A DNA stretch of 64,000 bases from Candidatus Nomurabacteria bacterium. Lineage in GTDB: Bacteria; Patescibacteriota; Minisyncoccia; Phycocordibacterales; UBA9973. Numbering within the stretch: position 1 is the first letter of the stretch; every line of letters starts with the position of its first letter. The notes beneath the pieces are model-generated. The model ran no database searches. It worked only from the letters and a program-made list of their open reading frames with translations, and had not been told where the DNA came from. This document shows, piece after piece, positions 1 to 64,000 of the stretch. The stretch spans positions 409,375 to 473,374 of the forward strand of contig CP064958.1 in NCBI GenBank assembly GCA_016699085.1. The letters run 5' to 3'. Both the position numbers and the translations under genes were made by a program.

Positions 1-19
1 TCCTGATTTCTTTTCTAAA

Positions 20-820
20 TTGGAAACACAAAATGGTTTCGCATTAATTATGGAAACTTTTGATGGTTTTACTTTGCCGCATATGTTTGCCGGTTATTCA
101 GAAAAGGAACTTGCGGTTAAAAAAACAGCCCTTGCCTTGTTGAAAGATATTTTGGGTGGAATTGAAGCCTATCCCGATATTGAAATAATGGAACGGCAAT
201 TAAGGAATACCTATCCATACAACCGCATGGAAAATGTCCTTCCTACCCTTGGGGAACGCGTGAAAGTAATTTCCTGCGAAGAAATAAAAAAGATCATTGG
301 TACAATTGAGATAGCTGGTAATGAGCTCAATGACGCCCGTGAAGAAAATTCCGGGAACGATTTGATTGCAGAGGAATTAATTGAAAAAATCGCCGATCTT
401 GTCAACTCAGCAATTGATATCTTGAAGCGTACATTGCTTTCAGAAAAAAGTGTTAATGATCTCAAAGATAGGCTCTACCCTTGCCTGATTAGGGTGATTT
501 CACTTATGAAAGCCGGAGAGGAAGCACGTGCTTTTGATGTAGCCAAAGATATTACCGATTTGAAGAAAAAAGCTTTTGCAGAATTTACAGCAAAGGAAAA
601 ACTAAAAGATGAGGTAAAACCTGAAAACAAATCAGTACGCAGGAAAGTGGTGAAAAAAAATGCCGGTAATGGAATTGAAGAGTCAGCTTCTGAACAAATA
701 ACTCTGCCTACTGCTTTACAGGAGGAAGTATCCCCTAATACTAATGGTAGTGAAATTATAAATGAAGCAGAAAATAATTTGACGGAACCGGTAGTAAAAG
801 AAGAGGCAGTAACTGCTTAA
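20..820 (+). CDS. hypothetical protein (5' end possibly outside window; no in-frame stop upstream of position 20)
   Basis: 266-aa ORF, acidic/Lys-rich C-terminus, no recognisable motifs; followed by hairpin+T-run terminator. Confidence 0.4.
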
Positions 821-839
821 TAAAAGCAATTGCAGCAAA

Positions 840-868
840 CCCAGGAAATTATCCTGGGTTTTTTATTT
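840..868 (+). terminator. rho-independent terminator (cccagga-aatta-tcctggg + T-run)
   Basis: 7-bp GC stem followed by ttttttatttt immediately after stop at 820. Confidence 0.6.
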
Positions 869-897
869 TGCCTGTATAGAGCTTACTGCTGTAGGAT

Positions 898-926
898 TTG
901 ACTTTGTACAGCAATTTGTTAGTATG
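898..926 (+). promoter_or_regulatory. putative sigma70-like promoter for ribosomal-protein block (TTGACT-N16-TAGTAT)
   Basis: TTGACT at 898-903, TAGTAT at 920-925, upstream of rpsS. Confidence 0.3.
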
Positions 927-962
927 GGAGAACTAGCTCAGAGGAGCTATTTTATTTCATAC

Positions 963-1313
963 ATGACACGATCCATCAAAAAAGGTCCTTACGTTGACCC
1001 AAAATTGCTCAAGAAAATCGAAGGTAAAGACCCCCTAAAGACTGGGGCTATTCGTACATGGTCACGAGCATCTCAAATCGCCCCTGAGATGGTAGGATTC
1101 ATGTTCGGAGTTCACAATGGCAAGACACACGTTGAAGTCTTGGTGACCGAAGACATGGTAGGACACCGATTGGGCGAATTTTCACTTACTCGTAAATTTA
1201 CTCGTCACGGCGGTAAGATGCAGAAAGAGCTTGAAGCTAAAGCAAAAGAATCTGAAATAGCACAAGCAAAGGCTGCTAAAGCTGCAACTGATACTAAGGC
1301 AACTAAGAAATAA
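963..1313 (+). CDS. rpsS: 30S ribosomal protein S19 with Lys/Ala-rich C-terminal tail
   Basis: [19 protein letters not shown]...[24 protein letters not shown]....MVGHRLGEF motif block; track ORF starts at 924 but the conserved N-terminus aligns to Met at 963; GAGGAG upstream. Confidence 0.9.
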
Positions 1314-1314
1314 T

Positions 1315-1689
1315 ATGAAAGCTTCTATTTCCAACTTACGCCAATCTCCACGCAAGGTCCGCCTTGTCGCAAGTCTTATCAAAGGCATGCCTGTTGCTAC
1401 GGCTGAACTTGAGCTTGCATTTCTCACTAAGCGTGCAGCATTGCCATTTATGACACTACTAAAATCAGCAGTAGCAAATGCAGTAACCGCTGGAGTTCCG
1501 AAGGAAACTCTTATGGTCAAAGAAGTGCGTGTTGACAAGGGGGTAACACTTAAACGTATGATGCCTCGTGCTCGAGGTAGTGCGTATCGTATCAACAAAC
1601 GCTCAAGTCATATTTTGATGACATTAGCTCAAAAAGTCGAAAAGGTAAAACCAGCAAAGAAAGCTGTTACTAAAAAAGTTTCTAAATAA
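1315..1689 (+). CDS. rplV: 50S ribosomal protein L22
   Basis: RQSPRKVRLVASLIKG motif; position after S19. Confidence 0.9.
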   Translation: MKASISNLRQSPRKVRLVASLIKGMPVATAELELAFLTKRAALPFMTLLKSAVANAVTAGVPKETLMVKEVRVDKGVTLKRMMPRARGSAYRINKRSSHILMTLAQKVEKVKPAKKAVTKKVSK

Positions 1690-1694
1690 TTTGT

Positions 1695-2390
1695 ATGTCA
1701 AAAATCGTCCATCCATATGCCCATAGGTTAGTCATTCTCCGAGATTGGAAGTCTCGTTGGTTTGCTACCGACCAAAAGTACAAAGACTTTTTGCGTGCTG
1801 ATGTTTTGATAAGAGAATTTCTTGAAAAGCGACTTCGTGGTTCATACGTTTCTTCAATCGAAGTAGAACGCAATCAAAAAATGTTCCGGATGATTATCCG
1901 AACATCTCGTCCAGGCATGATCATTGGTCGCTCAGGTGAAGGCTCAATCAAGCTTAAGGCTGATATTTTGAAAGAACTCAAGAAAAAGGGGATTGCAGTT
2001 CCATCTGAACTTCGTCTTGATATTGTTGAAATCCAAAATCCAGAAGCAGATGCAGGTATCGTTGCATATATGATTGCAGAAGGTCTTGAGAAACGATTGA
2101 CGTATCGTCGAGTGCTCAAGCAGACGATTGAAAAAGTCATGGCCGTCCGTGGTGTTCTCGGAGCACGTATCGTTTTGGGTGGACGACTCGGAGGTGCTGA
2201 AATCGCTCGAAGTGAAGAAATCAAACGTGGCTCGATTCCACTACAGACATTTAGAGCTGATATCGATTTTGCTCGGGAGAAAGCGCATTTGCCATACGGA
2301 GATGTTGGTATTAAAGTTTGGATTTACCGTGGAGAAATCTTTGCTGATAAGCGTGCTGCCCCAGGTGGAACAACTAAAAACTTTTCATAA
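1695..2390 (+). CDS. rpsC: 30S ribosomal protein S3
   Basis: KH domain motifs IIGRSGEGSIKLK, GRLGGAEIAR; operon position. Confidence 0.9.
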   Translation: MSKIVHPYAHRLVILRDWKSRWFATDQKYKDFLRADVLIREFLEKRLRGSYVSSIEVERNQKMFRMIIRTSRPGMIIGRSGEGSIKLKADILKELKKKGIAVPSELRLDIVEIQNPEADAGIVAYMIAEGLEKRLTYRRVLKQTIEKVMAVRGVLGARIVLGGRLGGAEIARSEEIKRGSIPLQTFRADIDFAREKAHLPYGDVGIKVWIYRGEIFADKRAAPGGTTKNFS

Positions 2391-2403
2391 TAATTAAACT
2401 CCT

Positions 2404-2820
2404 ATGTTACTACCAAAGAAAGTTAAATATAGAAAGTGGCAGCGCGCGAGAAAGGATATGGATTCTCTGACGCCTGATACCCGGGGTATTACGCTCTCGT
2501 TCGGCTCGTTTGGGCTCAAGGCGCTTGCTGCTGCTCAGATCAAATCAAACCAGCTTGAATCTGCTAGAAAAGCTATGACAAGGGCTCTTGGTAAGGGTGG
2601 ACGAGTGTGGATCCGAATCTTTCCGGACCGACCGATTACAGCCAAGCCTGCTGAAGTAGGTATGGGTAAAGGCAAAGGGGATTTACAGGGATATTGTTTC
2701 GAAGTTCGCCCAGGAAGAATTATTTTCGAAATCGATGGTGTTGATGCAGTTGTTGCCAAAGAGGCCCTCCGTAAGGCTGGGACCAAGCTACCAGTAAAGA
2801 CAAAAGTTATTGCTCGCTAG
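2404..2820 (+). CDS. rplP: 50S ribosomal protein L16
   Basis: MLLPKKVKYRK...RGITLSFGSFGLKAL... typical L16. Confidence 0.9.
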   Translation: MLLPKKVKYRKWQRARKDMDSLTPDTRGITLSFGSFGLKALAAAQIKSNQLESARKAMTRALGKGGRVWIRIFPDRPITAKPAEVGMGKGKGDLQGYCFEVRPGRIIFEIDGVDAVVAKEALRKAGTKLPVKTKVIAR

Positions 2821-2864
2821 TCTCAAGCTCGACAAACATCAAAAAATAAGTATAGTGATTGAAC

Positions 2865-3047
2865 ATGAAAGACATACATCAAATGACAACTGACGCATTG
2901 GCAACCAAGCTAGAAGCTACTCGAGAGAGTTTGCGGTCATTTCGATTTACACTTTCTGGTGCTAAGACAAAGAATATCCGTGAAGGCAAAGCACACAAAA
3001 AGGCAGTTGCTCAGCTATTAACTGAACTTCGAATGCGTACAAAATAA
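2865..3047 (+). CDS. rpmC: 50S ribosomal protein L29 (track ORF starts at 2859; MKDIHQ start more likely)
   Basis: 60-aa basic helical protein between L16 and S17. Confidence 0.8.
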   Translation: MKDIHQMTTDALATKLEATRESLRSFRFTLSGAKTKNIREGKAHKKAVAQLLTELRMRTK

Positions 3048-3051
3048 TCCT

Positions 3052-3297
3052 ATGGAAACCAAAACACCAAAAATTAAAAAGACATTGCAAGGGGTTGTAA
3101 CTTCAAACAGCATGGATAAGACTGTTGTTGTACTTGTGAACCGTTTCGAGAAGCACCCAAAGTATCAGAAATACGTCAAGATGTCTAAGAAATATAAGGC
3201 ACATGTTGATGGTGAAAAAATCCCAGTTGGCACGAAAGTCATGATTGAAGAATGTCGCCCACTATCAAAAGATAAGCATTTTATCGTTGTTAAATAA
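3052..3297 (+). CDS. rpsQ: 30S ribosomal protein S17
   Basis: KTLQGVVTSNSMDKTVVVLV...HDE motif family; operon order. Confidence 0.9.
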   Translation: METKTPKIKKTLQGVVTSNSMDKTVVVLVNRFEKHPKYQKYVKMSKKYKAHVDGEKIPVGTKVMIEECRPLSKDKHFIVVK

Positions 3298-3302
3298 ATT
3301 TT

Positions 3303-3680
3303 ATGGTACAAGACGGCTCAATGGTAAAAATCACAGACAATGCAGGAGGCACACTCGGCAAAGTTTTCAAAGTGCTTGGCAGTTCTAAACGCCGTTATGC
3401 TGGTATAGGCGACGTCGTCGTTATTTCAGTCAAGATTGCCCAACCTCGCAAAGGTGTCAAGAAAAAGGATGTGCATCACGCTGTTGTCGTACGTACAACA
3501 AATGCGTTTCGCCGAAAAGATGGTTCGTATATTCGATTTGATGACAATGCAGTTGTGATTATCGGAAAAAACAAGCAGCGTTATGAACCTATCGCAGGAC
3601 GTGTTTTCGGACCGATTCCGCGAGAGCTTGGTGAGCGAGGTTACCAAAAGATTATTTCACTAGCACCAGAAGTTATATAA
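3303..3680 (+). CDS. rplN: 50S ribosomal protein L14
   Basis: KITDNAGG...GDVVVISVK...AVVVRT motifs. Confidence 0.9.
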   Translation: MVQDGSMVKITDNAGGTLGKVFKVLGSSKRRYAGIGDVVVISVKIAQPRKGVKKKDVHHAVVVRTTNAFRRKDGSYIRFDDNAVVIIGKNKQRYEPIAGRVFGPIPRELGERGYQKIISLAPEVI

Positions 3681-3684
3681 CTAT

Positions 3685-3942
3685 ATGCACGTCAAAAAAG
3701 GAGACAATGTCATAGTGTTAACCGGCAAAGATAAAGGCAAGCGCGGCCAAGTGGTAAAAGCTATGCCCCAAAAGAACATGGTGATCATTGAAGGCATCAA
3801 TATGAAGAAAAAGCACAAGAAGCCAACTCGAACAACAAAAGGGCAGACTATTGAACTCGCATTCCCACTTCATATTTCGAATGTGAAACTTGCCAGTGAG
3901 AAAGCCCCGAAGAAGCAAAAAGCAGCTAAAAAGAAAGCATAA
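3685..3942 (+). CDS. rplX: 50S ribosomal protein L24 (Lys-rich C-tail)
   Basis: KKGDNVIVLTGKDKGKRG KOW motif. Confidence 0.9.
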   Translation: MHVKKGDNVIVLTGKDKGKRGQVVKAMPQKNMVIIEGINMKKKHKKPTRTTKGQTIELAFPLHISNVKLASEKAPKKQKAAKKKA

Positions 3943-3947
3943 ATACT

Positions 3948-4487
3948 ATGGAAACTGTCAAACAAAAAACTGAAAAAGCATACGATGTCATGAAGAAGCA
4001 ATTTGGCTACACTAATGTCATGTCATCTCCTAAGGTTACAAAGATTATCATTGCTTCAGGTACAGGTAGTGGTATCAAGCGCGATAAGAATCGCAATACC
4101 TTTATCATGGAGCGAATCGGCAAAATCTCAGGACAAAAACCTTCAACAAAGCAGGCAAAGAAATCCGTTGCAAGCTTCAAGGTTCGCCAAGGTGATCCTA
4201 TTGGCGTGATGGTGACACTTCGTGGTACTCGAATGCAGGCATTTCTCGATAAGCTTATCAATGTTGCATTGCCTCGAACCAAGGACTTTCGTGGTATTGA
4301 TCAGAAAATTGTTGATTCAATCGGTAACCTCACTATGCCTATCAAAGAACATACTATTTTCCCAGAGACAGCAGACGAAGAGCTCAAGGATGTCTTCGGT
4401 CTTGCGATTACGATCGTAACGACAGCTAAATCTCGCGACGAGGCATTAGAATTTTTCAAACACATCGGCATACCATTTAAAAAATAA
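3948..4487 (+). CDS. rplE: 50S ribosomal protein L5
   Basis: typical L5 sequence, operon order. Confidence 0.9.
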   Translation: METVKQKTEKAYDVMKKQFGYTNVMSSPKVTKIIIASGTGSGIKRDKNRNTFIMERIGKISGQKPSTKQAKKSVASFKVRQGDPIGVMVTLRGTRMQAFLDKLINVALPRTKDFRGIDQKIVDSIGNLTMPIKEHTIFPETADEELKDVFGLAITIVTTAKSRDEALEFFKHIGIPFKK

Positions 4488-4495
4488 AAGCAATA

Positions 4496-4527
4496 AAAAA
4501 ATCTTCACGAGTGAAGATTTTTTTATT
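4496..4527 (+). terminator. rho-independent terminator after rplE (atcttcac-ga-gtgaagat + TTTTTTT)
   Basis: 8-bp stem, 2-nt loop, 7-T run; preceded by A-run. Confidence 0.7.
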
Positions 4528-4554
4528 GCATAATGTTGGATTCCTCTATACAAT
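4526..4554 (+). promoter_or_regulatory. near-consensus sigma70 promoter TTGCAT-N17-TACAAT
   Basis: TTGCAT 4526-4531, TACAAT 4549-4554; ATG of small ORF at 4561 roughly 7 nt downstream (possible leaderless start). Confidence 0.4.
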
Positions 4555-4560
4555 GTACCT

Positions 4561-4725
4561 ATGGAAAAATTTAGTTTCGAAAAGAAAAATACTATTGACG
4601 TACATTCAGAGCAAACCCAGGTAGAATCTTGGCTTGCAAACGGTGAAATCTCCCCAGAATCTTACGCTCCACTTGCGCGTCTCTATAAGCTCCGTCAAGA
4701 TGTTTCATTGTTGCCCCGAGAATAA
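4561..4725 (+). CDS. small ORF (54 aa), hypothetical
   Basis: ATG...TAA read manually (below the 60-aa track threshold); sits between rplE terminator and rpsZ. Confidence 0.2.
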   Translation: MEKFSFEKKNTIDVHSEQTQVESWLANGEISPESYAPLARLYKLRQDVSLLPRE

Positions 4726-4729
4726 TATT

Positions 4730-4960
4730 ATGACATTCGATGATTACATTAATGAGATAAAAGCGAGTCCTGATTTGGCTGAAGGTGACAAAGCCAAGGC
4801 TATTGCACTATTGACGTCGCGTGCGGTGACGCCTTCGATGCTCGATGAAGTGCAGGCTATTATCGATGCAGCATACGACAAGGAGTATGCCAAAGTTACT
4901 GCCCAAAGAAATGCGAGCTTACGCCACCCTCCTGAATCAGATCAGCCTATTGCGGCTTAA
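4730..4960 (+). CDS. small ORF (76 aa), hypothetical; internal Met of track ORF 4634..4960
   Basis: MTFDDYINEIK... helical/acidic; no known motif. Confidence 0.25.
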   Translation: MTFDDYINEIKASPDLAEGDKAKAIALLTSRAVTPSMLDEVQAIIDAAYDKEYAKVTAQRNASLRHPPESDQPIAA

Positions 4961-5122
4961 ATGCTACATTGACAACGAAACCTTATTTTGCTATTGTGTC
5001 CTTAGGTTCATACGGACCTTTTTTATTTGGTTAATCCGTTTTACTCCTTGAGCAAGCACTACATACGTGCCAATTCAAGAAATAACACGTGACATTGCCA
5101 GAGAGAAATAAGCAATTTATTT

Positions 5123-5308
5123 ATGGCAAAAAAATCAACCGTTGCACGGTCATTACGAAAACCAAAATTTAGCACCCGCAAAGTTAATCGGTGTTTTCGC
5201 TGTGGTCGCACGAGAGGTTTTATGGGGGATTTCGGACTTTGCCGTATTTGCTTTCGTGAGCTTGCCAATGAAGGCAAGATTCCTGGTATCCGCAAATCAT
5301 CTTGGTAA
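5123..5308 (+). CDS. rpsZ: 30S ribosomal protein S14 type Z (zinc-binding, 61 aa)
   Basis: [10 protein letters not shown]...CRICFRELA Cys4 motif, [14 protein letters not shown]. Confidence 0.9.
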
Positions 5309-5333
5309 TATTATTTTCGACTAACACTATTTT

Positions 5334-5720
5334 ATGGACCCTATTGCAGACATGCTCATAAAAATCAAGAACGCTAGTATTGCTTCGCATGAAGTGGTAC
5401 TTACGCCTGCATCAAACATGAAGCGCTCGCTTTTGGAATGTCTAAAGCGTGCAGGTTATGTTGCAGGGTTTACAGAGAAAACACTTAAGAATCATCCAAT
5501 ATTTGAAATCGAACTCCTCTACAAAGATGGCAAGCCTCGCATCACTGATGTTGTTCGCGTGTCCAAGCCATCACGCCGAATGTATATGCAAGTCAAAGAA
5601 ATGAAGCCTGTCAAAAATGGTCACGGTATTCTTATCGTCTCAACATCAAAAGGCATCCTTTCTAACAGTGAGGCGCGCAAAGAATTAGTTGGCGGCGAAG
5701 CAATATGTAAAATTTGGTAA
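5334..5720 (+). CDS. rpsH: 30S ribosomal protein S8
   Basis: MDPIADMLIKIKNA typical S8 N-terminus. Confidence 0.9.
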   Translation: MDPIADMLIKIKNASIASHEVVLTPASNMKRSLLECLKRAGYVAGFTEKTLKNHPIFEIELLYKDGKPRITDVVRVSKPSRRMYMQVKEMKPVKNGHGILIVSTSKGILSNSEARKELVGGEAICKIW

Positions 5721-5736
5721 TACTTATACAACCTAT

Positions 5737-6270
5737 ATGTCACGAATAGCCAAAAAACCAATAGCAATTCCTCCAGACATCACCATCAAAGTTGATGGCA
5801 GTGTTATTACTGTAACCGGTCCGAAAGGCACTCTAACAAGAACATTTTTACCAACTATTGCTATTACAGTAGAATCAAATGAGCTCATCTTAGTGCCTCA
5901 AAATGATGCTCCAGCTACACGTGCACTTTGGGGGACATATGCATCACATTTGAAAAATATGATTACAGGGGTGACGACACCATTTTCCAAGAAACTTATT
6001 TTAGAAGGCGTTGGCTACAAATCAGAAGTCTCTGGTAAAAATCTTGTCCTAGCGCTGGGCTTCTCACATCCAGTTTCAATGCCAATACCAGAAGGTCTTA
6101 CGGTTACTGCTGAGAAAAACCAGATCACTGTTACAGGCATTGATACTGAATCCGTTGGACAGTTTACAGCCACAATACGTTCACTGAAGAAACCAGAACC
6201 ATATAAAGGAAAAGGATTTCGATATGATGGAGAAGTTATTCGTCGTAAGCAAGGTAAGAAAGCAGCATAG
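5737..6270 (+). CDS. rplF: 50S ribosomal protein L6 (start at MSRIAKKPI, internal to track ORF 5689)
   Basis: SRIAKKPIAIP...VTVTGPKGTL typical L6. Confidence 0.9.
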   Translation: MSRIAKKPIAIPPDITIKVDGSVITVTGPKGTLTRTFLPTIAITVESNELILVPQNDAPATRALWGTYASHLKNMITGVTTPFSKKLILEGVGYKSEVSGKNLVLALGFSHPVSMPIPEGLTVTAEKNQITVTGIDTESVGQFTATIRSLKKPEPYKGKGFRYDGEVIRRKQGKKAA

Positions 6271-6279
6271 TACATTTGT

Positions 6280-6630
6280 ATGAAAATGAAAAACAAAAAA
6301 ACTGAAAAGCGATTGCGCATCAAGCGAAAAATCAAGATGAAAATATCAGGTACTTCAGAGCGTCCACGACTTACAGTATTTCGATCAAATAAATTTATCT
6401 ATGCTCAGCTTATTGATGATGTCAAAATGGTAACACTTGCGCAGGCTTCTGATAGTAAGATTACAAAAGGTACAAAAAATGAGCGTGCAAAAGAAATCGG
6501 CAAAGCAATCGCCAAGGCTGGTATCGACAAAGGGATCACAAACGTTGTGTTTGACCGCAATGGATTCAAGTATACTGGTAGAGTAAAATTATTGGCTGAT
6601 GAAGCACGCAGTGGCGGACTATTATTTTAA
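6280..6630 (+). CDS. rplR: 50S ribosomal protein L18
   Basis: basic N-term [29 protein letters not shown]-term GGLLF. Confidence 0.85.
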
Positions 6631-6638
6631 CTATTATT

Positions 6639-7253
6639 ATGGAACCAGAACAAGCAACAACTAAAATACCAGAGAATGCACCAGCTGAGGCACCTGCGTT
6701 TGATCGTCCACGACGAGGTACTCGCGGTGGTGGAGGTAGTGGTCGGGGAGGTCGCGGTGGATCTTTTGCAAGACCAAAGCCTGAATTTGACCAGAAGATA
6801 GTTTCAATCCGACGTGTAACTCGTGTTGTTTCCGGTGGTCGCCGTATGAGTTTCTCAGTTGCTATGATTATAGGAGACAAAAAGGGTTCAGTAGGATTTG
6901 GTACTGGCAAGGCATCAGATACAGCGCTCGCTATCGCCAAAGCTCTCAAGCATGCTCGAAAAAACATGATTACAGTCTCGATGACAAAGACTGGATCAAT
7001 CCCGTATGACATATCTGCCAAATTCGCAAGCTCACGTGTTATGTTGATGCCAAACCGTGGCAAGGGAATCGTAGCCGGCAGTACTGTTCGTGATATCGTT
7101 ATCCTCCTTGGTCTTAAAGACGTCACAACCAAGATTTATTCACGAAGTAAAAATGGTCTCAATAATGCACAAGCAACAATCAAAGCATTAAGTAGTATTG
7201 CCAAGAAGCGACGTGTATCTGTTGTTGAAGAGGCTCAAGCATTCACTCAATAA
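6639..7253 (+). CDS. rpsE: 30S ribosomal protein S5 with Gly/Arg-rich N-terminal extension
   Basis: VVSGGRRMSFSVAMIIGDKKGSVGFGTGKA...; RRGTRGGGGSGRGGRGG extension. Confidence 0.9.
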   Translation: MEPEQATTKIPENAPAEAPAFDRPRRGTRGGGGSGRGGRGGSFARPKPEFDQKIVSIRRVTRVVSGGRRMSFSVAMIIGDKKGSVGFGTGKASDTALAIAKALKHARKNMITVSMTKTGSIPYDISAKFASSRVMLMPNRGKGIVAGSTVRDIVILLGLKDVTTKIYSRSKNGLNNAQATIKALSSIAKKRRVSVVEEAQAFTQ

Positions 7254-7259
7254 AATTAT

Positions 7260-7700
7260 ATGCAATTCCATACACTACAACGCAAAAATAAAAATCCAAA
7301 AAAGATTACTGTCGGCCGAGGCGGTCGTCGCGGTAAAACTTCTGGGAGAGGAACCAAAGGTCAGAAAGCTCGTGCGGGGCACAAGATTCGCCCAATGATT
7401 CGTGATATCATAAAGAAGCTTCCAAAGCGACGTGGTCGCGGTAAGAATAGTTTCAAAAGTTTTGCGTATAAGCCAAAAACAGTCAATCTTGCAGTGCTTG
7501 AAAAGCATTTCACAACTGGCGAAGTGGTGACACCAAGCAGTTTGCTTGCTAAGGGTCTCATTACAAGGACCAAGGGTGTTACTCCTCGTGTAAAAATATT
7601 AAGTGATGGTGAACTTACTAAGAAGCTTACAATCAAGGATTGTCTCGTTTCAGTAGTGACTCGAGAAAAGCTTACCACCGGAGGTAGTACTATTTTATAA
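7260..7700 (+). CDS. rplO: 50S ribosomal protein L15 (directly follows S5; no L30 gene)
   Basis: GRGGRRGKTSGRGTKGQKARAG motif. Confidence 0.9.
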   Translation: MQFHTLQRKNKNPKKITVGRGGRRGKTSGRGTKGQKARAGHKIRPMIRDIIKKLPKRRGRGKNSFKSFAYKPKTVNLAVLEKHFTTGEVVTPSSLLAKGLITRTKGVTPRVKILSDGELTKKLTIKDCLVSVVTREKLTTGGSTIL

Positions 7701-7705
7701 AACAA

Positions 7706-8977
7706 ATGGAAAAGCTAAAAAATAAGATAAAAATTATTCTTCATGACAAACGGCTCTTGAAGCGAATCGGTTTTGTCATTTTAATGTTAGCAGCATTTAG
7801 ATTGCTTGCGGCAATTCCAATTCCTGGCATTGATGCGGCACGACTTGCACAATTCCTCTCAACAAATCAATTTTTCGGCATTCTCAATATTTTTTCTGGC
7901 GGTGGACTTTCAAATCTGTCTATCATCATGCTTGGGGTAGGACCTTTCATTACGGCATCTATCATCATGCAGCTTTTGACACTCATGGTTCCAAGGCTCA
8001 AGTCACTCTATCAAGAAGAAGGCGAAGCTGGTCGCAAGCGCTTTACGCAGTATTCAAGGCTTTTGACGGTACCGCTTGCAGCACTCCAGGGCTTTACACT
8101 CCTTATTGTTCTTAACCGCCAAGGTATTATTGAATCATTTACACCGTTTGCAATTGCAGTTAACTTGATCGTCATTATTGCCGGATCGATACTTCTTATG
8201 TGGATCGGCGAGCTTATTTCAGAATATGGCATCGGTAATGGTGTCTCACTCATTATTTTTGCAGGTATTGTATCCCAAATGCCACGGGAAATTAGCCAAT
8301 TGATTTTTAGTTACGACCCATCGCAAATTCCAATCTACATATTATTTGCTGTAGTCGCGTTTGTTATGATTGCCGGTGTCGTTATGGTCACCGAAGCAGA
8401 ACGACCGATTCCAGTCACTTATGCTAAACAAGTACGAGGCTCACGAGTATCAGGTGGCACATCGACGTATATTCCACTTCGTATCAACCAAGCTGGTGTT
8501 ATTCCGATCATCTTTGCATTAGCCATATTGCTTTTCCCACAGCTGTTAGGGAACTTACTAGCAACCTCTACGAACGGATTCCTTCACCAAGCATCAACCG
8601 TACTGTTATCATTTACTCAAGGTTCAGTCGCATACGGTATCGCATACTTCGTTTTGGTTTTCCTCTTTACGTACTTCTACACTGCGGTGACCTTTGATCC
8701 ACATACGATGGCAGAAAATTTGCAGAAAGGTGGCGCATTTATTCCAGGTATTCGTCCAGGTCAAGCAACGGAAGAATACGTTGGAACGATTGTGACGCGT
8801 ATTACGCTCCTAGGTGCACTATTCTTAGGCTTTGTGGCAGTGTTGCCGCTTATCATGCAAGCTATTAGTGGTATTACAACGATCGCTATCGGTGGTACTG
8901 CACTCCTTATCGTTGTCTCAGTTATCATCGATCTCTTGAAAAAAATTGATGCCCAGGTGTCAATGAGGGAATACTAA
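7706..8977 (+). CDS. secY: preprotein translocase SecY
   Basis: 10-TM protein, position after L15. Confidence 0.9.
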   Translation: MEKLKNKIKIILHDKRLLKRIGFVILMLAAFRLLAAIPIPGIDAARLAQFLSTNQFFGILNIFSGGGLSNLSIIMLGVGPFITASIIMQLLTLMVPRLKSLYQEEGEAGRKRFTQYSRLLTVPLAALQGFTLLIVLNRQGIIESFTPFAIAVNLIVIIAGSILLMWIGELISEYGIGNGVSLIIFAGIVSQMPREISQLIFSYDPSQIPIYILFAVVAFVMIAGVVMVTEAERPIPVTYAKQVRGSRVSGGTSTYIPLRINQAGVIPIIFALAILLFPQLLGNLLATSTNGFLHQASTVLLSFTQGSVAYGIAYFVLVFLFTYFYTAVTFDPHTMAENLQKGGAFIPGIRPGQATEEYVGTIVTRITLLGALFLGFVAVLPLIMQAISGITTIAIGGTALLIVVSVIIDLLKKIDAQVSMREY

Positions 8978-9018
8978 AAATAGCGAGTATGGCACCATAC
9001 TCGCTATTTTGTTGTTTT
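8978..9018 (+). terminator. hairpin (atagcgagtat-ggcacc-atactcgctat) + T-rich tail after secY
   Basis: 11-bp stem followed by tttgttgtttt. Confidence 0.55.
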
Positions 9019-9034
9019 CATTTATACTACAAAT

Positions 9035-9634
9035 ATGCATCCAGAAACCTTTATCTTCATTGGCCGGTCAGGCTGTGGGAAGGGTACCCAAGCCAAGTTA
9101 TTGATAGATATACTCAAAGCTCGCGATCATGATCGTGATGTTTTCTATTTGGAAACCGGTGCGCAATTTCGCGAATTAATAAAAAAGCCGACGTTCACTA
9201 GTTCACTGGCGTATGATATTTATAAGTCTGGTGAATTACAACCATCATTTCTCGCTATTCATGTATGGTCACATGAATTTATCGCCGGCTTAAATGGCAG
9301 ACAGCATATGGTGCTCGATGGCACACCAAGAGGTCTAGGGGAAGCAATGATTCTCGATGGAGCGCTTCGCTTCTATCAGCGAGTAAAGCCAACTATAGTG
9401 TATATGAATGTAAGCAATGCATGGTCCCAAGAGAGATTACGAGACCGCAAGCGTTCGGATGATCGCAGTCAAGATGAGGTAACCAAGCGTCTGGCTTGGT
9501 TTGATAAAGATGTAATGCCTGCAGTTGAGTATTTCCGTAATGAGCCGTGGTATAACTTCATTGAAGTAAATGGTGAACAATCTATAGAAGTAGTTTGGGC
9601 AGAGCTTCAGGAGAAAATAAATTTTTCTAAATAA
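9035..9634 (+). CDS. adk: adenylate kinase
   Basis: P-loop GRSGCGKGTQA, LID/NMP-binding regions; position after secY. Confidence 0.85.
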   Translation: MHPETFIFIGRSGCGKGTQAKLLIDILKARDHDRDVFYLETGAQFRELIKKPTFTSSLAYDIYKSGELQPSFLAIHVWSHEFIAGLNGRQHMVLDGTPRGLGEAMILDGALRFYQRVKPTIVYMNVSNAWSQERLRDRKRSDDRSQDEVTKRLAWFDKDVMPAVEYFRNEPWYNFIEVNGEQSIEVVWAELQEKINFSK

Positions 9635-9722
9635 AAAGTTTTCAGAGGATTTTTTTGGTCCTCGGTTCTCCTCTTTGCTTTCGCAAAGAGGCCAGACTAA
9701 AAAAATCCTCTGAAAACTTTTT
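9633..9722. repeat. 90-bp palindromic element P1: 24-bp perfect terminal inverted repeats (AAAAAGTTTTCAGAGGATTTTTTT) around a 41-bp core with its own 9-bp hairpin (9670-9691)
   Basis: arm 9633-9656 is the exact reverse complement of 9699-9722; lies in the adk-map spacer. Confidence 0.7.
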
Positions 9723-9756
9723 ATTGGTTCAGGTAACTGGTCATGTATTTAGTCAT

Positions 9757-10524
9757 ATGGTCATCATCAAAACTGACAAAGAAATAGCAATACTTCGTGA
9801 AGGCGGCAAAAGGCTCGCTTGGATTTTAGATATGGTAGCCAAGAAAATTGTTCCAGGAATTACTACGGGCGAACTCGATAGCTATGCAAAACTTCTAATA
9901 CATGAAGGCGGTGATACTGCAGCATTTTTAGGCTACACACCTGATGGTGCAAATTATCCCTATCCCGCGGCTCTTTGTACATCAATTAATGATGAAGTAG
10001 TACATGGCATACCGACAAATCGTAAACTCAAAAAAGGTGATATTGTTTCGATTGATCTAGGACTTAAACATGATGGTATGTTTACTGATCACGCGAGGAC
10101 TATTGCCGTTGGTAAACCAACCAAGCAGCTACAAAAATTACTTTCGACAACCGAAGAAGCTCTCATGATAGGAATACAAGCTGCAAGGGGTGGGAGCACA
10201 GTAGGCGACGTAGGCGCTGCAATTGAGGCTTATGTGAAGCCTTATGGCTACGGTATTGTGCGTGAGCTTGCAGGGCATGGTGTTGGTCGAGCAATCCACG
10301 AAGATCCCTATGTGCCGAATTTTGGTAAAGCGGGCAAAGGTGAACGGTTGGTACCTGGCATGGTTATAGCGATCGAACCGATGCTAAATCTAGGAAGCAA
10401 AGAGGTTGTATTTGAAGATGATGGCTACACAGTCAAAACCAGAGATGGCAAACAAAGTGCACATTTTGAGCATACGATTCTTATCACCAAAGGAGAGCCT
10501 GAAATTTTGACAAGTTTAAATTAA
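9757..10524 (+). CDS. map: methionine aminopeptidase type I (start at internal Met of track ORF 9655)
   Basis: GHGVG, metal-binding His/Glu/Asp pattern; track ORF 5' part overlaps the palindrome. Confidence 0.85.
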   Translation: MVIIKTDKEIAILREGGKRLAWILDMVAKKIVPGITTGELDSYAKLLIHEGGDTAAFLGYTPDGANYPYPAALCTSINDEVVHGIPTNRKLKKGDIVSIDLGLKHDGMFTDHARTIAVGKPTKQLQKLLSTTEEALMIGIQAARGGSTVGDVGAAIEAYVKPYGYGIVRELAGHGVGRAIHEDPYVPNFGKAGKGERLVPGMVIAIEPMLNLGSKEVVFEDDGYTVKTRDGKQSAHFEHTILITKGEPEILTSLN

Positions 10525-10550
10525 AATTCCGCCAGATGGCGGAATTTTAA
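10521..10550. terminator. bidirectional terminator, 14-bp perfect stem (ttaaaattccgcca/tggcggaattttaa)
   Basis: between convergent map (+) and 10562..10978 (-). Confidence 0.7.
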
Positions 10551-10561
10551 TTTAAAAACCT

Positions 10562-10978
10562 TTAACTCTTTTTCTTGTCAGGCAGAATTTCATTGAGACC
10601 TTTAATTGATATATATGGAGATAATATGGTAGCTGCAAGATATGCGATTGAACCTGTTTCCATAAGCTCATGAGCACTGTATCCGGTCGCCCCTGCTCCG
10701 AATAGTATTGCCAAAGCGCCACCAAATTTTATAATATTTTTTTTAATATTTGAAGCAGTTTCTGGGTGCTGCTCTTCTTGTTGTATTGTGATTTGATTTG
10801 CTTCTGTATATATATCTTTTGCCTTAGTGAGTAATGCAGCTTCCTCTTGTGTTTTTGGTGTTACAGTCTCATTAATTAACTCATCCATAAGTGCGTCTTG
10901 AGCAATTTCTGCTGTTTGATCTGTGTTTGTATTTGTTCCTGTTTCCGCACGTTTCCCGATACCTGGCATTATTTCCAT
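10562..10978 (-). CDS. hypothetical protein, acidic/Thr-rich N-term, C-terminal hydrophobic segment
   Basis: 138-aa ORF, possible TM FGGALAILFGAGATGY. Confidence 0.35.
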   Translation of the reverse strand: MEIMPGIGKRAETGTNTNTDQTAEIAQDALMDELINETVTPKTQEEAALLTKAKDIYTEANQITIQQEEQHPETASNIKKNIIKFGGALAILFGAGATGYSAHELMETGSIAYLAATILSPYISIKGLNEILPDKKKS

Positions 10979-11001
10979 AATTTTTTATTTAAACTTATAA
11001 T

Positions 11002-11148
11002 TTATTCGCTTTTCTGTATTTTCTCCAAATCTCCGTTAAGTGAATCGATGAGAGAATTAAACTCTTTGAAAAAGAGGGTTTTTTCTTCCTCAGATGCTAA
11101 ACCGTCCTTGATTTTTTGTGCTAATTGTGTGATTTCTTCGTCAGTCAT
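11002..11148 (-). CDS. small ORF 48 aa (MTDEEITQLAQKIKDGL...)
   Basis: manually translated; helical, charged; below track threshold. Confidence 0.2.
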   Translation of the reverse strand: MTDEEITQLAQKIKDGLASEEEKTLFFKEFNSLIDSLNGDLEKIQKSE

Positions 11149-11211
11149 AGTGGTGGGTGATTAATAATGATTATCTCTATTATAGCGGGGAACAACAGTA
11201 TGTCAAAGATA

Positions 11212-11246
11212 AAATCCCCTCCGCACAAACGAGTGTGGAGGGGATT
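11212..11246 (-). terminator. hairpin atcccctccgcaca/tgtggaggggat (12 bp incl. one G-U)
   Basis: immediately downstream (minus strand) of small ORF 11248-11424; minus strand reads TTTATCTTTG after it. Confidence 0.35.
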
Positions 11247-11247
11247 A

Positions 11248-11424
11248 TTAGTTATTTGCTATAGCATACTTAGTAGTTGAAACCTCTTCTATTACAGTAG
11301 ACGTTCCATCCACCACCTTTTTTTCTTTGCTAAGCTTTTTAATATTCTTAGCTCTCTTTGCTGCATTATAACTACAGCCATCGATTGAAGTTATTTTTCC
11401 AACTATCCACTTTATGAATTCCAT
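11248..11424 (-). CDS. small ORF 58 aa (MEFIKWIVGKITSIDGCSYNAAKRAKNIKKLSKEKK...)
   Basis: manually translated; followed on minus strand by hairpin 11212-11246 + T-rich stretch. Confidence 0.2.
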   Translation of the reverse strand: MEFIKWIVGKITSIDGCSYNAAKRAKNIKKLSKEKKVVDGTSTVIEEVSTTKYAIANN

Positions 11425-11527
11425 AATTTGATTTTTTTAGATTATATACTATTTATACTCTTTTGTCAATACATATACAGTGCGAGTTTGTATAGGTTAT
11501 TTTTCAAAGTATTCTATAATACAAACA

Positions 11528-14251
11528 ATGCAGCCGACGTTTAATGAACTTCCTAAATTTCAAACTCCTGAAGAGGAGCTTACTTACTTGCGAGAACATG
11601 TTGCGAGGCGTGAACAGGAACTAAAAGAGCAAGGAACTCCAGCTTCCACAGAAAGTGTTGCCAAAGAGGCGATTGCTTCCTATAAAGAAATTCCGCAGGA
11701 GCAAGTGTTAACTACGAACATCCAAGTTACTAAAAAAGAAATCGAAGGTTTTGCACTTCCGCTTACACCTGAACCTCATGATACAAAAATGGAAGAGCTT
11801 TTAGGGGTACTTTTGTCGCGTGGGGTAAAGGTCGCGCTTGAGATGGCAAATGGATTTCATAATCCTCATATTGATGATGACTTTCATCGTTTTTTGGCAC
11901 AGTATCTAATCGCTACCCATGCTGTACCCGGACTCAAAGATGGCACACCAATTTTCAAAGGACTTAATATGTCGCTTTTTGAGATTACATTACCGCCAGT
12001 AGCTGCTGGTAAAGAACGTGGCTTCAAGGAACTCCTCGGCGCTATGGAACAGTTTTATGCAGGCATGCAATCTGTCGCAAGTGATACATCCAATAAAACC
12101 AAAGAGTATTACACGATAGAAATAGCACTCTCAAGTGCAAGTGATGAAGTGATTATTTATGCGGCTATACCAGCGGGGAAAGGTCCGCTTTTTGAGAAAC
12201 AAGTGTTTGCTTTCTATACCGATGCTAAGATTCGTGAAATTACTGATGATTATAATATTTTCAATGCAAACGGTAGTGCAGCAGGGGCGTTTGCAACACT
12301 TGCAGAGTCCGATGCCTTGCCGATAAAAATGCATGACACACTCGATCATGATCCAATGAACTCTATCTTAAATGTCTTTACTAAAATGAAGCGTGTTGGT
12401 GAGGGGGCAGCAATACAGTTTGTTATTGCACCTGCAGGGGATAAATTTATTAAACGCTTTACATCGATGCTTGCTGATCTAAAAGACGGCATGACGATTA
12501 AAGAATCTGCCGATAAGAACAATATTGGCGCAGCCTTTCTGTCTGCTTCTAAGGATTTGATTTTTGGTGGAACTAAAAAAGAGAAAGAAAAGAAAATCGA
12601 CGATAATGCAGTCACAAAAGTTGGCGAGAAAATCAAAAGTACGATTGTCGTAAGTGGTATTCGTATTATTGCTTCTGCAGAAACCAAAGAAAGGGCAAAT
12701 AATATTTTATCTGAGCTTGAATCAGCATTCAACCAATTTGCAGAACCAAACAGTAACAAATTTATATTTAATAAAATAAATGATAGAAAGTTGGCGGAAC
12801 TTTTTCATGCATATTCGTATCGATTGTATGAAGAGAGTATTATGATGCCATTAAATTTTACTGAGTTATCGACTGTTTTCCACTTTCCGATGGGTGTTGG
12901 TAATCCGCAGTTAAAAGAAGCCAAGGCTGGTATTGCGCCTGCACCTGTGGATATGAGTACGGACGGCATCTTGCTTGGCTACAACGAATATCGAGGCATG
13001 AAGACTCCCGTACATATGAAGCGAGAAGACCGTATGCGACATTTCTATGTTATCGGTCAGACAGGTACTGGTAAGACCGGTATTTTAAAGTCAATGATTG
13101 CGCAGGATATCAAAAATGGCGAAGGTTGTTGCTTTATTGATCCGCACGGCAACGATGTACAAGATATTCTTTCGTATGTACCAAAAGAGCGTATCGATGA
13201 TGTCATCTACTTTGACCCAGCATACATTCCGCGACCAATGGCGCTTAATATGCTTGAGTATGATCCCCGTTTCCCAGAACAAAAGACAATGGTGATCGAC
13301 ACTCTCATGCTCATATTCAATCAGCTTTTCGATATGAAGACAGGTGGTGGGCCGATGTTCGAACAATATTTCAAAAATAGCGCGTATCTCGTTATGGATC
13401 ACTTGGAAAGTGGTAGCACACTTCTTGAAATTACGCGTGTCTTGGCAGATAAATCGTTCCGCGATATGAAGCTCTCGCATTGCAAAAATCCAATCGTCAA
13501 ACAATTCTGGGCTGGCGCTGAAGCAACCACGGGGGATCAGGGTCTTGCGAACTTTGTGCCATACGTGACGTCAAAGTTTGATGTCTTTATATCGAACGAA
13601 TTCATGCGGCCTGTTGTGCTCCAAGAGAAGTCTGTGCTTAATTTCCGAGACATCATGGACAACAAGAAAATTCTTCTCGTTAATCTTTCCAAAGGCCGTC
13701 TCGGTGAACTCAATGCAAATCTTATCGGTATGCTTATTGTTATGAAGCTCCAAATGGCAGCACTATCTCGTGTTGATTCATATGGTAAAACGTTAGCTGA
13801 TTTCTATCTCTACATCGATGAGTTCCAAAACGTGACGACGCCTGCGATCGCTTCTATTCTCTCTGAGGCGCGTAAATATCGTCTGTCGCTCAACATGGCA
13901 CATCAATATATCGCTCAGCTTCCGGAAGACATCAAAGGTGCAGTTTTCGGTAACGTTGGCTCGATGGCAGTGTTTCGAGTCTCTCCTGAAGATGCAGGAT
14001 TCCTGGAATCGAAATTCGCGCCAACATTTACTGCTCAGGACATTACCAAGCTTGATAACCGTAATGCGTACATGAGCATGATCATCAATGGTGCACCATC
14101 ACTGAAGCCATTCAACATTGTTACGGCTGATTTTCCTAAAGCAGATTTCTCTATGGTTGATAAACTCAAAGAACTTTCATACTTGAAATATGGTAGCGAT
14201 AGGGAAGAAGTCGAAGCGGCAGTATTTGCGAAATTTGATCAGTCCAGGTAA
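11528..14251 (+). CDS. large P-loop ATPase, VirD4/TraG/TraD-like (type IV coupling-protein-like; DUF87-type) with ~500-aa N-terminal domain of unknown function
   Basis: Walker A FYVIGQTGTGKTG, Walker B LYIDEFQN, arginine finger region; start at MQPTF (track ORF 11480). Confidence 0.55.
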   Translation: MQPTFNELPKFQTPEEELTYLREHVARREQELKEQGTPASTESVAKEAIASYKEIPQEQVLTTNIQVTKKEIEGFALPLTPEPHDTKMEELLGVLLSRGVKVALEMANGFHNPHIDDDFHRFLAQYLIATHAVPGLKDGTPIFKGLNMSLFEITLPPVAAGKERGFKELLGAMEQFYAGMQSVASDTSNKTKEYYTIEIALSSASDEVIIYAAIPAGKGPLFEKQVFAFYTDAKIREITDDYNIFNANGSAAGAFATLAESDALPIKMHDTLDHDPMNSILNVFTKMKRVGEGAAIQFVIAPAGDKFIKRFTSMLADLKDGMTIKESADKNNIGAAFLSASKDLIFGGTKKEKEKKIDDNAVTKVGEKIKSTIVVSGIRIIASAETKERANNILSELESAFNQFAEPNSNKFIFNKINDRKLAELFHAYSYRLYEESIMMPLNFTELSTVFHFPMGVGNPQLKEAKAGIAPAPVDMSTDGILLGYNEYRGMKTPVHMKREDRMRHFYVIGQTGTGKTGILKSMIAQDIKNGEGCCFIDPHGNDVQDILSYVPKERIDDVIYFDPAYIPRPMALNMLEYDPRFPEQKTMVIDTLMLIFNQLFDMKTGGGPMFEQYFKNSAYLVMDHLESGSTLLEITRVLADKSFRDMKLSHCKNPIVKQFWAGAEATTGDQGLANFVPYVTSKFDVFISNEFMRPVVLQEKSVLNFRDIMDNKKILLVNLSKGRLGELNANLIGMLIVMKLQMAALSRVDSYGKTLADFYLYIDEFQNVTTPAIASILSEARKYRLSLNMAHQYIAQLPEDIKGAVFGNVGSMAVFRVSPEDAGFLESKFAPTFTAQDITKLDNRNAYMSMIINGAPSLKPFNIVTADFPKADFSMVDKLKELSYLKYGSDREEVEAAVFAKFDQSR

Positions 14252-14254
14252 GTA

Positions 14255-14340
14255 TAAAGAAATCAGAAAGATTTTTCTTGTTGCGGGACTCGCTTCGCTC
14301 AAACAAGTCCTCACTACAAAAAATCTTTCTGATTTCTTTA
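14255..14340. repeat. 86-bp palindromic element P2: ~25-bp inverted-repeat arms (TAAAGAAATCAGAAAGATTTTT...) around a GC-richer core
   Basis: left arm 14255-14281, right arm 14316-14340 (22 nt perfect); arm core resembles P1 (TCAGARRGATTTTT). Confidence 0.65.
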
Positions 14341-14362
14341 TTTGTTCTGGTATACTTTCTTC

Positions 14363-14851
14363 ATGTCAAACTATACAGCATTTGAAGTTGTAATTACCGC
14401 CATCGTTGTGAAGGACGGCAAGTATTTGATCACTCAGCGGTCAAAAGATAAGAAACGTTTTCCAGAAATGTGGACGGTGCCAGGTGGACATTTGGAGCCA
14501 GCGGATTTTCTCGAATTTCCGAAAGACACAGAACACTATTGGTACAATGTCCTTGAGCAAACCCTTCGTCGTGAAGTCAAAGAAGAAGTTGGCATCGAGA
14601 TAGGTGATGTCGAATATGTGACGTCGCTCGCTACGGTGCATACTGATGGTGCGCCATCGCTCGTGATTTCGTCTATGGCAGAATATGTGGGAGGCGATAT
14701 TATTCTTCAAGAAGGTGAGACACAAGACTTTGCGTGGGTGAGCCTTGAAGAAGCAAAGGGGTATAACCTTGTCGATGGTATTTATGATGGACTCGTGATG
14801 GCAGATGCAAAGAGGAAAGGAATACAGAAAGAATGGAAACGAGCATACTAA
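14363..14851 (+). CDS. NUDIX hydrolase
   Basis: Nudix box ...REVKEEVGIEI...; GGHLE. Confidence 0.7.
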   Translation: MSNYTAFEVVITAIVVKDGKYLITQRSKDKKRFPEMWTVPGGHLEPADFLEFPKDTEHYWYNVLEQTLRREVKEEVGIEIGDVEYVTSLATVHTDGAPSLVISSMAEYVGGDIILQEGETQDFAWVSLEEAKGYNLVDGIYDGLVMADAKRKGIQKEWKRAY

Positions 14852-14919
14852 TATAGTCATTTGCTCTGTATAGACTTCTCTAGTAAGATACAAGCATCTT
14901 TATTCGTAATTAATTTTAT

Positions 14920-15399
14920 ATGCCACGACCAAACGACGAGCAATCACTTATTATAATAAAACCTGATACCCTTCAGCGTAATCTTGTTGGAGAAATCATC
15001 TCTCGATTTGAACGTAAAGGCCTTAAGGTAATAGGGTTAAAAATGATGACCGTTGATGATGCGGTTCTCAAAGAGCACTACGCACATATAGTAGATAAGC
15101 CATTTTTCCCAGGAATATTGAATTACATGAAATCAACGCCTGTCGTCGTCGTGGCTCTTTCTGGTATTAATGCTATCTCCGCTATACGGCTTATTGTTGG
15201 GCCTACAAGAGGGTATGAAGCAGGTGCGGGGACAATCCGAGGCGATTACTCAATGAGTGCTCAATCAAATTTGGTGCACGCTTCTGACACTGTTGAAGCA
15301 GGTGAAATAGAAATTAAGCGTTTCTTTGACTCAAAAGAACTCTTTGATTACAAAAAAATTGATATTGATTTTATCTACGCAGATCACAAAGATGCATAA
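14920..15399 (+). CDS. ndk: nucleoside diphosphate kinase
   Basis: IIKPDTLQRNLVGEIISRFERKGL, catalytic His region NLVHASD. Confidence 0.9.
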   Translation: MPRPNDEQSLIIIKPDTLQRNLVGEIISRFERKGLKVIGLKMMTVDDAVLKEHYAHIVDKPFFPGILNYMKSTPVVVVALSGINAISAIRLIVGPTRGYEAGAGTIRGDYSMSAQSNLVHASDTVEAGEIEIKRFFDSKELFDYKKIDIDFIYADHKDA

Positions 15400-15430
15400 A
15401 AATTGCCCCATGCGGGGCAATTTTTGTTTT
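15400..15430 (+). terminator. rho-independent terminator attgcccc-atgc-ggggcaat + T-run
   Basis: 8-bp stem + tttttgtttt after ndk. Confidence 0.7.
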
Positions 15431-15489
15431 GAAACAATTATTATGAAAGTCTAGATTGCCAAGGTATGAGCAACAGTCTATACTCAAAG

Positions 15490-15690
15490 TAGGATTATTT
15501 TTTAGTGTATTACTTAGAACAATTTTTTTATGGGAATTTCTGATTTGTAGGTATGGATGCTATCTTCGGATGACTGAAATACTTACTTTCGAACACCCAC
15601 GTAGCTACTATGGCTATGGTAATCACTAAAGAATAATCCTAAAAAAGACCTCTGCATCGCAGGGATTTTTTTATTCCTCTACATAGTGTA
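15490..15690 (+). ncRNA. candidate structured 5' leader or small RNA: long-range helix AGGATTATT(15491-15499)/AATAATCCT(15641-15649), internal UUCG hairpin, terminal hairpin + U-run
   Basis: 260-bp non-coding gap; closing helix + terminator-like hairpin cctctgc-atc-gcaggg + ttttttt right before gene at 15701. Confidence 0.25.
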
Positions 15691-15700
15691 GACTAATGCC

Positions 15701-16147
15701 ATGACATTGATGCGCCGAGAGCTTGGCTACACATTGCTGGGCTTTATAGCTTTTATTTTCCTCACAAATCTCATTGCGAGCGTTTTCTATTGGTATATAA
15801 GTATGTGGTGGTTTGATATGCCAATGCATTTCTTGGGGGGAGTATGGCTCGCTTTGTTTGGGTATTGGTTGTTGCTAGTTATTTTCGAACGAAAACATTT
15901 GGCTATTTCAGATATTAGGAGTATTCCCACTATACGTCTCATGTTGTTCGTATTAATTCTTGGTATATCATGGGAATTTTTTGAATTTGTCGTAAGTCAT
16001 ACTACTGGTGCAATGTTGGGTAACACTGTAGATTCCTTGAGTGATATCTGTTTTGATCTTGCGGGGGGATTGGTGGGATTGCTGTACCTTAAATCCGTGG
16101 GTACTAGCATTAAAGAAAATATTACTCCAGCGGAATCAATACAGTAA
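15701..16147 (+). CDS. small integral membrane protein, VanZ-like
   Basis: 4 predicted TM segments; C-terminal DSLSDICFDLAGGLVGLL resembles VanZ family motif. Confidence 0.4.
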   Translation: MTLMRRELGYTLLGFIAFIFLTNLIASVFYWYISMWWFDMPMHFLGGVWLALFGYWLLLVIFERKHLAISDIRSIPTIRLMLFVLILGISWEFFEFVVSHTTGAMLGNTVDSLSDICFDLAGGLVGLLYLKSVGTSIKENITPAESIQ

Positions 16148-16199
16148 AAAAACCTAGCGAGCGTTTGAGATACATGCAAGGCTAGGGTATACTATTTTT

Positions 16200-17567
16200 A
16201 TGGATAAAAATTCTGCACGTATTACATTTTGCGCTGGCGCAGGTACAGTAACCGGTGCCAATTTTCTTTTTGAAATTGGCGGTAAGAAAATTTTGATTGA
16301 TTGCGGTCTTATCCAATCAACAAAGGCCGCTGATGATAGTAACTGGCAAGACTTCTCATATGATCCTGCAAGTATTGATTACCTTTTTATTACTCATGCT
16401 CATGTTGATCATATCGGTAAAATTCCCAAATTAGTCTATGACGGCTTCAAGGGTAAAATTTTCTCGACTCGAGCAACACAAGATCTCGTCGTTCCAATGC
16501 TTGAGGACACGATTGCTATATTGGGACACCAAGGTGAAGATCATTTGGAGAAAATATATGCAGCTCCAATCGTCCCAAAGATTTTAGCTCTATGGAATGG
16601 GTTTGAATATCATGAAAAGATAGACATTGGTCCAGATTTTGAAATATTTTATCGCGATGCTGGTCATATCTTGGGTTCTGGCATGCTCAGTATTCTCTAT
16701 GGCGGCAAGCACTTCGTTTTTACCGGAGATCTAGGCAATTCGCCATCGCCAATACTTAAAAATACTGAGCTCGTCGATGATGCAGATTATCTTATTATGG
16801 AGTCTGTCTACGGTGATCGTAATCATGAGTCCCGCGACGAGCGCCGCAAGAAGCTTGAAGAAGTTATTGAGGACAACTACAAGCGTAAAGGTACGCTGAT
16901 TATCCCAACATTTTCCCTCGAGCGAACCCAAGAGCTTTTGTTCGAGATTAATACACTCGTAGAAAACAAACGCATTCCGCAGATGCCTATATTTCTTGAT
17001 TCGCCACTTGCGATCAAGCTGACAAAGATTTATCGCAACTACGAGCACTTATACAATGATGCTGCTAGGGAACACATCACGCATGGTGATGACATATTTA
17101 TTTTTCCTGGTCTTATGTCTACACTTGAAACCAAGGAATCAAAACATATTCTCGAAACTCCAAACCCAAAGATCATTATCGCAGGATCTGGTATGTCGAA
17201 CGGCGGCAGAATTATTCATCACGAGAAAAATTATTTACCAAATGAAAATAACACTCTGCTTCTAACTGGCTATCAGTCTGCTGGCACGATGGGGAGACAA
17301 ATCGAAGACGGTGCTAAAACTGTGAGAATTTTTGGTGAAGATGTGCCCGTGCGAGCACATATTGTGAAAATTAGTGGCTACTCTGGTCATAAAGATTCTG
17401 ATCATTTGGTAGGTTTTGTTGAAACTATGAGTGAGCGAGTACAAAAGGTATTTGTCGTCATGGGTGAGCCGAAATCTTCGTTCTTTTTAGTTCAAAAGCT
17501 CCGCGACATGCTCGGTATTGATGCCGTAGCACCCGAAGGAGGAGAAACAATCACGATCTCATGGTAA
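16200..17567 (+). CDS. metallo-beta-lactamase fold, beta-CASP RNA-metabolising hydrolase (RNase J/CPSF-like)
   Basis: HAHVDH motif, beta-CASP-like C-terminal region; 455 aa. Confidence 0.55.
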   Translation: MDKNSARITFCAGAGTVTGANFLFEIGGKKILIDCGLIQSTKAADDSNWQDFSYDPASIDYLFITHAHVDHIGKIPKLVYDGFKGKIFSTRATQDLVVPMLEDTIAILGHQGEDHLEKIYAAPIVPKILALWNGFEYHEKIDIGPDFEIFYRDAGHILGSGMLSILYGGKHFVFTGDLGNSPSPILKNTELVDDADYLIMESVYGDRNHESRDERRKKLEEVIEDNYKRKGTLIIPTFSLERTQELLFEINTLVENKRIPQMPIFLDSPLAIKLTKIYRNYEHLYNDAAREHITHGDDIFIFPGLMSTLETKESKHILETPNPKIIIAGSGMSNGGRIIHHEKNYLPNENNTLLLTGYQSAGTMGRQIEDGAKTVRIFGEDVPVRAHIVKISGYSGHKDSDHLVGFVETMSERVQKVFVVMGEPKSSFFLVQKLRDMLGIDAVAPEGGETITISW

Positions 17568-17577
17568 ACTAGAACAT

Positions 17578-18225
17578 ATGGATGATCAAAAATATATTTG
17601 TTACAACGGACCGATAGGTAATGGTGAGAAGCATAACCATTTAAAAGTAAAACTTGGTGTTTCGGGTGCAGCAGAAACAGGGCATTGCGGACTTGGAGCG
17701 CTTGATATTGCCAAAGAATTAGGACGTGAAATTATCCGCCAAGGCGGGGTGTTGGTTACTGGAGCTACTACAGGGTTTCCGTTCTGGTCTTCTATAGGAG
17801 CCAAAGAAGAACGTGGGCTTGTTATTGGACTTTCGCCAGCAGCAAATGAGAGAGAGCATGTTGAAACTTTCCGTTTGCCATTAGATTATACTGATCTCAT
17901 TATTTACACTGGGTTTGGTTTCCCCGGGCGAGATCTTCTGTTTACGAGGAGTACTGACGCTATGTTCATAGGCTGTGGACGAATAGGCACTATACACGAA
18001 TTTACTATTGCATTTGAAGATGGCAAGCCAATAGGCGTCTTAGAGGGTCCATGGAATATGGATAAAGAAATCAGAATGATACTTGAAGAAGGACATAGAT
18101 CTAATCCCAAAATTGTTTTTGATAGCGATCCCAAGCGACTTGTGGAAAAAGTAATGGCACTTGTTGCCAAAGATAAGATAGCAGAATTTAAAGTCGGTGC
18201 GCCAGCATTGAAAACATTACTCTAA
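17578..18225 (+). CDS. LOG/TIGR00725-family Rossmann-fold protein
   Basis: GVSGAAETGHCG...VTGATTG...GCGRIGTIHE pattern. Confidence 0.5.
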   Translation: MDDQKYICYNGPIGNGEKHNHLKVKLGVSGAAETGHCGLGALDIAKELGREIIRQGGVLVTGATTGFPFWSSIGAKEERGLVIGLSPAANEREHVETFRLPLDYTDLIIYTGFGFPGRDLLFTRSTDAMFIGCGRIGTIHEFTIAFEDGKPIGVLEGPWNMDKEIRMILEEGHRSNPKIVFDSDPKRLVEKVMALVAKDKIAEFKVGAPALKTLL

Positions 18226-18227
18226 TA

Positions 18228-18256
18228 AAAATCCCCGCAAAAGCGGGGGTTTTTAT
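18228..18256. terminator. bidirectional terminator atccccgc-aaaa-gcgggggt
   Basis: between convergent 17578..18225 (+) and rplT (-); A-run/T-run on both sides. Confidence 0.7.
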
Positions 18257-18597
18257 TAGAGAGTTCCTACGAGTCGTTTTAGGGTTTCAGGGTGCTCACC
18301 AGCAAGCGAAGCCAAAATCTTACGGTCAACTTCAATATTTTTTTTCTTGAGCTTGTCGATGAAAACACTATATGACATGCCGAGTGTGCGGACGCTTGCG
18401 TTGATGTCGGTATTCCATTCTCGTCTCCGTGTGCCTTTTTTGTCTCTGCGGTGAGCAAATGCATAGGCGCCAGCATGTGCGATAGCTTCTTTTGCTTGAG
18501 CTTCTTTTGTGCTGCGACCGAATCGGTAGCCTTTAGTTTTCGCTAGAGTATTTTTTCGGCGTTTATTTTTGATAATACCTCGTTTAACTCGGGTCAT
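18256..18597 (-). CDS. rplT: 50S ribosomal protein L20
   Basis: MTRVKRGIIKNKRRK...AHRRDKK typical L20. Confidence 0.9.
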   Translation of the reverse strand: MTRVKRGIIKNKRRKNTLAKTKGYRFGRSTKEAQAKEAIAHAGAYAFAHRRDKKGTRRREWNTDINASVRTLGMSYSVFIDKLKKKNIEVDRKILASLAGEHPETLKRLVGTL

Positions 18598-18647
18598 AAA
18601 ATAGTGATTAGTAAATAGTAATTAGTAAAAAGGGGAGATGCCAGTTT

Positions 18648-18833
18648 CTATATATTTGGCAACAAATGGCTTTTGACTTTATTTTTCATAATGAAAACCT
18701 TCATTTTTCTGCCAGCGAGCTGCGTTGTGCGGCTTTGTTTAGCATTGAAATGGTTAAAGCCAGGCTTGCGTGCCATCAGCTTGCCAGTCTTCGTGATCTT
18801 GAGTCTTTTTGTATAGGATTTATTTGTTTTCAT
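18648..18833 (-). CDS. rpmI: 50S ribosomal protein L35
   Basis: 61-aa basic protein MKTNKSYTKRLKITKTGKLM... Confidence 0.85.
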   Translation of the reverse strand: MKTNKSYTKRLKITKTGKLMARKPGFNHFNAKQSRTTQLAGRKMKVFIMKNKVKSHLLPNI

Positions 18834-18902
18834 GGATTTAATTGATTATGTAAACTAGAGCTTTCATTACCCTAGCATACATCTTTGTGTGATTCAATAG
18901 AA

Positions 18903-19415
18903 TTATTTTTTAGTATCGCGCTCGATGGTTATCATAAGGCCTTTTGGTCCTCGCTTATATGCATCAGCGATTTTGTAGTCTTCTGTTATTAAATGCAGGA
19001 TTCGATCGAGGCGTTCACGATGGAATTTTTCATCCATGTATTTCGATCTGCCTGACAAGAAAAGCTCAACTTTGATTCGGTGTCCTTCTTTAAGCCAAAT
19101 AGATGCTTGCTTAGCTTTGAGCAATAAGTCGTGTTCTCCAGTGCCAACTTTAACTTGGATTGCTTTTGTTTCTGTTGGTTTTGCACCTGCTTTTGCTTTC
19201 TTTTGTTTTTTGTTCTGCTCGTAGAGATATTTGCCGAAATCCATGAGCTTAGCAATTGGGGGATTGGAATTCGGAGCAATTTCAATAAGATCGACACCTA
19301 GGGCATTAGCTTTGGCGAATGCATCCTCAAAGGATAAAACGCCTAAATTAGCACCATCGGCATCAATGACACGTAGCTCTTTGGCTCGTATTTGATTGTT
19401 GATTCTCTCTCGCAA
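18903..19415 (-). CDS. infC: translation initiation factor IF-3, TTG start codon
   Basis: INNQIRAKELRVIDADGANLGVLS...; non-ATG start (TTG preceded by in-frame TGA) fits known infC autoregulatory rare starts. Confidence 0.85.
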   Translation of the reverse strand: MRERINNQIRAKELRVIDADGANLGVLSFEDAFAKANALGVDLIEIAPNSNPPIAKLMDFGKYLYEQNKKQKKAKAGAKPTETKAIQVKVGTGEHDLLLKAKQASIWLKEGHRIKVELFLSGRSKYMDEKFHRERLDRILHLITEDYKIADAYKRGPKGLMITIERDTKK

Positions 19416-19547
19416 GTGATATCAGGTAACAAAAATAGCAATAAATAGATACGAATACCTAGGCTTAAATATAGCTTGTAACCTAAGAAAAGTCAATGGA
19501 TTACACACTAGAAGCATATAGGTGATTTTCTATGCTAGGCTACTTGT

Positions 19548-20300
19548 GTGGAAGAAAATCTATTTCTTGTATATAAAAATCTAGGGGAAACACCACTTGA
19601 GGCACTCGAGAGACTGCGTCTTGATAAAAATCTAGGAGACATACCGCTTACCTATGCCGGTAGACTTGATCCTGCGGCAGAAGGTTTGCTTCTAATTCTC
19701 GGTGGAGAAACATGCAAAGAAAAAGATACCTACCTCGGGCTTCCTAAGGTCTACACTGCACAAATACTCTTTGGTATTACTACTGATACCCATGATCTCT
19801 TGGGTATACCAGCAAGCTCTCTTCATGTTTTACCCGACACTACTACCTTTGCCAACTCACTGGAAAACATACTACAAACATATCCATCTACATTTATCCA
19901 ACCATATCCGGCATATGCATCAAAAACGGTAAGAGGTAAACCGTTGTTTACCTACGCTAGAGAAGGGGAGGTGGTGTTACTTCCAGAGCATGAAGTCACC
20001 ATGCATGCCATAACACTAGAGAAGATCGAAGAAATCACTTCAGCGGACATCGGCGAACGAGTAACTAGGCTTTTATCTTTGATCAAAGGAGATTTTCGAC
20101 AAGAAGCAATAGGAAATGCTTGGAAAGAAATACTACACCATGACCGAAAATATTGCATGGCAACGGTAACCCTGACGGTTAGTTCTGGTTTTTATGTGCG
20201 AGTGTTTGCAGATACTCTGGGCAAGGAACTTGGTACTCCCGCAGCACTTTTCTCACTCATACGTACTCAGGTAGGTTCCTATACTTTGGATATAGAATAA
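19548..20300 (+). CDS. truB: tRNA pseudouridine synthase, TruB-like (GTG start)
   Basis: catalytic Asp motif YAGRLDPAAEGLLLIL. Confidence 0.65.
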   Translation: MEENLFLVYKNLGETPLEALERLRLDKNLGDIPLTYAGRLDPAAEGLLLILGGETCKEKDTYLGLPKVYTAQILFGITTDTHDLLGIPASSLHVLPDTTTFANSLENILQTYPSTFIQPYPAYASKTVRGKPLFTYAREGEVVLLPEHEVTMHAITLEKIEEITSADIGERVTRLLSLIKGDFRQEAIGNAWKEILHHDRKYCMATVTLTVSSGFYVRVFADTLGKELGTPAALFSLIRTQVGSYTLDIE

Positions 20301-20333
20301 AAGAAAAAACGCTCATGATATAGGACATGAACG

Positions 20334-20741
20334 CTAATTGTAGTGAGTTTTTTCAAGTAGTGAATCAATGGTCCTTTTCTCGGAGATGACTGGTGACAGA
20401 ATAAACAATTCACCTCTCGTTATGCTTTTAGGGAAGATATAAAGCGAACCAACCAGGAATGCATCGATATATATTGCACTAGTCTGTTCCTCTTCATATA
20501 TCGAATCACGCATGTCCCATGAAAACGATGGTGGTTTGAGCTCATGGAGTTTCCAATTGCTTCTCGTTGGTACCCATATTTCTGTAAACCAAATTTCAAT
20601 AGTTGTTCCTTTGACAAAGATTTCTTTGATTTGGCCGCGATATATGGAATCAATATCCATACATTCGAAAAATCTGTTACATATCGGATAGTCACACGCT
20701 GGTGCGCAGTAAAGAGCAATAAAAATTTCCCAATTATTCAT
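20334..20741 (-). CDS. hypothetical protein, Cys-rich N-terminus (CAPACDYPICNRFFEC)
   Basis: 135-aa ORF, no recognisable family. Confidence 0.35.
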   Translation of the reverse strand: MNNWEIFIALYCAPACDYPICNRFFECMDIDSIYRGQIKEIFVKGTTIEIWFTEIWVPTRSNWKLHELKPPSFSWDMRDSIYEEEQTSAIYIDAFLVGSLYIFPKSITRGELFILSPVISEKRTIDSLLEKTHYN

Positions 20742-20770
20742 AATGGCGATTTTCTTTATTGAAGCATATA

Positions 20771-20806
20771 TTTACCAAAAGAAAAACCCGACAATATTGT
20801 CGGGTT
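20771..20806 (-). terminator. terminator for 20815..21195: palindrome aacccgacaat/attgtcgggtt followed (minus strand) by TTTTTCTTTTGG
   Basis: 11-bp stem directly downstream of minus-strand stop. Confidence 0.6.
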
Positions 20807-20814
20807 GGAGTAAA

Positions 20815-21195
20815 TTATTTTGGTTGTTTGTAAGCAACTTTCAGGAGGAGTGCGGTACTTACAGTTTTATTTTCTGGGAAAATGTACCATTCTTCGCCCT
20901 TTGTTTTAATCGTAATTGTCCCGTCATCAGAATATAGGATATTGTCATCCTTAATATTACAGATAAGATCTGCATCATCACCGTCAGACCATATTTTCTC
21001 ATCCCATACTGCGACAATCTGGATATGGAAGAAAAATATGGTATCGCTATTATGTTTGGTCATATCACTGATACACCCTCGCTGTCGTTTTTTTTCAGTT
21101 GAATAAAATTCCACTAATCGCCCAACGAAATTAGTCCTATCCTCTGTATCTTCTATAAAACGCTCTTTATGTTCCATGAAAAATGTTTCTTGCAT
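20815..21195 (-). CDS. hypothetical protein
   Basis: 126-aa ORF, acidic. Confidence 0.35.
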   Translation of the reverse strand: MQETFFMEHKERFIEDTEDRTNFVGRLVEFYSTEKKRQRGCISDMTKHNSDTIFFFHIQIVAVWDEKIWSDGDDADLICNIKDDNILYSDDGTITIKTKGEEWYIFPENKTVSTALLLKVAYKQPK

Positions 21196-21277
21196 TTAAG
21201 CATATAAATTAGACTGCGTCAAAGAGATCTACTTTTTATTGAAAAAATAGAGTGGTACTATATAAAGAAAGCTCTTT

Positions 21278-21694
21278 ATGAAAAAGATACTCATGCTCAT
21301 TATTGGTCTTTTCTTTTTAAGCAAATATACACCCATCGCACATGCGCAGACGCAAGATTCATTGATTTTTTGCAATCCCAAGAAAATTGAATACGTTTTC
21401 AGATTTGCATTGTATGATAACCTTCTGGCGGATTCTGGGCTCGTTGTCAAATATAGCGGTCAGTGCAGTGATGAGTTTTTCGTTAAGCGAACTGATGCAT
21501 CATGGGAGAAGATAAATATCCCGAACCGTCCACGTGAAATATATGTGCGCATTCATAAAACGCATACAGACTTTAGCTGTTATCCGAAGAAGGAAGTTTG
21601 GCGATTAGATTATACAAACTTTACCTTTTCTGATATCACTAGAAAGCCTGGCGCGATCTTTGTGCATGATTGCGCCGATGAAGTACGATTTTAA
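21278..21694 (+). CDS. secreted hypothetical protein (signal peptide MKKILMLIIGLFFLSKYTPIAHA)
   Basis: N-terminal signal peptide with AHA-Q cleavage site, 4 Cys. Confidence 0.4.
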   Translation: MKKILMLIIGLFFLSKYTPIAHAQTQDSLIFCNPKKIEYVFRFALYDNLLADSGLVVKYSGQCSDEFFVKRTDASWEKINIPNRPREIYVRIHKTHTDFSCYPKKEVWRLDYTNFTFSDITRKPGAIFVHDCADEVRF

Positions 21695-21702
21695 TAAAAA
21701 AC

Positions 21703-21730
21703 AAAACCCCGCGAAATAATGCGGGGTTTT
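21703..21730 (+). terminator. terminator AAAACCCCGC-GAAATAAT-GCGGGGTTTT (T7)
   Basis: 10-bp stem; near-identical inverted copy at 23580-23610. Confidence 0.65.
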
Positions 21731-21810
21731 AATATGACCTATGCATTGTAATTTTTTAAAAATGTGGTATATTGTAGATAATACTTTTCTTTACGTAAAA
21801 AATATAAATA

Positions 21811-22779
21811 ATGATACAAGATCATAGATTAAACAACTATCTTCGTGCGTTAATTGAAAATTCACCCGCAATTGCAAAAATATATGCTCAAACTCCTGAG
21901 GTTCCAAAAGCAGATTCTTTAAATGAAGGGACGTTTGAAGTTTCGCCAGGGCTTGTGCATAAATTTAAACCAAGCGTTGTACTGTTGCTTAACGGGATTT
22001 GTGCTGCGCAATGTTCATTTTGTGAACGTTTACCCACCGGAGTCGGTGATCCAAATTATTACGGTGATTTGACTATGAATGCGCTCGATCTCGCTAAAGC
22101 TGTTTCTTACATACGAGCAGATGCAGATATTAAAGATGTTATTTTCTCTGGTGGTGATCCACTTAATTCTCTCTCTGAACTATCGGCATGTGTACAAGAG
22201 CTTTCGAAAATAGATCATATTAAAACAATCAGAATTCATACAAAATTTCCGCTGCAGAACCCGATTGGCATGAAAGGGAAGTATTGGTTACTCAGGAATG
22301 TCTCTCTTTGTATTAAGACTGCTAAGAAGATACCGTATCTTTCATTAAACATTAGTCACCCTGATGAGTTTACAAAAGAAGCTTGCAATGCCATCTTGGA
22401 ATTGAAAGATATAGGCTACACCTTAATATCTCAGTCAGTTTTTTTGAAAGGAGTAAATAATGATGTTGGTACTCTCGTGCGGATGTTTGATCTTATTGTG
22501 GAAAATGGGATATCTCCCTATTATCTTTATCATTGTCAATCAAAACCTCACACTCATGCGCTTGGTTTTGTAGAAGATCTGAATAAGGAAATTGCAATAG
22601 TTAGACAAGTTTTCGAACGTCTTCCTGGGATCTATAGACCCACGCATGTTATCGATATTGAGGGAAATCAGCATGCTTCAGGTCTGGCTCGTGGTAAAGT
22701 TACTGTCCCGCATCATTTTTCAGGAAAAGAATTTTTTGATTTTGATAGAAAATCTTTTTCCCTTTCGGATTACATATAA
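21811..22779 (+). CDS. KamA-family radical SAM aminomutase (lysine 2,3-aminomutase / EpmB-like)
   Basis: CAAQCSFC (CxxxCxxC), SGGDPL, SQSVFLKGVNND, SPYYLYHCQ align to KamA motifs CSMYCRHC/SGGDAL/NQSVLLRGVND/PYYIYQCD. Confidence 0.7.
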   Translation: MIQDHRLNNYLRALIENSPAIAKIYAQTPEVPKADSLNEGTFEVSPGLVHKFKPSVVLLLNGICAAQCSFCERLPTGVGDPNYYGDLTMNALDLAKAVSYIRADADIKDVIFSGGDPLNSLSELSACVQELSKIDHIKTIRIHTKFPLQNPIGMKGKYWLLRNVSLCIKTAKKIPYLSLNISHPDEFTKEACNAILELKDIGYTLISQSVFLKGVNNDVGTLVRMFDLIVENGISPYYLYHCQSKPHTHALGFVEDLNKEIAIVRQVFERLPGIYRPTHVIDIEGNQHASGLARGKVTVPHHFSGKEFFDFDRKSFSLSDYI

Positions 22780-22872
22780 ATAGTTGGTGGCAAATATTTA
22801 ATACATTTGTCACCCTTTATTGGTACATAATTTTCTGTGCATAGTGTATCGATAAAGGGTATAAATATTCAT

Positions 22873-23580
22873 ATGAAAACAATGTCTCAAAAACAGAAAA
22901 CTTTAGTGCTCTTTAGCGGGGGTAAAGATAGTGTATTTGCACTTTACAAAGCACTATTAGATGGATATGAACCTGTGTTACTTTCATTTGTAAACAAAAG
23001 TGATCAAGTACAATTTACTGACGGCCCGGAAATTGACCATATCTTTTGGCAAATGTACCTATCTCTATTTGGGATGTTTCAATCCATTAGTATACAAACT
23101 GATGGGTTGGATAATTCTTTAGCACAAAAAATACAATCTATATCACACGAGAATAATATTGAATCAATATACACCGGAGATCTTGGGCACCCAAATGGCA
23201 TTGATGAGCTCCTAATAAGGCAAACTCAATTGAAAGTTTATACACCAGGTCGTAGTTATGTAAAATCATATGGAAAGAAGGCATACATAGAATATTTGGT
23301 TTCTCTTGGTTTCGTTATGCCTATAATTAGTGTGCGATCAGATGTTGCTCAGGTAGTCTCTGTAGGGGAAATACTAACTGTTGAATATTGCAATCGATTA
23401 GAATTGTGTGGAGTTGACTGTACTGGAGAAGATGGAGAATTTCAAACTATTGTTACAAAATGTCCACTGTATAAATATGAAATGCAAATTAATGCATATT
23501 TACTTGAAAGTAATAAAGGTCGGGATGATAAAAATTTTGAATATAAGCGTATGGTGTCAATAAAAGCAGTTTTAAAATAA
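22873..23580 (+). CDS. PP-loop ATP pyrophosphatase of the MJ0570/Dph6 (ATP_bind_4, diphthine-ammonia-ligase-like) family
   Basis: LVLFSGGKDSVFALYKALLDGYEPV (SGGKDS PP-loop), VYTPGRSY, LGFVMPIISV, CTGEDGEFQTIVTKCPLYK match MJ0570-family blocks; start at MKTMSQ (track ORF 22837, GTG). Confidence 0.6.
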   Translation: MKTMSQKQKTLVLFSGGKDSVFALYKALLDGYEPVLLSFVNKSDQVQFTDGPEIDHIFWQMYLSLFGMFQSISIQTDGLDNSLAQKIQSISHENNIESIYTGDLGHPNGIDELLIRQTQLKVYTPGRSYVKSYGKKAYIEYLVSLGFVMPIISVRSDVAQVVSVGEILTVEYCNRLELCGVDCTGEDGEFQTIVTKCPLYKYEMQINAYLLESNKGRDDKNFEYKRMVSIKAVLK

Positions 23581-23610
23581 AAACCCGCATTATTTCGCGG
23601 GGTTTTATTT
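23580..23610. terminator. bidirectional terminator AAAACCCGC-ATTATTTC-GCGGGGTTTT (T8), reverse complement of T7
   Basis: serves plus-strand PP-loop gene and minus-strand tmRNA 3' end. Confidence 0.65.
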
Positions 23611-23613
23611 TTG

Positions 23614-23999
23614 TGGAACTGGGGAGAATTGAACTCCCGTGCAAAGGGGATTTACCTATACGTCTACATGTGTAGTATGTTTCTTTGTGTTCAGTTTCTA
23701 TGCTAGGAAACAAACAAAATACAGAGAAACTAAAGTCTCATTGTTTCGAGGAAGAGGTGAGACACTCCTCTTTCTCTAGTTCGATAATATAGTGTCAGAG
23801 TTATTCCATCGAACAGAGAATAGTCTGACATTCGCGAGCGTTACGCTCGAGCGAAAGCAAAATCTGACATACTGAAGTATGGAGACTTTACTGAACCAAA
23901 TGCTTTTGCATTTAGAGGTTGCACGATGGTTAACGAGAATACGTACGTACTCGACATGCATATAGCTAAAGCATCCCTCTGTCGATGCCTTGCAGTCCC
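23614..23999 (-). ncRNA. ssrA: tmRNA (transfer-messenger RNA), ~386 nt
   Basis: 5' GGGACUG pairs with 3' CAGUUCC incl. G3:U70; T-arm GGGAG-UUCAAUU-CUCCC; discriminator A; helix-2 complementarity (GGGAU/AUCCC); resume codon GCA at nt 91; smpB immediately upstream, same strand. Confidence 0.75.
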
Positions 24000-24008
24000 A
24001 GATATATC

Positions 24009-24110
24009 TCAGTGAATATTCTTTCTAAAAGCACGGATATTTTTGTGTTCAAAAATTCCTTGAGCTCGCGCCGTCGCATTCGCAAGTCTTTTATGAAGAA
24101 TATTCACTGA
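24009..24110. promoter_or_regulatory. 15-bp perfect inverted repeat (TCAGTGAATATTCTT / AAGAATATTCACTGA) bracketing the smpB-ssrA spacer
   Basis: arm 24009-24023 and arm 24096-24110; one arm ~10 nt from tmRNA 5' end, the other ~10 nt past smpB stop. Confidence 0.5.
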
Positions 24111-24119
24111 TTGATTTTT

Positions 24120-24566
24120 TTAACGAGCTTTTACATTTCTTCGAATTTCTCGGTCGAGATCTCGTTTCTTGATTGTCTCACGCTTGTCGAATTTCTTTTT
24201 GCCACGAGCAAGCGCTATCTCTACCTTAATTTTCGAGCTTTTATTATACAATGATATAGGAATAAGTGTCAATCCTTTCGTGAGGAGCTGTTTTTCAAGA
24301 TTTAGGATTTCTTTTTTTGTCAAAAGCAGTCGTCTGGTGCGCAGTGGATCATAGTCATCGGCAGTATTACCAGCTTGATATGGTGGGATCGATATGCCGA
24401 CAACATAAGCTTCGCCTCCGCGAATAAGCGCACGGGCACCTTCGAGTGTTGCCTGCCCTAGTCGTATAGATTTGACCTCGGTTCCGATAAGTTCGATCCC
24501 GGTTTCATATTTCTCGAGTATGTCGTAGTCAAAATGTGCTTTTCGATTGGTTGCGTAGGCTGCCAT
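24120..24566 (-). CDS. smpB: SsrA-binding protein SmpB (start at internal Met of track ORF 24120..24656)
   Basis: KAHFDYDILEKYETGIELIGTEVKSIR typical SmpB. Confidence 0.85.
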   Translation of the reverse strand: MAAYATNRKAHFDYDILEKYETGIELIGTEVKSIRLGQATLEGARALIRGGEAYVVGISIPPYQAGNTADDYDPLRTRRLLLTKKEILNLEKQLLTKGLTLIPISLYNKSSKIKVEIALARGKKKFDKRETIKKRDLDREIRRNVKAR

Positions 24567-24643
24567 AGAGAAAATTGTAGCATATTGACCTTTATTTTCG
24601 TTTTTGACATTTTCCTGTATACTATGCTCTATCAAAAACATAT

Positions 24644-26569
24644 ATGAAATTGCCATTACAAAATCTAAGTTCGAAAGGTAAAAAGCCGAATATGCCCAAG
24701 GCCGGTATCGGTAGCCACTTGTTGACTGCGTTCCTTATATTTATGGCTATTACAGCTGCCTATACGCTTATTGTCGGCAATACAAAAACGACCAAAGAAG
24801 TCCCACTTTCAGAAGTTGCAACATCAATCAATAATGGCGAGGTAACAAAAATCATTGTTGACGGTGACAAGCTTACCATTACGCTTGCTGACGGTACAGA
24901 AGAGAAATCAAAAAAAGAATTGGAATCATCGCTCACTGAAACGCTTGCTAATTATGGTGTACCAGCTGAAAAGATCGCTGCAACCGAAATCAATATCAAA
25001 AGCCAATCAGGTGTAAGCTTTTGGCTGGCGACGATTTTACCCATACTGCTGCCTATTTTGTTTGTCGTCGTATTTTTCCTCTTTATTTCTCGCCAAGTCA
25101 AAGGTGCAGGCATGCAGGCATTTTCGTTTGGTCAATCCAAAGCAAAAATTACTGATCCAAATGATAAGAATAATCGTGTAACCTTCAAAGATGTTGCTGG
25201 TAGTAAAGAAGCTAAAGAGGAACTCAAAGAGATTGTTGATTTCCTCAAGAATCCAAAAAAGTTTCTGGATATTGGAGCTCGAATTCCTAAAGGGGTATTA
25301 CTAACAGGCGTGCCAGGTACAGGCAAAACACTTTTGGCTCGAGCAGTTGCAGGAGAAGCTGCAGTGCCATTTTTCCATCTGTCAGGTAGTGAGTTTGTTG
25401 AAATGTTTGTTGGCGTTGGTGCGTCACGCGTGCGAGATCTTTTTATGATGGCCAAGCGTGCAGCGCCCGCGATCGTCTTTATCGACGAGATAGATGCTGT
25501 CGGCCGTGTCCGCGGTACTGGTGTTGGTGGTGGCAACGACGAACGTGAACAAACCCTTAACCAAATATTGGTTGAGATGGATGGTTTTGAGCCTAATGAA
25601 AAAGTGATCGTTATGGCTGCGACGAACCGCTCAGATGTGCTAGACCCCGCACTACTACGACCAGGCCGATTTGATCGACGAGTGATTCTAGATTTGCCTG
25701 ATCGCTCTGACCGAGAAGAGATTCTCATTATTCATGCTCGCAAGAAGCCATTTGCCGAAGACGTTAATCTCAAAGTGATTGCAGAGCGTACACCAGGGTT
25801 TTCAGGAGCTGATCTTTATTCGCTTATGAATGAGGCAGCAATTCTCGCTGCTCGAGAAGACAGGAAAAGTGTTGCGCAGTTTGATCTCATTCGTTCTATA
25901 GAAAAAGTTATGCTTGGTCCAGAGCGCAAAAGCCACCTCTTTTCGAAACATGAAAAGAAAATCACGGCATACCATGAAGCTGGTCATGCAGTGATCGCAT
26001 CAGTCTTGCCATATGCTGACCCTGTGCACAAGGTTTCCATCGTTGCACGTGGGAGAGCAGGTGGCTATACGTTAAAACTTCCACTTGAAGATCGTAAACT
26101 ACAATCCAAGAAAGAATTCCTCGATGATATTGCGATGTCGCTCGGCGGGTACGTTGCTGAGGAAATGATTTTCGGTGATATTACGACTGGTCCATCAAAT
26201 GATCTGCAGGTTTCAACATCACTTGCGCGAGCTATGGTTACCCGCTGGGGCATGAGTGAGCTTATCGGTCCAATCGCACTAGAATCTGATGGAGGCCGTC
26301 CATTGTTTGGCAGAGGAGTTGAGAGTCATGAATATTCTGAAGAAATGTCTGGCAAGATTGATAGTGAGGTCAAGAGAATTATGGATACGGCATTTGCGAA
26401 AGCTCGTGATGTACTGACTACTCACCGCAAGGCACTCGATGCTGTTGCAGAGAAACTTATTGAAGTCGAGACTCTCGAACAAGGAGCGTACGAAGATATC
26501 ATCAAAATGCATGGCATCATGCCGAAAAAGAAAGAAGGACAAAAATCAGATCTTGTTGTAGCAGAATAA
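24644..26569 (+). CDS. ftsH: ATP-dependent zinc metalloprotease FtsH
   Basis: Walker [18 protein letters not shown] zinc motif, N-terminal TM. Confidence 0.9.
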
Positions 26570-26577
26570 ATTACAAT

Positions 26578-26617
26578 AAAAGTCAAAACCCTCACTATAG
26601 TGAGGGTTTTGACTTTT
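26578..26617. terminator. 20+20-bp perfect palindrome (aaaagtcaaaaccctcacta|tagtgagggttttgactttt), bidirectional terminator
   Basis: follows ftsH stop; flanked by A-run and T-run. Confidence 0.7.
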
Positions 26618-26646
26618 ATTGTAAGCAGGCGTATGGTAAAAGAAAA

Positions 26647-27060
26647 ATGTTCATGGCACGTATCATACCATTTCGACATCAGCAAAAAAGAACTGCAGGT
26701 TTTGTTTGTAGGCTTATTTTTTTGAGCTTGCTCATAACTTCCGGTGTACTGTTTTGGGCAATAGCAGCGTTCGCCCTCTCTCTTAAGTTATTTATTTTCA
26801 TGCTTGGATTACTGGCAGATCATTCTGTATTTACCTTACAGTTATTGCTATACCGTATCGGGGTCATTACTATTGGTGGTAGTTTAGTTCTTAGTTTTGT
26901 TATAGTTTTGGGTGTATATCGTAACAATATAAAAGACTACTCTGACTTTCTAAAGGGAGCAAAGGATGCAGCACTTTTTGCCAATATTGTTGTCCTACCA
27001 TTCTATGTGGCTTGGCAGGCATGTCTCTTCATAAAGAAAATGTTTGAAAGTTTTTTGTAG
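26647..27060 (+). CDS. hypothetical membrane protein (3-4 TM)
   Basis: 137 aa, hydrophobic. Confidence 0.35.
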   Translation: MFMARIIPFRHQQKRTAGFVCRLIFLSLLITSGVLFWAIAAFALSLKLFIFMLGLLADHSVFTLQLLLYRIGVITIGGSLVLSFVIVLGVYRNNIKDYSDFLKGAKDAALFANIVVLPFYVAWQACLFIKKMFESFL

Positions 27061-27066
27061 TTTTAA

Positions 27067-27100
27067 AATAAAATGGACTCGTTAGAGTCCATTTTTTATT
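27067..27100. terminator. bidirectional terminator atggactc-gtta-gagtccat + T-run
   Basis: between convergent genes. Confidence 0.6.
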
Positions 27101-27656
27101 TCGCTTTATCTTGACCAATGGTTTGCAATTCACCGGCGACAATGTCGAGAAATGAATGATAGGCATCGAGTGCTTCATCGGCGAGCATCATGAGAGGCTC
27201 GTTACTTATCGTCTCCGCTGCGCCTTTGATAACTGCAAAATGCACCATACACGCTCCAAAGTAGAATCCATGCCATTCCAGTATCTCACTTGCTTCTTGC
27301 CATCCGTGTTCTAAGTATTCGTCTCGCATATCTCGCAACTCTTTGAGAGTTTCGTCACGCTTTTCATTGGTAGTTTCTTTTACACCACTTTCATTTACTA
27401 TATTGGCAATGTTCTCTTCATATATGCTGCATTTCTCTGCCATGTCAGCAAAAACACCTTCACCTAAGACTGGTTCAAGTACTGCCTGCGTCTTTGAAAA
27501 TGTTTCTTTGCCGATATTCATAAAGGCAATCACTTCACCTAACTTTTTTGCTGTAAATTCATTCATAGGTTTTTTAATTAAAGTAAATAAAATCTGATAT
27601 AGCATTATATCATGGCTAATTAGATTCTTTTTTAAATGTATGCTTTTTATTGACAA
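27096..27656 (-). CDS. hypothetical protein (helical; His/Glu-rich segment LEHGWQEASEILEWHGF)
   Basis: 186-aa ORF; true start may be internal (MNEFTAKK). Confidence 0.35.
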   Translation of the reverse strand: MSIKSIHLKKNLISHDIMLYQILFTLIKKPMNEFTAKKLGEVIAFMNIGKETFSKTQAVLEPVLGEGVFADMAEKCSIYEENIANIVNESGVKETTNEKRDETLKELRDMRDEYLEHGWQEASEILEWHGFYFGACMVHFAVIKGAAETISNEPLMMLADEALDAYHSFLDIVAGELQTIGQDKAK

Positions 27657-27719
27657 TGCAACAATTTTATATTAAGGTTTTGTTAAATTAAACTATTTTA
27701 AAATTCAAAACCTCTTCGC

Positions 27720-28442
27720 ATGTTAGAAATTCAGATTTCACGGAGATGTGATTACTCTGTGCAAAACTTAAATAGTCGTTTATTTAAAGTACTAGAAGCA
27801 TTAAACGTATATTTCACAACAAAAGAAAAAGACATTATTGATAAAGTATTTGCCAGTATTGATTTTGCTGATCAGATTATTGACGATAATTATATCGTTA
27901 TTGATAACCCACAAAGACAAATTCTTGGTTTTGTTGTTGGGGAACTTGAGGTGCTACCTTGTGCCATCCCTAAAAACGTCGTTGACCACTTTGTTTTTGT
28001 AAGAGATATTATTGCTCATAAAAAAAATGCAGGAGCAGTCCAGAAGCAATCACTTGCATTATTTGAAGTGCACGATAACCGTCTATGTACTAATTCAGAA
28101 AAAGAGTATGTACGTCTAACCATAGCGGAAAGTATAGGTCATTATAACGTTCTTATGCTACTTTTCCCCGATAATAAATTAACCGAGCAGGCAAAAAAAT
28201 TTATGTTGCAAGCAAGTATGATCGGTAGTTTAGCTGATAATCTTATTGATTTAAAAGAGGATTATTCAAGTGGTAGTATAAAAATTAAACCGAGTTTTAC
28301 TCTACAATTGCGCTTACAAGTTGCGTTAATGAGAGCCTCGTTTAAAGCATTTTATTTATATCCCAGTAAATTAGAAGCTTTAATATTAGGTTTGCGATAT
28401 ATAAAGTATTCTCTAGGATTTTTGAAAAAAGTAGTAATTTAA
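27720..28442 (+). CDS. hypothetical protein
   Basis: 240-aa ORF, no recognisable motif. Confidence 0.35.
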   Translation: MLEIQISRRCDYSVQNLNSRLFKVLEALNVYFTTKEKDIIDKVFASIDFADQIIDDNYIVIDNPQRQILGFVVGELEVLPCAIPKNVVDHFVFVRDIIAHKKNAGAVQKQSLALFEVHDNRLCTNSEKEYVRLTIAESIGHYNVLMLLFPDNKLTEQAKKFMLQASMIGSLADNLIDLKEDYSSGSIKIKPSFTLQLRLQVALMRASFKAFYLYPSKLEALILGLRYIKYSLGFLKKVVI

Positions 28443-28478
28443 GCTTCAGTTAATAATTGACTGAAGCTTTTTCTATTG
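28442..28478 (+). terminator. hairpin agcttcagt-taataattg-actgaagct + tttttctatt
   Basis: 9-bp stem after stop at 28442. Confidence 0.55.
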
Positions 28479-28552
28479 TCCGTCCTCTTGGATTCGAACC
28501 AAGGACCCTCGAGGTATAAGCTCGATGCTCTAACCAACTGAGCTAAGGACGG
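28479..28552 (-). tRNA. tRNA-Ile with anticodon UAU (74 nt, no encoded CCA)
   Basis: cloverleaf: acceptor CCGTCCT/AGGACGG, D-arm GCTC-AGTTGGTTA-GAGC, anticodon arm TCGAG-CTTATAC-CTCGA, T-arm CTTGG-TTCGAAT-CCAAG. Confidence 0.8.
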
Positions 28553-28681
28553 ATTAACGGAGTGTAACTGAAATAAGCAACTATTTCAATCAGTACTCCT
28601 TATTTTGGTATTTCTTTGTTATACTTACAAGGACAAAGTACGCTAATTGACTATTATTTATTAAAGTAGCATAATTTTGAT

Positions 28682-28972
28682 ATGAAAAATATTGAAGAGT
28701 TTGTCGATAAGATTATCGAAGAAAAAGGTTTCAATACAAAAGATCCAGAAGTTGTTGCACAAATCAAGTCTGATTTATTGTCGCGCGTTGAAGATCGGAT
28801 CAATGCCATGATAATGGCAAATATGCCTGAAAGCGCACTAGTCGAATTCGAAGGTTTGCTCGATGCAAAAGATGAGAAGACAACAGAGGTCTTTATCCGT
28901 GAGCAAATACCAGATATTGATGAAAAAGTTGCAAGTACACTACTCGCTTTTAGAACTATGTACGTAGGATAA
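28682..28972 (+). CDS. small acidic hypothetical protein (96 aa)
   Basis: ORF immediately upstream of the 1254-aa gene. Confidence 0.3.
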   Translation: MKNIEEFVDKIIEEKGFNTKDPEVVAQIKSDLLSRVEDRINAMIMANMPESALVEFEGLLDAKDEKTTEVFIREQIPDIDEKVASTLLAFRTMYVG

Positions 28973-28976
28973 TGCC

Positions 28977-31900
28977 ATGCCTCACGAAACTCCAAATAAT
29001 ATTGCTAGTGATCATGCAGTAACAGAGCGCACCAAGAAAGATATTGAAGAGAAACTCGCACTCGAGCAAGAAGAGAAAAATAAAAAAATAGAAAAGAAAA
29101 TTTACAAAGCGGCAGTAGTGAATGCCAACAAACTTCTCGAAACTCAAGCTCGGGATATTGGCGATGCCAATATGACAGAGTCGAGCGAAGAACGTTCCGG
29201 TAATTGGTTGAAAAAACACTGGAATCGAATTTGGAAGCACAACCTGGCCCAGGAATATTATCGTCAGAAAAAGATCGCGGAGGCGCGTAATGAAATTATA
29301 GAGACAGGCAATTTGTATGCTGGCGAAAAAGGTTTTGGTCCTGATAACGTAGACACAAGCAAGGCAAGCGAAGAAGCCATGCAGGCTATTGTTAATCGTT
29401 TTACGAGTGAATATGAGAAGGACACACTTAGAGAAGATGAGCTTAAATCTAAGAAAGAAAAAACTGAGAAAATTCCAGCTGAAGTTAACGAGCAAATTAA
29501 GAATCTCATTAGAGCATTTGCGGGAGGCTCTATGGATAAAGCGGCATTTACAGAAGAAAGGAATCGTATACTTGCTCCGTATGATCCAGAAATTGCTAAA
29601 AAAGGAAGTCTATATGCTGATAACCTTTTTACTATAGCCGAAGAAGTTAGAAGCGCAGTAGATCACGGGACAAAACTTACTGAGATTGATTTTGATGTAG
29701 AAATTACGCTCGGTACAGCCCGTGATAGTTTGAGCACAAAAGCGAATTTTAATGCTTTTGATAAAAGTGTTGAGTATTTACAAAATTCCAAAGTTGGGAA
29801 ATATATTGTGAATGCACCTGGTGCAATGTTGGCAACTGCAGCTGTATATGGTGCAGTTCTTGTTGCAGGAGAGCAAGCCGGGAGATGGGGATCGAAATTT
29901 GCTAACATATTTACGTTTGGTGCTGCGGGTCTAGCATTCTCAGGTGGCGTTGCAGCGCTGAAAGAATCAGCTCGTGTTACTCGCGAACGCTCACAGCATA
30001 TGCGTGAACGTGCCAAAGGTATGGAATTTACCGAAGAAGACATGAAGCGTCGTCGGAATATGGAGAAAAATACGTATGAAATGAAAGGTGCGACAGAAAT
30101 TATTGCAGGACTCGAAGCTGATCTAAAAAAAGTTAATGAAGGCAAACTTCCTGCTGGTGCTATAGAAGATATTCTGGGGCGTGTTGCTGACCTAGAGGCA
30201 AGAACCAAACTAAATAACCAAAAAAATATTGATCTCATTTCATATGATAAATTCAATAGTATAGAAACAGATCGAACCGACTTGCTTGTTAAAAATGCAG
30301 AACTAAAAGTTGCATTACGTAACGCAGTCGCTTCTGGTGCAATAACATTGCCAGGACCAGAGAATTTTGATAGGAATTTGGAAATACTAACCAATGTGTA
30401 TCGCGATCTTTTGGTTGAGGGAGAGAAAGGCATTGAAGCAAAAGATAGAATTTTTAGAAAAATGAAAGCAAAGCGAGTTGCCGGAGCATTTGCCAAAACT
30501 GTGATTGTTGGCAGTGCGGTTGGACTTGCTGTCTATGGTGTTGCGCACCTTGCTGGTCCGATTGTACACAAACTACAAGAATGGATAGGAGGCAAACAAG
30601 ACCTCTTTGTTCCTAAAGGCCAAGAGCAAGGAATAATCGTGGGCAACGGCAAAATGTTGCTTCCAGAGGGAGTGTCAATTCACGCAAGTCCAGATGGTAC
30701 GACATATGAGATCTTGAACGGCGATCAAACTGTTGCAAGTGGTGTCCACCTTAAGTTCAATCCAGATGGAACGCTTGCTCCTGGTTCACAAGCAGAGCTT
30801 GCTCAGCATGGCATTGTTCCTTCGATGACTCAAGCTTCACATGAAGTCAGTCAGCATGTGTCTGGTACAGCACATGATTATATGCAAAACCATCCAGATG
30901 CACGTCAGATTCATCGTGATGGGTGGATGGATAATGATACACGAACCTCAAACTTAAATGAGCTTAAAACGCACTGGGGTTCTGGTATTGGTGCTCCAAG
31001 TATGGATGCTCAAGGCAATATAACAATGAATATTGCACATATGACCCAAGGAGGATCTTTCCATGAAGGTATGCATGTTGATGTACCTGGGCAAGCTTCT
31101 AGTGGCAACATGAAAATGCTGTTCTCACTTTCCCTTGATTCCCAACATCGAGTTTTTGAAATACCAGTTGATGCAAAAGGGAATATAGATATTCCTCCGG
31201 ATCATCCAATAAATAAACTCATGTTTAAAAATGTAAATGGGGAGACTATTTTCACAGGTAAACTTGCAGAAGTTGCCCAGTCAGTTGGGTTTGATGCAGC
31301 CGGCGAAGAGCATTTCCAAATTATTTCAACAATTGTTGGTCCCGGCCAAGCTGTAGTTGATCATACGATCGTAACGACAGTTCCTGATCATATTGTACGG
31401 TTAAATATTCCAACAGGCGGCGATGATTATCATATGCCATTTGTCCCAGTGCCGATCGTTGGACGTCGACCTCTCGAGCGAGGTCAGTATAAAAAAGATG
31501 CAACAATCCAAGAACGAAACAAACCAAAGAGCTCTGTCATTGATGCAATCTATAAACCTGGACAAGGTTTTCACGCTGAACCAACAAAAATAGAAAAAAA
31601 GAAAGGTAATGATTATGCGCTTAACCCAAATGCAGACTATGTCTATGGATTTATGGGCACTAATGCTGCTGATCTCGGAGTCCGGGTCGCAACATACACA
31701 CAAAAGCACGCACATCCAGAAGTGTTAGTTTTTGAAGCTGATCCAAAAAAGCGTGAAGAATTTATGGCACAGATCGAATATATGAAACCTCGTCATCCAA
31801 ATGTGACATTTACGTATGTTGAATTACCACAAACTAAAGCAGAGCTTGTTGGACAGAAATTCACGACGTATATGGAGGACCGATTTAGAAGCATCGTCGA

Positions 31901-32741
31901 TTCATCTGATGTTGATCCAGATATTGCCCATATACTGCAGACAGATAATGTCTCTCGACAAATTGAAGGTTTTAATGAAGAGATAAAAGCTGAAGTAAAA
32001 GTAAGTGACAAAAAATTAGAAGCAAGCCAAGCTGTATCAGAAGATATTCAGTCAGCAATTAAGACACTCGAAGCTGATCTTCGTCAGTATGAAGTCGTGA
32101 ATGGCTATGTCATAAAAGATAGCGAACCAGTAAGTGCCTACGAATATGAAAATAAGAAAAATGAGCTGAAAAAATTAAAACAAGAAGCAGGCTTATTGCC
32201 GAAAGTAGAAAAAAAGATAAGTCCAGAGAATCTTTTTGATACACCATTAGAGAAAAAGCCAGATGCAGTGTCTACAGAAAATCCCCGAGTTGCTATCACT
32301 GAGGAAGCCTTACCTGCTGAGTCCGTAGATGCTGTCAAAGAGGCAGTTGTATCTCCAGAAACACAAACAGAGAAAATTACTTTTGCAAATGATACTGACC
32401 GCGTCTTGGGTATTATGACAAGTACAGGCAGCAAGCTTCAATCCGAAGTTGAAAAAATAATGAGTAATAAGAAGTATAAGAAACCAGCTATAGTTTTGTT
32501 TGATTCAGTGACGACCGCTTCCAGTCGTGGACAAATAAAACTAGCTATCAATAGTATTCGTGCAAAATATCCAGATATACAGTTGGAAGTAGTACCAGTT
32601 GAATCAACCGAAGAAACAAAAGCACAGAAAGCTGGTGCCTATATGAAGCAATACCTCAAAGAAGTTATTGCTGATTCAAATATCACAAAAAAGAAGATTC
32701 GTCCTACCGTAAGTGGTAATGCACTGGCCTTTGCGCAGTAA
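28977..32741 (+). CDS. very large (1254 aa) hypothetical membrane protein: charged coiled-coil N-terminus, two hydrophobic hairpins, long Ser/Thr/His/Gly/Asp-rich central region, C-terminal alpha/beta region
   Basis: predicted TM segments ~aa 270-330 and ~500-530; no catalytic motifs recognised. Confidence 0.5.
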   Translation: MPHETPNNIASDHAVTERTKKDIEEKLALEQEEKNKKIEKKIYKAAVVNANKLLETQARDIGDANMTESSEERSGNWLKKHWNRIWKHNLAQEYYRQKKIAEARNEIIETGNLYAGEKGFGPDNVDTSKASEEAMQAIVNRFTSEYEKDTLREDELKSKKEKTEKIPAEVNEQIKNLIRAFAGGSMDKAAFTEERNRILAPYDPEIAKKGSLYADNLFTIAEEVRSAVDHGTKLTEIDFDVEITLGTARDSLSTKANFNAFDKSVEYLQNSKVGKYIVNAPGAMLATAAVYGAVLVAGEQAGRWGSKFANIFTFGAAGLAFSGGVAALKESARVTRERSQHMRERAKGMEFTEEDMKRRRNMEKNTYEMKGATEIIAGLEADLKKVNEGKLPAGAIEDILGRVADLEARTKLNNQKNIDLISYDKFNSIETDRTDLLVKNAELKVALRNAVASGAITLPGPENFDRNLEILTNVYRDLLVEGEKGIEAKDRIFRKMKAKRVAGAFAKTVIVGSAVGLAVYGVAHLAGPIVHKLQEWIGGKQDLFVPKGQEQGIIVGNGKMLLPEGVSIHASPDGTTYEILNGDQTVASGVHLKFNPDGTLAPGSQAELAQHGIVPSMTQASHEVSQHVSGTAHDYMQNHPDARQIHRDGWMDNDTRTSNLNELKTHWGSGIGAPSMDAQGNITMNIAHMTQGGSFHEGMHVDVPGQASSGNMKMLFSLSLDSQHRVFEIPVDAKGNIDIPPDHPINKLMFKNVNGETIFTGKLAEVAQSVGFDAAGEEHFQIISTIVGPGQAVVDHTIVTTVPDHIVRLNIPTGGDDYHMPFVPVPIVGRRPLERGQYKKDATIQERNKPKSSVIDAIYKPGQGFHAEPTKIEKKKGNDYALNPNADYVYGFMGTNAADLGVRVATYTQKHAHPEVLVFEADPKKREEFMAQIEYMKPRHPNVTFTYVELPQTKAELVGQKFTTYMEDRFRSIVDSSDVDPDIAHILQTDNVSRQIEGFNEEIKAEVKVSDKKLEASQAVSEDIQSAIKTLEADLRQYEVVNGYVIKDSEPVSAYEYENKKNELKKLKQEAGLLPKVEKKISPENLFDTPLEKKPDAVSTENPRVAITEEALPAESVDAVKEAVVSPETQTEKITFANDTDRVLGIMTSTGSKLQSEVEKIMSNKKYKKPAIVLFDSVTTASSRGQIKLAINSIRAKYPDIQLEVVPVESTEETKAQKAGAYMKQYLKEVIADSNITKKKIRPTVSGNALAFAQ

Positions 32742-32789
32742 CTTACATAATAGACTTCACAAATTAATAATTTCTCACCTCCAATACTA

Positions 32790-34970
32790 TTATTCAAAAT
32801 GCATTTCGTTAGACTTTCGTTCCGCAAGAGCATGTTCAAGTGCGGGGTAGCTTGTAAGTTTGCCTGATTCTATGAGTTCGTATGCCTCACTTCGTGCTGC
32901 TTCTACCATCTTGATATTTTTGATTGCTTCCATACCGATATCAGTAATGCCCCATTGGCGCCCTCCACCAAGCTCACCTGCACCACGAAGTGTAAGGTCG
33001 AGTTCGGATAGTTCAAAACCATTTTTTGCAGTCACAAGGGCTTGCAACCGGTCACGAGTTTTCTCTGATTTTGCTTCAGCAAATAAGTAACAGTACGCTT
33101 GCTCATTGCTGCGTATCACACGGCCACGGAGCTGGTGTAATTGTGCGAGTCCAAATCGCTCTGCGCCTTCGATAACGATAACAGTTGCATTTGGGACGTT
33201 GACGCCAACTTCGACGACTGAAGTCGCGCAGAGGATATCTATTGCATGCTTTGAGAAATCATCCATAACTTCTTCTTTCTTTTGTTTCGTCATTTTCGAA
33301 TGCAGAATGCCGATGGTGTACTTGGGGAATACTTTCAGTTTCAATCGTTTTGCTTCTTCAGTCACAGACTTCGCTTGGAGTGCTAGTTCTTTGGTTGGGT
33401 CAGGCTCGTTGATTCGCGGACAGATAATATATACTTGTCTGCCTTTGACGAGTTCCTTCTCTATCTCACTATACGCTTCATCACGCTTTGCTGAGGCAAT
33501 GATTTTAGTAATGATAGGCAATCTCCCGTACGGCATTTGATCGAGAAGCGTCAGATCAAGATCGCCATAAATCGTAAGCGCTAGTGTTCGGGGGATAGGT
33601 GTCGCAGTCATCGAAAGCAAATGTGGTACCACAGTACCGAGCTTGTTATCTTTATGGACGAGCGAGCTGCGCTGCATCGTGCCGAAACGATGTTGCTCAT
33701 CGATAATGACGAGTGCGAGATGCTTGAAGATGACACTTTTCTGAATAAGCGCATGAGTACCGATAAGTATTGGTATTTCCCCGTTGGCAACCCATTTCAA
33801 AAGTTGCGCACGCGAAATAGTCGTCCAGGTCGTTGTTGCAGATGCGACCTTGCTCGGGAATTTTCGACAGCCTGAGCCAGTCATGAGTCCGATCTGTATG
33901 CCAGTGTGCCTAAAGTAGGTAATAAAATTCTCAAAGAGCTGGGTGGCAAGTATTTCCGTTGGTGCCATATAGGCTACTTGGAGATTACCAAATGTCTGCA
34001 GTGCTGGGCGATTGGTGACGATACCATAGGCTGCTGTTGCGGCAATAGCAGTTTTGCCGGAGCCAACATCACCCTCTAGTAGTCGTGCCATAGGATGACC
34101 TTTGATAAGATCTGCAGTGATGCCTTTGATGGCACGCTCTTGCCCTTGGGTTAATGCAAAAGGGAATCGCTTGGTAAAGTCTGTGGTCGTCGCCTCTGGA
34201 ATACTAATCGTGTATGAGCGTTCATTTTTGAATTTCTTGCGTTCTCCTTGCTTGATGAGCTGTATGAAAAATACTTCTTCAAATGCAAAGCGTTTGCGCG
34301 CAGCGAGCGCATGATTTTCGTTTTGGGGCGCATGGATCCAGATGAGAGCAGTCTGGAGCTTAGGCAAGCTATACTTTTTTAAAATAAATTCTGGAATAGG
34401 ATCAATAATCGACTCGAGTAAATCACTTTTTAATATTTTTTGTATAGCATGGTACATAAACTTGGACGTTACGCCGCGGCTCTCAGGGTAAATAGGATAG
34501 GAAATACTTGCATGTGGTGTAGCGTCATTTGCAAAAAGTGTATGGTGTATGTCGATCGCAAGAGTAGGAGTTTTTTCGATTTCTGGATTGGTAAGTGTCA
34601 GACCATGTTTGGTTTCGGTGACACGACCGGTAACTTTGACACTATCGCCAACCCGAAACATTTTTGCTAAGTAGGCTTGATGGAACCAAACGATAGAAAT
34701 AGTACCTGTCTGATCTTCGAGGGTGACTTCGGCCATGGGTACTTTTGTTCTGAAGGATTTTTTGGTATTTGCTTTGGTAATCGTACCGAGAATGGTTGCC
34801 TGTTCACCGACTGAGAGTTCATTAATAAAATGAAGTTCTGCAATACTCGAGTAGCGAGCAGGGAAATGATAGAGCATGTCCTCGAGAGTAACGATCCTTA
34901 AGCGTTTGAGGGCTGATTGAGCCTTGCTGTCAATTCGAAAATGGGTAGTAAGTAGATCACTTTTTTGCAT
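32790..34970 (-). CDS. recG: ATP-dependent DNA helicase RecG
   Basis: wedge domain, GDVGSGKT Walker A, DEQHRFG, helicase motifs. Confidence 0.9.
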   Translation of the reverse strand: MQKSDLLTTHFRIDSKAQSALKRLRIVTLEDMLYHFPARYSSIAELHFINELSVGEQATILGTITKANTKKSFRTKVPMAEVTLEDQTGTISIVWFHQAYLAKMFRVGDSVKVTGRVTETKHGLTLTNPEIEKTPTLAIDIHHTLFANDATPHASISYPIYPESRGVTSKFMYHAIQKILKSDLLESIIDPIPEFILKKYSLPKLQTALIWIHAPQNENHALAARKRFAFEEVFFIQLIKQGERKKFKNERSYTISIPEATTTDFTKRFPFALTQGQERAIKGITADLIKGHPMARLLEGDVGSGKTAIAATAAYGIVTNRPALQTFGNLQVAYMAPTEILATQLFENFITYFRHTGIQIGLMTGSGCRKFPSKVASATTTWTTISRAQLLKWVANGEIPILIGTHALIQKSVIFKHLALVIIDEQHRFGTMQRSSLVHKDNKLGTVVPHLLSMTATPIPRTLALTIYGDLDLTLLDQMPYGRLPIITKIIASAKRDEAYSEIEKELVKGRQVYIICPRINEPDPTKELALQAKSVTEEAKRLKLKVFPKYTIGILHSKMTKQKKEEVMDDFSKHAIDILCATSVVEVGVNVPNATVIVIEGAERFGLAQLHQLRGRVIRSNEQAYCYLFAEAKSEKTRDRLQALVTAKNGFELSELDLTLRGAGELGGGRQWGITDIGMEAIKNIKMVEAARSEAYELIESGKLTSYPALEHALAERKSNEMHFE

Positions 34971-35065
34971 GCAGGTCTATTGTAGCTTATTCTGTAAGGT
35001 TTTTGTTCTATTGACAAGATAGCTAAATTTATGCTATAATATACTCAAACCAAAACTGTTAAATA

Positions 35066-35674
35066 ATGAAAAATTCCATAATCCTCCTAATTACCCTTGT
35101 TTCTTTTGTTACAATTTTTTCTTCTTGCGAAGACCATCGGTCTGGTAATCGTGTTCCAAGAAATAAACCATTTGATATTACCGGTGGACCATCAACTGTT
35201 GATACATTAAGCAATGAACCAATTCCTGTACCAATACCCGTATCGGTGAGTTACACTTTCACGCCCGATAGTGTTCGTGTAACTGAGCCCGAAGAAGGAG
35301 ATTTTCTTTCTGGTGAGGGTCAAATTCCCGCTACCATGTATCGTACATATGTCTATTTCTTTGATTCCAATAACCATAAATTTGGTATTTGTTTGAATGA
35401 ATCAGTATATAATGAGCCAAAAAATTATGCTGATTTAGGTGAGACAACACCTAAAGGTAAAGAAATAAAAGCAAGGAAAATGCTTTTACTGGATAAGGCC
35501 AAAGATTGTTTTGAACAAATAACAAAGGCAGAACTAAAGGATCTCATTGTGACTATTGAAAATGGTGAAATCGTTCAAGTTGAACAAAGAGTGTATCCAG
35601 TAGAAAGAAAAATCGGGAATGCAATCGTTCAACAAGATGCCACATCCAAGTTGTGGCCATATAACGCGTATTGA
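35066..35674 (+). CDS. lipoprotein, hypothetical (lipobox IFSSC)
   Basis: signal peptide + Cys; 202 aa. Confidence 0.45.
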   Translation: MKNSIILLITLVSFVTIFSSCEDHRSGNRVPRNKPFDITGGPSTVDTLSNEPIPVPIPVSVSYTFTPDSVRVTEPEEGDFLSGEGQIPATMYRTYVYFFDSNNHKFGICLNESVYNEPKNYADLGETTPKGKEIKARKMLLLDKAKDCFEQITKAELKDLIVTIENGEIVQVEQRVYPVERKIGNAIVQQDATSKLWPYNAY

Positions 35675-35694
35675 GTATAGTTAAAGTACATAAC

Positions 35695-35735
35695 AAAAAC
35701 CCCAAGCATTTACATGCAAGGGGTTTTCTTTTTTC
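35695..35735. terminator. bidirectional terminator (cccc..gcat-ttac-atgc..gggg) flanked by A-run/T-run
   Basis: between convergent genes 35066..35674 and 35743..36198. Confidence 0.45.
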
Positions 35736-35742
35736 AATCAAA

Positions 35743-36198
35743 CTACTTATCTCCTGCAACTACGATGATGGTACCACCGAGTGAAGAATGCAAATGATCA
35801 TGGAAGGGGAATGTGCCAGTTTCAGTGAAAGTATAACTATAGCTTTCACCCGATGCATAGCCTTTCTTGGCGTCAAATGCTGAATAGTCAGTGTGGGCAG
35901 GATGAGGATTTGATGCAACCCACATATTTTGAGTACCCTTGTTTTCAAAGGTTACCGTGTCGCCCTTATTGATGGTTACAGTTGCTGGACTAAAGCCTGT
36001 GTTGGTATAGCTGACGGCAACTGTTTGCGGCTCTGGAGTAGCAAGGAAGTCTTGGCTGTTGGTATCAGGAACGTAGGTATTAGTTTCTGTGGTAAATGTT
36101 GGTGTCGTCGATTCAGGTGTCTTCTTTTTATTAAAAAGTAAAAATCCTCCGACAGCGACAAGCACGATAAGCCCAATAATTGCTGATGTTTTGCTCAT
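35743..36198 (-). CDS. membrane-anchored cupredoxin-fold-like protein, His-rich, no Cys
   Basis: N-terminal TM; beta-rich domain VTINKGDTVTFENKG...HPAHTDY...FHDHLHSSLGGTIIV resembling plastocyanin-like fold. Confidence 0.35.
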   Translation of the reverse strand: MSKTSAIIGLIVLVAVGGFLLFNKKKTPESTTPTFTTETNTYVPDTNSQDFLATPEPQTVAVSYTNTGFSPATVTINKGDTVTFENKGTQNMWVASNPHPAHTDYSAFDAKKGYASGESYSYTFTETGTFPFHDHLHSSLGGTIIVVAGDK

Positions 36199-36222
36199 AT
36201 ATAAAATTTTAGATTAATAAAA

Positions 36223-36591
36223 TTACTTGAGAATGCTCTTGATCTTTTCAGCCAATTCATCAAGTGTAAAGTTTGATTTGATCATGAAGTCTGTAGCACC
36301 GAGTTCTTTGGCATGGGTGATGTTTTTCTCTTCACTCAAATTTGAGAAGACAATGACTGGTGTCGCAGCAAGGGCTGCATTTTTCCTTATTTTATCGAGT
36401 GTCGTAAAGCCATCCATACCAGGGAGCACCAAATCGAGCAAAATCAGATCAGGCTTGTCGCTATCGGCGAGTTTGATTGCATCTTCGCCGTTACCAGCAG
36501 TCGCTATTTCAAAACCTTCTTTGGCAAGTTTGCCAGCAGAAAGGCCTTGGAGGAAAGAATCATCTTCAACAATCAAAATTTTCTTGTGCAT
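36223..36591 (-). CDS. stand-alone response regulator receiver (CheY-like)
   Basis: ILIVEDD...DLILLDLVLPGMDG...T..K receiver motifs. Confidence 0.8.
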   Translation of the reverse strand: MHKKILIVEDDSFLQGLSAGKLAKEGFEIATAGNGEDAIKLADSDKPDLILLDLVLPGMDGFTTLDKIRKNAALAATPVIVFSNLSEEKNITHAKELGATDFMIKSNFTLDELAEKIKSILK

Positions 36592-36700
36592 TCAGTAGTG
36601 GTGAGAAAAGGATATCCTCTTCTACATAAATTAATTTAATAACGAATATGTTTCCGGATGTATAGTCTCAGTTTCTCTCGGATATGTATCGAGTATACAC

Positions 36701-37507
36701 CTAGTGGGACGCCTTGTGCAAGGGAAGCGTTATCGTAAATGTTGTCCCTTCGCTATCTTTGCTCTCAAAGGTAATAGTTCCGCCATGTTCAGCGATGATA
36801 TTTTTGACGGTATAGAGTCCGAGTCCTGAACCGATCTCTTCTTTTTCTTTTGCATTCGTTGCGCGGAAGAATTTCTCAAATATATGCTCTTGCTGGCTTT
36901 GGGGAATACCAATACCGGTGTCTTTAACCGTGAGGCTCACTGAGTCAGGATAGACATGGATGCCGATGAAGACCTTGTCGCCTTTGCGACTGTACTTGAT
37001 AGCATTTTCGATGAGGTTTTGGATGACGACGCGGACTTTCTCCTTGTCGAAAGGCAAAAGTGGGATTGTTTCTTCTGGTCGTAGAAATACGATCTCGACG
37101 CCTTTCTTGAATGACTCACCAGTAAAGTCAAACAGCGTTGATTCGATAATATCCATCAGGTTATTCTCTTTGATATCGTAGGTAAGTGTCGCTTCGTCAT
37201 TGTGATTTAGCGATAGCATTTCTTGGATGAGGGCAAGCATGCGCTCGTTTGAGCCATATGCTTTGCTCATCATTGAGTCTTGTTCTTGTGAGAGTTTGCC
37301 GAAGTCGCCATCAATAAACATTTTGAGTATCCACTTGATAGCAGAGAGGGAGGTACGCAGTTGGTGTGCTGCGATTGAAATCCATTCGCTTTTGACCTGA
37401 TTCATTTTGTTCAGGCGCTCGTTTTCGCTCTTAAGTTTAGCCAACTCTTCTTCCATGGAAATAGTATAGCATCTACGATATAAATTCTTTACTGAATAAG
37501 TTGACAA
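36701..37507 (-). CDS. sensor histidine kinase (soluble, coiled-coil N-term)
   Basis: HisKA H-box AAHQLRTSLSAI, HATPase N/G boxes GSGLGLYTVKNII. Confidence 0.75.
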   Translation of the reverse strand: MSTYSVKNLYRRCYTISMEEELAKLKSENERLNKMNQVKSEWISIAAHQLRTSLSAIKWILKMFIDGDFGKLSQEQDSMMSKAYGSNERMLALIQEMLSLNHNDEATLTYDIKENNLMDIIESTLFDFTGESFKKGVEIVFLRPEETIPLLPFDKEKVRVVIQNLIENAIKYSRKGDKVFIGIHVYPDSVSLTVKDTGIGIPQSQQEHIFEKFFRATNAKEKEEIGSGLGLYTVKNIIAEHGGTITFESKDSEGTTFTITLPLHKASH

Positions 37508-37547
37508 ACAGTTGTCGTAATGCTAATTTTGGTTCAAATTCATTAGT

Positions 37548-38066
37548 ATGAAAATAAACATAGTTACAGATTGCACTGGCAACAAACAAGAGGTAATCAG
37601 AAATATATTTTCAGAAATATTTAAAAATGAGGCGATCGTAATATCTCTAAAAAAGGGCGAAAGCTTTGAAACTCCTCTAACACTAGAAGGCTTTCCATTA
37701 ACTGTAAAGAAACGGTTTCAGTGGATAAAGAAGAATATCGATAACCCTGATGTTTATATCGCAACTATCCAAAAGGGTTACTACTATTCTCATGGACTGT
37801 GGTACCTCTGTGCATGTGTGGGAGTTGCATATCCTTTAATGGGTCTTCTTACGGCAATGACATCGAGTGTTCCTGTGGATCAAAATTGTTCTGAGAAAAA
37901 ATCTCTCGACTTGTCCAAAAACATGAGTGATATCATTAAAGAGGAACATCCAGACTGGGATAAAGAAAATGGTTCTGTGTATGAATTATTTACAGCCGAG
38001 AATGAAACACTATGGCTTGAACAACCACTTCGCCACTGCCTCAAGTTTATTACTCATCGTAAGTAG
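37548..38066 (+). CDS. hypothetical protein, weak resemblance to inosine/xanthosine triphosphatase (YjjX/Maf-Ham1-like)
   Basis: N-terminal pattern IVTDCTGNKQEVIRNIFSEIF loosely resembles YjjX VVCATTNPAKIQAIL; low confidence. Confidence 0.25.
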   Translation: MKINIVTDCTGNKQEVIRNIFSEIFKNEAIVISLKKGESFETPLTLEGFPLTVKKRFQWIKKNIDNPDVYIATIQKGYYYSHGLWYLCACVGVAYPLMGLLTAMTSSVPVDQNCSEKKSLDLSKNMSDIIKEEHPDWDKENGSVYELFTAENETLWLEQPLRHCLKFITHRK

Positions 38067-38087
38067 GAATCTATAATCGAAAAGTTC

Positions 38088-38115
38088 AAAAGCCTTATAT
38101 AAGGCTTTTTTTATT
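38088..38115 (+). terminator. palindromic terminator aaagcctta-ta-taaggcttt + T-run
   Basis: after stop at 38066. Confidence 0.65.
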
Positions 38116-38129
38116 TTTCTTTTTTACTT

Positions 38130-38228
38130 GCGGAGGCGGTGAGATTCGCCGATACTGCGGCGGGTACTTTTCGACAAAATTCCTTAGAGTCTTTTGTAAC
38201 GAAAAATCTTTCGAATCTCACACACGAG
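38130..38228 (-). repeat. tRNA-Ser-3'-end-derived element E1 (~99 bp): copy of tRNA acceptor/T-arm 3' 20 nt + long hairpin
   Basis: minus strand ends CGAATCTCACCGCCTCCGC, matching the last 19 nt of tRNA-Ser at 38941 (the tRNA has T one base further 5'); shares blocks GGTACTTTTC / GAAAARTCTTTCGAAYCTCAC with E2. Confidence 0.6.
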
Positions 38229-38342
38229 TATATTAGTAACGTCACTGAATAGGCATGTAAACCAGGCTAGCTTTTGATATTGGGGAAGTTTTTGATTTAG
38301 GTGCATCTTTATTTTTTAAGATAGCACTTACCTGAGGTGATG

Positions 38343-38792
38343 TTACTGGGTGTTCATAAGTACCTGTTGAGCATGCGCAATAAGTTCTCGCATGTTCGTA
38401 GATTGCGTGTATCTTTCCAAAAATTCAGTAATAGGTATTACTTCTCTACTCAGGGCATCCTCGCTCGGAGTAAATTCGCCGAGTTTGAAATCATTTGTTG
38501 TGTAGACTAGCATAACCATATCTTTGTAGTTGCCTTGCGTGTTAGATTCCACAATTGCGAAAAGTCTCGGGTGAGAAAAAGTCGCCCCAGCTTCTTCTTG
38601 TACTTCACGAATGAGAGCTTGTTCAGGTGTCTCACCCTTTTCAATATGTCCACCCGGAATATCCCACCCCCTCTCATTTTCTATTGCAAGAATTTGGGAT
38701 CCATCAATCGCAACTAAAAATACTGCGCTCAGTAATTCCTCTTTTGGAAGGATTGTGTTCTCCTCTATATATGTAACAAAAAATTCTGGCAT
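38343..38792 (-). CDS. NUDIX hydrolase
   Basis: Nudix box GGHIEKGETPEQALIREVQEEAG. Confidence 0.7.
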   Translation of the reverse strand: MPEFFVTYIEENTILPKEELLSAVFLVAIDGSQILAIENERGWDIPGGHIEKGETPEQALIREVQEEAGATFSHPRLFAIVESNTQGNYKDMVMLVYTTNDFKLGEFTPSEDALSREVIPITEFLERYTQSTNMRELIAHAQQVLMNTQ

Positions 38793-38804
38793 ATTCTAAA
38801 AAAT

Positions 38805-38897
38805 GCGGAGGGGGTGAGATTCAGCTACCTACAGAGCCTGGTACTTTTCCACCTTGCTACGCTCGTACGGAAAAGTCTTTCGAACCTCACCCGCATG
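38805..38897 (-). repeat. tRNA-Ser-3'-end-derived element E2 (~93 bp); on the minus strand a long hairpin followed by AUUUUUU, 6 nt before the NUDIX start
   Basis: minus strand ends GAATCTCACCCCCTCCGC + ATTTTTT; internal conserved blocks as E1. Confidence 0.6.
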
Positions 38898-38940
38898 TGA
38901 AGCAGTTCACATGCTCGCCAGCGCTTTCGCGAAGCTCAAG

Positions 38941-39027
38941 CGGAGGCGGTGAGATTCGAACTCACGGACCCGGTAAAGGGTCGACAGTTTAGTAAACTGT
39001 TGATTTAAACCACTCATCCACGCCTCC
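38941..39027 (-). tRNA. class II (long variable arm) Ser-type tRNA with anticodon loop UUACUAA (apparent anticodon ACU)
   Basis: acceptor GGAGGCG/CGCCTCC, discriminator G, D-loop GAGTGGTT, T-arm GTGAG-TTCGAAT-CTCAC, variable arm GACCC..GGGTC; anticodon stem ACAGT/ACTGT. Confidence 0.7.
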
Positions 39028-39130
39028 AATATATTTTTTTTTAACAAGATTCTCCCTCGACTTTCTTTTCGTCGCCACTCAAAGAAGTCTGGTCACCAGC
39101 TCATCCATTTTTTCTGCTGAAAAAATATGA

Positions 39131-39213
39131 TTCCGCTGTTCGAATCTCACACGCAACGTGCGCAGGCACGTTGCTCGTCTCCGCAAAGTTTTTCTCTTCG
39201 CTAAAAGACTTTG
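39131..39213 (+). repeat. plus-oriented tRNA-Ser-3'-like fragment E3 (TTCGAATCTCACAC + 9-bp hairpin GCAACGTGC/GCACGTTGC + CTCGTCTCCGCAAAGT)
   Basis: forms a 14-bp inverted repeat with the real 3' end/flank of tRNA-Ser(GCU). Confidence 0.5.
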
Positions 39214-39298
39214 CGGAGACGGCGAGATTCGAACTCGCGAGGGCTTTCACCCTGCCTCCTTAGCAAGGAGGTACGTTAGACCACTCTGACACGTCTCC
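39214..39298 (-). tRNA. tRNA-Ser (anticodon GCU), 85 nt
   Basis: acceptor GGAGACG/CGTCTCC, anticodon arm CCTCC-TTGCTAA-GGAGG, long variable arm, T-arm GCGAG-TTCGAAT-CTCGC, discriminator G. Confidence 0.85.
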
Positions 39299-39447
39299 AT
39301 ACTATATATAATTGTGAGGTTAATTTAGCATATTATTTCAAGTTTTGAAAACTTGATTTTAATCAATGTTTTATTGCATTCAAGATTGCCAAATATTCTT
39401 TTGACAATACATAAAGTAGATGGTATGTTTCGTGCAACTAAACTTCT

Positions 39448-40989
39448 TTGCAAATGAAGAAAACTCAGATTCTTATAGTTGATTTTGGCTGTCAGTATAC
39501 GCTTGTCATTAGGCGTACCTTATCAGAACTTGGTTACCAGTCGTATGTCATCAGTCCCGAAAAAGTGTCGGAATATTTAGAAGAACATTCGCCGAAGGCT
39601 GTTATTCTTTCAGGTAGCAATGCGAGCGTCTATGATGAAAATGCACCGACCATTCCGCGAGATCTTTTGGAAGGAAATTACTTCGTGCTTGGCATCTGCT
39701 ATGGCATGCAATTGATCTCTTATTTATTAGATACATTATCTGTTATCCGTGGTGATGAAAAACAGAAAGGTTACGGAGGTGTACAGGTGAAGCAGTATAC
39801 AAGGAGCGTTCTCTTTGAGGGGTTGACTCATGAATTCCGTGTATGGGCAAGCCATGGAGATGTTGTTGCTCGAGTTCCGGCAGGCTTTACGATTACTGCG
39901 CTATCAGAGCAAGGTACCTCACAAGTTATTGAAGGGATGCAAAGTGAGACGAACAAGATTTTCGGCGTACAATTCCATCCGGAAGTTATCCAGACGGAAG
40001 ACAATAATCACATTCTGAAAAATTTTGTTGAGCTTGCGGGATGTCATATCGATTGGAAACCTGATCAGACGATTGAATTCATACAGAGTGAGGCATTGGA
40101 AGCGATCGGCGAGGGTAAGGCCCTTCTCGGTGTCAGTGGCGGTGTCGATTCGATGACACTTGCAAGGATTTTATCGCCAAAATTAAAAAACAGGCTCTTT
40201 GCCTGTATTATTGACCATGGCGGTATGAGGAAGCATGAAGTGGCTGATGTTTGTGAAGTTGCAAAAATAGCTGGGATTGATCTTCGTGTCATTGATGCGA
40301 GCGACTATTTTCTCGAAACGATTGGGGACGCAGTAGATCCTGAAGAAAAGAGGAAAAGATTTCAGAAGGCATATGCAAAAACATTTGAGAAAATCATTGT
40401 CGAAGAGAAGATTACGCATATGATACAGGGGACGCTCGCAACAGACCTTATTGAGTCAGCGCATGCAGGCAAATCCTCGCATATTAAGACTCATCACAAT
40501 GTCGGACTCGCGTTCTCAATACCTGAGATCATGCCGTTTCGCAATCTGTTCAAGTATGAAGTACGTGCTATTGCTCACACGCTCGGACTAGATAAAGCGA
40601 TCGCAGAACGCAAACCGTTTCCAGGACCTGGTGAGTATTTGCGAATTCTTGGAATTCCAGTGACGAAAAAGTTACTCGAAGTTGTCAGTTGGGCGGATGA
40701 TGCTATTACTGAAATTCTTAAGACAGAGAATTGCTATGATGATATCTCACAACTAGTCATCGCCTTAAATGGGGTAGAGACAGTAGGGATAAAAGGTAGT
40801 GCAAGATCTCTTTCGTATGCTATTGTTGTGCGGCCGGTCAAAAGTTCTGACTATATGACAACAAAGGCGTTCTACATTCCTGAAAGTGTTATGGAGCTCG
40901 TTACGAATGAAGTGACGAAGCACGAGCTCATCAACAGAGTGTGGTGGGATTATACACCTAAGCCACCAGCAACAACTGAATTTCAATAA
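39448..40989 (+). CDS. guaA: GMP synthase (glutamine-hydrolysing)
   Basis: GATase Cys motif LGICYGMQL, PP-loop SGGVDS, C-terminal dimerisation domain. Confidence 0.9.
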   Translation: MQMKKTQILIVDFGCQYTLVIRRTLSELGYQSYVISPEKVSEYLEEHSPKAVILSGSNASVYDENAPTIPRDLLEGNYFVLGICYGMQLISYLLDTLSVIRGDEKQKGYGGVQVKQYTRSVLFEGLTHEFRVWASHGDVVARVPAGFTITALSEQGTSQVIEGMQSETNKIFGVQFHPEVIQTEDNNHILKNFVELAGCHIDWKPDQTIEFIQSEALEAIGEGKALLGVSGGVDSMTLARILSPKLKNRLFACIIDHGGMRKHEVADVCEVAKIAGIDLRVIDASDYFLETIGDAVDPEEKRKRFQKAYAKTFEKIIVEEKITHMIQGTLATDLIESAHAGKSSHIKTHHNVGLAFSIPEIMPFRNLFKYEVRAIAHTLGLDKAIAERKPFPGPGEYLRILGIPVTKKLLEVVSWADDAITEILKTENCYDDISQLVIALNGVETVGIKGSARSLSYAIVVRPVKSSDYMTTKAFYIPESVMELVTNEVTKHELINRVWWDYTPKPPATTEFQ

Positions 40990-40996
40990 ATTAACA

Positions 40997-41028
40997 AAAC
41001 TGCAGCCGTTGGTTGCAGTTTTTTTTGT
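40997..41028 (+). terminator. terminator aactgca-loop-tgcagtt + T8
   Basis: 7-bp stem then tttttttt after guaA. Confidence 0.6.
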
Positions 41029-41074
41029 CTATTATCTTCATGAATAATTCATGAGGGCGTATTACAATAGAGAT

Positions 41075-41740
41075 ATGAAAGTATTGGTTGTCGAAGATAA
41101 TAAAAAACTTGCCGATGTGATGAAGCGCGGCCTTGAGCAGGAAGGCTTTGCTGTTGATACGCTCGGCGAGGGAATAGCAGCTGAGAAGCGAATACTGTTA
41201 AACACGATTGAGTACGATCTGGTTATTCTCGATCGTATGCTCCCTGGCAAAGATGGTGTTAGTATTTGCAGGTTTTGGCGTGCAGCGGATGTCACGATTC
41301 CTGTTATTATGCTTACTGCACTCGATACAACCAATGACAAAGTACTCGGTCTTGATGCTGGGGCAGATGATTATCTCGCCAAGCCATTTGCATTCGAAGA
41401 GCTTGTTGCTCGTGTGCGTGCACTCATGCGCCGACCAAAACAGTTAGAAGAAAATAAACTACAAGTGCAAGATATCATACTCGATACTACAGAGCATCGA
41501 GTTACAAAAGATGATACAGAAATAACTCTTACCCTTAAAGAATTTATGGTGCTTGAATACTTGATGCGTCATTGTGGTAAAGTCATTACTCGAGATACGC
41601 TGTATGACCATGCTTGGGATTTTGCTGACTCAACCCTTTCAAATACGGTCGATGTGCATATCAAAAATATCAGAAAAAAACTACATGACAATGGAACACT
41701 TATTGCGACCGTTCGCGGTGTTGGTTACAAAATGGAATAA
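41075..41740 (+). CDS. OmpR-family response regulator (start at MKVLVVEDN; track ORF from 41051)
   Basis: receiver D...DLVILDRMLPGKDG + winged-helix C-term. Confidence 0.8.
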   Translation: MKVLVVEDNKKLADVMKRGLEQEGFAVDTLGEGIAAEKRILLNTIEYDLVILDRMLPGKDGVSICRFWRAADVTIPVIMLTALDTTNDKVLGLDAGADDYLAKPFAFEELVARVRALMRRPKQLEENKLQVQDIILDTTEHRVTKDDTEITLTLKEFMVLEYLMRHCGKVITRDTLYDHAWDFADSTLSNTVDVHIKNIRKKLHDNGTLIATVRGVGYKME

Positions 41741-41771
41741 TGATGAACTGTTTGCTGCCCGGGTAAAGTTG

Positions 41772-42704
41772 ATGCTTCTCTATACGGGGACGACGGTCGT
41801 GCTTCTGGGTACTTTTAGTTATCTGCTTTTTAGTTCCATTCAAACACAGCTTGGAACTTCGATACGTGAGCAAGTTGCTGATCCCATATTGCAAATACTC
41901 ATTCTTGATAAGGCAAACGAAGTGCTCAAAAGCCGAATTATTTTTGCTGATCTAGTCGTGCTTGGTTTTGTTATTGTCATAGGGCTTCTCTTGACCGAGC
42001 GAACACTTGCCCCAGTACGAAAATCTATAAATCGTGAGCGGCGTTTTGTTGCTAATGCTTCCCATGAGCTCCGCACACCACTTGCTGTTATGAAAACAAA
42101 TATTGAAGTTGCACTTCGTAATGAAAAAATGCCAAGTAGTCTCGCCCGAGAGACACTCGAAAATGTGCTCGTCGAAGTCAATGATATGACGACACTTGCT
42201 AATACACTTCTTGATCTTGCAAGGCAGAGAGAAAATACTATGACTACAGCAAGTGTTCCATTAATTGATGTTGTTACTGCTGCTGTGAAAAAATTGCAGC
42301 CGCTTCTGGATGAAAAGGGAATCATTGCGAATGTCTTTGCAGAAGCTACGGATATCACAATACAGGGAGATAACATAGCGCTTTTGCAGATGTCCTACAA
42401 CATCTTGAATAATGCCATCCAATATAGTGAACGAGGAGATACGATTACGGTCAAAATTAAGAGAGATGATCTTGGTACTATTACTATTACTTTTGCTGAT
42501 ACGGGCATGGGCATTGCAAAAGATAAACTAGCATTTATTTTGCAGCCATTTTTCCGAGCAAACGATACGCATGATGGAACATTAAGTACTGGGCTTGGTC
42601 TTGCTATCGTCAAAGAGATAGTTGACCGTCATTATGGTTCGATCAATATAGAGAGTGAATTAGGCAAAGGGACGACAGTAGTAATAAGTTTTCCAAATAT
42701 CTAA
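41772..42704 (+). CDS. membrane sensor histidine kinase (2 TM); track ORF 41574 start overlaps the RR gene, real start likely ATG 41772
   Basis: H-box ANASHELRTPLAV, HATPase GMGIAKDKL...GLGLAIVKEIV. Confidence 0.75.
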   Translation: MLLYTGTTVVLLGTFSYLLFSSIQTQLGTSIREQVADPILQILILDKANEVLKSRIIFADLVVLGFVIVIGLLLTERTLAPVRKSINRERRFVANASHELRTPLAVMKTNIEVALRNEKMPSSLARETLENVLVEVNDMTTLANTLLDLARQRENTMTTASVPLIDVVTAAVKKLQPLLDEKGIIANVFAEATDITIQGDNIALLQMSYNILNNAIQYSERGDTITVKIKRDDLGTITITFADTGMGIAKDKLAFILQPFFRANDTHDGTLSTGLGLAIVKEIVDRHYGSINIESELGKGTTVVISFPNI

Positions 42705-42711
42705 CAATTAC

Positions 42712-43362
42712 TTAATGCGCGACAGTAAACATGTAGACTTTTTTAGCTCCTGCAGATTTGAGTGCACGGGTTGCATCTTTGAGTGTGGCACCAGTGGTCG
42801 TTACATCATCGATCAAAAATATTGTCTGACCAAGAAGTGAGATATTTTTCTTAGCTGCAAAAACGCCTTCGACGTTCTTGAGTCGTTCCTGTCGGTTCTT
42901 GATCCTGGCTTGAGGTTCAGTATTTTTTATTTTCTCTAATATGCCGATACCATTTTTGAATAATTTTTCATGATCTGATGCAAGTATGGCTCGAACTAAA
43001 AGCTCGCTTTGGTTATAGCCGCGCTTGCGTTTGCGAGATTTACTAATGGGGATGGGAACTATGATCGGCGGATTACTTTTGCCGATGAGCTTTATCTCGA
43101 CGTATTCCTCGAGGAGTTTTTCATAGAGCGCTTTGCCTAAATTCTCTGCAATGCCACGTTTGTTTTTATACTTCAAGACCCAAAGCGCATGCTTTACTAT
43201 TGGATTTCTGTAATCAAAGAGACTAGTTGCTTTTGAATCTTTGTTTTCTCTGGGTTCATCAAATTTACTAATACAAGAAAAACATAAAAATTCACCTTTT
43301 TTCTTACACGAGAGGCAGTAGGTAGGGAAGATGATGTCTAAAATCATCCTATAAAAATTCAT
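42712..43362 (-). CDS. comFC: competence protein ComF (ComFC-like phosphoribosyltransferase with N-terminal zinc finger)
   Basis: CLSC..CFSC zinc ribbon, PRTase motif IFLIDDVTTTGATL. Confidence 0.75.
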   Translation of the reverse strand: MNFYRMILDIIFPTYCLSCKKKGEFLCFSCISKFDEPRENKDSKATSLFDYRNPIVKHALWVLKYKNKRGIAENLGKALYEKLLEEYVEIKLIGKSNPPIIVPIPISKSRKRKRGYNQSELLVRAILASDHEKLFKNGIGILEKIKNTEPQARIKNRQERLKNVEGVFAAKKNISLLGQTIFLIDDVTTTGATLKDATRALKSAGAKKVYMFTVAH

Positions 43363-43398
43363 ATACTATATGATATACTACATACGTATTTTTCTCAT

Positions 43399-44529
43399 AT
43401 GAATCCATTCTCAAAAATCTTATCAACTGGTTTGTCTGCATTTAGTAGTGGCAATAAAGGCGAGAGTGTTGTTGGTATTGATATTGGTTCATCCGCTATC
43501 AAAGTTGTTCAACTTAGGCGCAAAGGTGCAAAAGCAATCCTCGAAACCTATGGCGCACTCGCGCTTGGGCCGTATGCTGGAGTAGAAGTTGGTCATACGA
43601 CTAATTTGCCGCCAGATAAATTAAGCCTAGCCCTTACCGATGTGCTTCGAGAAGCAAGTATTACGACTAAAGAGTGTGCGATTTCAATCCCGGCAGCTTC
43701 GAGCTTGGTGTTTCTGATAAACTTGCCATCATCAATTTCAGAAAAAGAATTGCCGAACGTCATTGCAACTGAAGCCCGCAAATATATCCCGGTACCCATA
43801 ACTGAAGTCTCCCTCGATTGGTGGATTATTCCAAAGAAAGAGGAATCTTTTGAGGAAAGTCCGACCGAAGGGGCAATGGTAGCAAAACGAGAAATTCTTA
43901 TTGCAGCAATTCATAATGAAACGATTCAAAAATACCGAGATATCGTGAAGTCTACTGCGCTTGATGCTTCCTTTTTTGAAATTGAACTTTTCTCGAGCAT
44001 ACGAAGTAGCTTCAATCATGAGCTCTCGACGGTGCTTATTATCGATATGGGGGCTATGAAAACCAAGCTTTCAATTATTGAATATGGCATTGTGCATAAA
44101 TTCCATACTATTAATCGCGGGTCGCAGGATATTAGTAGTGCACTCGCAACGTCGCTTAATGTTACTTTTTTGCAAGGTGAACAAACTAAGCGTGAATTTG
44201 GACTCCTCGGTAACCCAGCTGATCCGAGCGTTGCACAAGTCGTCAAATTATCGATTGATTATATTTTATCTGAAACAGCTAGTGTTATTTTAAATTATGA
44301 GCGTGAACAAAATAAAACCATCAGTAAGGTTATTTTGACAGGTGGGGGAGTACTGTTGAAAGGTTTCTTGCCGGCGGCACAGGAAGCATTTAAAAGTGAA
44401 GTCATTTTGGCCAAGCCATTTGATAAAGTAGAAGCACCAGCATTTCTCGATAAGGTATTGGAGAGTGCAGGACCTGAATTTGCCGTTGCTGCAGGTCTCG
44501 CACTTCGACAACTTGAGCAGAATAGTTAG
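43399..44529 (+). CDS. pilM: type IV pilus assembly protein PilM (actin-like ATPase fold)
   Basis: VVGIDIGSSAIKVVQL N-terminal sugar-kinase/actin motif, locus context. Confidence 0.75.
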   Translation: MNPFSKILSTGLSAFSSGNKGESVVGIDIGSSAIKVVQLRRKGAKAILETYGALALGPYAGVEVGHTTNLPPDKLSLALTDVLREASITTKECAISIPAASSLVFLINLPSSISEKELPNVIATEARKYIPVPITEVSLDWWIIPKKEESFEESPTEGAMVAKREILIAAIHNETIQKYRDIVKSTALDASFFEIELFSSIRSSFNHELSTVLIIDMGAMKTKLSIIEYGIVHKFHTINRGSQDISSALATSLNVTFLQGEQTKREFGLLGNPADPSVAQVVKLSIDYILSETASVILNYEREQNKTISKVILTGGGVLLKGFLPAAQEAFKSEVILAKPFDKVEAPAFLDKVLESAGPEFAVAAGLALRQLEQNS

Positions 44530-44605
44530 GTTATACACTATACATTGCACACGTTGCATATTAGAATGAGAGTAGTTATTTATTTTTTTAGTTTATTCCT
44601 TCTCA

Positions 44606-45322
44606 ATGGATAAAGAAGCTCAAACATCTTTCATACCCAAGAAATCACTTTCTGAAGAACGAATACAATCGTCTCAGCCAGTTTCGCTCACTGTATTTAT
44701 TGGTACGATCATATTTTTTGCATCAATTGCAGCCGCAGCAGGTGCGTATTTTTATCATGCAGTGCTCGTCAAGCGCGTAGATGATATGTCAAATCAGCTT
44801 GAGCTCGCTAAATCACGCTTTGAACCATCGCTTATCAATGATTTACAGACGCTCGATAGGAGGATAAACGGTTCTGATCAGTTACTTGCAGGACATACGA
44901 TTGTAAGCCCCTTGCTTGATTCATTACAAGCTCTGACGTTAAAGACGATCAGGTATACTAAATTTGATTATGATATCGGCAAGTCTGATACTACGCTTGG
45001 TACAGATGTCGTCGTTAATATGGACGGTCAATCTGCAAGTGGTTATACACCAATCGCGCTTCAGGCAGATGTATTTTCACAAAATAAATATATCAAAGAC
45101 CCTGTCTTTTCTAGCTTAACGATTGATCCATTTGGTAAAGTAAATTTTCATCTCACTTTTTCAGTTGATAGATCATTTGTCTCATATCAAGAAATGATTA
45201 ATCGTCAAGCTGGCATACCTCAGGCTCCAGAAAACACTATAATAACCGTGCCAGCAGAACCAATACTTTCTCCAGCACAGCCGTCACCTGCATTACCAAC
45301 TAATAGTACAACCACCAACTAG
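44606..45322 (+). CDS. pilN: PilN-like pilus assembly protein (single N-terminal TM)
   Basis: TM + coiled coil, follows pilM. Confidence 0.5.
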   Translation: MDKEAQTSFIPKKSLSEERIQSSQPVSLTVFIGTIIFFASIAAAAGAYFYHAVLVKRVDDMSNQLELAKSRFEPSLINDLQTLDRRINGSDQLLAGHTIVSPLLDSLQALTLKTIRYTKFDYDIGKSDTTLGTDVVVNMDGQSASGYTPIALQADVFSQNKYIKDPVFSSLTIDPFGKVNFHLTFSVDRSFVSYQEMINRQAGIPQAPENTIITVPAEPILSPAQPSPALPTNSTTTN

Positions 45323-45323
45323 T

Positions 45324-45896
45324 ATGTTGCGCTTTATTTTCCCAGCTGTACTAGTCTCCCTTGCGATTGGGCTTTTCTTATTGGTAACCAATCCAATGTA
45401 TAAAGAGGTCAAAGAGTTACAAGTCAAAGAAGCAGCGTTTGGTCAGGCACTTGCCAATGCCAAACAACTTGAAGAAAAGCGAGATGAGCTGGTAGCAAAG
45501 TATAATGAATTTTCTCCAGAACAAATTGAGCAGTTGCGCAAACTATTACCTGACAATGTCGACAATATTCGCCTTATTCTTGAAATCGATTCTGTTGCGG
45601 CCAAGTATGGCATGTCACTTACGAATGTCAGTGTCAGTCCAACTCTTAAGAAAGATGCATCAGGCAAGCCAATCGATGAAGGTGGTGCCGCACTTGCGCT
45701 CCAGGACCAGGAATACGGTCTGTTTGATATGTCATTTGCCGTTCAGACGAATTACGAGAATTTTTATACATTTCTAAAAGATATTGAGCAAGGGCTACGC
45801 ATTGTTGATATTCAAAGTATATCGTTTGATGCGATTAGTGATAAAGACTTGTACATCTTTAATTTTAAAATTCGTACCTATTGGCTTAAGAATTAA
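45324..45896 (+). CDS. pilO: PilO-like pilus assembly protein
   Basis: N-terminal TM + coiled coil; operon position. Confidence 0.45.
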   Translation: MLRFIFPAVLVSLAIGLFLLVTNPMYKEVKELQVKEAAFGQALANAKQLEEKRDELVAKYNEFSPEQIEQLRKLLPDNVDNIRLILEIDSVAAKYGMSLTNVSVSPTLKKDASGKPIDEGGAALALQDQEYGLFDMSFAVQTNYENFYTFLKDIEQGLRIVDIQSISFDAISDKDLYIFNFKIRTYWLKN

Positions 45897-45898
45897 CT

Positions 45899-46531
45899 AT
45901 GGGAAAGATTATCAAAAAAATAATAATTTTTATTGTCGTCGCTGGGATTTTGTTTGTGGCATACACCTTTATTTCTGGTAAGAAAGATTCAACCGATACC
46001 TTGGTTACTGTTGGCGAAACTCCAGAGATGCAGACTACAGGCACAAGTGTTGGAGAAGATTTTCTCAATACGCTACTTAACATGCAGGCAATAAAACTAA
46101 ACGGAGATATTTTCTCCAATCCATCTTTCACAAGCTTGAAAGATTATAGTATAACGCTTGTGCAATTAGGTAATCAGGGGCGTGCAAATCCTTTTGCACC
46201 AATTGGGGCTGATACTTCAGAGAGTACTGTTGTCCCAACAGTCCAAATTACGACTAATCCTGTTACTCAAACAACACAATCATCTGCTGTTGCAAATGGT
46301 GTACTTGCAAGTGGTATGATTGCCACCGAACGATGGTTTGAATGGGGATTGACGCAGACATTAGGTGCGGTTACGGTAAAACAAACTAGTAGTACGGTAC
46401 CATTTACAGCTACTATTGCAGGATTGTCTCCAGCGACAACCTACTATGTAAAAGCGGCAGCAAAGATTGATGGTCAAATAGTGTATGGAAGCGTTATCTC
46501 CTTCAAGACCTTAAGTGCTGGACTTAATTAG
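45899..46531 (+). CDS. membrane-anchored hypothetical (PilP/PilQ-substitute-like?)
   Basis: N-terminal TM, Thr/Ser-rich; operon position. Confidence 0.3.
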   Translation: MGKIIKKIIIFIVVAGILFVAYTFISGKKDSTDTLVTVGETPEMQTTGTSVGEDFLNTLLNMQAIKLNGDIFSNPSFTSLKDYSITLVQLGNQGRANPFAPIGADTSESTVVPTVQITTNPVTQTTQSSAVANGVLASGMIATERWFEWGLTQTLGAVTVKQTSSTVPFTATIAGLSPATTYYVKAAAKIDGQIVYGSVISFKTLSAGLN

Positions 46532-46549
46532 TGATCATTTTGAATTTAT

Positions 46550-48286
46550 ATGACTTTTTTAGACAACCTCGCAACCCAGGGTCTTATTCGAGAAAATCAA
46601 ATTAATGAAATAGCACGCCTTGCAGATGAAAAGCATGCAGGTGATATTGATGCAGTGCTTTTGGAGCTTGGACTTGAGGCTCAAAAACTTCTTGAACTAA
46701 AGGGAGCGTATTACAGTATTCCCACAAAAACTGTTGACCCAAAATCGGTTACCTTTGAAATATTGAAATATATTCCTGAAGATTCAGCAAAGCACTATAT
46801 GTTTGTGCCGCTTGCAGTTACTGCTGGTGTTTTGGAAGTTGGTGTTGTTGAGCCAGATAATTTTGAGGCTATTGATGCGCTGCAATTTATCACCTCTAAG
46901 CTTGGGGTGCCCTACAAGATTTTTTTGATTACAAAGAAGAATTTTGAAGCAGTTTTAAATAATTATAAAGGGCTGAGTGGAGAAGTTGATCAAGCGATCT
47001 CCGAAATTGATTCTGAGCTTGCTGATGTAGATACCAAGGATGTTAAAATCGAAAATAATAAAATACAAAACACGCTCAAACCGGGACAAGAAGAGCAGAT
47101 TATAGAAGAAGCGCCGATTATAAAAATTGTGGCAGTTATTGTCCGGCATGCAACTGAAGGTAATGCATCTGATATCCATATCGAAAATACAGGTGATAAA
47201 GTTAAAGTCCGCTTCCGTATTGATGGAACACTGCATACAAGTCTTGTTTTGCCGCTCAATGTTTATGCCGGCATCGTTGCGCGTATCAAGATCATGGCGA
47301 AGCTTCGCTTAGATGAAAAGCGTAAGCCTCAAGACGGTAGTTTTGCAACAAAAATTGCTGGTAGAAAAGTTGAATTTCGTGTCTCAACATTTCCTGCATA
47401 TTATGGCGAGAAAGTTGTTATGCGTATCTTGGATTCGGAAAAAGGTGTTAAGACGCTTGATCAGCTTGGCTTAAATGAGCGCAATATGGGTCTTGTTCGT
47501 GGTGCATTGAAGCGTCCGTATGGACTTATTTTGATTACTGGTCCAACTGGGTCTGGTAAATCAACAACGCTTTATTCGATGTTAAATGAAATAGATCGCG
47601 AGAAACAAAATGTTGTCTCACTTGAAGATCCAGTCGAATATCAAATTCCAGATGTTAACCAATCCCAAGTCATGCCTGAAATCGGTTATACCTTTGCTTC
47701 AGGCCTTCGATCCATACTGCGTCAGGACCCTGACATAATCATGGTTGGAGAAATCCGTGATAAAGAAACTGCTCAGCTCGCTATTCAGGCTGCATTGACT
47801 GGTCATTTAGTGTTTTCAACACTACACACCAACAATGCAATTGGTGTTATCCCGCGTCTCATTGATATGGGCGTTGATCCTTATTTGATCGCGCCGACGC
47901 TTATCCTCTCTGTGGCCCAGCGTCTAGCTCGTGTGGTATGCCCAGATTCTCGCAAGCAAGTACCAATGGATGATACGATGCGACAAATTATGGCTAAAGA
48001 ATTTACTGATTTACCAGAAGAAGCTAAAAAACAAATTCCAACCGATAATGTTATGTACGAAGTCGTGCCGTCGCCAGAATGTCCCAATGGTACCCATGAT
48101 CGTATGGCGGTATTTGAAATGTTTGCAGTCGATAAAGAAATGCAGCACATAATATTGACGAGTCCGATTGAAAGTGAAATTTATAAATCCGCTAGGAGTC
48201 GAGGTATGCTCACGATGAAAGAAGATGCGATTATCAAAAGTTTGCAGGGTATACTACCGTTCCAAGAAATCTATAATGATTTATAA
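46550..48286 (+). CDS. pilB: type IV pilus assembly ATPase PilB (GspE family)
   Basis: Walker A GPTGSGKSTT, Asp/His boxes, tetracysteine region CPDS..CPNG. Confidence 0.85.
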   Translation: MTFLDNLATQGLIRENQINEIARLADEKHAGDIDAVLLELGLEAQKLLELKGAYYSIPTKTVDPKSVTFEILKYIPEDSAKHYMFVPLAVTAGVLEVGVVEPDNFEAIDALQFITSKLGVPYKIFLITKKNFEAVLNNYKGLSGEVDQAISEIDSELADVDTKDVKIENNKIQNTLKPGQEEQIIEEAPIIKIVAVIVRHATEGNASDIHIENTGDKVKVRFRIDGTLHTSLVLPLNVYAGIVARIKIMAKLRLDEKRKPQDGSFATKIAGRKVEFRVSTFPAYYGEKVVMRILDSEKGVKTLDQLGLNERNMGLVRGALKRPYGLILITGPTGSGKSTTLYSMLNEIDREKQNVVSLEDPVEYQIPDVNQSQVMPEIGYTFASGLRSILRQDPDIIMVGEIRDKETAQLAIQAALTGHLVFSTLHTNNAIGVIPRLIDMGVDPYLIAPTLILSVAQRLARVVCPDSRKQVPMDDTMRQIMAKEFTDLPEEAKKQIPTDNVMYEVVPSPECPNGTHDRMAVFEMFAVDKEMQHIILTSPIESEIYKSARSRGMLTMKEDAIIKSLQGILPFQEIYNDL

Positions 48287-48362
48287 AATGAAGAACCAGT
48301 GCTATACTATATACGTATATTTATTTTTACTACAGTAGTGAGAAAAGAGTTATTGAAAAAGT

Positions 48363-49421
48363 ATGGATTACATAAAAGAAGTTGATGAACTCATAACTAC
48401 TCTCATCCGCGAAGGCGGATCAGATTTGCATATTGCAGGCATGCGTTACCCTGCTATTCGCGTAGCAGGGCAGTTGATATTCCTCGTCAAGAGAAATGTG
48501 TATACGAAAGAAGATTCATTAGGAGTTTTGAATGTACTCTTGGGGGATGAAAAGTTTAAGCTCTTCCTAGTCAATCAAGAAGTTGATTTCTCCTATGAAT
48601 TCAAAGGACAAGCAAGACTTCGAGGTAATGCATTTTATACCAAAGGTATTGTAGCAATCGCACTTCGTCTTATCCCTGAAGTGAAATCACTCGCAGAACT
48701 TCATCTGCCAGCTATCATTGAAACATTTACTAGAAAAAAACAAGGTTTTTTCTTGGTTGTCGGCCCAGTGGGACAAGGCAAGTCTACAACGCTAGCTTCG
48801 ATGATTAACCTCATCAACAATGAACGCGCAGAGCATATTGTCACTATCGAAGACCCGATCGAATACATGTATCAACCAAAACATGCGATTATTGATCAAC
48901 GTGAAATTGGTATAGATACCAAAGATTTCAATACTGCACTCAAATCGATTTTCCGTGAAGATGTTAACGTGATCTTGATCGGTGAAATGCGAAGCCATGA
49001 GACTATAGCTACCGCTGTCAGTGCTGCAGAAACTGGCCACCTTGTACTTTCGACGCTCCACACCAACAATGCATCCCAGACGATTGATCGTATTATAGAT
49101 ACATTCCCTGGTAATCAGCAAGATCAAATTCGCGTGCAGCTCGCGTCGTCTCTCTTGGGTGTATTCTCTCAGCGTCTTATCCCAAAAATCACCGGTGGAC
49201 TCGTGCCGGCATATGAGCTTTTAATAAACAATACAGCAGTATCAAATTTGATCCGTGAGAAACGCACACATGAAATCGATGTTGTTATTGAAACTGGTTA
49301 TGAGCAAGGCATGATTGACATGAACCGATCGTTGCTAGAGCTCGTTCGGGCAGGGGAGATCACGATGGACAATGCGTACCTCTATTCATTTAATCCAAAG
49401 AACTTGGAGCGCTTGGCATAA
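48363..49421 (+). CDS. pilT: twitching-motility retraction ATPase PilT
   Basis: GPVGQGKSTT Walker A, shorter PilT-type architecture. Confidence 0.85.
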   Translation: MDYIKEVDELITTLIREGGSDLHIAGMRYPAIRVAGQLIFLVKRNVYTKEDSLGVLNVLLGDEKFKLFLVNQEVDFSYEFKGQARLRGNAFYTKGIVAIALRLIPEVKSLAELHLPAIIETFTRKKQGFFLVVGPVGQGKSTTLASMINLINNERAEHIVTIEDPIEYMYQPKHAIIDQREIGIDTKDFNTALKSIFREDVNVILIGEMRSHETIATAVSAAETGHLVLSTLHTNNASQTIDRIIDTFPGNQQDQIRVQLASSLLGVFSQRLIPKITGGLVPAYELLINNTAVSNLIREKRTHEIDVVIETGYEQGMIDMNRSLLELVRAGEITMDNAYLYSFNPKNLERLA

Positions 49422-49425
49422 TCAC

Positions 49426-50631
49426 ATGCAATATAAATATAAAATCGTTACCACAGGAGGCGAAAATAAAGAAGGACTTATTGAAGCTCGCACAAAAGAC
49501 CTGGCTATTGCAGCCTTGCAGCGCCGAGGTTTTGTGGTTGTCTCGATCAAAGGTGAAGAAGATAAGAAATTAGGATTGAAGATGTCTCTCTTTGAGAAGG
49601 TGAAAGTGAAAGACGTCGTAATTCTATCGCGTCAGATTGCAACATTGTTTGAGGCGCAAGTTTCAGCACTCAAGGCATTCTCACTTCTCGCTTCGAATGT
49701 TGAGAATCCGCTCTTGTCAAAAAAGCTTACGCAGCTTGTTGACGATCTTCAGGCTGGTTATTCTATTTCTGGTGCAATGGAAAAACACCCCGATGTCTTC
49801 TCAGATTTCTATGTCAACATGGTTAAAGCTGGTGAAGAGTCTGGGAAGCTTACCCAAACATTTAATTTCTTGGCAGATTATTTGGATAGAAACTATGCAC
49901 TGGCATCAAAGACTAAAAATGCATTGATTTATCCAGCGTTTGTCATATTTACATTCTTTGCGGTGATGGGGATTATGTTTACCGTGGTTATTCCAAAGTT
50001 GTCACAAATTATTAAAGAAAGTGGGCAAACAGTGCCCTTGTATACCAAAGTGGTTATTGCCATGAGTGACTTCTTTGTTCATTACGGCATCTTTGTCCTT
50101 ATTATCCTTGCAATGGGAGTTGGCTATGTTTGGTATCTCTCAAGAGGTGACTCTGGCAAGCAATACTTGGATGGGATTAAACTCTCATTTCCAATTATCG
50201 GCAAAGTTTTCACTAAATTCTATTTAGCACGAGTTGCTGACAATCTGGATACTATGCTTTCTTCAGGTATTTCAATCGTTCGATCAATCGAAATCACTGG
50301 GGCTGTGGTTGGGAACCGAGTATATGCTGCTGTTATGAAACAAGCAGAAGAAGACGTCAAAGCAGGTAGCTCGTTTTCTGATGCATTAGCAAAGCATGCC
50401 ATGATGCCACCGATACTTGTGCAAATGGTGAAAGTTGGTGAAGAAACTGGTTCACTCGGCTCAATACTCAAAACCTTGGCGAAGTTTTACAAGCGCGAAG
50501 TTGATGATGCTGTTGATACTATGGTTGGGCTTATCGAGCCGATTATGATTGTGGCGCTTGGTCTTGCTGTCGGTGTGTTATTGGCCTCAGTTCTTATGCC
50601 GATTTACAATATCGCCGGCGGTATACAATAA
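49426..50631 (+). CDS. pilC: type IV pilus platform protein PilC (GspF family); start MQYKYK (track ORF 49372 overlaps pilT)
   Basis: two GspF repeats, 3 TM. Confidence 0.85.
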   Translation: MQYKYKIVTTGGENKEGLIEARTKDLAIAALQRRGFVVVSIKGEEDKKLGLKMSLFEKVKVKDVVILSRQIATLFEAQVSALKAFSLLASNVENPLLSKKLTQLVDDLQAGYSISGAMEKHPDVFSDFYVNMVKAGEESGKLTQTFNFLADYLDRNYALASKTKNALIYPAFVIFTFFAVMGIMFTVVIPKLSQIIKESGQTVPLYTKVVIAMSDFFVHYGIFVLIILAMGVGYVWYLSRGDSGKQYLDGIKLSFPIIGKVFTKFYLARVADNLDTMLSSGISIVRSIEITGAVVGNRVYAAVMKQAEEDVKAGSSFSDALAKHAMMPPILVQMVKVGEETGSLGSILKTLAKFYKREVDDAVDTMVGLIEPIMIVALGLAVGVLLASVLMPIYNIAGGIQ

Positions 50632-50771
50632 AAATATTCTTAAACTTATCCACAGCCCTTCCTTTACAGGCATTCTAGGTATCCATGCTAAAATAAATCC
50701 ATTACAAAGTAAGTCTTGCCAGCATCACCCATTATTATTATCGTGAGGTTGGCGACAAAAGTTAATTTATT

Positions 50772-51305
50772 ATGGAAAAGAATAACAAAGGTTTTACACT
50801 TATCGAACTTTTGGTCGTTATTGCGATCATTGGTATTTTGGCGTCAGTTGTGTTGGCATCACTTAACTCAGCCCGAAGTAAAGGTGCTGATGCAGCGATC
50901 AAAGCTAACCTGACAAATGTTCGTGCACAAAATGAGCTCTTTTATGACTCAAATGGTAGTCAGTATGCAAAAGGTACTGGTATCACAGCTGCGGTAACAG
51001 CTTGTACTGCAACAATTGGTACAAACACAGCCAATATCTTCTCTATTATCAATGACGCTAATGTGTTCAATGCTGTAACTCAGGCTTCTGCGCAAGCAGG
51101 TGGCACAAACACTTGTGGATACTGGAGCACAGCTACAGCTTGGGCTATTGCAGTGAAGCTTAAAACTTCAGATGGTGCTGGTGCTGGTAATTCACTAGTT
51201 GATGCATGGTGTGTCGATAGTACTGGTCAAGGCAAAGGATATACCTATGCAACAGGTGAAAACGTTTTGAATGCAATCAGTACAACCACAGGTGCTTGTA
51301 TATAA
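50772..51305 (+). CDS. pilA: type IV major pilin (PilA-like)
   Basis: prepilin leader MEKNNKGFTLIELLVVIAIIGILASVV. Confidence 0.8.
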   Translation: MEKNNKGFTLIELLVVIAIIGILASVVLASLNSARSKGADAAIKANLTNVRAQNELFYDSNGSQYAKGTGITAAVTACTATIGTNTANIFSIINDANVFNAVTQASAQAGGTNTCGYWSTATAWAIAVKLKTSDGAGAGNSLVDAWCVDSTGQGKGYTYATGENVLNAISTTTGACI

Positions 51306-51328
51306 TATCTATCTGAATTATTACAAAA

Positions 51329-51356
51329 CAAAAACCGCTTATGCGGTTTTTGTTTT
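51329..51356 (+). terminator. terminator aaaaccgc-ttat-gcggtttt + T-run after pilin gene
   Basis: 8-bp stem + tttttgtttt. Confidence 0.7.
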
Positions 51357-51416
51357 GGTTATCTGTATACAACCTATGCTATACTTCATATAGTTTTAAT
51401 CATATATTCTCATTAC

Positions 51417-52214
51417 TTGTATATGTTACTTTATTATTTTGCTCTCTTTATATTAGGTACACTCATTGGTAGTTTTCTCAATGTTGTTATTTACCGCTTT
51501 CAAACTGGCAAGGGGCTCGGTGGTAGATCAATGTGTATGTCATGTGGCAAAACACTTCACTGGTATGAATTACTCCCGATTGTGAGTTTTGTTATTCAAC
51601 ATAGACGCTGTACAAAATGCAAAAGCAAAATTGCCTGGCAGTATCCGATCGTTGAAGCAATAACAGGGCTAGTATTTGTTGCACTTGCAGCAAAGTACTA
51701 TATGCCAGGTGCTACACTATGGCAGTTTCTAGCTCCGCTCCTATTTGCTGTTTTCTGTATGTGTCTACTTATTGTTATATCGGTCTATGATCTTAAGCAT
51801 ATGATCATACCAAATCGGCTGTGCTACTTATTTATAGCGCTCACCTTTCTTAATCTTTTCATTTCACCAGCTGGTATAACAGTGCCTGAGCTTTGGCATC
51901 TCTTGGGTGGCATACTCTTGCCATTACCGTTTTTCTTGTTGTGGTACTTCTCAGATGGCAAGCTTATGGGATTTGGGGATATTAAACTTATGATTGGTAT
52001 TGGTTTTTTGCTTGGTATTGCAATGGGAATCGCAGCACTTATGATTGCATTTTGGTCTGGAGCGTTAGTTGCGATCGTCTTATTATTTTTTAGAAAAAAA
52101 CGTTATACTATGAAGAGTGAAGTGCCATTTGGGCCGTTTTTAGTACTGGGAACTTTTATTATGTATGCTTTCGGTACGTGCCTTGTGCAACTTTTCCCAT
52201 ATTTTTCACTATAG
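51417..52214 (+). CDS. pilD: prepilin peptidase PilD (A24 family)
   Basis: N-terminal Cys tetrad CMSCGK...CTKCKS, catalytic Asp-containing TM core. Confidence 0.8.
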   Translation: MYMLLYYFALFILGTLIGSFLNVVIYRFQTGKGLGGRSMCMSCGKTLHWYELLPIVSFVIQHRRCTKCKSKIAWQYPIVEAITGLVFVALAAKYYMPGATLWQFLAPLLFAVFCMCLLIVISVYDLKHMIIPNRLCYLFIALTFLNLFISPAGITVPELWHLLGGILLPLPFFLLWYFSDGKLMGFGDIKLMIGIGFLLGIAMGIAALMIAFWSGALVAIVLLFFRKKRYTMKSEVPFGPFLVLGTFIMYAFGTCLVQLFPYFSL

Positions 52215-52223
52215 CAATACAGC

Positions 52224-52958
52224 TTGGATGCAAAATTTCAAGCATATACAATGATATATAACGCATACCACTTACTAGGTAAATATTTAAAATCAAAGCT
52301 TGCGATTGCAGGTAGTGATAATCGCGGGCTTACTTTTATTGAGCTTATCGTTGTACTTTCAATTGTTGGTGCAATATCAAGTACCGTACTTTTTCAATTT
52401 GGCTCTTTTTCTAGTAACGTGACATTGCAAAATTTGGCGCAAGATATTGCTCTCATTATTAAGAAAGCCCAGACCAATGCCATATCAGGTAGCTTGTCGA
52501 GTGGGTTTATTGCTGGCCAGGCGCCTTCATATGGTGTTAATTTTGATACAACATCTGGCAACCAGAATAAATTTAACTACTTTCGAGATATTGGTACGGT
52601 CGGAATTACTCCGGACGGTATTTTAAACGGTAACTGCAATAACCCAGGTGCTTCAGGTAATGAATGTTTGGGAGTAACAACGATCCAATCTTCTGATACT
52701 ATTGTTTCCCTTTGTGACGGTGGTGGTAAATGTACATACAAGAATCTTTCAGTTACATTCTCACGTCCATTTCCTGATCCGACATTCCGAACAAAGACTG
52801 CTGGTGTTGCTGTACCGCTAACGACGGGCGGTGCTCAGATTGTTATTCAATCTGCGAAAGGCTTAAAGAAGACGATTATTATTTGGCCAATCGGACAAAT
52901 CAGCGTTGTTGATGGTGATGCAAAGAATTTATTTCCTAATGGCGGCTCTACCTTATGA
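52224..52958 (+). CDS. minor pilin (prepilin-type N-terminal domain)
   Basis: GLTFIELIVVLSIVG; true start probably internal. Confidence 0.55.
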   Translation: MDAKFQAYTMIYNAYHLLGKYLKSKLAIAGSDNRGLTFIELIVVLSIVGAISSTVLFQFGSFSSNVTLQNLAQDIALIIKKAQTNAISGSLSSGFIAGQAPSYGVNFDTTSGNQNKFNYFRDIGTVGITPDGILNGNCNNPGASGNECLGVTTIQSSDTIVSLCDGGGKCTYKNLSVTFSRPFPDPTFRTKTAGVAVPLTTGGAQIVIQSAKGLKKTIIIWPIGQISVVDGDAKNLFPNGGSTL

Positions 52959-53596
52959 TGCATAACAAACTAAAAGATACATCTGCATTTACTTTGATCG
53001 AAATTATGATTGCTGTCGCACTTTTTTCTATTATTATGACGATTGGTATTGGTGCGGTACTTAATGTCACCAAATTGCACAAAAAAAGCCAAGCCACCCG
53101 TAATGTGCTTGATAATATTGATTTCATCATGGAGGATATGACGAGAAATATCAGACTTGGTACTCTCTACCATTGCAATATTTATGCAGCAAGTGCGATT
53201 AATATCCCAAATGATTGCCCAATTACATCAAGCACTCCCGAGCCATATTTTTCTTTTGCTTTTGAGCCAGTTGGAGGCAATACTGCGGATTTGTCTGATC
53301 AAGTCGTGTATCGAATGCAGTCAGTCGGAAACTATTATCAGCTTATCAAAGGTAAAGGTACCGACCAATCGAAAGATCAAATATTGACGCCAGCTGAAGT
53401 GCATATATTTAAATCATCTGGTTTCAATGTGGTTAATGCTAGTAATCTTACGGGCCTCCAACCAATGGTAACAATACGGTTAGTTGGTGAAATAGTTTTT
53501 CAAGATATCAAAACTCCATTTGCCATACAAACAACCGTCACTGAACGACAGATTAATTGTGATACTACCTGTGATTTAGTTCCAATAACTAATTAA
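52955..53596 (+). CDS. minor pilin
   Basis: SAFTLIEIMIAVALFSII prepilin motif. Confidence 0.6.
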   Translation: MMHNKLKDTSAFTLIEIMIAVALFSIIMTIGIGAVLNVTKLHKKSQATRNVLDNIDFIMEDMTRNIRLGTLYHCNIYAASAINIPNDCPITSSTPEPYFSFAFEPVGGNTADLSDQVVYRMQSVGNYYQLIKGKGTDQSKDQILTPAEVHIFKSSGFNVVNASNLTGLQPMVTIRLVGEIVFQDIKTPFAIQTTVTERQINCDTTCDLVPITN

Positions 53597-53597
53597 A

Positions 53598-54224
53598 ATG
53601 CAAAGCGTATATAATAAAAAAATAAAAAAATGTTCGGATAATCAAGGATTTACCATTATCGAGACTTTGGTTTCATTGGTTATTTTCTCAACATCAATTA
53701 TTTTTTTGATTAGTGTATCTGCATCTGGTGCTGCTAATGCAACTTTTTCGAAAAACCGCATGACAGCATCCTATCTAGCTGAGGAGGGGATTGAACTTAT
53801 GCGCGGACTTCGAGACAGTATGGTGCTTTCTAATACAACAGGAGGTGGATGGGAAACCTTTAAAACAGTAACCAATACTGGTGCTTGCAGTACAGGTTGT
53901 AATATTGATCCCGCGACACTTGCTATCTGTCCATGTACAGGATCGACGTGTCAGGTACCGGTTACGCTCTATACTGAAAGCAGTAGTTATGTCTATTATG
54001 GATATGGGCCATCCTGCCAAATTCCCACAGGGCAAACGTTCTCCCCATATACCCGAACAATAAAAATTGAATCGTTGCAGCAAGCAGACCAAAGCGATGG
54101 GTATTTGGTAACAAGTACGGTCAGCTGGCTTCAGGGTACTGTTACCAAATCAATCAAATACCAAACTGTATTTTTTAATTGGGAACCAAACCACGCGCCT
54201 TCAACCGGGGGAACTCAAGAATAA
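53598..54224 (+). CDS. minor pilin
   Basis: QGFTIIETLVSLVIFS prepilin motif. Confidence 0.6.
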   Translation: MQSVYNKKIKKCSDNQGFTIIETLVSLVIFSTSIIFLISVSASGAANATFSKNRMTASYLAEEGIELMRGLRDSMVLSNTTGGGWETFKTVTNTGACSTGCNIDPATLAICPCTGSTCQVPVTLYTESSSYVYYGYGPSCQIPTGQTFSPYTRTIKIESLQQADQSDGYLVTSTVSWLQGTVTKSIKYQTVFFNWEPNHAPSTGGTQE

Positions 54225-54227
54225 TAT

Positions 54228-54791
54228 ATGGCAAAAAATACATTACCTAAAATAAATAGCATACAAAACACACAGTATACTTCTTCTCTTTATAGAAAAG
54301 AGCAACATGGCTTCGTTGTATTATTCACTGTGCTTATTGCAGGTATTGTTTTAGCGCTTGGATTAGGAATTTTTAGTATTGCGTATAAAGAATTGCAACT
54401 GACCTTTTCTGCCAAAGAATCACAGTATTCATTTTTTGCAGCAGATGCTGGCGCAGACTGTGCATTATTTTATGATCTAAAAAAAGGTAATTTTTCTGTT
54501 GCTTCTCCAGCAATTCCACAATGTAATGGTGCGCCCGTAGCGAATTTCACTAGTATTTCACCTACATCATTTTCATTTCAATTCAACTCAGGAGATAAGG
54601 GTTGCGCTGTTGTTTTTATAGACAAGGCACATAGCAGTGGGACACAAACTCGTATAATATCGAAAGGATACAATACGACATGTAATACGATAAGCACATT
54701 TGACACAAACCGCATAACTGAAAGACTTCTCGAGGTAAAGTATGCTAACCCTACTGGTGGGACAAATGGAAACGGTGGAACAAGCGATTAG
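54228..54791 (+). CDS. pilin-like protein with non-canonical leader (PilX-like?)
   Basis: HGFVVLFTVLIAGIVLALG hydrophobic N-term without the G-F-T-L-I-E consensus. Confidence 0.4.
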   Translation: MAKNTLPKINSIQNTQYTSSLYRKEQHGFVVLFTVLIAGIVLALGLGIFSIAYKELQLTFSAKESQYSFFAADAGADCALFYDLKKGNFSVASPAIPQCNGAPVANFTSISPTSFSFQFNSGDKGCAVVFIDKAHSSGTQTRIISKGYNTTCNTISTFDTNRITERLLEVKYANPTGGTNGNGGTSD

Positions 54792-54859
54792 TTAGACTTC
54801 TCATATCGACTGTAAGGCTAAAATGCTATACTTTGGCGCATAGTAGGTTTTTCTAGAAT

Positions 54860-56869
54860 ATGAATTCCAAAGAAGCTAACAAGAGAATACAGGCATTGCG
54901 TAAAGAGATTGTTCGCTTGCGAACTCTCTATCATGTCGATAATGCAAGAGATGTCACGGACGACGTCTATGATTCACTTACACAAGAGCTTCGTAAGCTC
55001 GAAAATGCCTACCCATCACTTAAGGATTCAACTTCATCGGTTAATAGAGTGGCGGGAGCAGTGCTTGCCAAATTTGAAAAAGTCCCACACGCGTCACGTA
55101 TGCTATCGCTTAATGATGCATTTTCAAAAGAAGAAGTGCTTGATTGGCAGAAAAGGATCAAGAAATTACTTCCTGGCAAAAAAGATATAGAATATTTCTG
55201 TGAACTTAAGCTTGATGGTCTTGCGGTGTCACTTATTTATGAAGATGGGAAATTTATTCGCGGGGCAACGAGGGGAGATGGATTTATTGGGGAAGATATT
55301 ACTGAGAATTTAAAAACAATTGAAAATATTCCACTCGTATTACCGAAGCCATATCCAAAGTATATTGAGATTCGCGGTGAAGCATTGCTTTCAAAAAAAG
55401 TTTGGGAACGTCTGAACAAGGAAAATGAACGTTTGGGTAAAATGCTGTTTGCAAATACTAGAAATGCCGCAGCGGGTTCGCTGCGGCAGCTTGATCCGAA
55501 ATTGGCCCAAGAGCGTTCTCTAGAATTTTTTGCTTGGGATATACAAGGACTAACTGATACGTCATATTCATTAGTAACTCATTCAGAAAAGCACCTGCTC
55601 TTACGAAAACTTGGTTTTACGATTGATTCTCATGAGAAAAAAACTCAGAAGATAGAAGAAGTTTTTGCATTTATTGATGTAATTGAAAAAATTCGCCCAA
55701 GCTATCCATATGGGACAGATGGTGTGGTCATATCGGTAAATGCTTTGGATCAAGAAGAGACCTTGGGTGTGGTAGGTAAGGCGCCACGGTGGGCTATAGC
55801 TTACAAATATCCAGCTGAAAAAGCGACAACCATTGTAGTAGATATAACAGTTAACGTAGGCCGAACTGGCGCACTTACTCCACTTGCACATTTTAAACCA
55901 ACGCTTGTGGCTGGCTCGACGGTTTCGAAAGCTACGCTTCATAATATTGATCAGATTAATCGTTTGGATATCAGAATCGGCGACACTGTTGTTATTCAAA
56001 AAGCTGGTGATGTCATACCTGAAGTAGTAGAAGTTCTAGTATCTTTTAGAACTGGTAAGGAAAAGAAATTCTCAATGCCTCAAGAGTGCCCAGTGTGCCG
56101 TGCTACAGTCGAACGTCGTCAGGGGGGAGCTGAAACAACAGTCGCGTATTACTGCACAAACATTCATTGCCCAGCCAGAAATCGTCGGGGTATGCAACAT
56201 TTTGTCAATGTCTTTGAAATTTATGAAGTCGGTCCAAAAGTACTCGATAGGCTTAAAACTGAAGGTTTGATTAGTGATGCAGCTGATCTCTTTACACTTA
56301 CTGAAGCTGATCTATCTGGACTTGAAAGATTTGGGGAAAAATCTGCCAAAAATATTATAGACTCGATAACTTCACGGAAAAAAATATCACTATGGCGGTT
56401 TTTATATGCACTAGGCATTCTCCATGTTGGCGAGGAAACAGCCAAGGATATTGCAAATCATTTTGGCTCGTTAGAAAAAATCAAGAGTGCGACAAGTGAA
56501 TCAATCAATGCAATTCCGAACATTGGTCCTATTGTATCCAAATCCGTGCACACATATTTCCAAGAAAAAACTAATACTAGATTTATCGAAAAATTATTTG
56601 CCAATGGAATTCGTATTGAAAAATCAATAAAAAAACAAAATGGCAAATTTACTGGTATGACGTTTGTGCTTACAGGAACACTGCCTACGCTTTCGCGCGA
56701 TGTTGCCAAAGCAAAAATTGAGAATCAAGGGGGCAAGGTCTCAAGTAGTGTTTCTAAAAATACAAGCTATGTCCTAGCAGGGGAAAGTCCTGGATCAAAA
56801 TACACTGACGCTCAAAAATTAGGTATACAAACCCTTACTGAAGAAGCATTTATGCAATTATTGCAATAA
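54860..56869 (+). CDS. ligA: NAD-dependent DNA ligase
   Basis: KxDG adenylation motif CELKLDGLAVSL, Zn finger CPVC..C..C, HhH, BRCT. Confidence 0.9.
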   Translation: MNSKEANKRIQALRKEIVRLRTLYHVDNARDVTDDVYDSLTQELRKLENAYPSLKDSTSSVNRVAGAVLAKFEKVPHASRMLSLNDAFSKEEVLDWQKRIKKLLPGKKDIEYFCELKLDGLAVSLIYEDGKFIRGATRGDGFIGEDITENLKTIENIPLVLPKPYPKYIEIRGEALLSKKVWERLNKENERLGKMLFANTRNAAAGSLRQLDPKLAQERSLEFFAWDIQGLTDTSYSLVTHSEKHLLLRKLGFTIDSHEKKTQKIEEVFAFIDVIEKIRPSYPYGTDGVVISVNALDQEETLGVVGKAPRWAIAYKYPAEKATTIVVDITVNVGRTGALTPLAHFKPTLVAGSTVSKATLHNIDQINRLDIRIGDTVVIQKAGDVIPEVVEVLVSFRTGKEKKFSMPQECPVCRATVERRQGGAETTVAYYCTNIHCPARNRRGMQHFVNVFEIYEVGPKVLDRLKTEGLISDAADLFTLTEADLSGLERFGEKSAKNIIDSITSRKKISLWRFLYALGILHVGEETAKDIANHFGSLEKIKSATSESINAIPNIGPIVSKSVHTYFQEKTNTRFIEKLFANGIRIEKSIKKQNGKFTGMTFVLTGTLPTLSRDVAKAKIENQGGKVSSSVSKNTSYVLAGESPGSKYTDAQKLGIQTLTEEAFMQLLQ

Positions 56870-56904
56870 GTAGCAGAAATATATTTTTCTAGTATACTTT
56901 CTGT

Positions 56905-57180
56905 ATGCAATTACGCGATATCGATAAATTAGCAGAATTGGCACGGATGGAAATCCCACAGGCAGAAAAAGAGAAAGTCCTACAGGATTTGTCTGGGATT
57001 TTGTCGTATATTGAACAAATTAAGGAAATTGCCGTCGCGGATATTATGACAGACTACCCGTTGCGTAACGTTTTCCGAGAAGATGAGAAAGTGAATCAAC
57101 CTGAGGCTTGTACAGAAACATTACTAAGAGAAATGCCTGATACACAGGATGGATTTTTAAAAGTGCAGAAAATACTTTGA
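56905..57180 (+). CDS. gatC: Asp/Glu-tRNA amidotransferase subunit C
   Basis: 91 aa, precedes gatA, typical GatC helical protein. Confidence 0.75.
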   Translation: MQLRDIDKLAELARMEIPQAEKEKVLQDLSGILSYIEQIKEIAVADIMTDYPLRNVFREDEKVNQPEACTETLLREMPDTQDGFLKVQKIL

Positions 57181-57212
57181 GTATTTGTCTGCGCTAAAAC
57201 TACATATACCAC

Positions 57213-58634
57213 ATGATACCAATACATGATCTTACAATTGAAAAAGCACATGAGCACCTTACTAATGGTGATTTCAGTGTTTGGGAATTATGCCAAGCAT
57301 ATCTAGAAAATATTACAGCAAGGAATACTGAACTTAATATTTATCTGGAAGTGTTTGATGATATACAAACACAAGCGCAAGCTGCTCAGGAGCGTTTTAT
57401 AAATGGTACTGCGACACTTTTGACAGGCATTCCATTTGCTATGAAAGATAATATGTTGATAAAAGGCAAACGAGTGACAGCAGGATCAAAAATATTAGCT
57501 AATTACAAAGCGACATATGATGGCACGGTGTCAAAACTTCTCAAGGATGCTGGTGTGATTTTCCTTGGTCGAGCCAATATGGATGAATTTGCTCAAGGAA
57601 GTTCAACTGAAAATTCAGCATTTGGTGTAACAAAAAATCCTCTCGATAGTAGTCGTGTACCAGGAGGTTCTTCAGGAGGATCGGCTGCTGCTGTTGCTGC
57701 AAATATGGCATTAGTGTCACTCGGATCTGATACGGGGGGATCGATTCGTCAGCCAGCTGCATTTTGTGGGCTCGTTGGACTCAAGCCGACATACGATACT
57801 GTTTCTCGTTACGGACTTATTGCACTTGCGTCGTCACTTGATCAGATTGGACCAATGACAAAATCTGTACGTGATGCAGAAATTATTTTTGATACGTTAA
57901 ATAAGTATGATCCACTGGATGCAACATCAATGCCGACTGCCATGCGTCACATGAAGCATGATAGTTCAAATAAAAAGATCGGTGTACCAAGAGCATTTCT
58001 TACGGGTGAGGGAATCGACAAGGGAGTGCTTGAGAATTTCAACACAAGTTTGGAACGAATGAAAGTATTAGGGTATGAAATTATTGATATTGATTTGCCA
58101 CTTATGCCGTATTCACTGGCTGTCTATTATGTGTTGCAGCCAGCAGAAGCTTCTTCGAACTTATCGCGCTTTGATGGGGTGAAATATGGGTTGAAAGATA
58201 AAGGTGCTGATCTGCTTGCAACATATATGCAAACGAGAGGTAGTGGTTTTGGAATGGAGACACGGCGAAGGATATTATTGGGTACCTACGTACTATCTCA
58301 TGGTTATTATGATGCGTACTACAGGAAAGCAGTCAATGTCCGTGATCAGATTACAGCTGAACTTGATCGAGCATTTGAAACGGTTGCTATAATTGCCACA
58401 CCAACGACACCAACGCCAGCATTTAAGATTGGAGAAAAGACTACTGATCCGGTCCAAATGTATTTGTCAGATATTTTTACTGTACCAGCAAACATTGCTG
58501 GTAATCCAGCGATCTCAGTTCCTTCAGGGGAAAGCAATCAGGGATTGCCGTATGGCATACAATTTATGGCACCACATTTTGGTGAGAAAGTACTTTTTGC
58601 TATTGGTAAGGAATTTGAAAAAAGCGTACAATAG
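57213..58634 (+). CDS. gatA: Asp/Glu-tRNA amidotransferase subunit A (amidase signature)
   Basis: GGSSGGSAAAVAA amidase signature, Ser-cisSer-Lys triad region. Confidence 0.9.
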   Translation: MIPIHDLTIEKAHEHLTNGDFSVWELCQAYLENITARNTELNIYLEVFDDIQTQAQAAQERFINGTATLLTGIPFAMKDNMLIKGKRVTAGSKILANYKATYDGTVSKLLKDAGVIFLGRANMDEFAQGSSTENSAFGVTKNPLDSSRVPGGSSGGSAAAVAANMALVSLGSDTGGSIRQPAAFCGLVGLKPTYDTVSRYGLIALASSLDQIGPMTKSVRDAEIIFDTLNKYDPLDATSMPTAMRHMKHDSSNKKIGVPRAFLTGEGIDKGVLENFNTSLERMKVLGYEIIDIDLPLMPYSLAVYYVLQPAEASSNLSRFDGVKYGLKDKGADLLATYMQTRGSGFGMETRRRILLGTYVLSHGYYDAYYRKAVNVRDQITAELDRAFETVAIIATPTTPTPAFKIGEKTTDPVQMYLSDIFTVPANIAGNPAISVPSGESNQGLPYGIQFMAPHFGEKVLFAIGKEFEKSVQ

Positions 58635-58639
58635 TACAT

Positions 58640-59320
58640 ATGGCAGATGCAAAAGCAAAACCTGCAAGCAGCACAAGTGCAGGTCCTTGGATTATAGCTT
58701 CAGTTGTTGGTATTTTCCTTGCGCTTGTTTTTATTAGTCGTGGTGTGCCTACTACGAATGAAGGGGGATTGCCGACATATTTAAATCTTGAGTATGTTTT
58801 CTATAGGATTGCAGCATTACTTCAGGCAATATGGGAAGCTCTCGTAAATGGTTCAATCTATGCAATACTTGTTGGTATTTTAACTATAGTTGGAATTGCA
58901 ATGGCGATTATTATTGCGTACACCCATATTCGGTCAAAGGAAATTGAAAAGGAGCAAGAAGAAGCAATGAAAAAGGTTGCAATAACGATACCAACTAATG
59001 AGGCCAAAAATCCACGATGGGATAGTGTCAAAAAACATATGGCAACTACCAATGAAAGTGAATGGCGACAGGCGATTATTGATGCAGATATTATTCTTGA
59101 TGAAATGGTGAATCGGATGGGATACAAGGGCGAGAATCTGGGTGAGAAACTAAAGGTAATTGAAGCAAGTGATTTTACTACACTCCAGGATGCATGGGAT
59201 GCGCATAAAGTCAGAAATCAAATCGCTCACGATGGTTCAAATTTTGAGTTGACAGAGCATGAAGCTAAACGAGTCATTGGGCTCTATGAGAGGGTCTTTC
59301 GAGAATTTGATTTTATTTAG
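58640..59320 (+). CDS. hypothetical membrane protein (2 TM) with C-terminal soluble domain
   Basis: 226 aa; TM at aa 16-36 and 62-92. Confidence 0.4.
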   Translation: MADAKAKPASSTSAGPWIIASVVGIFLALVFISRGVPTTNEGGLPTYLNLEYVFYRIAALLQAIWEALVNGSIYAILVGILTIVGIAMAIIIAYTHIRSKEIEKEQEEAMKKVAITIPTNEAKNPRWDSVKKHMATTNESEWRQAIIDADIILDEMVNRMGYKGENLGEKLKVIEASDFTTLQDAWDAHKVRNQIAHDGSNFELTEHEAKRVIGLYERVFREFDFI

Positions 59321-59486
59321 TTTTCTATATCTGGAATAAATAATTTTCTCATCTGCGGAACTCGCAATTTCTATGGAAATTGCTCAGACAAATCCTCGAC
59401 TCGAAAATTACTTATTCTAGACTTTACAATTTTTAGGTTGCAAAATATCCTAATTTGGCTAGAATGGGAAAGCATTACTAAAATCA

Positions 59487-59550
59487 GATCGCGGGTAGAA
59501 ATGGTTATCTCCAGTGAGACTACAGCGCGAATAACCAGAGGTTATGAGTA
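59487..59550 (+). repeat. degenerate partial copy of tRNA-fMet 5' half (pseudo-tRNA)
   Basis: TCGCGGGTAGAAATGGTTATCTC vs tRNA TCGCGGGGTAGAGAAGTGGTTATCTC. Confidence 0.5.
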
Positions 59551-59584
59551 TTGGTAAATGGTATAGTAAGTAATATAAAAATAT

Positions 59585-59656
59585 CGCGGGGTAGAGAAGT
59601 GGTTATCTCATCAGGCTCATAACCTGAAGACGGCCGTTCGAATCGGCCCCCCGCAA
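59585..59656 (+). tRNA. initiator tRNA-fMet (CAU)
   Basis: C1:A72 mismatch, anticodon loop CTCATAA, acceptor CGCGGGG/CCCCGCA, T-arm GGCCG-TTCGAAT-CGGCC; close to E. coli tRNA-fMet. Confidence 0.85.
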
Positions 59657-59796
59657 CACTCCCGCCACAGGCGGGCAAGTCGGCAAGTGACATGCCACAT
59701 CTCATGTCTTTGGGCCGTTGCTTTAGTTAGTGGTGAATATGACGGGTAGGCTTTGCCGAACAATGTCGTCACGATATACTTCGTGGCAATACCATC

Positions 59797-59826
59797 GACA
59801 AAAAGCAAAAATGTTTGCTTTTTGTC
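59797..59826 (+). other. 13-bp perfect hairpin GACAAAAAGCAAA-aatg-TTTGCTTTTTGTC within a hairpin-rich 230-bp tRNA spacer
   Basis: also hairpins 59661-59675, 59689-59708, 59836-59848, 59857-59872. Confidence 0.4.
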
Positions 59827-59886
59827 GGGGTAGCTTCCGCCAAAGGCGGACAAGCAGTCAATATGTTTTGACTTTTACCCGCCAAT

Positions 59887-59959
59887 GACGGAGTAGCTCA
59901 GTTGGTAGAGCACAGGACTCATAAGCCTGGGGTCGCGAGTTCGATCCTCGCCTCCGTCA
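59887..59959 (+). tRNA. tRNA-Met (CAU), elongator type (tRNA-Ile2/lysidine not excluded)
   Basis: acceptor GACGGAG/CTCCGTC, D-arm GCTC-AGTTGGTA-GAGC, anticodon loop CTCATAA, T-arm GCGAG-TTCGATC-CTCGC. Confidence 0.8.
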
Positions 59960-59974
59960 CAGTGTCCGTCATAT

Positions 59975-60020
59975 GGCGGGCATAAGCCCGGGGTCGCGAT
60001 TTCGATCCTCGCCTCCGTCA
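59975..60020 (+). repeat. partial tandem duplicate of tRNA-Met 3' half (anticodon-loop-like to 3' end)
   Basis: GGCGGGCATAAGCCCGGGGTCGCGATTTCGATCCTCGCCTCCGTCA vs tRNA ...ACTCATAAGCCTGGGGTCGCGAGTTCGATCCTCGCCTCCGTCA. Confidence 0.55.
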
Positions 60021-60045
60021 CAGTTACTTGAACATACAATGTTCA

Positions 60046-60135
60046 AGATGATATAAAAAGAGAATAAAATATTTGTGATTGTGGCTGTTTTGGCTAGACA
60101 AGCAAAGATGATATAAAAAGAGAATAAAATATTTG
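60046..60135 (+). repeat. 30-bp perfect direct repeat (AGATGATATAAAAAGAGAATAAAATATTTG) x2; the first copy followed by a degenerate tRNA 5' half, the second by tRNA-Asp
   Basis: copies at 60046-60075 and 60106-60135. Confidence 0.7.
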
Positions 60136-60208
60136 CGACCGTAGCTCAGCTGGTTAGAGCGCCCGCCTGTCACGTGGGAGGTCGCCGGTTCAAGTCCGGT
60201 CGGTCGCG
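60135..60208 (+). tRNA. tRNA-Asp (GUC)
   Basis: acceptor GCGACCG/CGGTCGC, anticodon loop CTGTCAC, T-arm GCCGG-TTCAAGT-CCGGT. Confidence 0.9.
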
Positions 60209-60239
60209 CAAGAATTTGGTATTAAAAAAATTTTAATCT

Positions 60240-61235
60240 ATGAAATATACATTTAAAGCATTGACCCTGTTTATTGGACTTACGGCTATACTGTTCGTAT
60301 TTTTCGTCTTTAATATCAATTCTAGTAATGGTAGTAGTACACTGGCTTTTGGTTCTGTATCTAATTTAAATATTGAGACACTAAATAACTGGCGTGCAGC
60401 TGGTGGTTTTACACGAGAACTTCAGTTAGGTAATCACGGAGGGGATGTAAGCTATTTACAAAAATATTTGCGTAGCATATATCCCAAAAGTATTTCACGC
60501 ATAGACGGTGTGTTCGGTATAGAAACCACAAATGCACTTGCTCTTTTTCAAAAAGACGCATCTTTGCCCATAACTGGCATGTTTGATAAAGAAACAAAAG
60601 AAACAATAAATCAATTATTCATAGGAGCCCTTTGCCCCAAGGGTGATGTGGCATATGCTGAGACGTTACTATTGCCGATAAGCAAAACACAAATGGTAGA
60701 TAGAGACTACGCACCATCTGATCTGGTCGTATTACCAGAACAAGTGGTGACGAATGGCATTATATGTCTGAGAACTGAAACAGCAGATGCTTATATTCGT
60801 ATGACCGATGCTGCACGTACTCAAGGGCTCGTTATACGTATTACATCTGGATTTCGGAATTTTGAAATACAAGAATACCTATTTAATTTCTATACTAAAC
60901 TACGAGGTATAGCATATGCGAGTAGAGTAAGTGCATTACCAGGGCATTCAGAACATCAATTAGGGACAACAGTAGATCTCACGGGAGCATCATTGCGCTA
61001 TGTATCAACGAGTCATTCATTTGCGCAGTCACCTGAAGGTAAATGGCTTGCAGCACATGCCGGTGAATATGGCTTTGTGCTAAGTTATCCTAGGGGCAAA
61101 GAATCAATAACAGGTTATACCTATGAGCCGTGGCACTATCGCTATGTAGGGATTGCACATGCAGAAGCACTCAAATCATCTGGTCAAACTCTAAAAGAAT
61201 ATTTGGAAAACCTAGAGACGACAGAACAACTTTAG
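60240..61235 (+). CDS. VanY/M15B-type D,D-carboxypeptidase with peptidoglycan-binding domain
   Basis: PG_binding_1-like GNHGGDVSYLQKYL...DGVFGIETTNAL; zinc ligands SGFRNFEIQ...HSEHQLGTTVDL. Confidence 0.65.
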   Translation: MKYTFKALTLFIGLTAILFVFFVFNINSSNGSSTLAFGSVSNLNIETLNNWRAAGGFTRELQLGNHGGDVSYLQKYLRSIYPKSISRIDGVFGIETTNALALFQKDASLPITGMFDKETKETINQLFIGALCPKGDVAYAETLLLPISKTQMVDRDYAPSDLVVLPEQVVTNGIICLRTETADAYIRMTDAARTQGLVIRITSGFRNFEIQEYLFNFYTKLRGIAYASRVSALPGHSEHQLGTTVDLTGASLRYVSTSHSFAQSPEGKWLAAHAGEYGFVLSYPRGKESITGYTYEPWHYRYVGIAHAEALKSSGQTLKEYLENLETTEQL

Positions 61236-61236
61236 T

Positions 61237-61722
61237 ATGTACCATCCAACAGTTGAAACAATAAAGACACTTTTGGATTCTAAAAGTATTGTGTATGAGG
61301 CATTTGAACATGCTCCTGTTCGGACCAGCGAGGAAGCAGCTAGTATCCGCCATGGGTACACAATCCATCAAGGAGCCAAGGCAATTATTGTGCGTGTAAA
61401 AATACCAAACGAAGCTAAAAAATTTATTATGCTCGTTGTGCCTGGGGACATGCGCTTTAGCGAAAGGCAACTGAAAGCAAATCTTGGTATTACAGAAGTT
61501 AGATTTGCAACAGAAGTCGAAGTAGGCGAGATAACGGATGGCATACTTCCAGGGGGAGTACCACCATTTGGTAATCTATTTAGCCTAGAAGTCTATGTGG
61601 ATCCAGAAGTTTTAAAAAATGAAAAAATTATTTTTAATGCAGGTGATCGATCGTATTCTATCGCAATGAAAGCGGCGGATTATGAGAAAATAGTTACCCC
61701 TACAATTGTCCAGATTACTTAA
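61237..61722 (+). CDS. ybaK: YbaK/ProX-family aminoacyl-tRNA deacylase
   Basis: GGVPPFG motif, size 161 aa. Confidence 0.65.
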   Translation: MYHPTVETIKTLLDSKSIVYEAFEHAPVRTSEEAASIRHGYTIHQGAKAIIVRVKIPNEAKKFIMLVVPGDMRFSERQLKANLGITEVRFATEVEVGEITDGILPGGVPPFGNLFSLEVYVDPEVLKNEKIIFNAGDRSYSIAMKAADYEKIVTPTIVQIT

Positions 61723-61810
61723 GCTTATTTGCAAAAAAGTAGAAAATCTCTATAGTTGAAGAGTATTTTAAGGTTATTTTCTAATAACCAAAAAAAACGA
61801 TAGCTTGCAT

Positions 61811-61885
61811 GCCGTTGTAGCTGTTTTGGTAGATCTAAAAGTATATATGCTGCCGTAGCTGTTTTGGTAGATCTAAAAGTATATA
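61811..61885 (+). repeat. two tandem ~37-bp repeats, each a degenerate tRNA-Thr 5' end + TAAAAGTATATA
   Basis: GCCGTTGTAGCTGTTTTGGTAGATC vs tRNA GCCGTTGTAGCTCAGTTGGTAGAGC. Confidence 0.65.
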
Positions 61886-61886
61886 A

Positions 61887-61959
61887 GCCGTTGTAGCTCA
61901 GTTGGTAGAGCACGTTCTTGGTAAGAACGAGGTCTCCGGTTCAATCCCGGACAACGGCT
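61887..61959 (+). tRNA. tRNA-Thr (GGU)
   Basis: acceptor GCCGTTG/CAACGGC, anticodon loop TTGGTAA, T-arm TCCGG-TTCAATC-CCGGA. Confidence 0.9.
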
Positions 61960-62080
61960 CATAAAAAACTCTCATTGACTCAAGTCATAGGTGAGTATAG
62001 ACTAATGCAAACCTTTGATAAATAAGGTACTGGCGCTCCTACAAGAGTGTTTTTTAATGTAACCTTTATAAAATAGAAAA

Positions 62081-63547
62081 ATGAATAGACTTAAGAAGAT
62101 TACCTCAAATGGATTAACCTATGATGATGTTCTCATCCTACCTGGTTATTCAGAAGTATTGCCTCGACAAGTGAATACGAGTACAAATCTTACTAAAAAC
62201 ATTCGACTCAACGTTCCGGTGCTTTCAGCGGCCATGGATACCGTCACCGATTGGCAAATGGCTATTGCCATGGCAAGTCAGGGTGGCCTAGGTATTCTGC
62301 ATAAAAATATGTCTATTGAAAGGCAGGCGGAGGCAGTGCGAAGGGTGAAACGAAGTGAAAGTGGTCTCATTATTGATCCGACCACACTTCATCCGGAAGA
62401 TACTATTGGTCAGGCACTGCAGCTCATGAAGGAATTCAAGATCGGTGGCATTCCCATTGTAGACAATGAAAAGAAATTGGTAGGTATCCTTACCAACAGG
62501 GATCTCAGGTTTGAAAAGAATATGAAGCGGAAAATTTTAGAAGTGATGACAAAGGACAGGTTAGTTACCGCACCTGAAGGTACAGATCTGAAAAATGCAG
62601 AAGAAATTCTGCAGGACTATAAGGTTGAGAAACTTCCCGTTGTAGACAAGAAAGGCAAATTAAAAGGTCTTATAACTTATCGGGATATTTTGAAATTAAA
62701 AAGTCATCCAAATGCGTGTAAAGACACCTTTGGACGACTTCTGGTAGGCGCAGCTGTTGGAGTGACGACAGATATATTGGATCGTATAGAAGCTCTTGTT
62801 CACAATGGGGTAGATGTTATTTGTATTGATACTGCGCATGGTCACTCTCATGGGGTACTAGAGTCAGTAAAAAATGTGAAGAAAAAATTCAAACATCTTG
62901 AGGTAATTGCCGGTAATGTAGCGACCAGTGAAGGTGCAGCAGCACTTGCAGAAGCTGGAGCTGATGCTGTAAAAGTTGGCGTAGGTCCAGGATCAATATG
63001 TACTACTCGAATTGTTACAGGGGTAGGCGTACCACAACTTACAGCTGTAATGGAAGCAGCAAGAGGATTGAAGAAATATAATATTCCACTCATTGCAGAC
63101 GGCGGTATTCGATACACTGGTGATATTGTCAAAGCAATCGTAGCCGGTGCTGATGCGGTTATGGCAGGTTCACTTTTTGCAGGACTTGAAGAATCTCCAG
63201 GTGAGACAATTATTTTCGAGGGTCGCAAATTTAAGTCATACAGAGGTATGGGTTCGATCGAAGCTATGCAGGACGGATCCAAAGATCGTTACTTTCAGGA
63301 TGCAGAAGATGACATAAAGAAACTGACTCCTGAAGGAATAGTTGGCCGTGTTCCATATAAAGGGACACTCGCTGAAGTAATGGTGCAGTGTATTGGTGGA
63401 TTACAAGCAGGTATGGGCTATACTGGCTCTCCAGATATTCCAACACTAAAGCAAGCACGATTTGTTCAAATTTCAACTGCGGGTATTCGTGAAAGCCATG
63501 TGCATGATGTGGCAATCACGAATGAAGCACCAAATTACAGTAAATAA
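62081..63547 (+). CDS. guaB: inosine-5'-monophosphate dehydrogenase
   Basis: two CBS domains, catalytic loop [11 protein letters not shown]. Confidence 0.9.
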
Positions 63548-63590
63548 AATAATTCACAAAAAATTCTTTTCACAAAAATCTCGTTTGAAA

Positions 63591-64000
63591 ATGAAACAGA
63601 TACTAGCAGTTATTCAAGGCTTCATTGATGTCCTTATTGGATTGCAATGGGGTGACGAAGGAAAAGGGAAAATAGTAGATTACTTATTGAATCTATATGA
63701 CATTGTTGTCAGGTTCCAAGGTGGGCCAAACGCAGGTCATACATTGGAATTTGAAGGTAATAAGATTGTTTTGCACTCGTTACCATGCGCTTTTGGTCAA
63801 AAAGATAAAATAGGATGTATGGGTGCCGGTATGGTAGGGAATCCAATTAAAATAGTTAATGAAATCCATGAGCTTGAAAGCCTTGGTATTGAAGTAATCA
63901 GTCGATTATTTATATCCCGGCATATGTCTCTTATTGCACCGTTCCATATCTATCGCGATATGGCTGAAGAGAAGAAGAAAGAAGTATCAACTGGCAAGAA
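63591..64000 (+). CDS. purA: adenylosuccinate synthetase, 3'-truncated by window end
   Basis: QWGDEGKGKIVD P-loop, VVRFQGGPNAGHTL. Confidence 0.85.
   Translation, partial: MKQILAVIQGFIDVLIGLQWGDEGKGKIVDYLLNLYDIVVRFQGGPNAGHTLEFEGNKIVLHSLPCAFGQKDKIGCMGAGMVGNPIKIVNEIHELESLGIEVISRLFISRHMSLIAPFHIYRDMAEEKKKEVSTGK

Follow-up and report, generated by a model that had tools for sequence, protein, structure and literature searches.

Within the 64-kb stretch of DNA analyzed here (the window), from an ultra-small bacterium of the Nomurabacteria, a gene for a KamA-type radical-SAM aminomutase is followed by a gene for a PP-loop enzyme of the Dph6 family, which raises the question of what these two enzymes do together, and whether their adjacency is more than accidental. 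Both open reading frames lie where the first-pass annotation had placed them, and smpB and ssrA are found beside the unit, as it had also reported. The locus contains the following features.

21697..21731, no strand assigned: left terminator hairpin, which ends an upstream gene of 138 aa; a copy is also present at empty sites
21732..23607, + strand: cassette of 1,876 bp, delimited by comparing occupied and empty genomes, that comprises a promoter, two genes, and the second hairpin
21746..21773, + strand: promoter-like site inside the cassette, TTGTAA, 16 nt, and a TG-extended TATATT (consensus match only)
21811-22779, + strand: KamA-type gene, 322 aa, QQR49904.1
22786..22866, + strand: structured intercistronic RNA with two hairpins, from fold z-scores
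22873-23580, + strand: PP-loop gene, 235 aa, QQR49905.1, a DUF71/PF01902 N-type ATP pyrophosphatase of what we call the Gln188 subfamily
23578..23612, no strand assigned: right hairpin, reverse-complementary to the left copy, abutting the tmRNA 3' end at 23611-23613
23611/23613-23999, - strand: tmRNA gene (ssrA), outside the cassette
24120-24656, - strand: smpB, neighbor of ssrA

The two genes are the only open reading frames of at least 60 aa on the coding strand of the cassette. The start of the PP-loop gene is assigned to the ATG at 22873 rather than to the upstream GTG at 22837, because both the alignment of homologs and the deposited 235-aa protein begin there. Inspection of the sequences by eye revealed neither a signal peptide nor a membrane anchor in either protein.

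The first protein had been annotated as a KamA-family radical-SAM aminomutase, and the evidence upholds a radical-SAM/PLP enzyme of the KamA type. It carries the full set of motifs (CAAQCSFC, SGGDPL, SQSVFLKGVNND, and PYYLYHCQ), matches PDB 2A5H with E = 1e-26, and has its best NCBIfam matches exclusively among KamA-family models: TIGR03822 (158 bits), EpmB (140), TIGR00238 (131), and the Arg (116), Lys (114), and Glu (97) models. All of these scores lie under the curated cut-offs, and the aminomutase is therefore placed in an outlying clade. Against TIGR00238, it reaches 131.1 bits (E = 4e-38) for a cut-off of 199.2, which marks it as a clear homolog but an outlier; against EpmB (TIGR03821), it reaches 140.2 bits for an equivalog cut-off of 369.3. 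A profile search of the 322-aa protein gave no match to PF12544 (LAM_C). An alignment of 19 family members shows no variation in CxxxCxxC, SGGDP, the Arg that binds the carboxylate, or the Lys that binds PLP. The cysteines expected to hold the [4Fe-4S] cluster and SAM are C64, C68, and C71, while R73 and K296 occupy the positions of LAM R134 and K337, which bind the alpha-carboxylate and PLP, respectively.

The protein thus has the CxxxCxxC, SGGDP, PYY, Arg, and PLP Lys in common with both LAM (KamA/AblA of Clostridium subterminale, 2A5H) and EpmB/YjeK, and its architecture is similarly short to that of EpmB. Unlike LAM, it lacks the LAM_C domain and stops before the C-terminal cluster of cysteines, and an Asp aligns to C268 (LAM numbering), a cysteine of the Zn site. 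The side-chain pocket differs as well. At the positions of LAM R134/D293/D330/K337, this short form carries the signature R73/Q243/D282/K296, so that only one is retained of the two aspartates, D293 and D330, that bind the epsilon-ammonium group of lysine. The D293 position is Q, H, E, T, or S in all but two of the 34 closest homologs, and Asp in all 86 remoter KamA/EpmB matches. Lysine, a substrate envisaged in the first-pass annotation, is thereby weakened as a candidate: since Gln replaces one of the two aspartates that would hold it, the substrate may be another amino acid. Engineered alanine 2,3-aminomutases reportedly carry His, Gln, Thr, or Asn at a lysine-binding Asp. The altered pocket of this clade makes a new beta-amino-acid specificity possible.

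The second protein had been ascribed to the MJ0570/Dph6 family. Its membership of DUF71 stands: it scores 59.1 bits against PF01902 (cut-off 23.2) and carries SGGKDS, which is invariant among aligned homologs, as well as TGDLGHPNGI and GEDGEFQT. An AF2 model (pLDDT 90.4) matched 3rk1 and 2d13 (PF0828/PH1257) in Foldseek at TM 0.70-0.73. A Dph6-like function, on the other hand, does not stand. The score against Dph6_archaeal (TIGR03679) is 55.8 bits for a cut-off of 197.3, and Q191 aligns to Glu188 of Dph6 (PF0828 numbering), which is strictly conserved in Dph6 and predicted to be catalytic; the residues modeled at the EF-2 interface include S44, Y45, Y103, and Q104 (PMC3541065). In our protein, Y103 and Q104 fall in a deletion, and S44 and Y45 align to V and Q. 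The substitution of the strictly conserved Glu188 and the missing EF-2-contact residues therefore indicate that the protein is not Dph6; bacteria, moreover, contain neither EF-2 nor diphthine (PMC3541065). Gln188 was found in 17/17 full-length representatives of the clade that were read, and in every sequence of the clade alignment. The clade comprises only 22 clusters among 1.84 billion representatives and is well separated, as members score at least 128 bits in HMM searches, and the next-best matches beyond it, at most 108 bits, are of the His type. Judged from these sequences, the Gln188 proteins are a rare third subfamily of DUF71.

Compared with Dph6 (PF0828/PH1257; yeast YLR143w), the subfamily retains the fold (TM 0.73), SGGKDS, and the C-terminal G-E-x-G-E-F/Y-x-T, and ATP-dependent activation of a carboxylate is the chemistry the two would be expected to have in common. 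It differs in the clade-wide Gln188, the deletion of Y103/Q104, the changed S44/Y45, and, in the branch partnered with KamA, an Asp at the position of H48. The other bacterial subgroup, DUF71-B12, is predicted to act in cobamide salvage and is recognized by an ENGEF/YH188 motif and by clustering with btuCDF and cbiB (de Crecy-Lagard et al. 2012, PMC3541065). Both groups are bacterial and of presumed archaeal origin, and a substituted residue 188 points to an altered function in each; here, however, the motif reads E-D/G-G-E-F/Y-Q188, and no btuCDF, cbiB, or other B12 genes are present in the neighborhood of the cassette. For the His188 B12 subgroup, a reaction type other than amidation has been proposed (PMC3541065), and by analogy, the replacement of Glu188 by Gln could have a similar consequence. 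Bacterial DUF71 proteins have had no proven function since they were split in 2012 into Dph6 and a predicted B12-salvage group. This third subfamily is cleanly marked by Gln188, and as it has two conserved amino-acid-handling partners, its chemistry can be tested directly with two small soluble proteins.

Taken together, we favor the reading, to which we assign a probability of roughly 55%, that the pair forms an accessory operon in which a beta-amino acid is made and then used for ATP-driven amide formation. Going by its family and catalytic residues, the KamA-type enzyme would act on a free L-amino acid, which is probably basic or polar, and shift its alpha-amino group to C3 with the help of [4Fe-4S], SAM, and PLP, yielding a beta-amino acid. 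The DUF71 enzyme would then adenylate a carboxylate with ATP. Most simply, this carboxylate would be that of the beta-amino acid itself. Attack on the adenylate by ammonia or another amine would give a beta-amino-acid amide or an N-(beta-aminoacyl) conjugate. The outlying position of the aminomutase and the change from Glu188 to Gln count against this reading, as do two clade members in which the KamA neighbor is missing.

The combination of the two families had been proposed to be an undescribed one, and this is supported. At least 4 further lineages, Patescibacteria wherever they carry a name, also have the genes side by side; either gene may come first and the flanks are unrelated, and the pairing is thus conserved and not a chance juxtaposition. 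Adjacent pairs (L001, L002, L004, L010-12, and L016) show identities down to 38%/35%, and the KamA-partnered loci belong to two deep sub-branches of the PP-loop clade. Two clade members (L013 and L017) have no adjacent KamA gene, and in a sister Gln188 branch, the PP-loop gene is translationally coupled to one for a protein resembling the catalytic domain of AlaRS, which adds a tie to amino-acid chemistry in favor of the preferred reading. L016 and L017 were among the matches listed in a genome scan with the PP-loop alignment, whereas the matches listed in the corresponding metagenome scan were Dph6-like, at most 30% identical, and probably archaeal. No relatives were found on viral contigs, and the PADLOC defense models gave only a trivial match of the PP-loop protein to QatC (E = 0.003). 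Full-text literature searches did not turn up the pairing; on bacterial DUF71, PMC3541065 was the one relevant paper. In comparison with L001, the aminomutase gene has a dN/dS of 0.098 and the PP-loop gene one of 0.124, against 0.23 for truB (0.10 and 0.12 for the pair when rounded), and both genes are under strong purifying selection. No KamA homologs between 58% and 95% identity were found in 5.8 billion clusters.

As paradigm members of both families act on elongation factors, EpmB on EF-P and Dph6 on EF-2 (PMC3541065), the pair could instead modify a macromolecule of the translation apparatus, through a beta-aminoacylation like that of EF-P, with the DUF71 enzyme taking the place of an EpmA-type ligase or acting after it. 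The partner in the sister Gln188 branch, a homolog of a stand-alone class-II aaRS catalytic domain, fits this picture, although it is AlaRS-like and not LysRS-like. EpmA is likewise a stand-alone protein consisting of a class-II aaRS catalytic domain, of the LysRS-like kind. Like the EpmA/EpmB(/EpmC) system, the cassette couples a KamA-type enzyme to an ATP-dependent ligating enzyme; however, its partner is neither EpmA nor an acetyltransferase, as in KamA/EpmB systems, but a member of another ligase family, no linkage to efp was found, and the cassette is accessory instead of lineage-wide. Translation genes are often nearby (alaS, infA, hisS/def/fmt, a prmC-like gene, and ssrA/smpB), but such genes dominate these small genomes. 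In a tblastn search with E. coli EF-P and EpmA queries, no bacterial match was obtained in the window or in any of the cassette loci, and the Dph6 residues at the EF-2 interface (Y103, Q104, S44, and Y45) are not conserved, nor is E188. The Gln188 clade is extremely rare, and the cassette is atypically low in GC and missing from close relatives with flanks of 82-98% nucleotide identity. Owing to this rarity and strain variability, an elongation-factor target, as contemplated in the first-pass annotation, is possible but disfavored, and we consider this reading unlikely. A broader version, in which Gln188 DUF71 proteins are ATP-dependent bacterial ligases whose macromolecular target, for example EF-P, a ribosomal protein, or tRNA, receives a group derived from an amino acid, appears quite doubtful to us; the group would be the beta-amino acid from the KamA-type partner or, in the sister branch, an amino acid that the AlaRS-like protein activates.

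It is likewise unlikely, in our estimation, that the pair acts on the cell envelope, attaching a beta-amino acid to the stem peptide of peptidoglycan or to a surface glycopolymer, or amidating it, comparable to the amidation of peptidoglycan by enzymes of the AsnB type. In the sister branch, L013 adjoins genes for a GT4 glycosyltransferase, a D-Ala-D-Ala carboxypeptidase, and an epimerase/SDR, and L180 adjoins Ddl and an SDR. The closest aminomutase homolog outside the CPR, from Actinokineospora (40% identity), is encoded in a sugar-modifying cluster with a DegT aminotransferase, a GT4 enzyme, and two more radical-SAM genes. Surface chemistry that varies by strain is also typical of accessory genes. 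Envelope genes are not adjacent to the pair in the window, L002, L004, L010, or L016, however, two genes seem to suffice as a unit, and inspection of both proteins showed no signal peptide or membrane anchor.

In a comparison of loci, the cassette is present in the window, L096, and L001, while the sites in L097-99 are empty: these close relatives, whose flanks show 82-98% nucleotide identity, keep the synteny but lack the pair and carry a single hairpin, and the unit is therefore a presence/absence cassette of 1,876 bp. It lies between the terminator of the resident gene and the ssrA 3' end. The first-pass description of a self-contained unit with a duplicated boundary is thus borne out by the empty site. 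Because the promoter-containing segment is missing from the empty site, the cassette supplies its own upstream region; the promoter-like site, a consensus match only, lies 38 nt upstream of the KamA-type gene. The GC content of the cassette is 34.9%, against 40.4 +/- 2.0% for windows of the same size, which places it in the lowest 1.6%. The operon was probably acquired by horizontal transfer, and is found mainly in Patescibacteria. These genomes are very small, and the locus is a clear-cut example of genes gained or lost: a two-gene metabolic unit at the ssrA terminator is present in some close relatives and absent from others, and the empty site can be used for comparison.

The hairpins at the two ends had been described as mirror images, loops included, and this holds: the arms at 21697-21731 and 23578-23612 form a 35-nt inverted repeat with 94% complementarity that extends through the loops. 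The sequence that had been given for the second copy needs correction at one mismatched position of the stem. The left hairpin reads AAAACCCCGC-GAAATAAT-GCGGGGTTTT and the second copy AAAAACCCGC-ATTATTTC-GCGGGGTTTT, and the cassette ends have an 11-nt sequence, GCGGGGTTTTA, in common. The hairpin pattern occurs 2 times in the 64-kb window, against 0.00 expected from 100 shuffles. The copy of the left hairpin in L001 is slightly diverged, and the empty sites of L097 and L098 contain a copy as well. We interpret both as ordinary intrinsic terminators, one resident and one at the end of the cassette. The right hairpin is a bidirectional terminator common to the PP-loop gene (+) and ssrA (-), and together, the two insulate the cassette from the 138-aa gene and from ssrA.

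Alternatively, though in our view this is very unlikely, the two genes could be mere cargo of a mobile or invertible element whose ends are the inverted hairpins, whether IS-like, integron-cassette-like, or a DNA-inversion switch. The boundaries of the indel coincide exactly with the hairpin, whose second copy is a reverse complement including the loop. The polymorphism is located at a precise site, 3-5 nt from the ssrA 3' end, as would be expected of a mobile element or genomic island, and the 3' end of ssrA is a classical integration hot spot. Against this, the 1,876 bp encode no recombinase, transposase, or integrase, and neither duplicated att sites nor terminal repeats of a known class were found; a repeat search at the cassette detected no duplication of the ssrA 3' end, only the terminator hairpins. 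The hairpin occurs just twice in 64 kb, and the cassette homologs of L002 have no such hairpins. Integron attC sites and ends of the IS200/IS605 type were considered as well, and were rejected for want of a recombinase and of a matching consensus. The suggestion that the boundary might be invertible found no support, as the cassette has the same orientation in 3/3 occupied genomes and there is no recombinase. Chance juxtaposition or decay, finally, for which one could cite that both proteins score under the curated equivalog cut-offs, is effectively refuted by the recurrent adjacency in independent contexts and both gene orders and by the dN/dS of about 0.1 for both genes, whose catalytic motifs are all intact.

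An alternative partner of the ATP-grasp type was suggested by genes of 486-490 aa that follow short KamA homologs in Actinokineospora and Paceibacterota. These genes proved to be mutually unrelated, and only the actinobacterial one gave faint ATP-grasp matches.

The RNA between the two genes of the cassette is also structured. An Rfam search assigned it to no family and found neither a riboswitch nor a leader of known type in the cassette or its surroundings. Its fold z-scores are -3.3 in the window, -4.1 in L001, and -4.0 in L002, where the same architecture is built from another stem sequence. The 3' arm of the second hairpin holds AAAGGG, the Shine-Dalgarno-like sequence of the PP-loop gene.

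The 808-kb contig of this Candidatus Nomurabacteria (Patescibacteria) MAG carries, beside smpB and the tmRNA gene, a cassette of two genes. Their open reading frames lie exactly where the first-pass annotation had placed them, and every motif that it quoted was found in the encoded proteins. The locus is laid out as follows:

21697-21731 and 23578-23612: hairpin arms, a 35-nt inverted repeat, 94% complementary with the 8-nt loops included
21746-21773: promoter-like site, within the inserted segment
21811-22779, plus strand: KamA-type aminomutase gene, 322 aa, deposited as QQR49904.1 (“lysine 2,3-aminomutase”)
22873-23580, plus strand: DUF71 PP-loop gene, 235 aa, deposited as QQR49905.1 (“hypothetical protein”)
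23611/23613-23999, minus strand: tmRNA gene (ssrA), its 3' end adjoining the right hairpin and smpB following next

The flanking hairpins are indeed inverted copies of each other, loops included, as had been proposed. Their pattern was matched twice, against 0.00 matches expected from shuffles, and both have an intrinsic-terminator-like score.

The cassette is an accessory element. It is absent from three contigs of close relatives (L097, from GCA_964563615.1, L098, and L099), which retain the order ftsH-smpB-ssrA / 138-aa gene / 126-aa gene / 135-aa gene / truB, with 82-91% nucleotide identity to the window in the flanking genes and 97.7% in ssrA. At these empty sites, a single hairpin, TAATAAAAAAATAA-CCCCGCGAAATAATACGGGG-TTTTATTTTTGTGGAACTGGGG, lies where the convergent 138-aa gene and ssrA meet. 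The occupied state, found in the window, in L096 (99.7-100% identical), and in L001, equals the empty one plus 1,876 bp (21732-23607), a segment whose ends have GCGGGGTTTTA in common and which contains the promoter-like site, both genes, and the second hairpin. This bears out the earlier description of a self-contained module with a duplicated boundary. No KamA homologs at 58%-95% identity were found in a 5.8-billion-cluster database; therefore, it is probable that the cassette is missing entirely from the empty-site relatives. The occupied genomes group in one clade, the empty genomes in another. Gain of the cassette is favored over loss because of its varied contexts elsewhere and its low GC content, which at 34.9% falls within the lowest 1.6% of windows of equal size (mean 40.4%, SD 2.0). 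The three small hypothetical genes between truB and the cassette (135, 126, and 138 aa; 20334-21694) have a GC content of 36-39% and no Pfam or NCBIfam match, and are kept in relatives with and without the cassette; the N-terminus of the 138-aa protein is hydrophobic and resembles a signal peptide.

The first gene had been assigned to the KamA family, and the profiles agree, in that the only NCBIfam models matched by the 322-aa protein are KamA-family ones (AblA_like_2, 158 bits; EpmB, 140; KamA subfamily, 131; Arg, 116; Lys, 114; Glu, 97), all scoring far below the curated cut-offs. The Pfam search gave only a sub-threshold Radical_SAM match and no match to the LAM_C domain. Residues 34-286 align with the lysine 2,3-aminomutase (LAM) of Clostridium subterminale (2A5H; E = 1e-26). 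Across a 19-sequence alignment, the CxxxCxxC cysteines, SGGDP, and the counterparts of LAM R134 and of K337, the PLP-binding lysine, are invariant, and the radical-SAM/PLP machinery is therefore intact. In the LAM structure, two aspartates, D293 and D330, grip the ε-ammonium of lysine; the equivalent of D330 is retained here, but that of D293 is Gln243. Of the best 120 database hits, the 34 closest carry Q, H, E, T, or S there, with two exceptions, and each of the 86 remoter KamA/EpmB matches has Asp. In addition, Asp aligns with the Zn-site Cys268 of LAM, and the protein lacks the C-terminal Cys cluster. As judged from sequence, the protein is a KamA-type aminomutase of an outlying short clade, with a predicted substrate pocket unlike that of lysine 2,3-aminomutases.

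The second gene had been described as MJ0570/Dph6-like. Membership of PF01902 stands (59.1 against a gathering score of 23.2), as does the fold: an AlphaFold model, based on nine members of the clade, has a pLDDT of 90.4 and resembles two DUF71 structures from Pyrococcus, 3RK1 and 2D13 (TM 0.70-0.73). Orthology with Dph6, however, is ruled out by the equivalog score (55.8, cut-off 197.3) and by the residue at position 188. The one comparative DUF71 study found (de Crecy-Lagard et al. 2012, PMC3541065) reported that the EGGE/DxE188 motif is strictly conserved in Dph6, with E188 adjoining the modeled diphthine carboxylate, that the signature of the bacterial “DUF71-B12” subgroup is ENGEF/YH188, and that S44, Y45, Y103, and Q104, among other residues, line the modeled EF-2 interface. 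In the 235-aa protein, the counterpart of E188 is Gln191 (GEDGEFQT), S44/Y45 are not conserved, and Y103/Q104 fall in a deletion, where a clade-specific TGDLxHPxGI motif is found instead. Searched exhaustively with a profile, 1.84 billion representative proteins gave just 22 clusters at E <= 1e-30, and scores drop from 128 to 108 bits at the clade edge. Gln occupies position 188 in each of the 17 full-length clade representatives read, and the next matches outside are of the B12 type, with His, or of the Dph6 type, with Glu, so that these proteins constitute a third, rare DUF71 subfamily.

The pairing of the two genes is real. They adjoin each other in loci L001, L002, L004, L010-12, and L016 (a Saccharibacteria MAG). 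The L001 proteins are 95% identical to those of the window; the L002 pair (57%/44% identity) has the same gene order, while the L004, L010-12, and L016 pairs (38%/35%) have it reversed. The neighbors of the pair are different in each lineage, with no third gene conserved beside it across the compared lineages. KamA-partnered loci fall into two deep sub-branches within the PP-loop clade. Both genes are under purifying selection, with dN/dS between the window and L001 of 0.098 (aminomutase) and 0.124 (PP-loop), versus 0.233 for truB. Clade members without an adjoining KamA gene occur in L013 and L017, and short KamA homologs without a PP-loop gene in Actinokineospora, planctomycetes, and Paceibacterota.

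The closest non-CPR aminomutase homolog (40% identity), from Actinokineospora auranticolor (PTIX01000016.1; L005, 8001-16966), also has Gln at the D293 position. Its cluster encodes two further radical-SAM proteins, one B12-binding and one of the SPASM type, together with a 490-aa protein faintly similar to ATP-grasp enzymes, a DegT aminotransferase, a GT4 glycosyltransferase, and a GMC oxidoreductase; this may be a natural-product or glycan pathway in which the same β-amino acid is employed.

In the sister branch, the Gln188 DUF71 gene has a second conserved partner, a gene for a 322-331-aa protein overlapping it by 4 nt (L013, 6702-7670; L180, 5001-5996; L181, 1113-2108) and followed by a short-chain dehydrogenase (SDR) or epimerase gene. 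This unannotated family has 39 unnamed homologs and no Pfam match. With high confidence, it is predicted to have the catalytic-domain fold of alanyl-tRNA synthetase (AlphaFold model pLDDT 90.3; 5KNN and 4XEO, TM 0.74, probability 1.0). The two known partners of the Gln188 subfamily are thus both of a kind that binds or activates free amino acids, which ties the subfamily to amino-acid derivatization.

Family membership, motifs, linkage, selection, and accessory status are established; as to the chemistry, we consider it somewhat probable (roughly 55%) that the aminomutase of this operon would yield a β-amino acid, and that the PP-loop enzyme would then adenylate a carboxylate, most simply that of this β-amino acid, and join it to ammonia or some other amine, giving an amide. 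Modification of a translation factor is unlikely: family precedent speaks for it, and the KamA-like and class-II-aaRS-like proteins recall the EpmB/EpmA pair of EF-P β-lysylation, which keeps a macromolecular target in consideration, but the cassette varies between strains, the clade is rare, the Dph6 residues contacting EF-2 are lost, and no efp linkage was found in the window or the cassette loci. Envelope decoration, suggested by the neighbors of the sister loci and the Actinokineospora cluster, is improbable too, as there are no envelope genes beside the pair itself. It is very doubtful that the segment is a mobile or invertible element; the invertible boundary once suggested is without support, since all three occupied genomes share one orientation and there is no recombinase. 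Chance juxtaposition can hardly explain a pair that recurs amid differing flanks.

In the literature, we found no description of a KamA/DUF71 pairing or of a Gln188 DUF71 subfamily. Both proteins come from known superfamilies, their chemistry is likely conventional, and nothing in the evidence so far marks the product or target as remarkable. The locus is a well-defined lead, accessible to experiment, toward the still unsolved role of bacterial DUF71 proteins and toward a KamA clade whose pocket is altered.

Between the two genes lies a conserved two-hairpin RNA (window 22786-22866; L001, 3570-3650; L002, 2846-2907) with fold z-scores of -3.3 to -4.1, stem sequences that vary between lineages, and no Rfam match. 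In the predicted fold, the second stem sequesters a Shine-Dalgarno-like sequence of the PP-loop gene, and the element may exert translational control.

Elsewhere in the window, a 1,254-aa open reading frame (28977-32741, plus strand) has a conserved counterpart on L096, a near-identical contig; the precomputed matches list no Pfam family for that counterpart. Beside a normal tRNA-Ser(GCU) (39213-39298, minus strand), ARAGORN reported a tRNA-Ser whose anticodon, ACU, is unusual (38940-39027, minus strand); the anticodon may have been set wrongly, or the tRNA may be a genuine oddity. Finally, a tRNA-Ile with anticodon UAU (28478-28552, minus strand) suggests decoding of AUA without lysidine; TilS is a PP-loop enzyme that uses lysine.

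Follow-up and report, generated by a model that had tools for sequence, protein, structure and literature searches.

What are the repeats that surround two tRNA-Ser genes and a NUDIX hydrolase gene in the window analysed here, a 64,000-nucleotide stretch of a Candidatus Nomurabacteria genome? An earlier note on this DNA had described three elements, E1, E2 and E3, which carry tRNA-Ser 3'-end sequence, and read E1 and E2 as attL/attR-like scars of an integration into a tRNA gene. We find that all three are copies of a conserved, structured element of ~135 nt that trails tRNA genes in Patescibacteria, and that this family appears to be undescribed in Rfam and in the literature searched. On the tRNA strand, the element reads from 5' to 3' as the P0 5' arm, a hairpin H1 with a CUGC loop, the P1 5' arm, GAAAG, the helix P2, ACC, the helix P3 with a GUA loop, and the 3' arms of P1 and P0.

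The locus is read on the minus strand. tRNA-Ser(GCU) (39213–39298, minus strand; ARAGORN) is trailed by a decayed unit, E3 (39109–39191, minus strand), an internally deleted copy that scores 40.1 bits against CM R1 (E = 6.6e-08) with the P2 and P3 positions skipped. E3 retains the P0 5' arm GCGGAGACG (39184–39176), H1 with its CUGC loop (39174–39153), the P1 5' arm GTGAGATTC (39150–39142) followed by GAA, and a remnant GAATC (39133–39129), and has lost P2 and P3. An intact counterpart lies between tRNA-Ser(GCU) and tRNA-Ser(ACU) at another locus (L088). The 3' end of tRNA-Ser(GCU), CGTCTCCGC, is complementary to the E3 5' arm, forming an inverted repeat of 18 nt at 94% identity (I1), and E3 forms a second, perfect inverted repeat of 13 nt with the T-arm of tRNA-Ser(ACU) (I3). 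The inverted repeat with tRNA-Ser(GCU) is therefore present as the earlier note had it, but E3 is not an inverted copy: CM hits place all three elements on the minus strand in the orientation of the tRNAs, and E3 is a truncated copy in that same orientation, in which complementarity to the tRNA end is confined to the 5' arm.

The second tRNA-Ser gene (38940–39027, minus strand; ARAGORN; Rfam tRNA 56 bits for 38941–39027) has the anticodon ACU, a correction to its assignment. It is trailed by a complete unit, E2, and then by a NUDIX-carrying unit that ends in E1. E2 (38798–38931, minus strand) matches CM R1 over its full length (96.6 bits, E = 5.5e-22). It comprises a degenerate P0 5' arm (38924–38916), H1 (38914–38893), the P1 5' arm GTGAGGTTC (38890–38882), GAAAG (38881–38877), P2 (38876–38869 with 38850–38843), P3 (~38839–38823), the P1 3' arm GAATCTCAC (38822–38814) and the P0 3' arm CCCCTCCGC (38813–38805), all on the minus strand. 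The element thus lies where it had first been seen, but its end is further out, at 38924, and takes in the hairpin at 38893–38914. ATTTTTT follows E2 directly, and the NUDIX ATG is 12 nt downstream of the element. The NUDIX gene (38343–38792, minus strand; an ORF of 149 aa, Pfam PF00293, E = 4e-15) lies between E2 and E1 on the same strand as both, and its product is a 100% match to a Ca. Nomurabacteria protein encoded on an 808-kb contig. E1 (38122–38262, minus strand) scores 61.9 bits against CM R1 (E = 2.4e-13) with the H1 and P0 positions mispaired. It has no recognisable P0 5' arm or H1, and family homology begins at CGT and the P1 5' arm GTGAGATTC (38221–38213), followed by GAAAG (38212–38208), P2, P3, the P1 3' arm GAATCTCAC (38147–38139) and the P0 3' arm CGCCTCCGC (38138–38130), again on the minus strand. 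The arm sequence of E2 and E1 is that of the last ~19 nt of tRNA-Ser(ACU). Bases 38130–38148 of E1 are an exact direct repeat (19/19) of the tRNA 3' end at 38940–38958, and bases 38805–38822 of E2 repeat it in direct orientation with one or two changes (17/19).

These observations bear out much of the initial description, namely that E1, E2 and E3 carry tRNA-Ser 3'-end sequence, that E1 and E2 have internal blocks in common (repeat families D3 and D4), and that both are co-oriented with the tRNAs and bracket the NUDIX gene. At this locus, the tRNA calls of ARAGORN and of the Rfam tRNA model are confined to the two tRNA-Ser genes, with no call on E1–E3. The 12-mer GTGAGATTCGAA, allowing one mismatch, occurs five times in the window, always between 38.2 and 39.3 kb, compared with a chance expectation of 0.47; none of 100 shuffles reaches five. 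Two of the seven tRNAs in the window have an element. The block has one promoter-like site upstream and one terminator-like hairpin downstream. The former, TTGAAT-16-TAAAAT (39356–39383, minus strand; promoter scan, 9 of 12 matches), is the sole such site upstream of the minus-strand block, a consensus match only, with a site count not above that of shuffles. The latter is a palindromic hairpin at 38088–38109 (a perfect inverted repeat, I8; called on the plus strand by the terminator scan), which as read in the sequence is flanked by an A-run and, opposite it, by a T-run; it closes both the tRNA-E-NUDIX-E block and a plus-strand ORF at 37548–38066.

Is the element peculiar to this locus? A pattern search of a genome contig collection (GAAAGAYTTTTC-N15-45-GAAAAGTAC) matched at least 120 loci, compared with ~17 chance matches expected by our own estimate, so the internal blocks of E1 and E2 belong to a dispersed family. 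Among the matches listed, 106 are full elements, nearly all from Patescibacteria, and 14 are non-CPR chance matches. The hosts, more than 100 Patescibacteria genomes, are mostly Paceibacteria/Parcubacteria. Ninety-six of 141 copies lie no more than 100 nt downstream of a same-strand tRNA; the tRNAs trailed in this way represent all 20 amino-acid families except Met, the orientation relative to the tRNA is strict, and in most cases there is no inserted gene. About half of the tRNAs in the sampled loci carry an element, probably an overestimate because the loci were chosen for containing one. An Rfam 15 CM scan gave no match on E1 or E2 at E ≤ 10, and on E3 only a weak overlapping sX4 match that covers mainly the tRNA. 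Two canonical members at locus L087 have no credible Rfam match, the tRNA clan included, and a full-text literature search found no description of the element. In IMG/VR viral contigs the element is absent apart from one lone match, and a metagenome scan with an E1-specific 21-mer returned five chance matches without element or tRNA. The closest NUDIX homologues elsewhere are 70% identical and lie in unrelated contexts without an element; relatives of the neighbouring guaA are at best ~60% identical, and therefore no close genome serves for a synteny comparison.

The family distribution bears directly on the reading with which the locus was first described, that E1 and E2 are attL and attR fragments of a NUDIX island that entered tRNA-Ser and whose integrase has since been lost. 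The NUDIX gene is indeed flanked by direct repeats of the tRNA-Ser(ACU) 3' end, tRNA 3' ends are standard integration targets whose displaced fragments mark island ends (PMC4383910), and successive integrations leave tandem partial tRNAs (10.1101/2020.12.28.424599). However, the repeats sit within a conserved ~100-nt core that is not derived from tRNA and that recurs behind more than 100 tRNAs, mostly with nothing inserted; among the matches listed the core is found at 106 other loci, rather than a tRNA-only repeat specific to this one. The best-kept arm is the antisense 5' arm and not the direct repeat, a pattern that a simple attL/attR model would not lead one to expect, and a scar would account neither for inverted arm copies nor for covarying hairpins. 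E1 and E2 belong to different sublineages of the family and are not halves of one event. The absence of an integrase, already remarked on, holds for the ORFs listed between 35.0 and 42.7 kb, which read as two-component regulators, guaA and small proteins (two ORFs scanned with Pfam, the other translations read). No tyrosine or serine recombinase was found beside the bounded segment, which holds only NUDIX. Scars specific to this locus are thus largely refuted by the distribution of the family, and we consider this origin very unlikely. One part of the idea stands: sequence comparison makes it likely that something was inserted between tRNA-Ser(ACU) and E1, since E1 is 90% identical to an element 69 nt after tRNA-Ser(ACU) in another Nomurabacteria genome (L058) and only 72% identical to E2. 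E1 would then be the ancestral trailer, displaced by E2 and NUDIX.

The fold of the element is supported by strong covariation. An outer stem in two parts, P0 and P1, encloses an inner three-way junction made of GAAAG, P2, ACC and P3, and H1 branches from the 5' strand of the stem, on the tRNA-sense strand. In 113 aligned copies, 84.9% of cells are paired, compared with 63.6% in shuffles and 35–49% in slid controls. H1 is 98% paired, with double changes at all nine of its pairs, P3 is 87.5% paired, and the variable P2 pair occurs as GC (41), CG (36), UA (26) and AU (8). G.U pairs outnumber A.C mismatches 251 to 90 overall and 42 to 12 in the unambiguous helices H1, P2 and P3, which indicates that the tRNA-sense strand is the one that folds. 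The element is thus an imperfect palindrome that folds as a single strand, as covariation and strand bias show. The base of P2, ACUUUUC/GAAAAGU, is invariant: it has no covariation, with two pairs strictly invariant and the other five nearly so. This is unusual for an RNA helix and would also fit sequence-specific recognition of DNA.

The arms are matched to the upstream tRNA. The final ~18 nt of the tRNA gene recur in antisense in the 5' strands of P0 and P1 and in sense in their 3' strands; this stretch runs from the 3' half of the T-loop through the 3' strands of the T-stem and acceptor stem to the discriminator base and the start of the trailer. When the 3' arm is compared with the tRNA end, the longest exact match is 10.5 nt at the median and 18–19 nt at the mode, with a control value of 5, and the direct repeat reaches 18 nt in only 19 of 84 copies and is degenerate in most. 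The 5' arms can pair with the tRNA 3' strand (P0 in 55 of 85 loci, P1 in 76 of 85) or with the element's own 3' arm (32 and 60 of 85, respectively). Arm mismatches inside the element are wobble-biased (60 G.U versus 23 A.C); the 5' arm and the tRNA 3' strand are 92% Watson-Crick with no such bias (29 versus 21). This near-pure Watson-Crick match resembles the product of DNA-level copying or palindrome correction more than that of selection on RNA. In co-fold minimum-energy predictions, which leave aside co-transcriptional folding, tRNA tertiary structure and base modifications, the acceptor 3' strand is paired with the element in 78 of 85 loci, and forcing the acceptor stem instead costs a predicted median of 11 kcal/mol.

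Could the element simply be an intrinsic terminator or attenuator flanking tRNA genes, with E2 attenuating NUDIX? Elements lie at the 3' ends of transcription units and 40 of 106 face a convergent gene, and the AUUUUUU after E2, 6 nt before the NUDIX start region, had been read in this sense. A T-rich tail is present in only 10 of 111 copies, however; among the window copies only E2 has a stem followed by a U-run, and the simple terminator scan calls none of E1, E2 and E3. Most copies have a separate terminator-like hairpin in front, and termination requires no conserved three-way junction and no arms matched to a tRNA. Termination is thus rejected as a property of the family on the count of T-rich tails, and we hold it to be highly improbable as an account of the element. 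A leader or riboswitch for the downstream gene was likewise rejected, as 40 of the 106 downstream genes are convergent. A small plus-strand ORF in E1 and E2 was rejected by reading, its similarity being confined to where the DNA is conserved, and an SD-like GGAGG on their plus strand is merely the complement of the tRNA acceptor. Hammerhead-like, sarcin-ricin-like and anticodon-loop-like readings of the conserved junctions, compared by eye only, gave no convincing fit.

Between a cis-acting trailer RNA, which the position and strand of the element fit, and a DNA site for cassette attachment, we tentatively prefer the former, while putting its chances at slightly below even. The element would work at the RNA level as a segment of the tRNA transcript's 3' trailer; transcription would always include it if there is no intervening terminator, the situation in the window, and would elsewhere reach it by read-through. 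Its 5' arms could pair alternatively with its own 3' arm, which would leave a cloverleaf tRNA and a closed element, or with the 3' strand of the pre-tRNA, which would give a duplex of 20–40 bp around the trailer hairpin. It may thereby serve as a tRNA-specific clamp on 3'-extended precursors that steers the separation or degradation of tRNA, trailer and downstream mRNA such as that of NUDIX. A likely route would involve a nuclease specific for double strands or tRNA ends, a step that is pure inference, and a factor that reads the invariant core. In 18 of 85 loci the spacer is shorter than 22 nt, so that a terminator has no room between tRNA and element. Forty-nine of 85 copies lie behind a terminator-like hairpin, and many copies may therefore rarely be transcribed from the tRNA promoter. 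Counting against a trailer RNA are the invariance of P2, the Watson-Crick 5' arms, tandem arrays that resemble cassette stacking (L056, L064), and the likeness of copies within one genome, which exceeds that of same-tRNA-type copies elsewhere (0.56 versus 0.49, from only 18 pairs).

The arrays raise the question whether the element works as DNA. A single tRNA can be followed by a tandem stack of units, each consisting of an optional gene, a terminator-like hairpin and the element. At L056, tRNA-Gln is followed by terminator and element, then by a HAD hydrolase gene and orf200 with terminator and element, then by orf166 and orf200b with terminator and element. At L064, three elements with a common terminator and 5' arm differ in H1, the P2 tip and P3, and the cargo is a NUDIX gene, a histidine phosphatase gene and a second NUDIX gene. 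L113 reads tRNA-Ser(GCU), element, ORF168, element, and L081 reads tRNA-Trp, ORF162, element. Such arrays suggest an attachment module, a recombination site that folds as single-stranded DNA and presents a duplex copy of the tRNA 3' end, at which a recombinase encoded elsewhere would insert, stack and exchange [gene-terminator-element] units; NUDIX and E1 would be one such unit, and the system would resemble an integron with tRNA genes as its platform. The cargo is co-oriented in almost every case, and distal elements retain the arm of the anchoring tRNA, with exact matches of 15–19 nt at 650–900 nt from it; the third L056 element, ~3 kb from tRNA-Gln, has an arm from a different tRNA-Gln allele. 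At L028 the direct repeat extends 14 nt into the trailer. P2 invariance, 5' arms that are perfect complements of the tRNA end without wobble bias, and the orthology of E1 to a tRNA-adjacent element, here displaced by E2 and NUDIX, also agree with a DNA module. Against it, most units have no gene, and neither the window block nor the cargo arrays examined (L056, L064, L113) contain an integrase or other recombinase. The direct repeat is degenerate and the antisense arm better kept, each tRNA type would need its own matched cassette lineage, and the copies show long-term compensatory evolution rather than recent spread. The near-absence from IMG/VR viral contigs weighs in the same direction, and no empty-site/filled-site pair was found. 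We regard a DNA module as possible but rather doubtful. The broader proposal, that Patescibacteria carry a tRNA-anchored gene-cassette system in which small accessory genes are stacked and swapped through a folded single-stranded module by a recombinase located elsewhere, is a little more doubtful still; its cargo would comprise NUDIX, HAD and histidine phosphatases and immunity-like proteins. We know of no integron-like platform described in this radiation.

Frequent partial, tandem and internally deleted copies (E3, L012, L045, L095) suggest instead a selfish or neutral palindromic repeat, MITE- or REP-like, that spreads between tRNA loci and has no function for the cell. Template switching or gene conversion would spread it, the site being the palindromic and near-universal sequence of the T-loop (TTCGAA/GATTC), and quasi-palindrome correction would keep the arms in step with the tRNA. 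T-loop sequence common to most tRNAs makes up the inner ends of P1, and the 3' end of the tRNA, the terminator and the 5' arm together give a single long, perfect palindrome. The presence of elements at only about half of the tRNAs in the loci, and at the two of seven in the window, would also be expected, as would the greater likeness of copies within a genome. Conservation of the core sequence, the loops and the fold extends, however, over very divergent lineages, and each helix shows many compensatory changes; this points to purifying selection on each copy rather than to decaying repeats. The wobble bias is towards one strand, copies keep a strict orientation to their tRNA, no transposase is associated, and the three copies within the 64 kb of the window are only 72% alike, with tRNA-specific arms instead of fixed terminal repeats. 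We therefore judge a selfish repeat improbable, behind the trailer RNA and the DNA module.

If these findings are borne out, about half of the tRNA genes in the sampled loci, as noted probably an overestimate, have a conserved, sequence-matched partner. If the element acts as RNA, it would be a new layer in the handling of tRNA precursors, in minimal-genome organisms whose RNA processing is poorly known. If it acts as DNA, it would offer accessory genes a new route of capture at tRNA loci without a resident integrase. Either way, CM R1 is a searchable marker for annotating CPR genomes, the family explains many 'tRNA fragment' repeats in them, and the choice between RNA and DNA becomes testable with metatranscriptomes and strain-resolved metagenomes.

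Among known systems, integrase-borne islands leave displaced tRNA 3' fragments as attL/attR (Islander, PMC4383910), and tycheposons accrete in tandem at tRNAs (10.1101/2020.12.28.424599). The present arrays are similar in that behind an intact tRNA come direct repeats of its 3' end, with cargo between them and units stacked. Here, however, the repeat is one arm of a conserved, folded ~135-nt module that has a core of non-tRNA sequence and carries the tRNA end in antisense copies, better kept than the direct repeat; most units are without cargo, and no integrase lies in or beside the units examined. Integron attC sites measure roughly 60–140 nt, fold from one strand and accompany small co-oriented cargo genes one by one, with the recombinase outside the cassette; they conserve shape rather than sequence. 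The element also folds from one strand, once per unit, in co-oriented arrays (L056, L064). Unlike attC, it has a strongly conserved core sequence and no R''/R' boxes (RYYYAAC...GTTRRRY): by direct reading its ends are tRNA-derived (for example GCGGAGACG...CGCCTCCGC), with no RYYYAAC/GTTRRRY pair. In neither the window block nor the arrays examined was an IntI/attI/Pc platform found; the units are anchored at a tRNA gene, from which the arms derive. REP/BIME and MITE-type repeats are small, structured, multi-copy and intergenic, lie at gene 3' ends and occur as partial and tandem copies. The element is like them in these respects, but is strictly tied to tRNA genes and their strand, with locus-specific arms and deep compensatory evolution; terminal inverted repeats with short target duplications, and a link to RAYT or transposase, were not seen. 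tRNA mimics, such as the tRNA-like domain of YrlA (PMC4201824), viral tRNA-like structures and mascRNA, likewise have an outer stem of acceptor- and T-stem sequence, and the hairpin of the element branches where the D and anticodon arms would be. In the element, by contrast, a three-way junction replaces the T-loop, and pairing of the discriminator and of the trailer bases leaves no free NCCA end; none of the tRNA-clan models of Rfam gives it a score, and its mimicry is specific to the neighbouring tRNA. In E. coli, the 3'ETS-leuZ sponge is a short, species-specific RNA whose pairing partners are other small RNAs. Like 3'ETS-leuZ, the element is encoded on the tRNA strand directly behind the tRNA gene, and tRNA 3' processing would free it; unlike 3'ETS-leuZ, the element is a large covarying fold found behind many tRNAs, with arms complementary to its own tRNA.

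The element is a single-strand fold that is under selection; its position, strand and sequence are all linked to a tRNA gene's 3' end, and it occurs in stackable units. It was reached from the repeats that the earlier note described at two tRNA-Ser genes, all of which are recovered by a repeat finder. The window has four copies of the tRNA 3'-end block in direct orientation and three of the TTCGAATCTCAC block, and the copies E1 and E2 have two further blocks in common. With at most one mismatch, GTGAGATTCGAA is present at 5 sites in the 64 kb, every one of them within this region, compared with 0.47 expected by chance. Using the two internal blocks common to E1 and E2 as a search pattern on the tRNA strand (GAAAGAYTTTTC-N15-45-GAAAAGTAC), we found at least 120 loci in a one-genome-per-species collection, where by our own estimate approximately 17 matches are expected by chance. 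The whole element is present at 106 of the matching loci listed, nearly all from Patescibacteria by their record titles; the remaining 14 listed loci (Bacteroidota, Planctomycetota and others) match the pattern by chance alone. The hosts are Paceibacteria, Nomurabacteria, Vogelbacteria, Lloydbacteria and MAGs labelled Saccharibacteria, and abundance and taxonomic range, taken from the matches listed from the collection scan, are lower bounds. A lone pattern match was obtained in the IMG/VR viral contigs. No Rfam 15 model scores the window copies or canonical members, and full-text searches of the literature brought up no description of the element.

From 5' to 3' along the tRNA strand, the element consists of the 5' arm of P0 (7–12 nt), a single A, hairpin H1 (9 bp, loop usually CUGC), GU, the 5' arm of P1 (about 9 nt), GAAAG, helix P2 (base ACUUUUC/GAAAAGU, variable tip), ACC, helix P3 (6–7 bp, loop GUA), and the 3' arms of P1 and then P0. 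A covariance model, R1, was built from 95 copies, and 113 copies were re-aligned with it. Standard pairs fill 84.9% of the pair cells in this alignment, whose fitting to R1 favours the structure, compared with 63.6% in column shuffles and 35–49% in a control with structures slid by 1–3 columns. The same covariation in H1 and P2 had already been seen in an independent MAFFT alignment. Pairing reaches 98% in H1, where each of the 9 pairs has double changes, and 87.5% in P3. P2 has one variable pair, GC in 41 cases, CG in 36, UA in 26 and AU in 8; the P2 base has no covariation at all. G.U pairs outnumber A.C mismatches in every helix (251 versus 90 overall; 42 versus 12 in H1, P2 and P3), which shows that the tRNA-sense strand is the folding strand.

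Variants of this plan occur among the loci fetched from other genomes, each represented by an 8-kb piece. An extra mini-hairpin in the P1 3' strand, G(Y)G-UACU-C(R)C, marks a subfamily (13/85; L029, L059, L073, L095, L106, L109, L116, L119 and others). Its loop is fixed and its stem covaries; the members usually have one P2 tip type (GUUCUCUGGUGUUAACCAGAGC) and neighbour many different tRNAs. In L056 (7372–7504), L064 (4169–4335) and L070 (64–184), an additional insert of about 35 nt separates H1 from the P1 5' arm, and that of L056 resembles the T-arm of another tRNA in antisense (GATCCACCAGAATCGAACCG).

Profile searches of the fetched loci gave 141 hits, of which 96 are no more than 100 nt downstream of a same-strand tRNA gene and a further 16 within 350 nt. 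All amino-acid families except Met (0/4) have the element, Cys in 6/6 cases; overall 96/184 tRNAs carry it, in loci chosen for having one. The 3' arm repeats the tRNA 3' end, with a longest exact match of median 10.5 nt and mode 18–19 nt, compared with 5 nt after random reassignment of tRNAs. The 5' arms have this stretch as its reverse complement, continuing through the discriminator into the trailer and covering the encoded CCA where present. In L045, the 5' arm stays complementary to the tRNA 3' strand even at positions that the 5' strand of the tRNA itself mismatches, so it is a complement of the 3' strand rather than a duplicate of the 5' acceptor strand. Both 5' arms fit the tRNA's 3' strand more often than the element's own 3' arm (P0, 55/85 versus 32/85; P1, 76/85 versus 60/85). 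Against the tRNA strand they are 92% Watson-Crick, with mismatches free of wobble bias (G.U 29, A.C 21); mismatches inside the element are wobble-biased (G.U 60, A.C 23). At one locus (L052, 3834–3907, plus strand) a normal copy follows an ARAGORN tRNA with anticodon UUA ('tRNA-Stop', which would read UAA), possibly a suppressor tRNA or a hint that the MAG has reassigned a stop codon.

In 49/85 loci the tRNA and the element are separated by a terminator-like hairpin bordered by an A-run and a T-run, and one long palindrome then spans the 3' end of the tRNA, this hairpin and the 5' arm; that the element is a selfish palindromic repeat is nevertheless unlikely in our judgement. The tRNA-element spacer is shorter than 22 nt in 18/85 loci. 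Of the downstream genes, 66 are co-directional and 40 convergent. A T-rich tail after the element is rare (10/111), and we give very little credence to the element being a plain terminator.

Searching the 64-kb window with R1 returned three copies, E1, E2 and E3, all on the minus strand, and none behind the other five tRNAs. The two tRNA-Ser genes are present as claimed, tRNA-Ser(GCU) at 39213–39298 and, with its anticodon now corrected, tRNA-Ser(ACU) at 38940–39027, both on the minus strand. E1–E3 are not called as tRNAs by ARAGORN or by the Rfam tRNA model. E2 (38931–38798, minus; 96.6 bits) is a complete copy, longer than first described, starting 16 nt downstream of tRNA-Ser(ACU) with a small GNRA hairpin where the terminator would be. 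E1 (minus; 61.9 bits) has no recognisable P0 5' arm or H1, its homology to the family starting at the P1 5' arm (38221). E3 (minus; 40.1 bits) keeps the P0 5' arm, H1 and P1 5' arm and has lost P2 and P3; it had been taken for an inverted copy and is co-oriented with E1 and E2. An intact counterpart of its region exists in L088: tRNA-Ser(GCU), element, tRNA-Ser(ACU). A weak covariance-model match at 20768–20830 (plus; 13 bits, E 0.38) is an A/T-flanked hairpin alone; in all likelihood it is a common terminator rather than a member of the family.

E1 shares 90% identity with the element behind tRNA-Ser(ACU) of L058, another Nomurabacteria genome, and only 72% with E2, and its 3' arm matches the tRNA-Ser(ACU) end at 19/19 positions. 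Because of these identities, the simplest history would make E1 the original tRNA-Ser(ACU) trailer, with E2 and the NUDIX gene (38343–38792, minus) now between them. A promoter scan gave one promoter-like site upstream of tRNA-Ser(GCU), and the only terminator-like hairpin of the block is 3' of E1, so the tRNA-Ser(GCU)-to-E1 block may be a single transcript, a weak reading because promoter-like sites are no more numerous in total than in shuffles. Since a NUDIX homologue (70%) in L001 lies 3 kb from guaA, the NUDIX-guaA linkage may be old, a caveat on naming the NUDIX gene 'cargo'. Homologues in L001 (676–5962) and L003 (3554–8441) sit within clusters of small nucleotide/phosphate hydrolases (several NUDIX, Exo_endo_phos, HAD and inositol phosphatase genes), that of L001 adjoining IMPDH, adenosine deaminase and guaA; neither cluster contains element copies.

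Converging on E1 is a 172-aa ORF (37548–38066, plus) with no Pfam match; a palindromic terminator-like hairpin (38088–38109) is common to both. An A34 serine tRNA is unusual among bacteria. tRNA-Ser(ACU), whose wobble base is A, duplicates the adjoining GCU tRNA in reading AGY; the pair also occurs in five other Paceibacteria loci (L051, L072, L086, L088, L121), and L058 has tRNA-Ser(ACU) without the GCU partner. tRNA-Ile(UAU) (28478–28552, minus) has no trailing element; this tRNA type is also found in L011, L022, L086 and L103.

Elements also occur as repeating units, some carrying genes. In L056 the order is tRNA-Gln, terminator, element, HAD hydrolase and orf200, terminator, element, orf166 and orf200b, terminator, element. 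Its first two elements (4233–4420 and 5740–5925) are essentially identical in terminator, arms, P2, P3 and mini-hairpin, but H1 is swapped wholesale for an unrelated stem (loop CUUC versus UGGG), H1 behaving as an exchangeable module; the third has the arm of a different tRNA-Gln allele. The three elements of L064 have the same terminator and 5' arm and different H1, P2 tip and P3, separated by NUDIX and orf197 and then by histidine phosphatase and another NUDIX. L113 reads tRNA-Ser(GCU), element, ORF168 (weak Imm26 match), element, and L081 tRNA-Trp, ORF162, element; simple tandem or partial copies occur in L045, L107, L012 and L095. Distal units of L056 and L113 keep a T-arm-like hairpin or acceptor-3'-like stretch left of the terminator (L056 5700–5745 and 7290–7325; L113 6740–6765, minus strand). 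In L056 it comprises a T-arm-like hairpin (GGTTC-CGACGTC-GAACC) and, after it, an acceptor-3'-like stretch; both copies are near-identical, and they differ from the real tRNA-Gln.

The arrays, the terminator-plus-arm segments common to units, the invariance of helix P2 and a complementarity to the tRNA that is free of wobble would suit a DNA-level attachment module for cassettes. We regard this main alternative as possible but doubtful, as empty units predominate, the direct repeat is poorly preserved and no recombinase was found in L056, L064, L113 or L081. The classical integrase scars proposed in the earlier note, att-like repeats without an integrase, are highly improbable.

Tentatively, we favour an RNA role, that of a trailer RNA, because of the sense-strand wobble bias, the conserved loops and junctions, the strict co-orientation with the tRNA and the copies whose spacers are too short to hold a terminator. 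When tRNA and element are co-folded, the acceptor 3' strand is predicted to be captured by the element in 78/85 loci, with a median penalty of 11 kcal/mol for imposing the cloverleaf acceptor stem; any 3'-extended precursor would thus be able to switch folds. In one state the tRNA would stand beside a closed element; in the other, its 3' strand would be clamped in a 20–40-bp duplex. Through a putative nuclease step, such a switch could steer cleavage or decay of read-through precursors and of downstream mRNAs such as that of NUDIX.

Among the systems compared (island tRNA fragments, attC, tRNA mimics and trailer RNAs), there is none whose full definition covers the element. Its geometry is like that of the displaced tRNA fragments that mark island ends (PMC4383910) and of tycheposons, which accrete in tandem behind tRNAs (10.1101/2020.12.28.424599); both have integrases and lack a conserved folded core. 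Like integron attC, it is a strand-specific folded site behind small co-oriented genes, but it is without the defining boxes and platform. It differs from tRNA mimics and trailer-derived small RNAs in having neither a T-loop nor a free 3' end and in being specific to the neighbouring tRNA, but resembles them in position and in copying the acceptor and T stems.

Follow-up and report, generated by a model that had tools for sequence, protein, structure and literature searches.

Nearly all tRNA genes in a small Patescibacteria genome adjoin broken copies of themselves, probable relics of local tRNA gene turnover

Results

Partial tRNA copies are real and shared among relatives

In a small Patescibacteria genome, almost every tRNA gene was found to adjoin a broken copy of itself, and these partial copies rather probably remain from a local, homology-driven turnover of the genes, that is, from their birth and death by recombination. 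The window that we analysed is a stretch of 64,000 nucleotides, and its features are listed in Table 1. An earlier reading, made from the sequence only, had claimed that every tRNA of the cluster at 59.5-62.0 kb is accompanied by a partial copy of itself and that chance does not account for the copies; both claims held, for 4 of 4 tRNAs, with scores well above those of shuffled controls (z-scores 7-26). BLAST over 73.5 kb located tRNA fragments only beside their own tRNA. A flank score of at least 28 was reached by 4 of the 7 window tRNAs, a tally that left the Asp repeat uncounted, versus 3 of 56 tRNAs in unrelated loci, and local alignment of the flanks of tRNA-Ile(TAT) gave no partial copy. 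The sequence-only reading had missed the 12-nt Met stump, the copies at the tRNA-Ser pair and the tRNA-Thr(CGT) that lies beyond the window. Rfam 15 returned only tRNAs and tmRNA over the whole window at the gathering threshold. Relaxing the E-value limit to 5 for 59.3-62.1 kb and 38.6-39.5 kb brought up nothing credible in leaders, spacers or the E elements described below.

It is extremely improbable that the copies are chance matches in AT-rich DNA or artefacts of metagenome assembly. The genome has a G+C content of about 40%, metagenome assemblies can mis-join repeats, and four clustered same-strain differences (see below) could reflect such mis-joining. The shuffle scores and a Tandem Repeats Finder score of 149 nevertheless argue against chance, and an assembly artefact is ruled out because the same structures recur in assemblies that were made independently and differ in sample and source (NCBI, three JGI samples and GenBank JACCDG).

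The comparison set consisted of three closely related genomes. VanY-anchored scans of genome and metagenome collections yielded two more close relatives, L011 (the same contig as L004) and L090; the other VanY matches reached at most 46% identity across most of the protein and lacked the shared gene order. The best match in a GuaA-based search for orthologs of the Ser locus was 61% identical, and the two best that were fetched (P0121 and P0123) had no tRNAs nearby. Distant relatives reached through a 226-aa neighbour (50-58% identity) kept the upstream gene order with no tRNA cluster at the site, so the duplications could not be dated from them, and among the relatives none was found with two intact tandem Thr or Asp genes. 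Divergence from the close relatives was about 30% at four-fold sites, and the relics were 88-100% conserved. The relics are old, fixed features common to three species-level relatives and predate their split, rather than a recent stutter. This conservation is not specific evidence of function, because all the intergenic DNA there lies far above the four-fold sites, and non-repeat intergenic DNA at 59321-59437 was 96% identical to L004.

Table 1 Features of the tRNA loci in the window
Feature	Position	Strand	Basis
tRNA-Ser pair with the same partial-copy phenomenon	38130..39298	-	repeat families D1-D4
Sigma-70-like promoter of the fMet-Met unit, TTGCAA-16-TAGAAT	59438..59465	+	consensus scan
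Pseudo-copy (degenerate) of positions 1-25 of tRNA-fMet, within its 5' leader of ~110 nt	59490..59511	+	local alignment
Remainder of the fMet leader, with an anticodon-loop-like segment and its complement (AATAACC/GGTTATGAG)	59512..59584	+	comparison with relatives, fold
tRNA-fMet (CAT)	59585-59657	+	ARAGORN and Rfam
Conserved fMet-Met spacer, starting with hairpin CCGCCACAGGCGG (59662-59674)	59658..59823	+	87% identical to relatives
12-nt 5' stump GTCGGGGTAGCT of a second tRNA-Met, Met-A	59824..59835	+	L004/L090 alignment, BLAST match
Sequence replacing the Met-A body: copy of the post-fMet hairpin (59837-59854), then CGCCAAT flank of Met-B	59836..59886	+	alignment
tRNA-Met (CAT) type B, Met-B	59887-59960	+	ARAGORN and Rfam
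Met-B', tandem copy of the Met-B unit without positions 7-33	59961..60024	+	local alignment, L004 ortholog
Asp repeat copy 1: AT-rich promoter-like 31 nt, then pseudo 5' half (60075-60099)	60045..60104	+	repeat family D3
Asp repeat copy 2 (60105-60134) abutting tRNA-Asp	60105..60209	+	repeat search
tRNA-Asp	60135-60209	+	ARAGORN and Rfam
Sigma-70-like promoter of tRNA-Thr, TTGCAA-16-TATAGT	61729..61756	+	consensus scan; conserved in relatives
Pair of 38-bp units, both composed of a mutated 5' end of tRNA-Thr and TCTAAAAGTATATAA	61811..61886	+	Tandem Repeats Finder
tRNA-Thr (GGT)	61887-61960	+	ARAGORN and Rfam

Relics at tRNA-fMet and tRNA-Met

The pseudo-copy in the fMet leader matched tRNA positions 1-25 at 22 nucleotides with three 1-nt gaps (score 29 versus a shuffled mean of 14.4, sd 2.0; z 7.4). 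A longer degenerate 5' half, 59487-59550, had been proposed here; only the aligned segment stands, and the tRNA similarity of the remainder up to 59550 is weak. The pseudo-copy was present in all three relatives. In L004 alone it was identical to the real gene (27/27), whereas the window, which is the outgroup, and the sister genome L090 have a shorter, diverged form in common, and this points to gene conversion. The promoter region of the fMet-Met unit was identical in L004 and L090 (37/37), and a second promoter-like pair, TTGGTA-17-TATAAA, can be read from the sequence of the leader, ending 5 nt upstream of the tRNA. The rest of the leader was 96-97% identical to the relatives versus 70% at four-fold sites. 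In the minimum-free-energy fold the leader formed two hairpins of its own and left the tRNA cloverleaf intact (z -2.1 for the whole 186 nt of leader and tRNA).

At tRNA-Met, the window and its relatives have retained different members of an old array, by reciprocal loss. The gene in the window is of type B, with acceptor GACGGAG, and only a stump of type A is left upstream of it, whereas L004 and L090 keep an intact type A gene. The two types are identical at positions 8-48 and differ in the acceptor and T stems. The body of Met-A in the window has been replaced by sequence in which the hairpin motif that follows tRNA-fMet recurs (16/18 matches; 0/2000 shuffles reach the score).

Downstream of Met-B, a copy of the 3' half (59975-60020) had been noted as a slipped partial duplicate. 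The copy itself is clear: 59981-60021 matched tRNA positions 34-74 at 39 of 41 nucleotides (z 26). Its upstream sequence shows that the whole unit had been copied in tandem and then lost an internal part, and that it is no slipped partial copy: this Met-B' begins with a vestigial flank and GGCGGG, continues with the 3' half from CATAAGCC to the end, and repeats Met-B with a period of 61 (repeat family D4), and the 20 nt between the intact gene and the 3' half are tRNA-derived. In the L004 ortholog, CGCCAATGACGGA followed directly by CATAAACC matched the Met-B flank and first 6 nt at 13 of 13 positions (0/2000 shuffles), and from this relic it follows that Met-B' is a whole unit whose internal deletion is common to both lineages.

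Related relics upstream of tRNA-Asp and tRNA-Thr(GGT)

A perfect 30-bp direct repeat upstream of tRNA-Asp, the first copy followed by a degenerate 5' half, had also been described, and we found the first 31 nt to be identical within a longer repeat with a period of 60 bp (60045-60098 and 60105-60158, 54 nt, 83% identity), the first copy of which runs on into GTGATTGTGGCTGTTTTGGCTAGAC. The perfect 31 nt occur in the window only; in the relatives copy 2 has a 9-nt insertion and copy 1 lacks the first 16 nt. The pseudo 5' half was present in all three relatives at 88-89% identity. At tRNA-Thr(GGT), two tandem pseudo-Thr units of about 37 bp had been described, and Tandem Repeats Finder reported a period of 38 with 2.6 copies at 61811-61909. 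The units appear, from the position of the predicted promoter, to sit in the transcribed leader. As the sequence-only reading had predicted, their copy number varied, L004 having 1 and the window and L090 having 2 each; a 33-nt core was invariant in 5 of 5 units from the three genomes and the acceptor-like part varied. Between the window and L206, two assemblies of the same strain, 4 of 10 differences over 11.9 kb lie within 7 nt (61848-61854), at the start of Thr unit 2, where TGCTGCCG is changed to AGCCGTTG.

These results support an origin of the Thr and Asp copies by head-to-tail duplication of an upstream AT-rich segment together with the first ~25 nt of the tRNA. Slipped duplication of promoter and 5' units, offered earlier for the cluster as a whole, thus fits these two, but not the full, internally deleted copy of Met, nor some fragments that came from gene disruption or replacement.

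The Asp and Thr relics are related to each other, as had been suspected. GCTGTTTTGG, said to recur upstream of two tRNAs, has exactly three exact occurrences in the 64 kb, at 60084 (Asp) and at 61820 and 61858 (Thr), and the pseudo-Asp core matched a pseudo-Thr unit at 19-20 of 27 positions versus 15-16 of 27 for the real tRNA-Asp, so the two relics have derived characters in common. The same CAG(C/T)-to-GTTT change is found in the pseudo-Asp and pseudo-Thr D-loops; neutral decay does not explain it, and it counts against turnover. Matches to GTAGCTGTTTTGGNTAG in viral contigs, 35 scattered single ones, were judged likely to be chance for 16 specified bases.

The Asp relic would also provide a TTGGCT -35-like box inside its mutated D-loop (60090-60095), 16 nt upstream of TATAAA at 60112-60117. 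The promoter scan left this pair uncalled because the sixth base is A, and it was read directly from the DNA. In L004 and L090 the sole TATAAA upstream of tRNA-Asp likewise has its -35 (TTGGTT or TTGGCT, 16-nt spacer) in the pseudo D-loop.

Such an arrangement raises the possibility, tentative and on balance unlikely, that the 5' pseudo-halves are a selected tRNA-like leader or promoter module with the core TTGTAGCTGTTTTGG(C)TAG, in which tRNA ancestry is incidental. The module would either supply a -35 or operator element or modulate, in the form of leader RNA, the transcription or processing of the downstream tRNA; the D-stem of the pseudo-unit looks disrupted in the sequence and therefore should not compete with cloverleaf folding. 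The closeness of pseudo-Asp to pseudo-Thr, the invariant Thr core, the position of the Asp -35 in the relatives and the conserved, separately folding fMet leader are all consistent with selection. But the shared motif was found at only 2 of 9 tRNA loci and nowhere else in 73.5 kb; no Rfam family matched, the number of Thr units is not fixed, and neighbouring non-repeat intergenic DNA is equally conserved. The promoter scan found no sigma-70-like pair with fitting spacing in the Thr units, which thus have no consistent promoter geometry, and neither the Thr nor the Asp leader gave a significant RNA fold (z -0.6 to +0.3 versus shuffles). A shared promoter or leader module, as first suggested, is accordingly plausible for Asp only and not evident for Thr. 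A structured tRNA-mimic leader for Thr and Asp was dropped, as their folds were no better than shuffles.

A split tRNA-Thr(CGT) and structured elements at tRNA 3' ends

Just past the end of the window, the native tRNA-Thr(CGT) is split in the D-loop after GTTGGTA by an insert of 130 nt, made up of 33 nt, a different and complete tRNA-Thr(CGT) of foreign type, and 23 nt; L004 and L207 have one intact tRNA-Thr(CGT). Several fragments arose by disruption or replacement of a resident gene, namely the Met-A stump and this split gene. No second copy of the inverted ends of the insert turned up in the window or elsewhere among the loci retrieved. Its arms are complementary (about 14 bp) and could hold the gene halves together in a transcript. 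Like split or intron-containing archaeal tRNA genes (Nanoarchaeum-type halves with complementary leader and trailer), the gene is cut in the D-loop and its insert arms are complementary; unlike them, an intact replacement gene lies inside the insert and no bulge-helix-bulge motif was seen. Among the fragments only this insert has complementary arms, and all the others are without a partner half. The split-tRNA reading was rejected, since an intact gene of the same anticodon stands beside every fragment.

The tRNA-Ser pair shows four direct copies of the stretch between the T-loop and the 3' end of the tRNA (39213, 38940, 38805 and 38130), set apart by structured elements, termed E, and a NUDIX gene. 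The E family comprises small structured elements of 95-185 nt at tRNA 3' ends. They have a covarying hairpin with an invariant CTGC loop, missing in E4 and E5; E1-E4 have a second hairpin with the loop GAGCGnnGCGA; and, except in E4, where none was seen, they contain the T-loop and T-stem of their own target tRNA as an inverted copy. The right border is a direct copy of the target from the T-loop to the 3' end, except that E1 abuts a complete tRNA-Ser(ACT). Such copies were found for Ser, for Asp in the relatives and for Met in L090; they resemble site-specific insertion more than homologous duplication, an observation that goes against turnover.

One might speculate, although we regard it as distinctly unlikely, that the lineage harbours small non-autonomous tRNA-targeting elements, the E cassettes and the 130-nt Thr(CGT) cassette, and that the stutter is the footprint of a novel insertion and replacement system. 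The E elements would then stack as cassettes behind tRNA-Ser, -Asp and -Met, one of them with the NUDIX gene, and the inverted-end cassette would have entered the D-loop of the native Thr(CGT) and replaced the gene. By analogy with integron attC sites, such a system would possibly act on folded single-stranded DNA. If mobile, the E elements would be a new kind of tRNA-targeted element.

Scars of attachment sites are another doubtful source of the copies. Integrases recombine in the anticodon loop or T-loop of tRNA genes, so that an intact gene and a displaced 3' fragment result, and later deletion of the element brings these two together. Incomplete tRNA genes that integrated elements leave behind have been documented as a source of such fragments (bioRxiv 10.1101/2022.07.05.498093). 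In a variant of L004 that came from a different sample (L006), unrelated DNA with small ORFs replaces tRNA-Met upstream of CTCATAAGCC, exactly from the anticodon-loop point at which the Met 3' half of the window starts, and a GC-rich phage contig carries an attP-like tRNA-Thr(CGT) 3' fragment of which 29 nt are identical to the new tRNA-Thr(CGT). As in partial genes at att sites of phages and genomic islands, the 3' fragments lie in direct orientation beside an intact gene, starting in the anticodon loop for Met and in the T-loop for Ser and for the Asp and Met copies of the relatives. In contrast to such genes, the fragments here are mostly 5' parts (fMet, Asp and Thr, which make up 3 of the 4 reported cluster relics, and also Met-A; Met-B' and the Ser copies are 3' parts), and duplication of 5' parts is not a normal outcome of integration into tRNA genes. 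What precedes the Met 3' half, at only 20 nt from the intact gene, is a remnant of that gene's 5' flank and first 6 nt rather than foreign DNA. Inserts between direct repeats are only 110-170 nt, and overall the intervening DNA measures 20-170 nt. The fragments are fixed across species, and no integrase domain was detected in 17 ORFs scanned with Pfam, of which 14 lie in the window and 3 in the L006 element.

Discussion

Turnover by recombination, the reading that we favour, may be pictured in four steps. A tRNA gene with a little flank would first be duplicated head to tail, probably by unequal crossing-over, replication slippage or template switching, perhaps aided by the near-universal D-arm segment GTAGCTCAGTTGGTAGAGC. 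Gene conversion would then swap sequence between the copies, and copy-number change, internal or terminal deletion, or interruption by inserted DNA would follow, leaving one working gene per anticodon beside the stumps of others. The head-to-tail units of gene part and flank, the copy-number polymorphism and the homogenisation patches fit what is expected of tandem arrays. As the 5' stumps lie between promoter and surviving gene, they would become part of the 5' leader (fMet and Thr) or of the promoter itself (Asp); they may act as such, and their position may explain why they were retained and are well conserved.

Birth-and-death tRNA arrays offer parallels in the reciprocal loss of Met-A and Met-B, the identical centres with different stems, the copy-number polymorphism and the conversion patches, but here the genome is reduced (~0.8 Mb), tRNAs are otherwise single-copy, and relics are kept and conserved. 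In tyrT of E. coli, about 3 repeats of a 178-bp unit lie downstream of tRNA-Tyr, and each contains the last 19 nt of the tRNA. Tandem repeats with partial copies beside a tRNA are common to both cases, and so would be their co-transcription and an origin by unequal recombination. The present copies differ in being mostly 5' parts within the upstream leader, in having units of 38-60 bp, and in affecting nearly every tRNA examined rather than a single locus.

The genomes of candidate-phylum bacteria are minimal and usually contain a single gene for each tRNA, so loss or disruption of a tRNA gene should be costly. Our findings suggest that even such genomes turn their tRNA genes over rapidly, by duplication, conversion, reciprocal loss and in-place replacement with foreign types, and that the debris is retained in the leaders and promoters of the surviving genes. 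The locus is also relevant to the question of how translation components pass from other organisms to episymbionts. For annotation, stumps and internally deleted copies are open to mis-calling as tRNAs; the second tRNA-Thr(CGT) reported by ARAGORN is the displaced 3' part only.

Partial copies of tRNA genes in the cluster

The four tRNA genes within 59585-61960 (tRNA-fMet, -Met, -Asp and -Thr(GGT)) were called concordantly by ARAGORN and Rfam. The sequence-only reading that each of them has its own partial copy was borne out by alignment and repeat finding, as all of the claimed copies proved to be real. When all tRNAs were searched by BLAST against 73.5 kb of the genome, significant tRNA fragments turned up only beside tRNAs of the same kind. 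Flank matches of comparable strength were observed for 4/7 tRNAs in the window versus 3/56 tRNAs in unrelated loci, a count that leaves out the Asp repeat, which this measure does not register. Exactly three copies of the sequence GCTGTTTTGG are present in the window, all of them within the Thr/Asp relics. The tRNA-fragment phenomenon also reaches beyond this cluster; tRNA-Ile(TAT) is the sole tRNA in the window without a partial copy nearby.

Coordinates and properties of tRNA-derived sequences and neighboring features (window coordinates unless a locus is named)
Feature	Location	Details
tRNA-fMet partial copy	59490-59511	positions 1-25; z 7.4
tRNA-Met partial copy	59981-60021	positions 34-74, 39/41; z 26
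tRNA-Asp partial copy		60-bp-period repeat: 31 identical nt, then degenerate 5' half
tRNA-Thr partial copy		38 bp x 2.6 copies; Tandem Repeats Finder score 149
Pseudo-Asp 5' half		window GTGATTGTGGCTGTTTTGGCTAGAC; L090 GCGATTGTAGCTGTTTTGGCTAGGC; L004 GCGATTGTAGTTGTTTTGGTTAGGC
Asp -35/TATAAA region	60090-60117
Met-A remnant	59824-59835
GC-rich hairpin copies	59662-59679; 59837-59854
Non-repeat intergenic DNA	59321-59437	96% identical to L004
Thr(CGT) split	L001 7788-7990; L206 12944-13146	about window-equivalent 65.0-65.2 kb, past window end
tRNA-Ser locus	38.1-39.3 kb, minus	order: tRNA-Ser(GCT), E1 (185 nt), tRNA-Ser(ACT), E2 (118 nt), NUDIX gene, E5
E2 and E5 right ends		E2 GAATCTCACCCCCTCCGCA; E5 exact GAATCTCACCGCCTCCGCA
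E-element sites	38130-39212, minus; L004 4004-4172; L090 4866-4996, 5194-5358	lengths 95-185 nt
tRNA-Ser(ACT)	38940-39027, minus
tRNA-Ile(TAT)	28478-28552, minus
Inverted repeat	14265-14345, minus	intergenic
IMP dehydrogenase gene	62081-63547
Unrelated DNA at tRNA-Met	L006 1-1060

Genomes compared

The window has a G+C content of about 40%, and GuaA and a neighboring 226-aa protein had their top matches in Patescibacteria. The window strain was also found in a JGI metagenome (loci L001 and L206), with 10 differing positions relative to the window in 11,920 nt. The species-level relatives were L004 (the same as L011, GCA_964563615.1; population variants L005, L006 and L207) and L090 (JACCDG010647045.1). 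Identity at four-fold degenerate sites was ~70% between the window and either L004 or L090 and ~89% between L004 and L090, which places the window as the outgroup to L004 and L090. In L210, L212 and L213, loci with a 50-58% identical 226-aa protein, the upstream order of pilin-like genes, LigA, GatC, GatA and the 226-aa protein is kept; the tRNA cluster and all downstream DNA are missing at the equivalent position, so the cluster is a rearrangement boundary specific to the window lineage.

Probable loss of tRNA-Met copies and the split tRNA-Thr(CGT) gene

L004 and L090 carry an intact type A tRNA-Met (GTCGGGG...CCCGACA), of which the window retains the first 12 nt only. This Met-A stump is followed in the window by 44 nt, including a copy of the post-fMet hairpin (16/18), and then by a different intact gene, Met-B (GACGGAG...CTCCGTC). 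Positions 8-48 of Met-A and Met-B are identical, and the acceptor and T stems differ on both strands. On the 3' side of its type-A gene, L004 contains a relic made up of CGCCAATGACGGA and, to its right, CATAAACC. The left part of the relic is identical at 13/13 positions to the flank plus the first six bases of the window Met-B (0/2000 shuffles), and the relic as a whole can be aligned to the spacer and the beginning of the window Met copy, which had been described as a copy of the 3' half. That copy is real, but these matches show it to be a complete tandem copy of the Met-B unit (B') with an internal deletion, positions 7-33 having been lost prior to the lineage split. The simplest history would start from an ancestral A-B-B' array, from which B would have disappeared in L004 and L090 (exchange between repeated flanks being one possible route) and the body of A in the window.

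The relics could alternatively be integration scars of elements that recombine within tRNA genes, an explanation better suited to the 3'-end copies that lie outside the cluster. In L006, foreign DNA abuts tRNA-Met right at the anticodon loop; this gene is thus a site that integrative elements use. However, the Met 3' half in the window is preceded by tRNA-derived sequence, 5' parts account for 3/4 of the cluster relics, and no integrase was found among the ORFs scanned. Overall, the explanation that best accounts for the relics is birth and death of tRNA genes through recombination, with the remnants kept in leaders and promoters.

The unrelated DNA in L006 (one of the population variants of the L004 species) resembles an integrated element; it carries small ORFs, one with a weak, sub-threshold bAvd-like match (E 0.005), and the contig ends inside it. 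In addition, a GC-rich hairpin, CCGCCA(C/A)AGGCGG(G/A)CAAG, occurs twice in the window (0.04 expected by chance), directly after tRNA-fMet and directly after the Met-A stump.

The Thr(CGT) split is a recent, clean example of 5' stump formation. L004 and L207 contain a single intact tRNA-Thr(CGT) (GCCACCC...). In the window genome, ~1 kb past the window end, this native gene is split in the D-loop after GTTGGTA by a 130-nt insert. The insert consists of CCTGCCCGAATGACT...TATAATAA, then a tRNA-Thr(CGT) that is complete but different (GCCGATG...), then CAAGTAGTCATTCAGTCGGGCGG, and its two ends are inverted repeats with ~14 matched bases. The displaced 3' part of the native gene is mis-called as a second tRNA by ARAGORN. 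At 29/29 positions, the new gene's T-arm and acceptor match an attP-like tRNA fragment carried by a GC-rich phage contig; the new Thr(CGT) thus belongs to a type that other bacteria use, and a horizontal origin is suggested.

Located between tRNA-Thr(GGT) and tRNA-Thr(CGT) is a gene pair of IMP dehydrogenase and, downstream, adenylosuccinate synthase. Chitinophagales (Bacteroidota) proteins share 86% identity with the IMP dehydrogenase, for which only the two sister genomes give closer matches, and the contigs with those Chitinophagales genes also bear Por-secretion-tail genes. The IMP dehydrogenase matches suggest that this Patescibacteria lineage recently acquired the gene from Bacteroidota by horizontal transfer.

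Probable turnover and possible co-option of the Thr(GGT), fMet and Asp relics

The Thr unit GTAGCTGTTTTGGTAGATCTAAAAGTATATAA is invariant, and it is present in two units in the window, one in L004 and two in L090. Between the window and L206, which are two assemblies of one strain, four differences lie inside 7 nt at the start of Thr unit 2, which is TGCTGCCG in the window and AGCCGTTG, identical to unit 1 and the gene, in L206. The copy-number change and the clustered strain differences bear the marks of unequal exchange and gene conversion. The fMet pseudo-copy sits in a leader of ~110 nt, between a conserved promoter (TTGCAA-16-TAGAAT) and the tRNA. A shortened form of it is common to the window and L090, and the L004 copy is 27/27 identical to the real gene; given the sister relationship of L004 and L090, recent conversion by the gene lying 95 nt downstream best accounts for the L004 copy.

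All three genomes carry the pseudo-Asp 5' half. Only the window has the perfect 31-nt Asp repeat; in the relatives, copy 1 is missing its first 16 nt and copy 2 contains 9 inserted nt. This window-specific perfection points to local homogenisation. The pseudo-Asp core matches the pseudo-Thr unit at 19-20/27 positions versus 15-16/27 for the real tRNA-Asp. An independent origin of the CAG(C/T)-to-GTTT change common to pseudo-Asp and pseudo-Thr seems unlikely, so the explanation would have to be either gene conversion from one relic to the other or selection favouring the motif TTGTAGCTGTTTTGG(C)TAG that forms their core.

Co-option of the relics as promoters or leaders, as in the proposed tRNA-like module, is plausible for Asp and fMet and overall unproven. 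The sole TATAAA upstream of tRNA-Asp in L004 and L090 has its -35 position (TTGGTT or TTGGCT, 16-nt spacer) within the pseudo D-loop, an arrangement also seen in the window. When folded with the tRNA, the fMet leader is predicted to make its own two-hairpin structure. A promoter scan of the Thr units showed no fitting sigma-70 geometry, predicted folds of the Thr and Asp leaders were no better than shuffles, and no Rfam family was matched by the Thr, Asp or fMet leaders. The relics are 88-100% identical between genomes, compared with 70% at four-fold sites; nearby non-repeat intergenic DNA is equally conserved, and conservation alone therefore does not mark the relics as functional.

Structured elements at tRNA 3' ends

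At the tRNA-Ser locus, four copies of the tRNA-Ser 3' end, each starting in the T-loop, lie in direct order, and these copies bound two 'cassettes', one with the NUDIX gene. Small structured elements at tRNA 3' ends, numbered E1-E5, were found here and in the relatives. E3 (~165 nt) follows tRNA-Asp in the relatives and is missing from the window, and E4 follows tRNA-Met in L090 only, both having a copy of their own tRNA's 3' end as the right end. E1 abuts tRNA-Ser(ACT); all other E elements end in a direct copy of the target from T-loop to 3' end. E1-E3 contain a hairpin whose CTGC loop is invariant and whose stem shows covariation at 9/9 pairs, with pairing in 100% of cells (0/500 shuffles), as well as a perfect inverted copy (12-13 nt) of their own tRNA's T-loop and T-stem. 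A second hairpin, with the loop GAGCGnnGCGA, is found in E1-E4. CTGC hairpins with stems of at least 7 bp were located at E sites only (0.03 expected by chance). No Rfam family matched the E elements, and no recombinase was seen with them. They could represent recombination sites (att-like or attC-like) belonging to small cassettes, or else tRNA duplicates that have been remodelled to an extreme degree.

The window relics are a variant of two known phenomena, the tandem tRNA repeats of E. coli tyrT and tRNA fragments at integration sites. They stand out for their density in a minimal genome and for the in-place replacement of one tRNA gene. The leads most worth following are the E elements and the tRNA-bearing Thr(CGT) insert.

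The tRNA-Ser(ACT), in which position 34 is an A, receives 56 bits from the Rfam tRNA model and adjoins tRNA-Ser(GCT), which is quite different in sequence. A34 is unusual in a bacterial serine tRNA. Elsewhere in the window, an intergenic perfect inverted repeat of ~25 bp (AAATAAAGAAATCAGAAAGATTTTT ... AAAAATCTTTCTGATTTCTTTAT) encloses a GC-richer core containing GAGCGAAGCGAG, which resembles the E-element loop motif.
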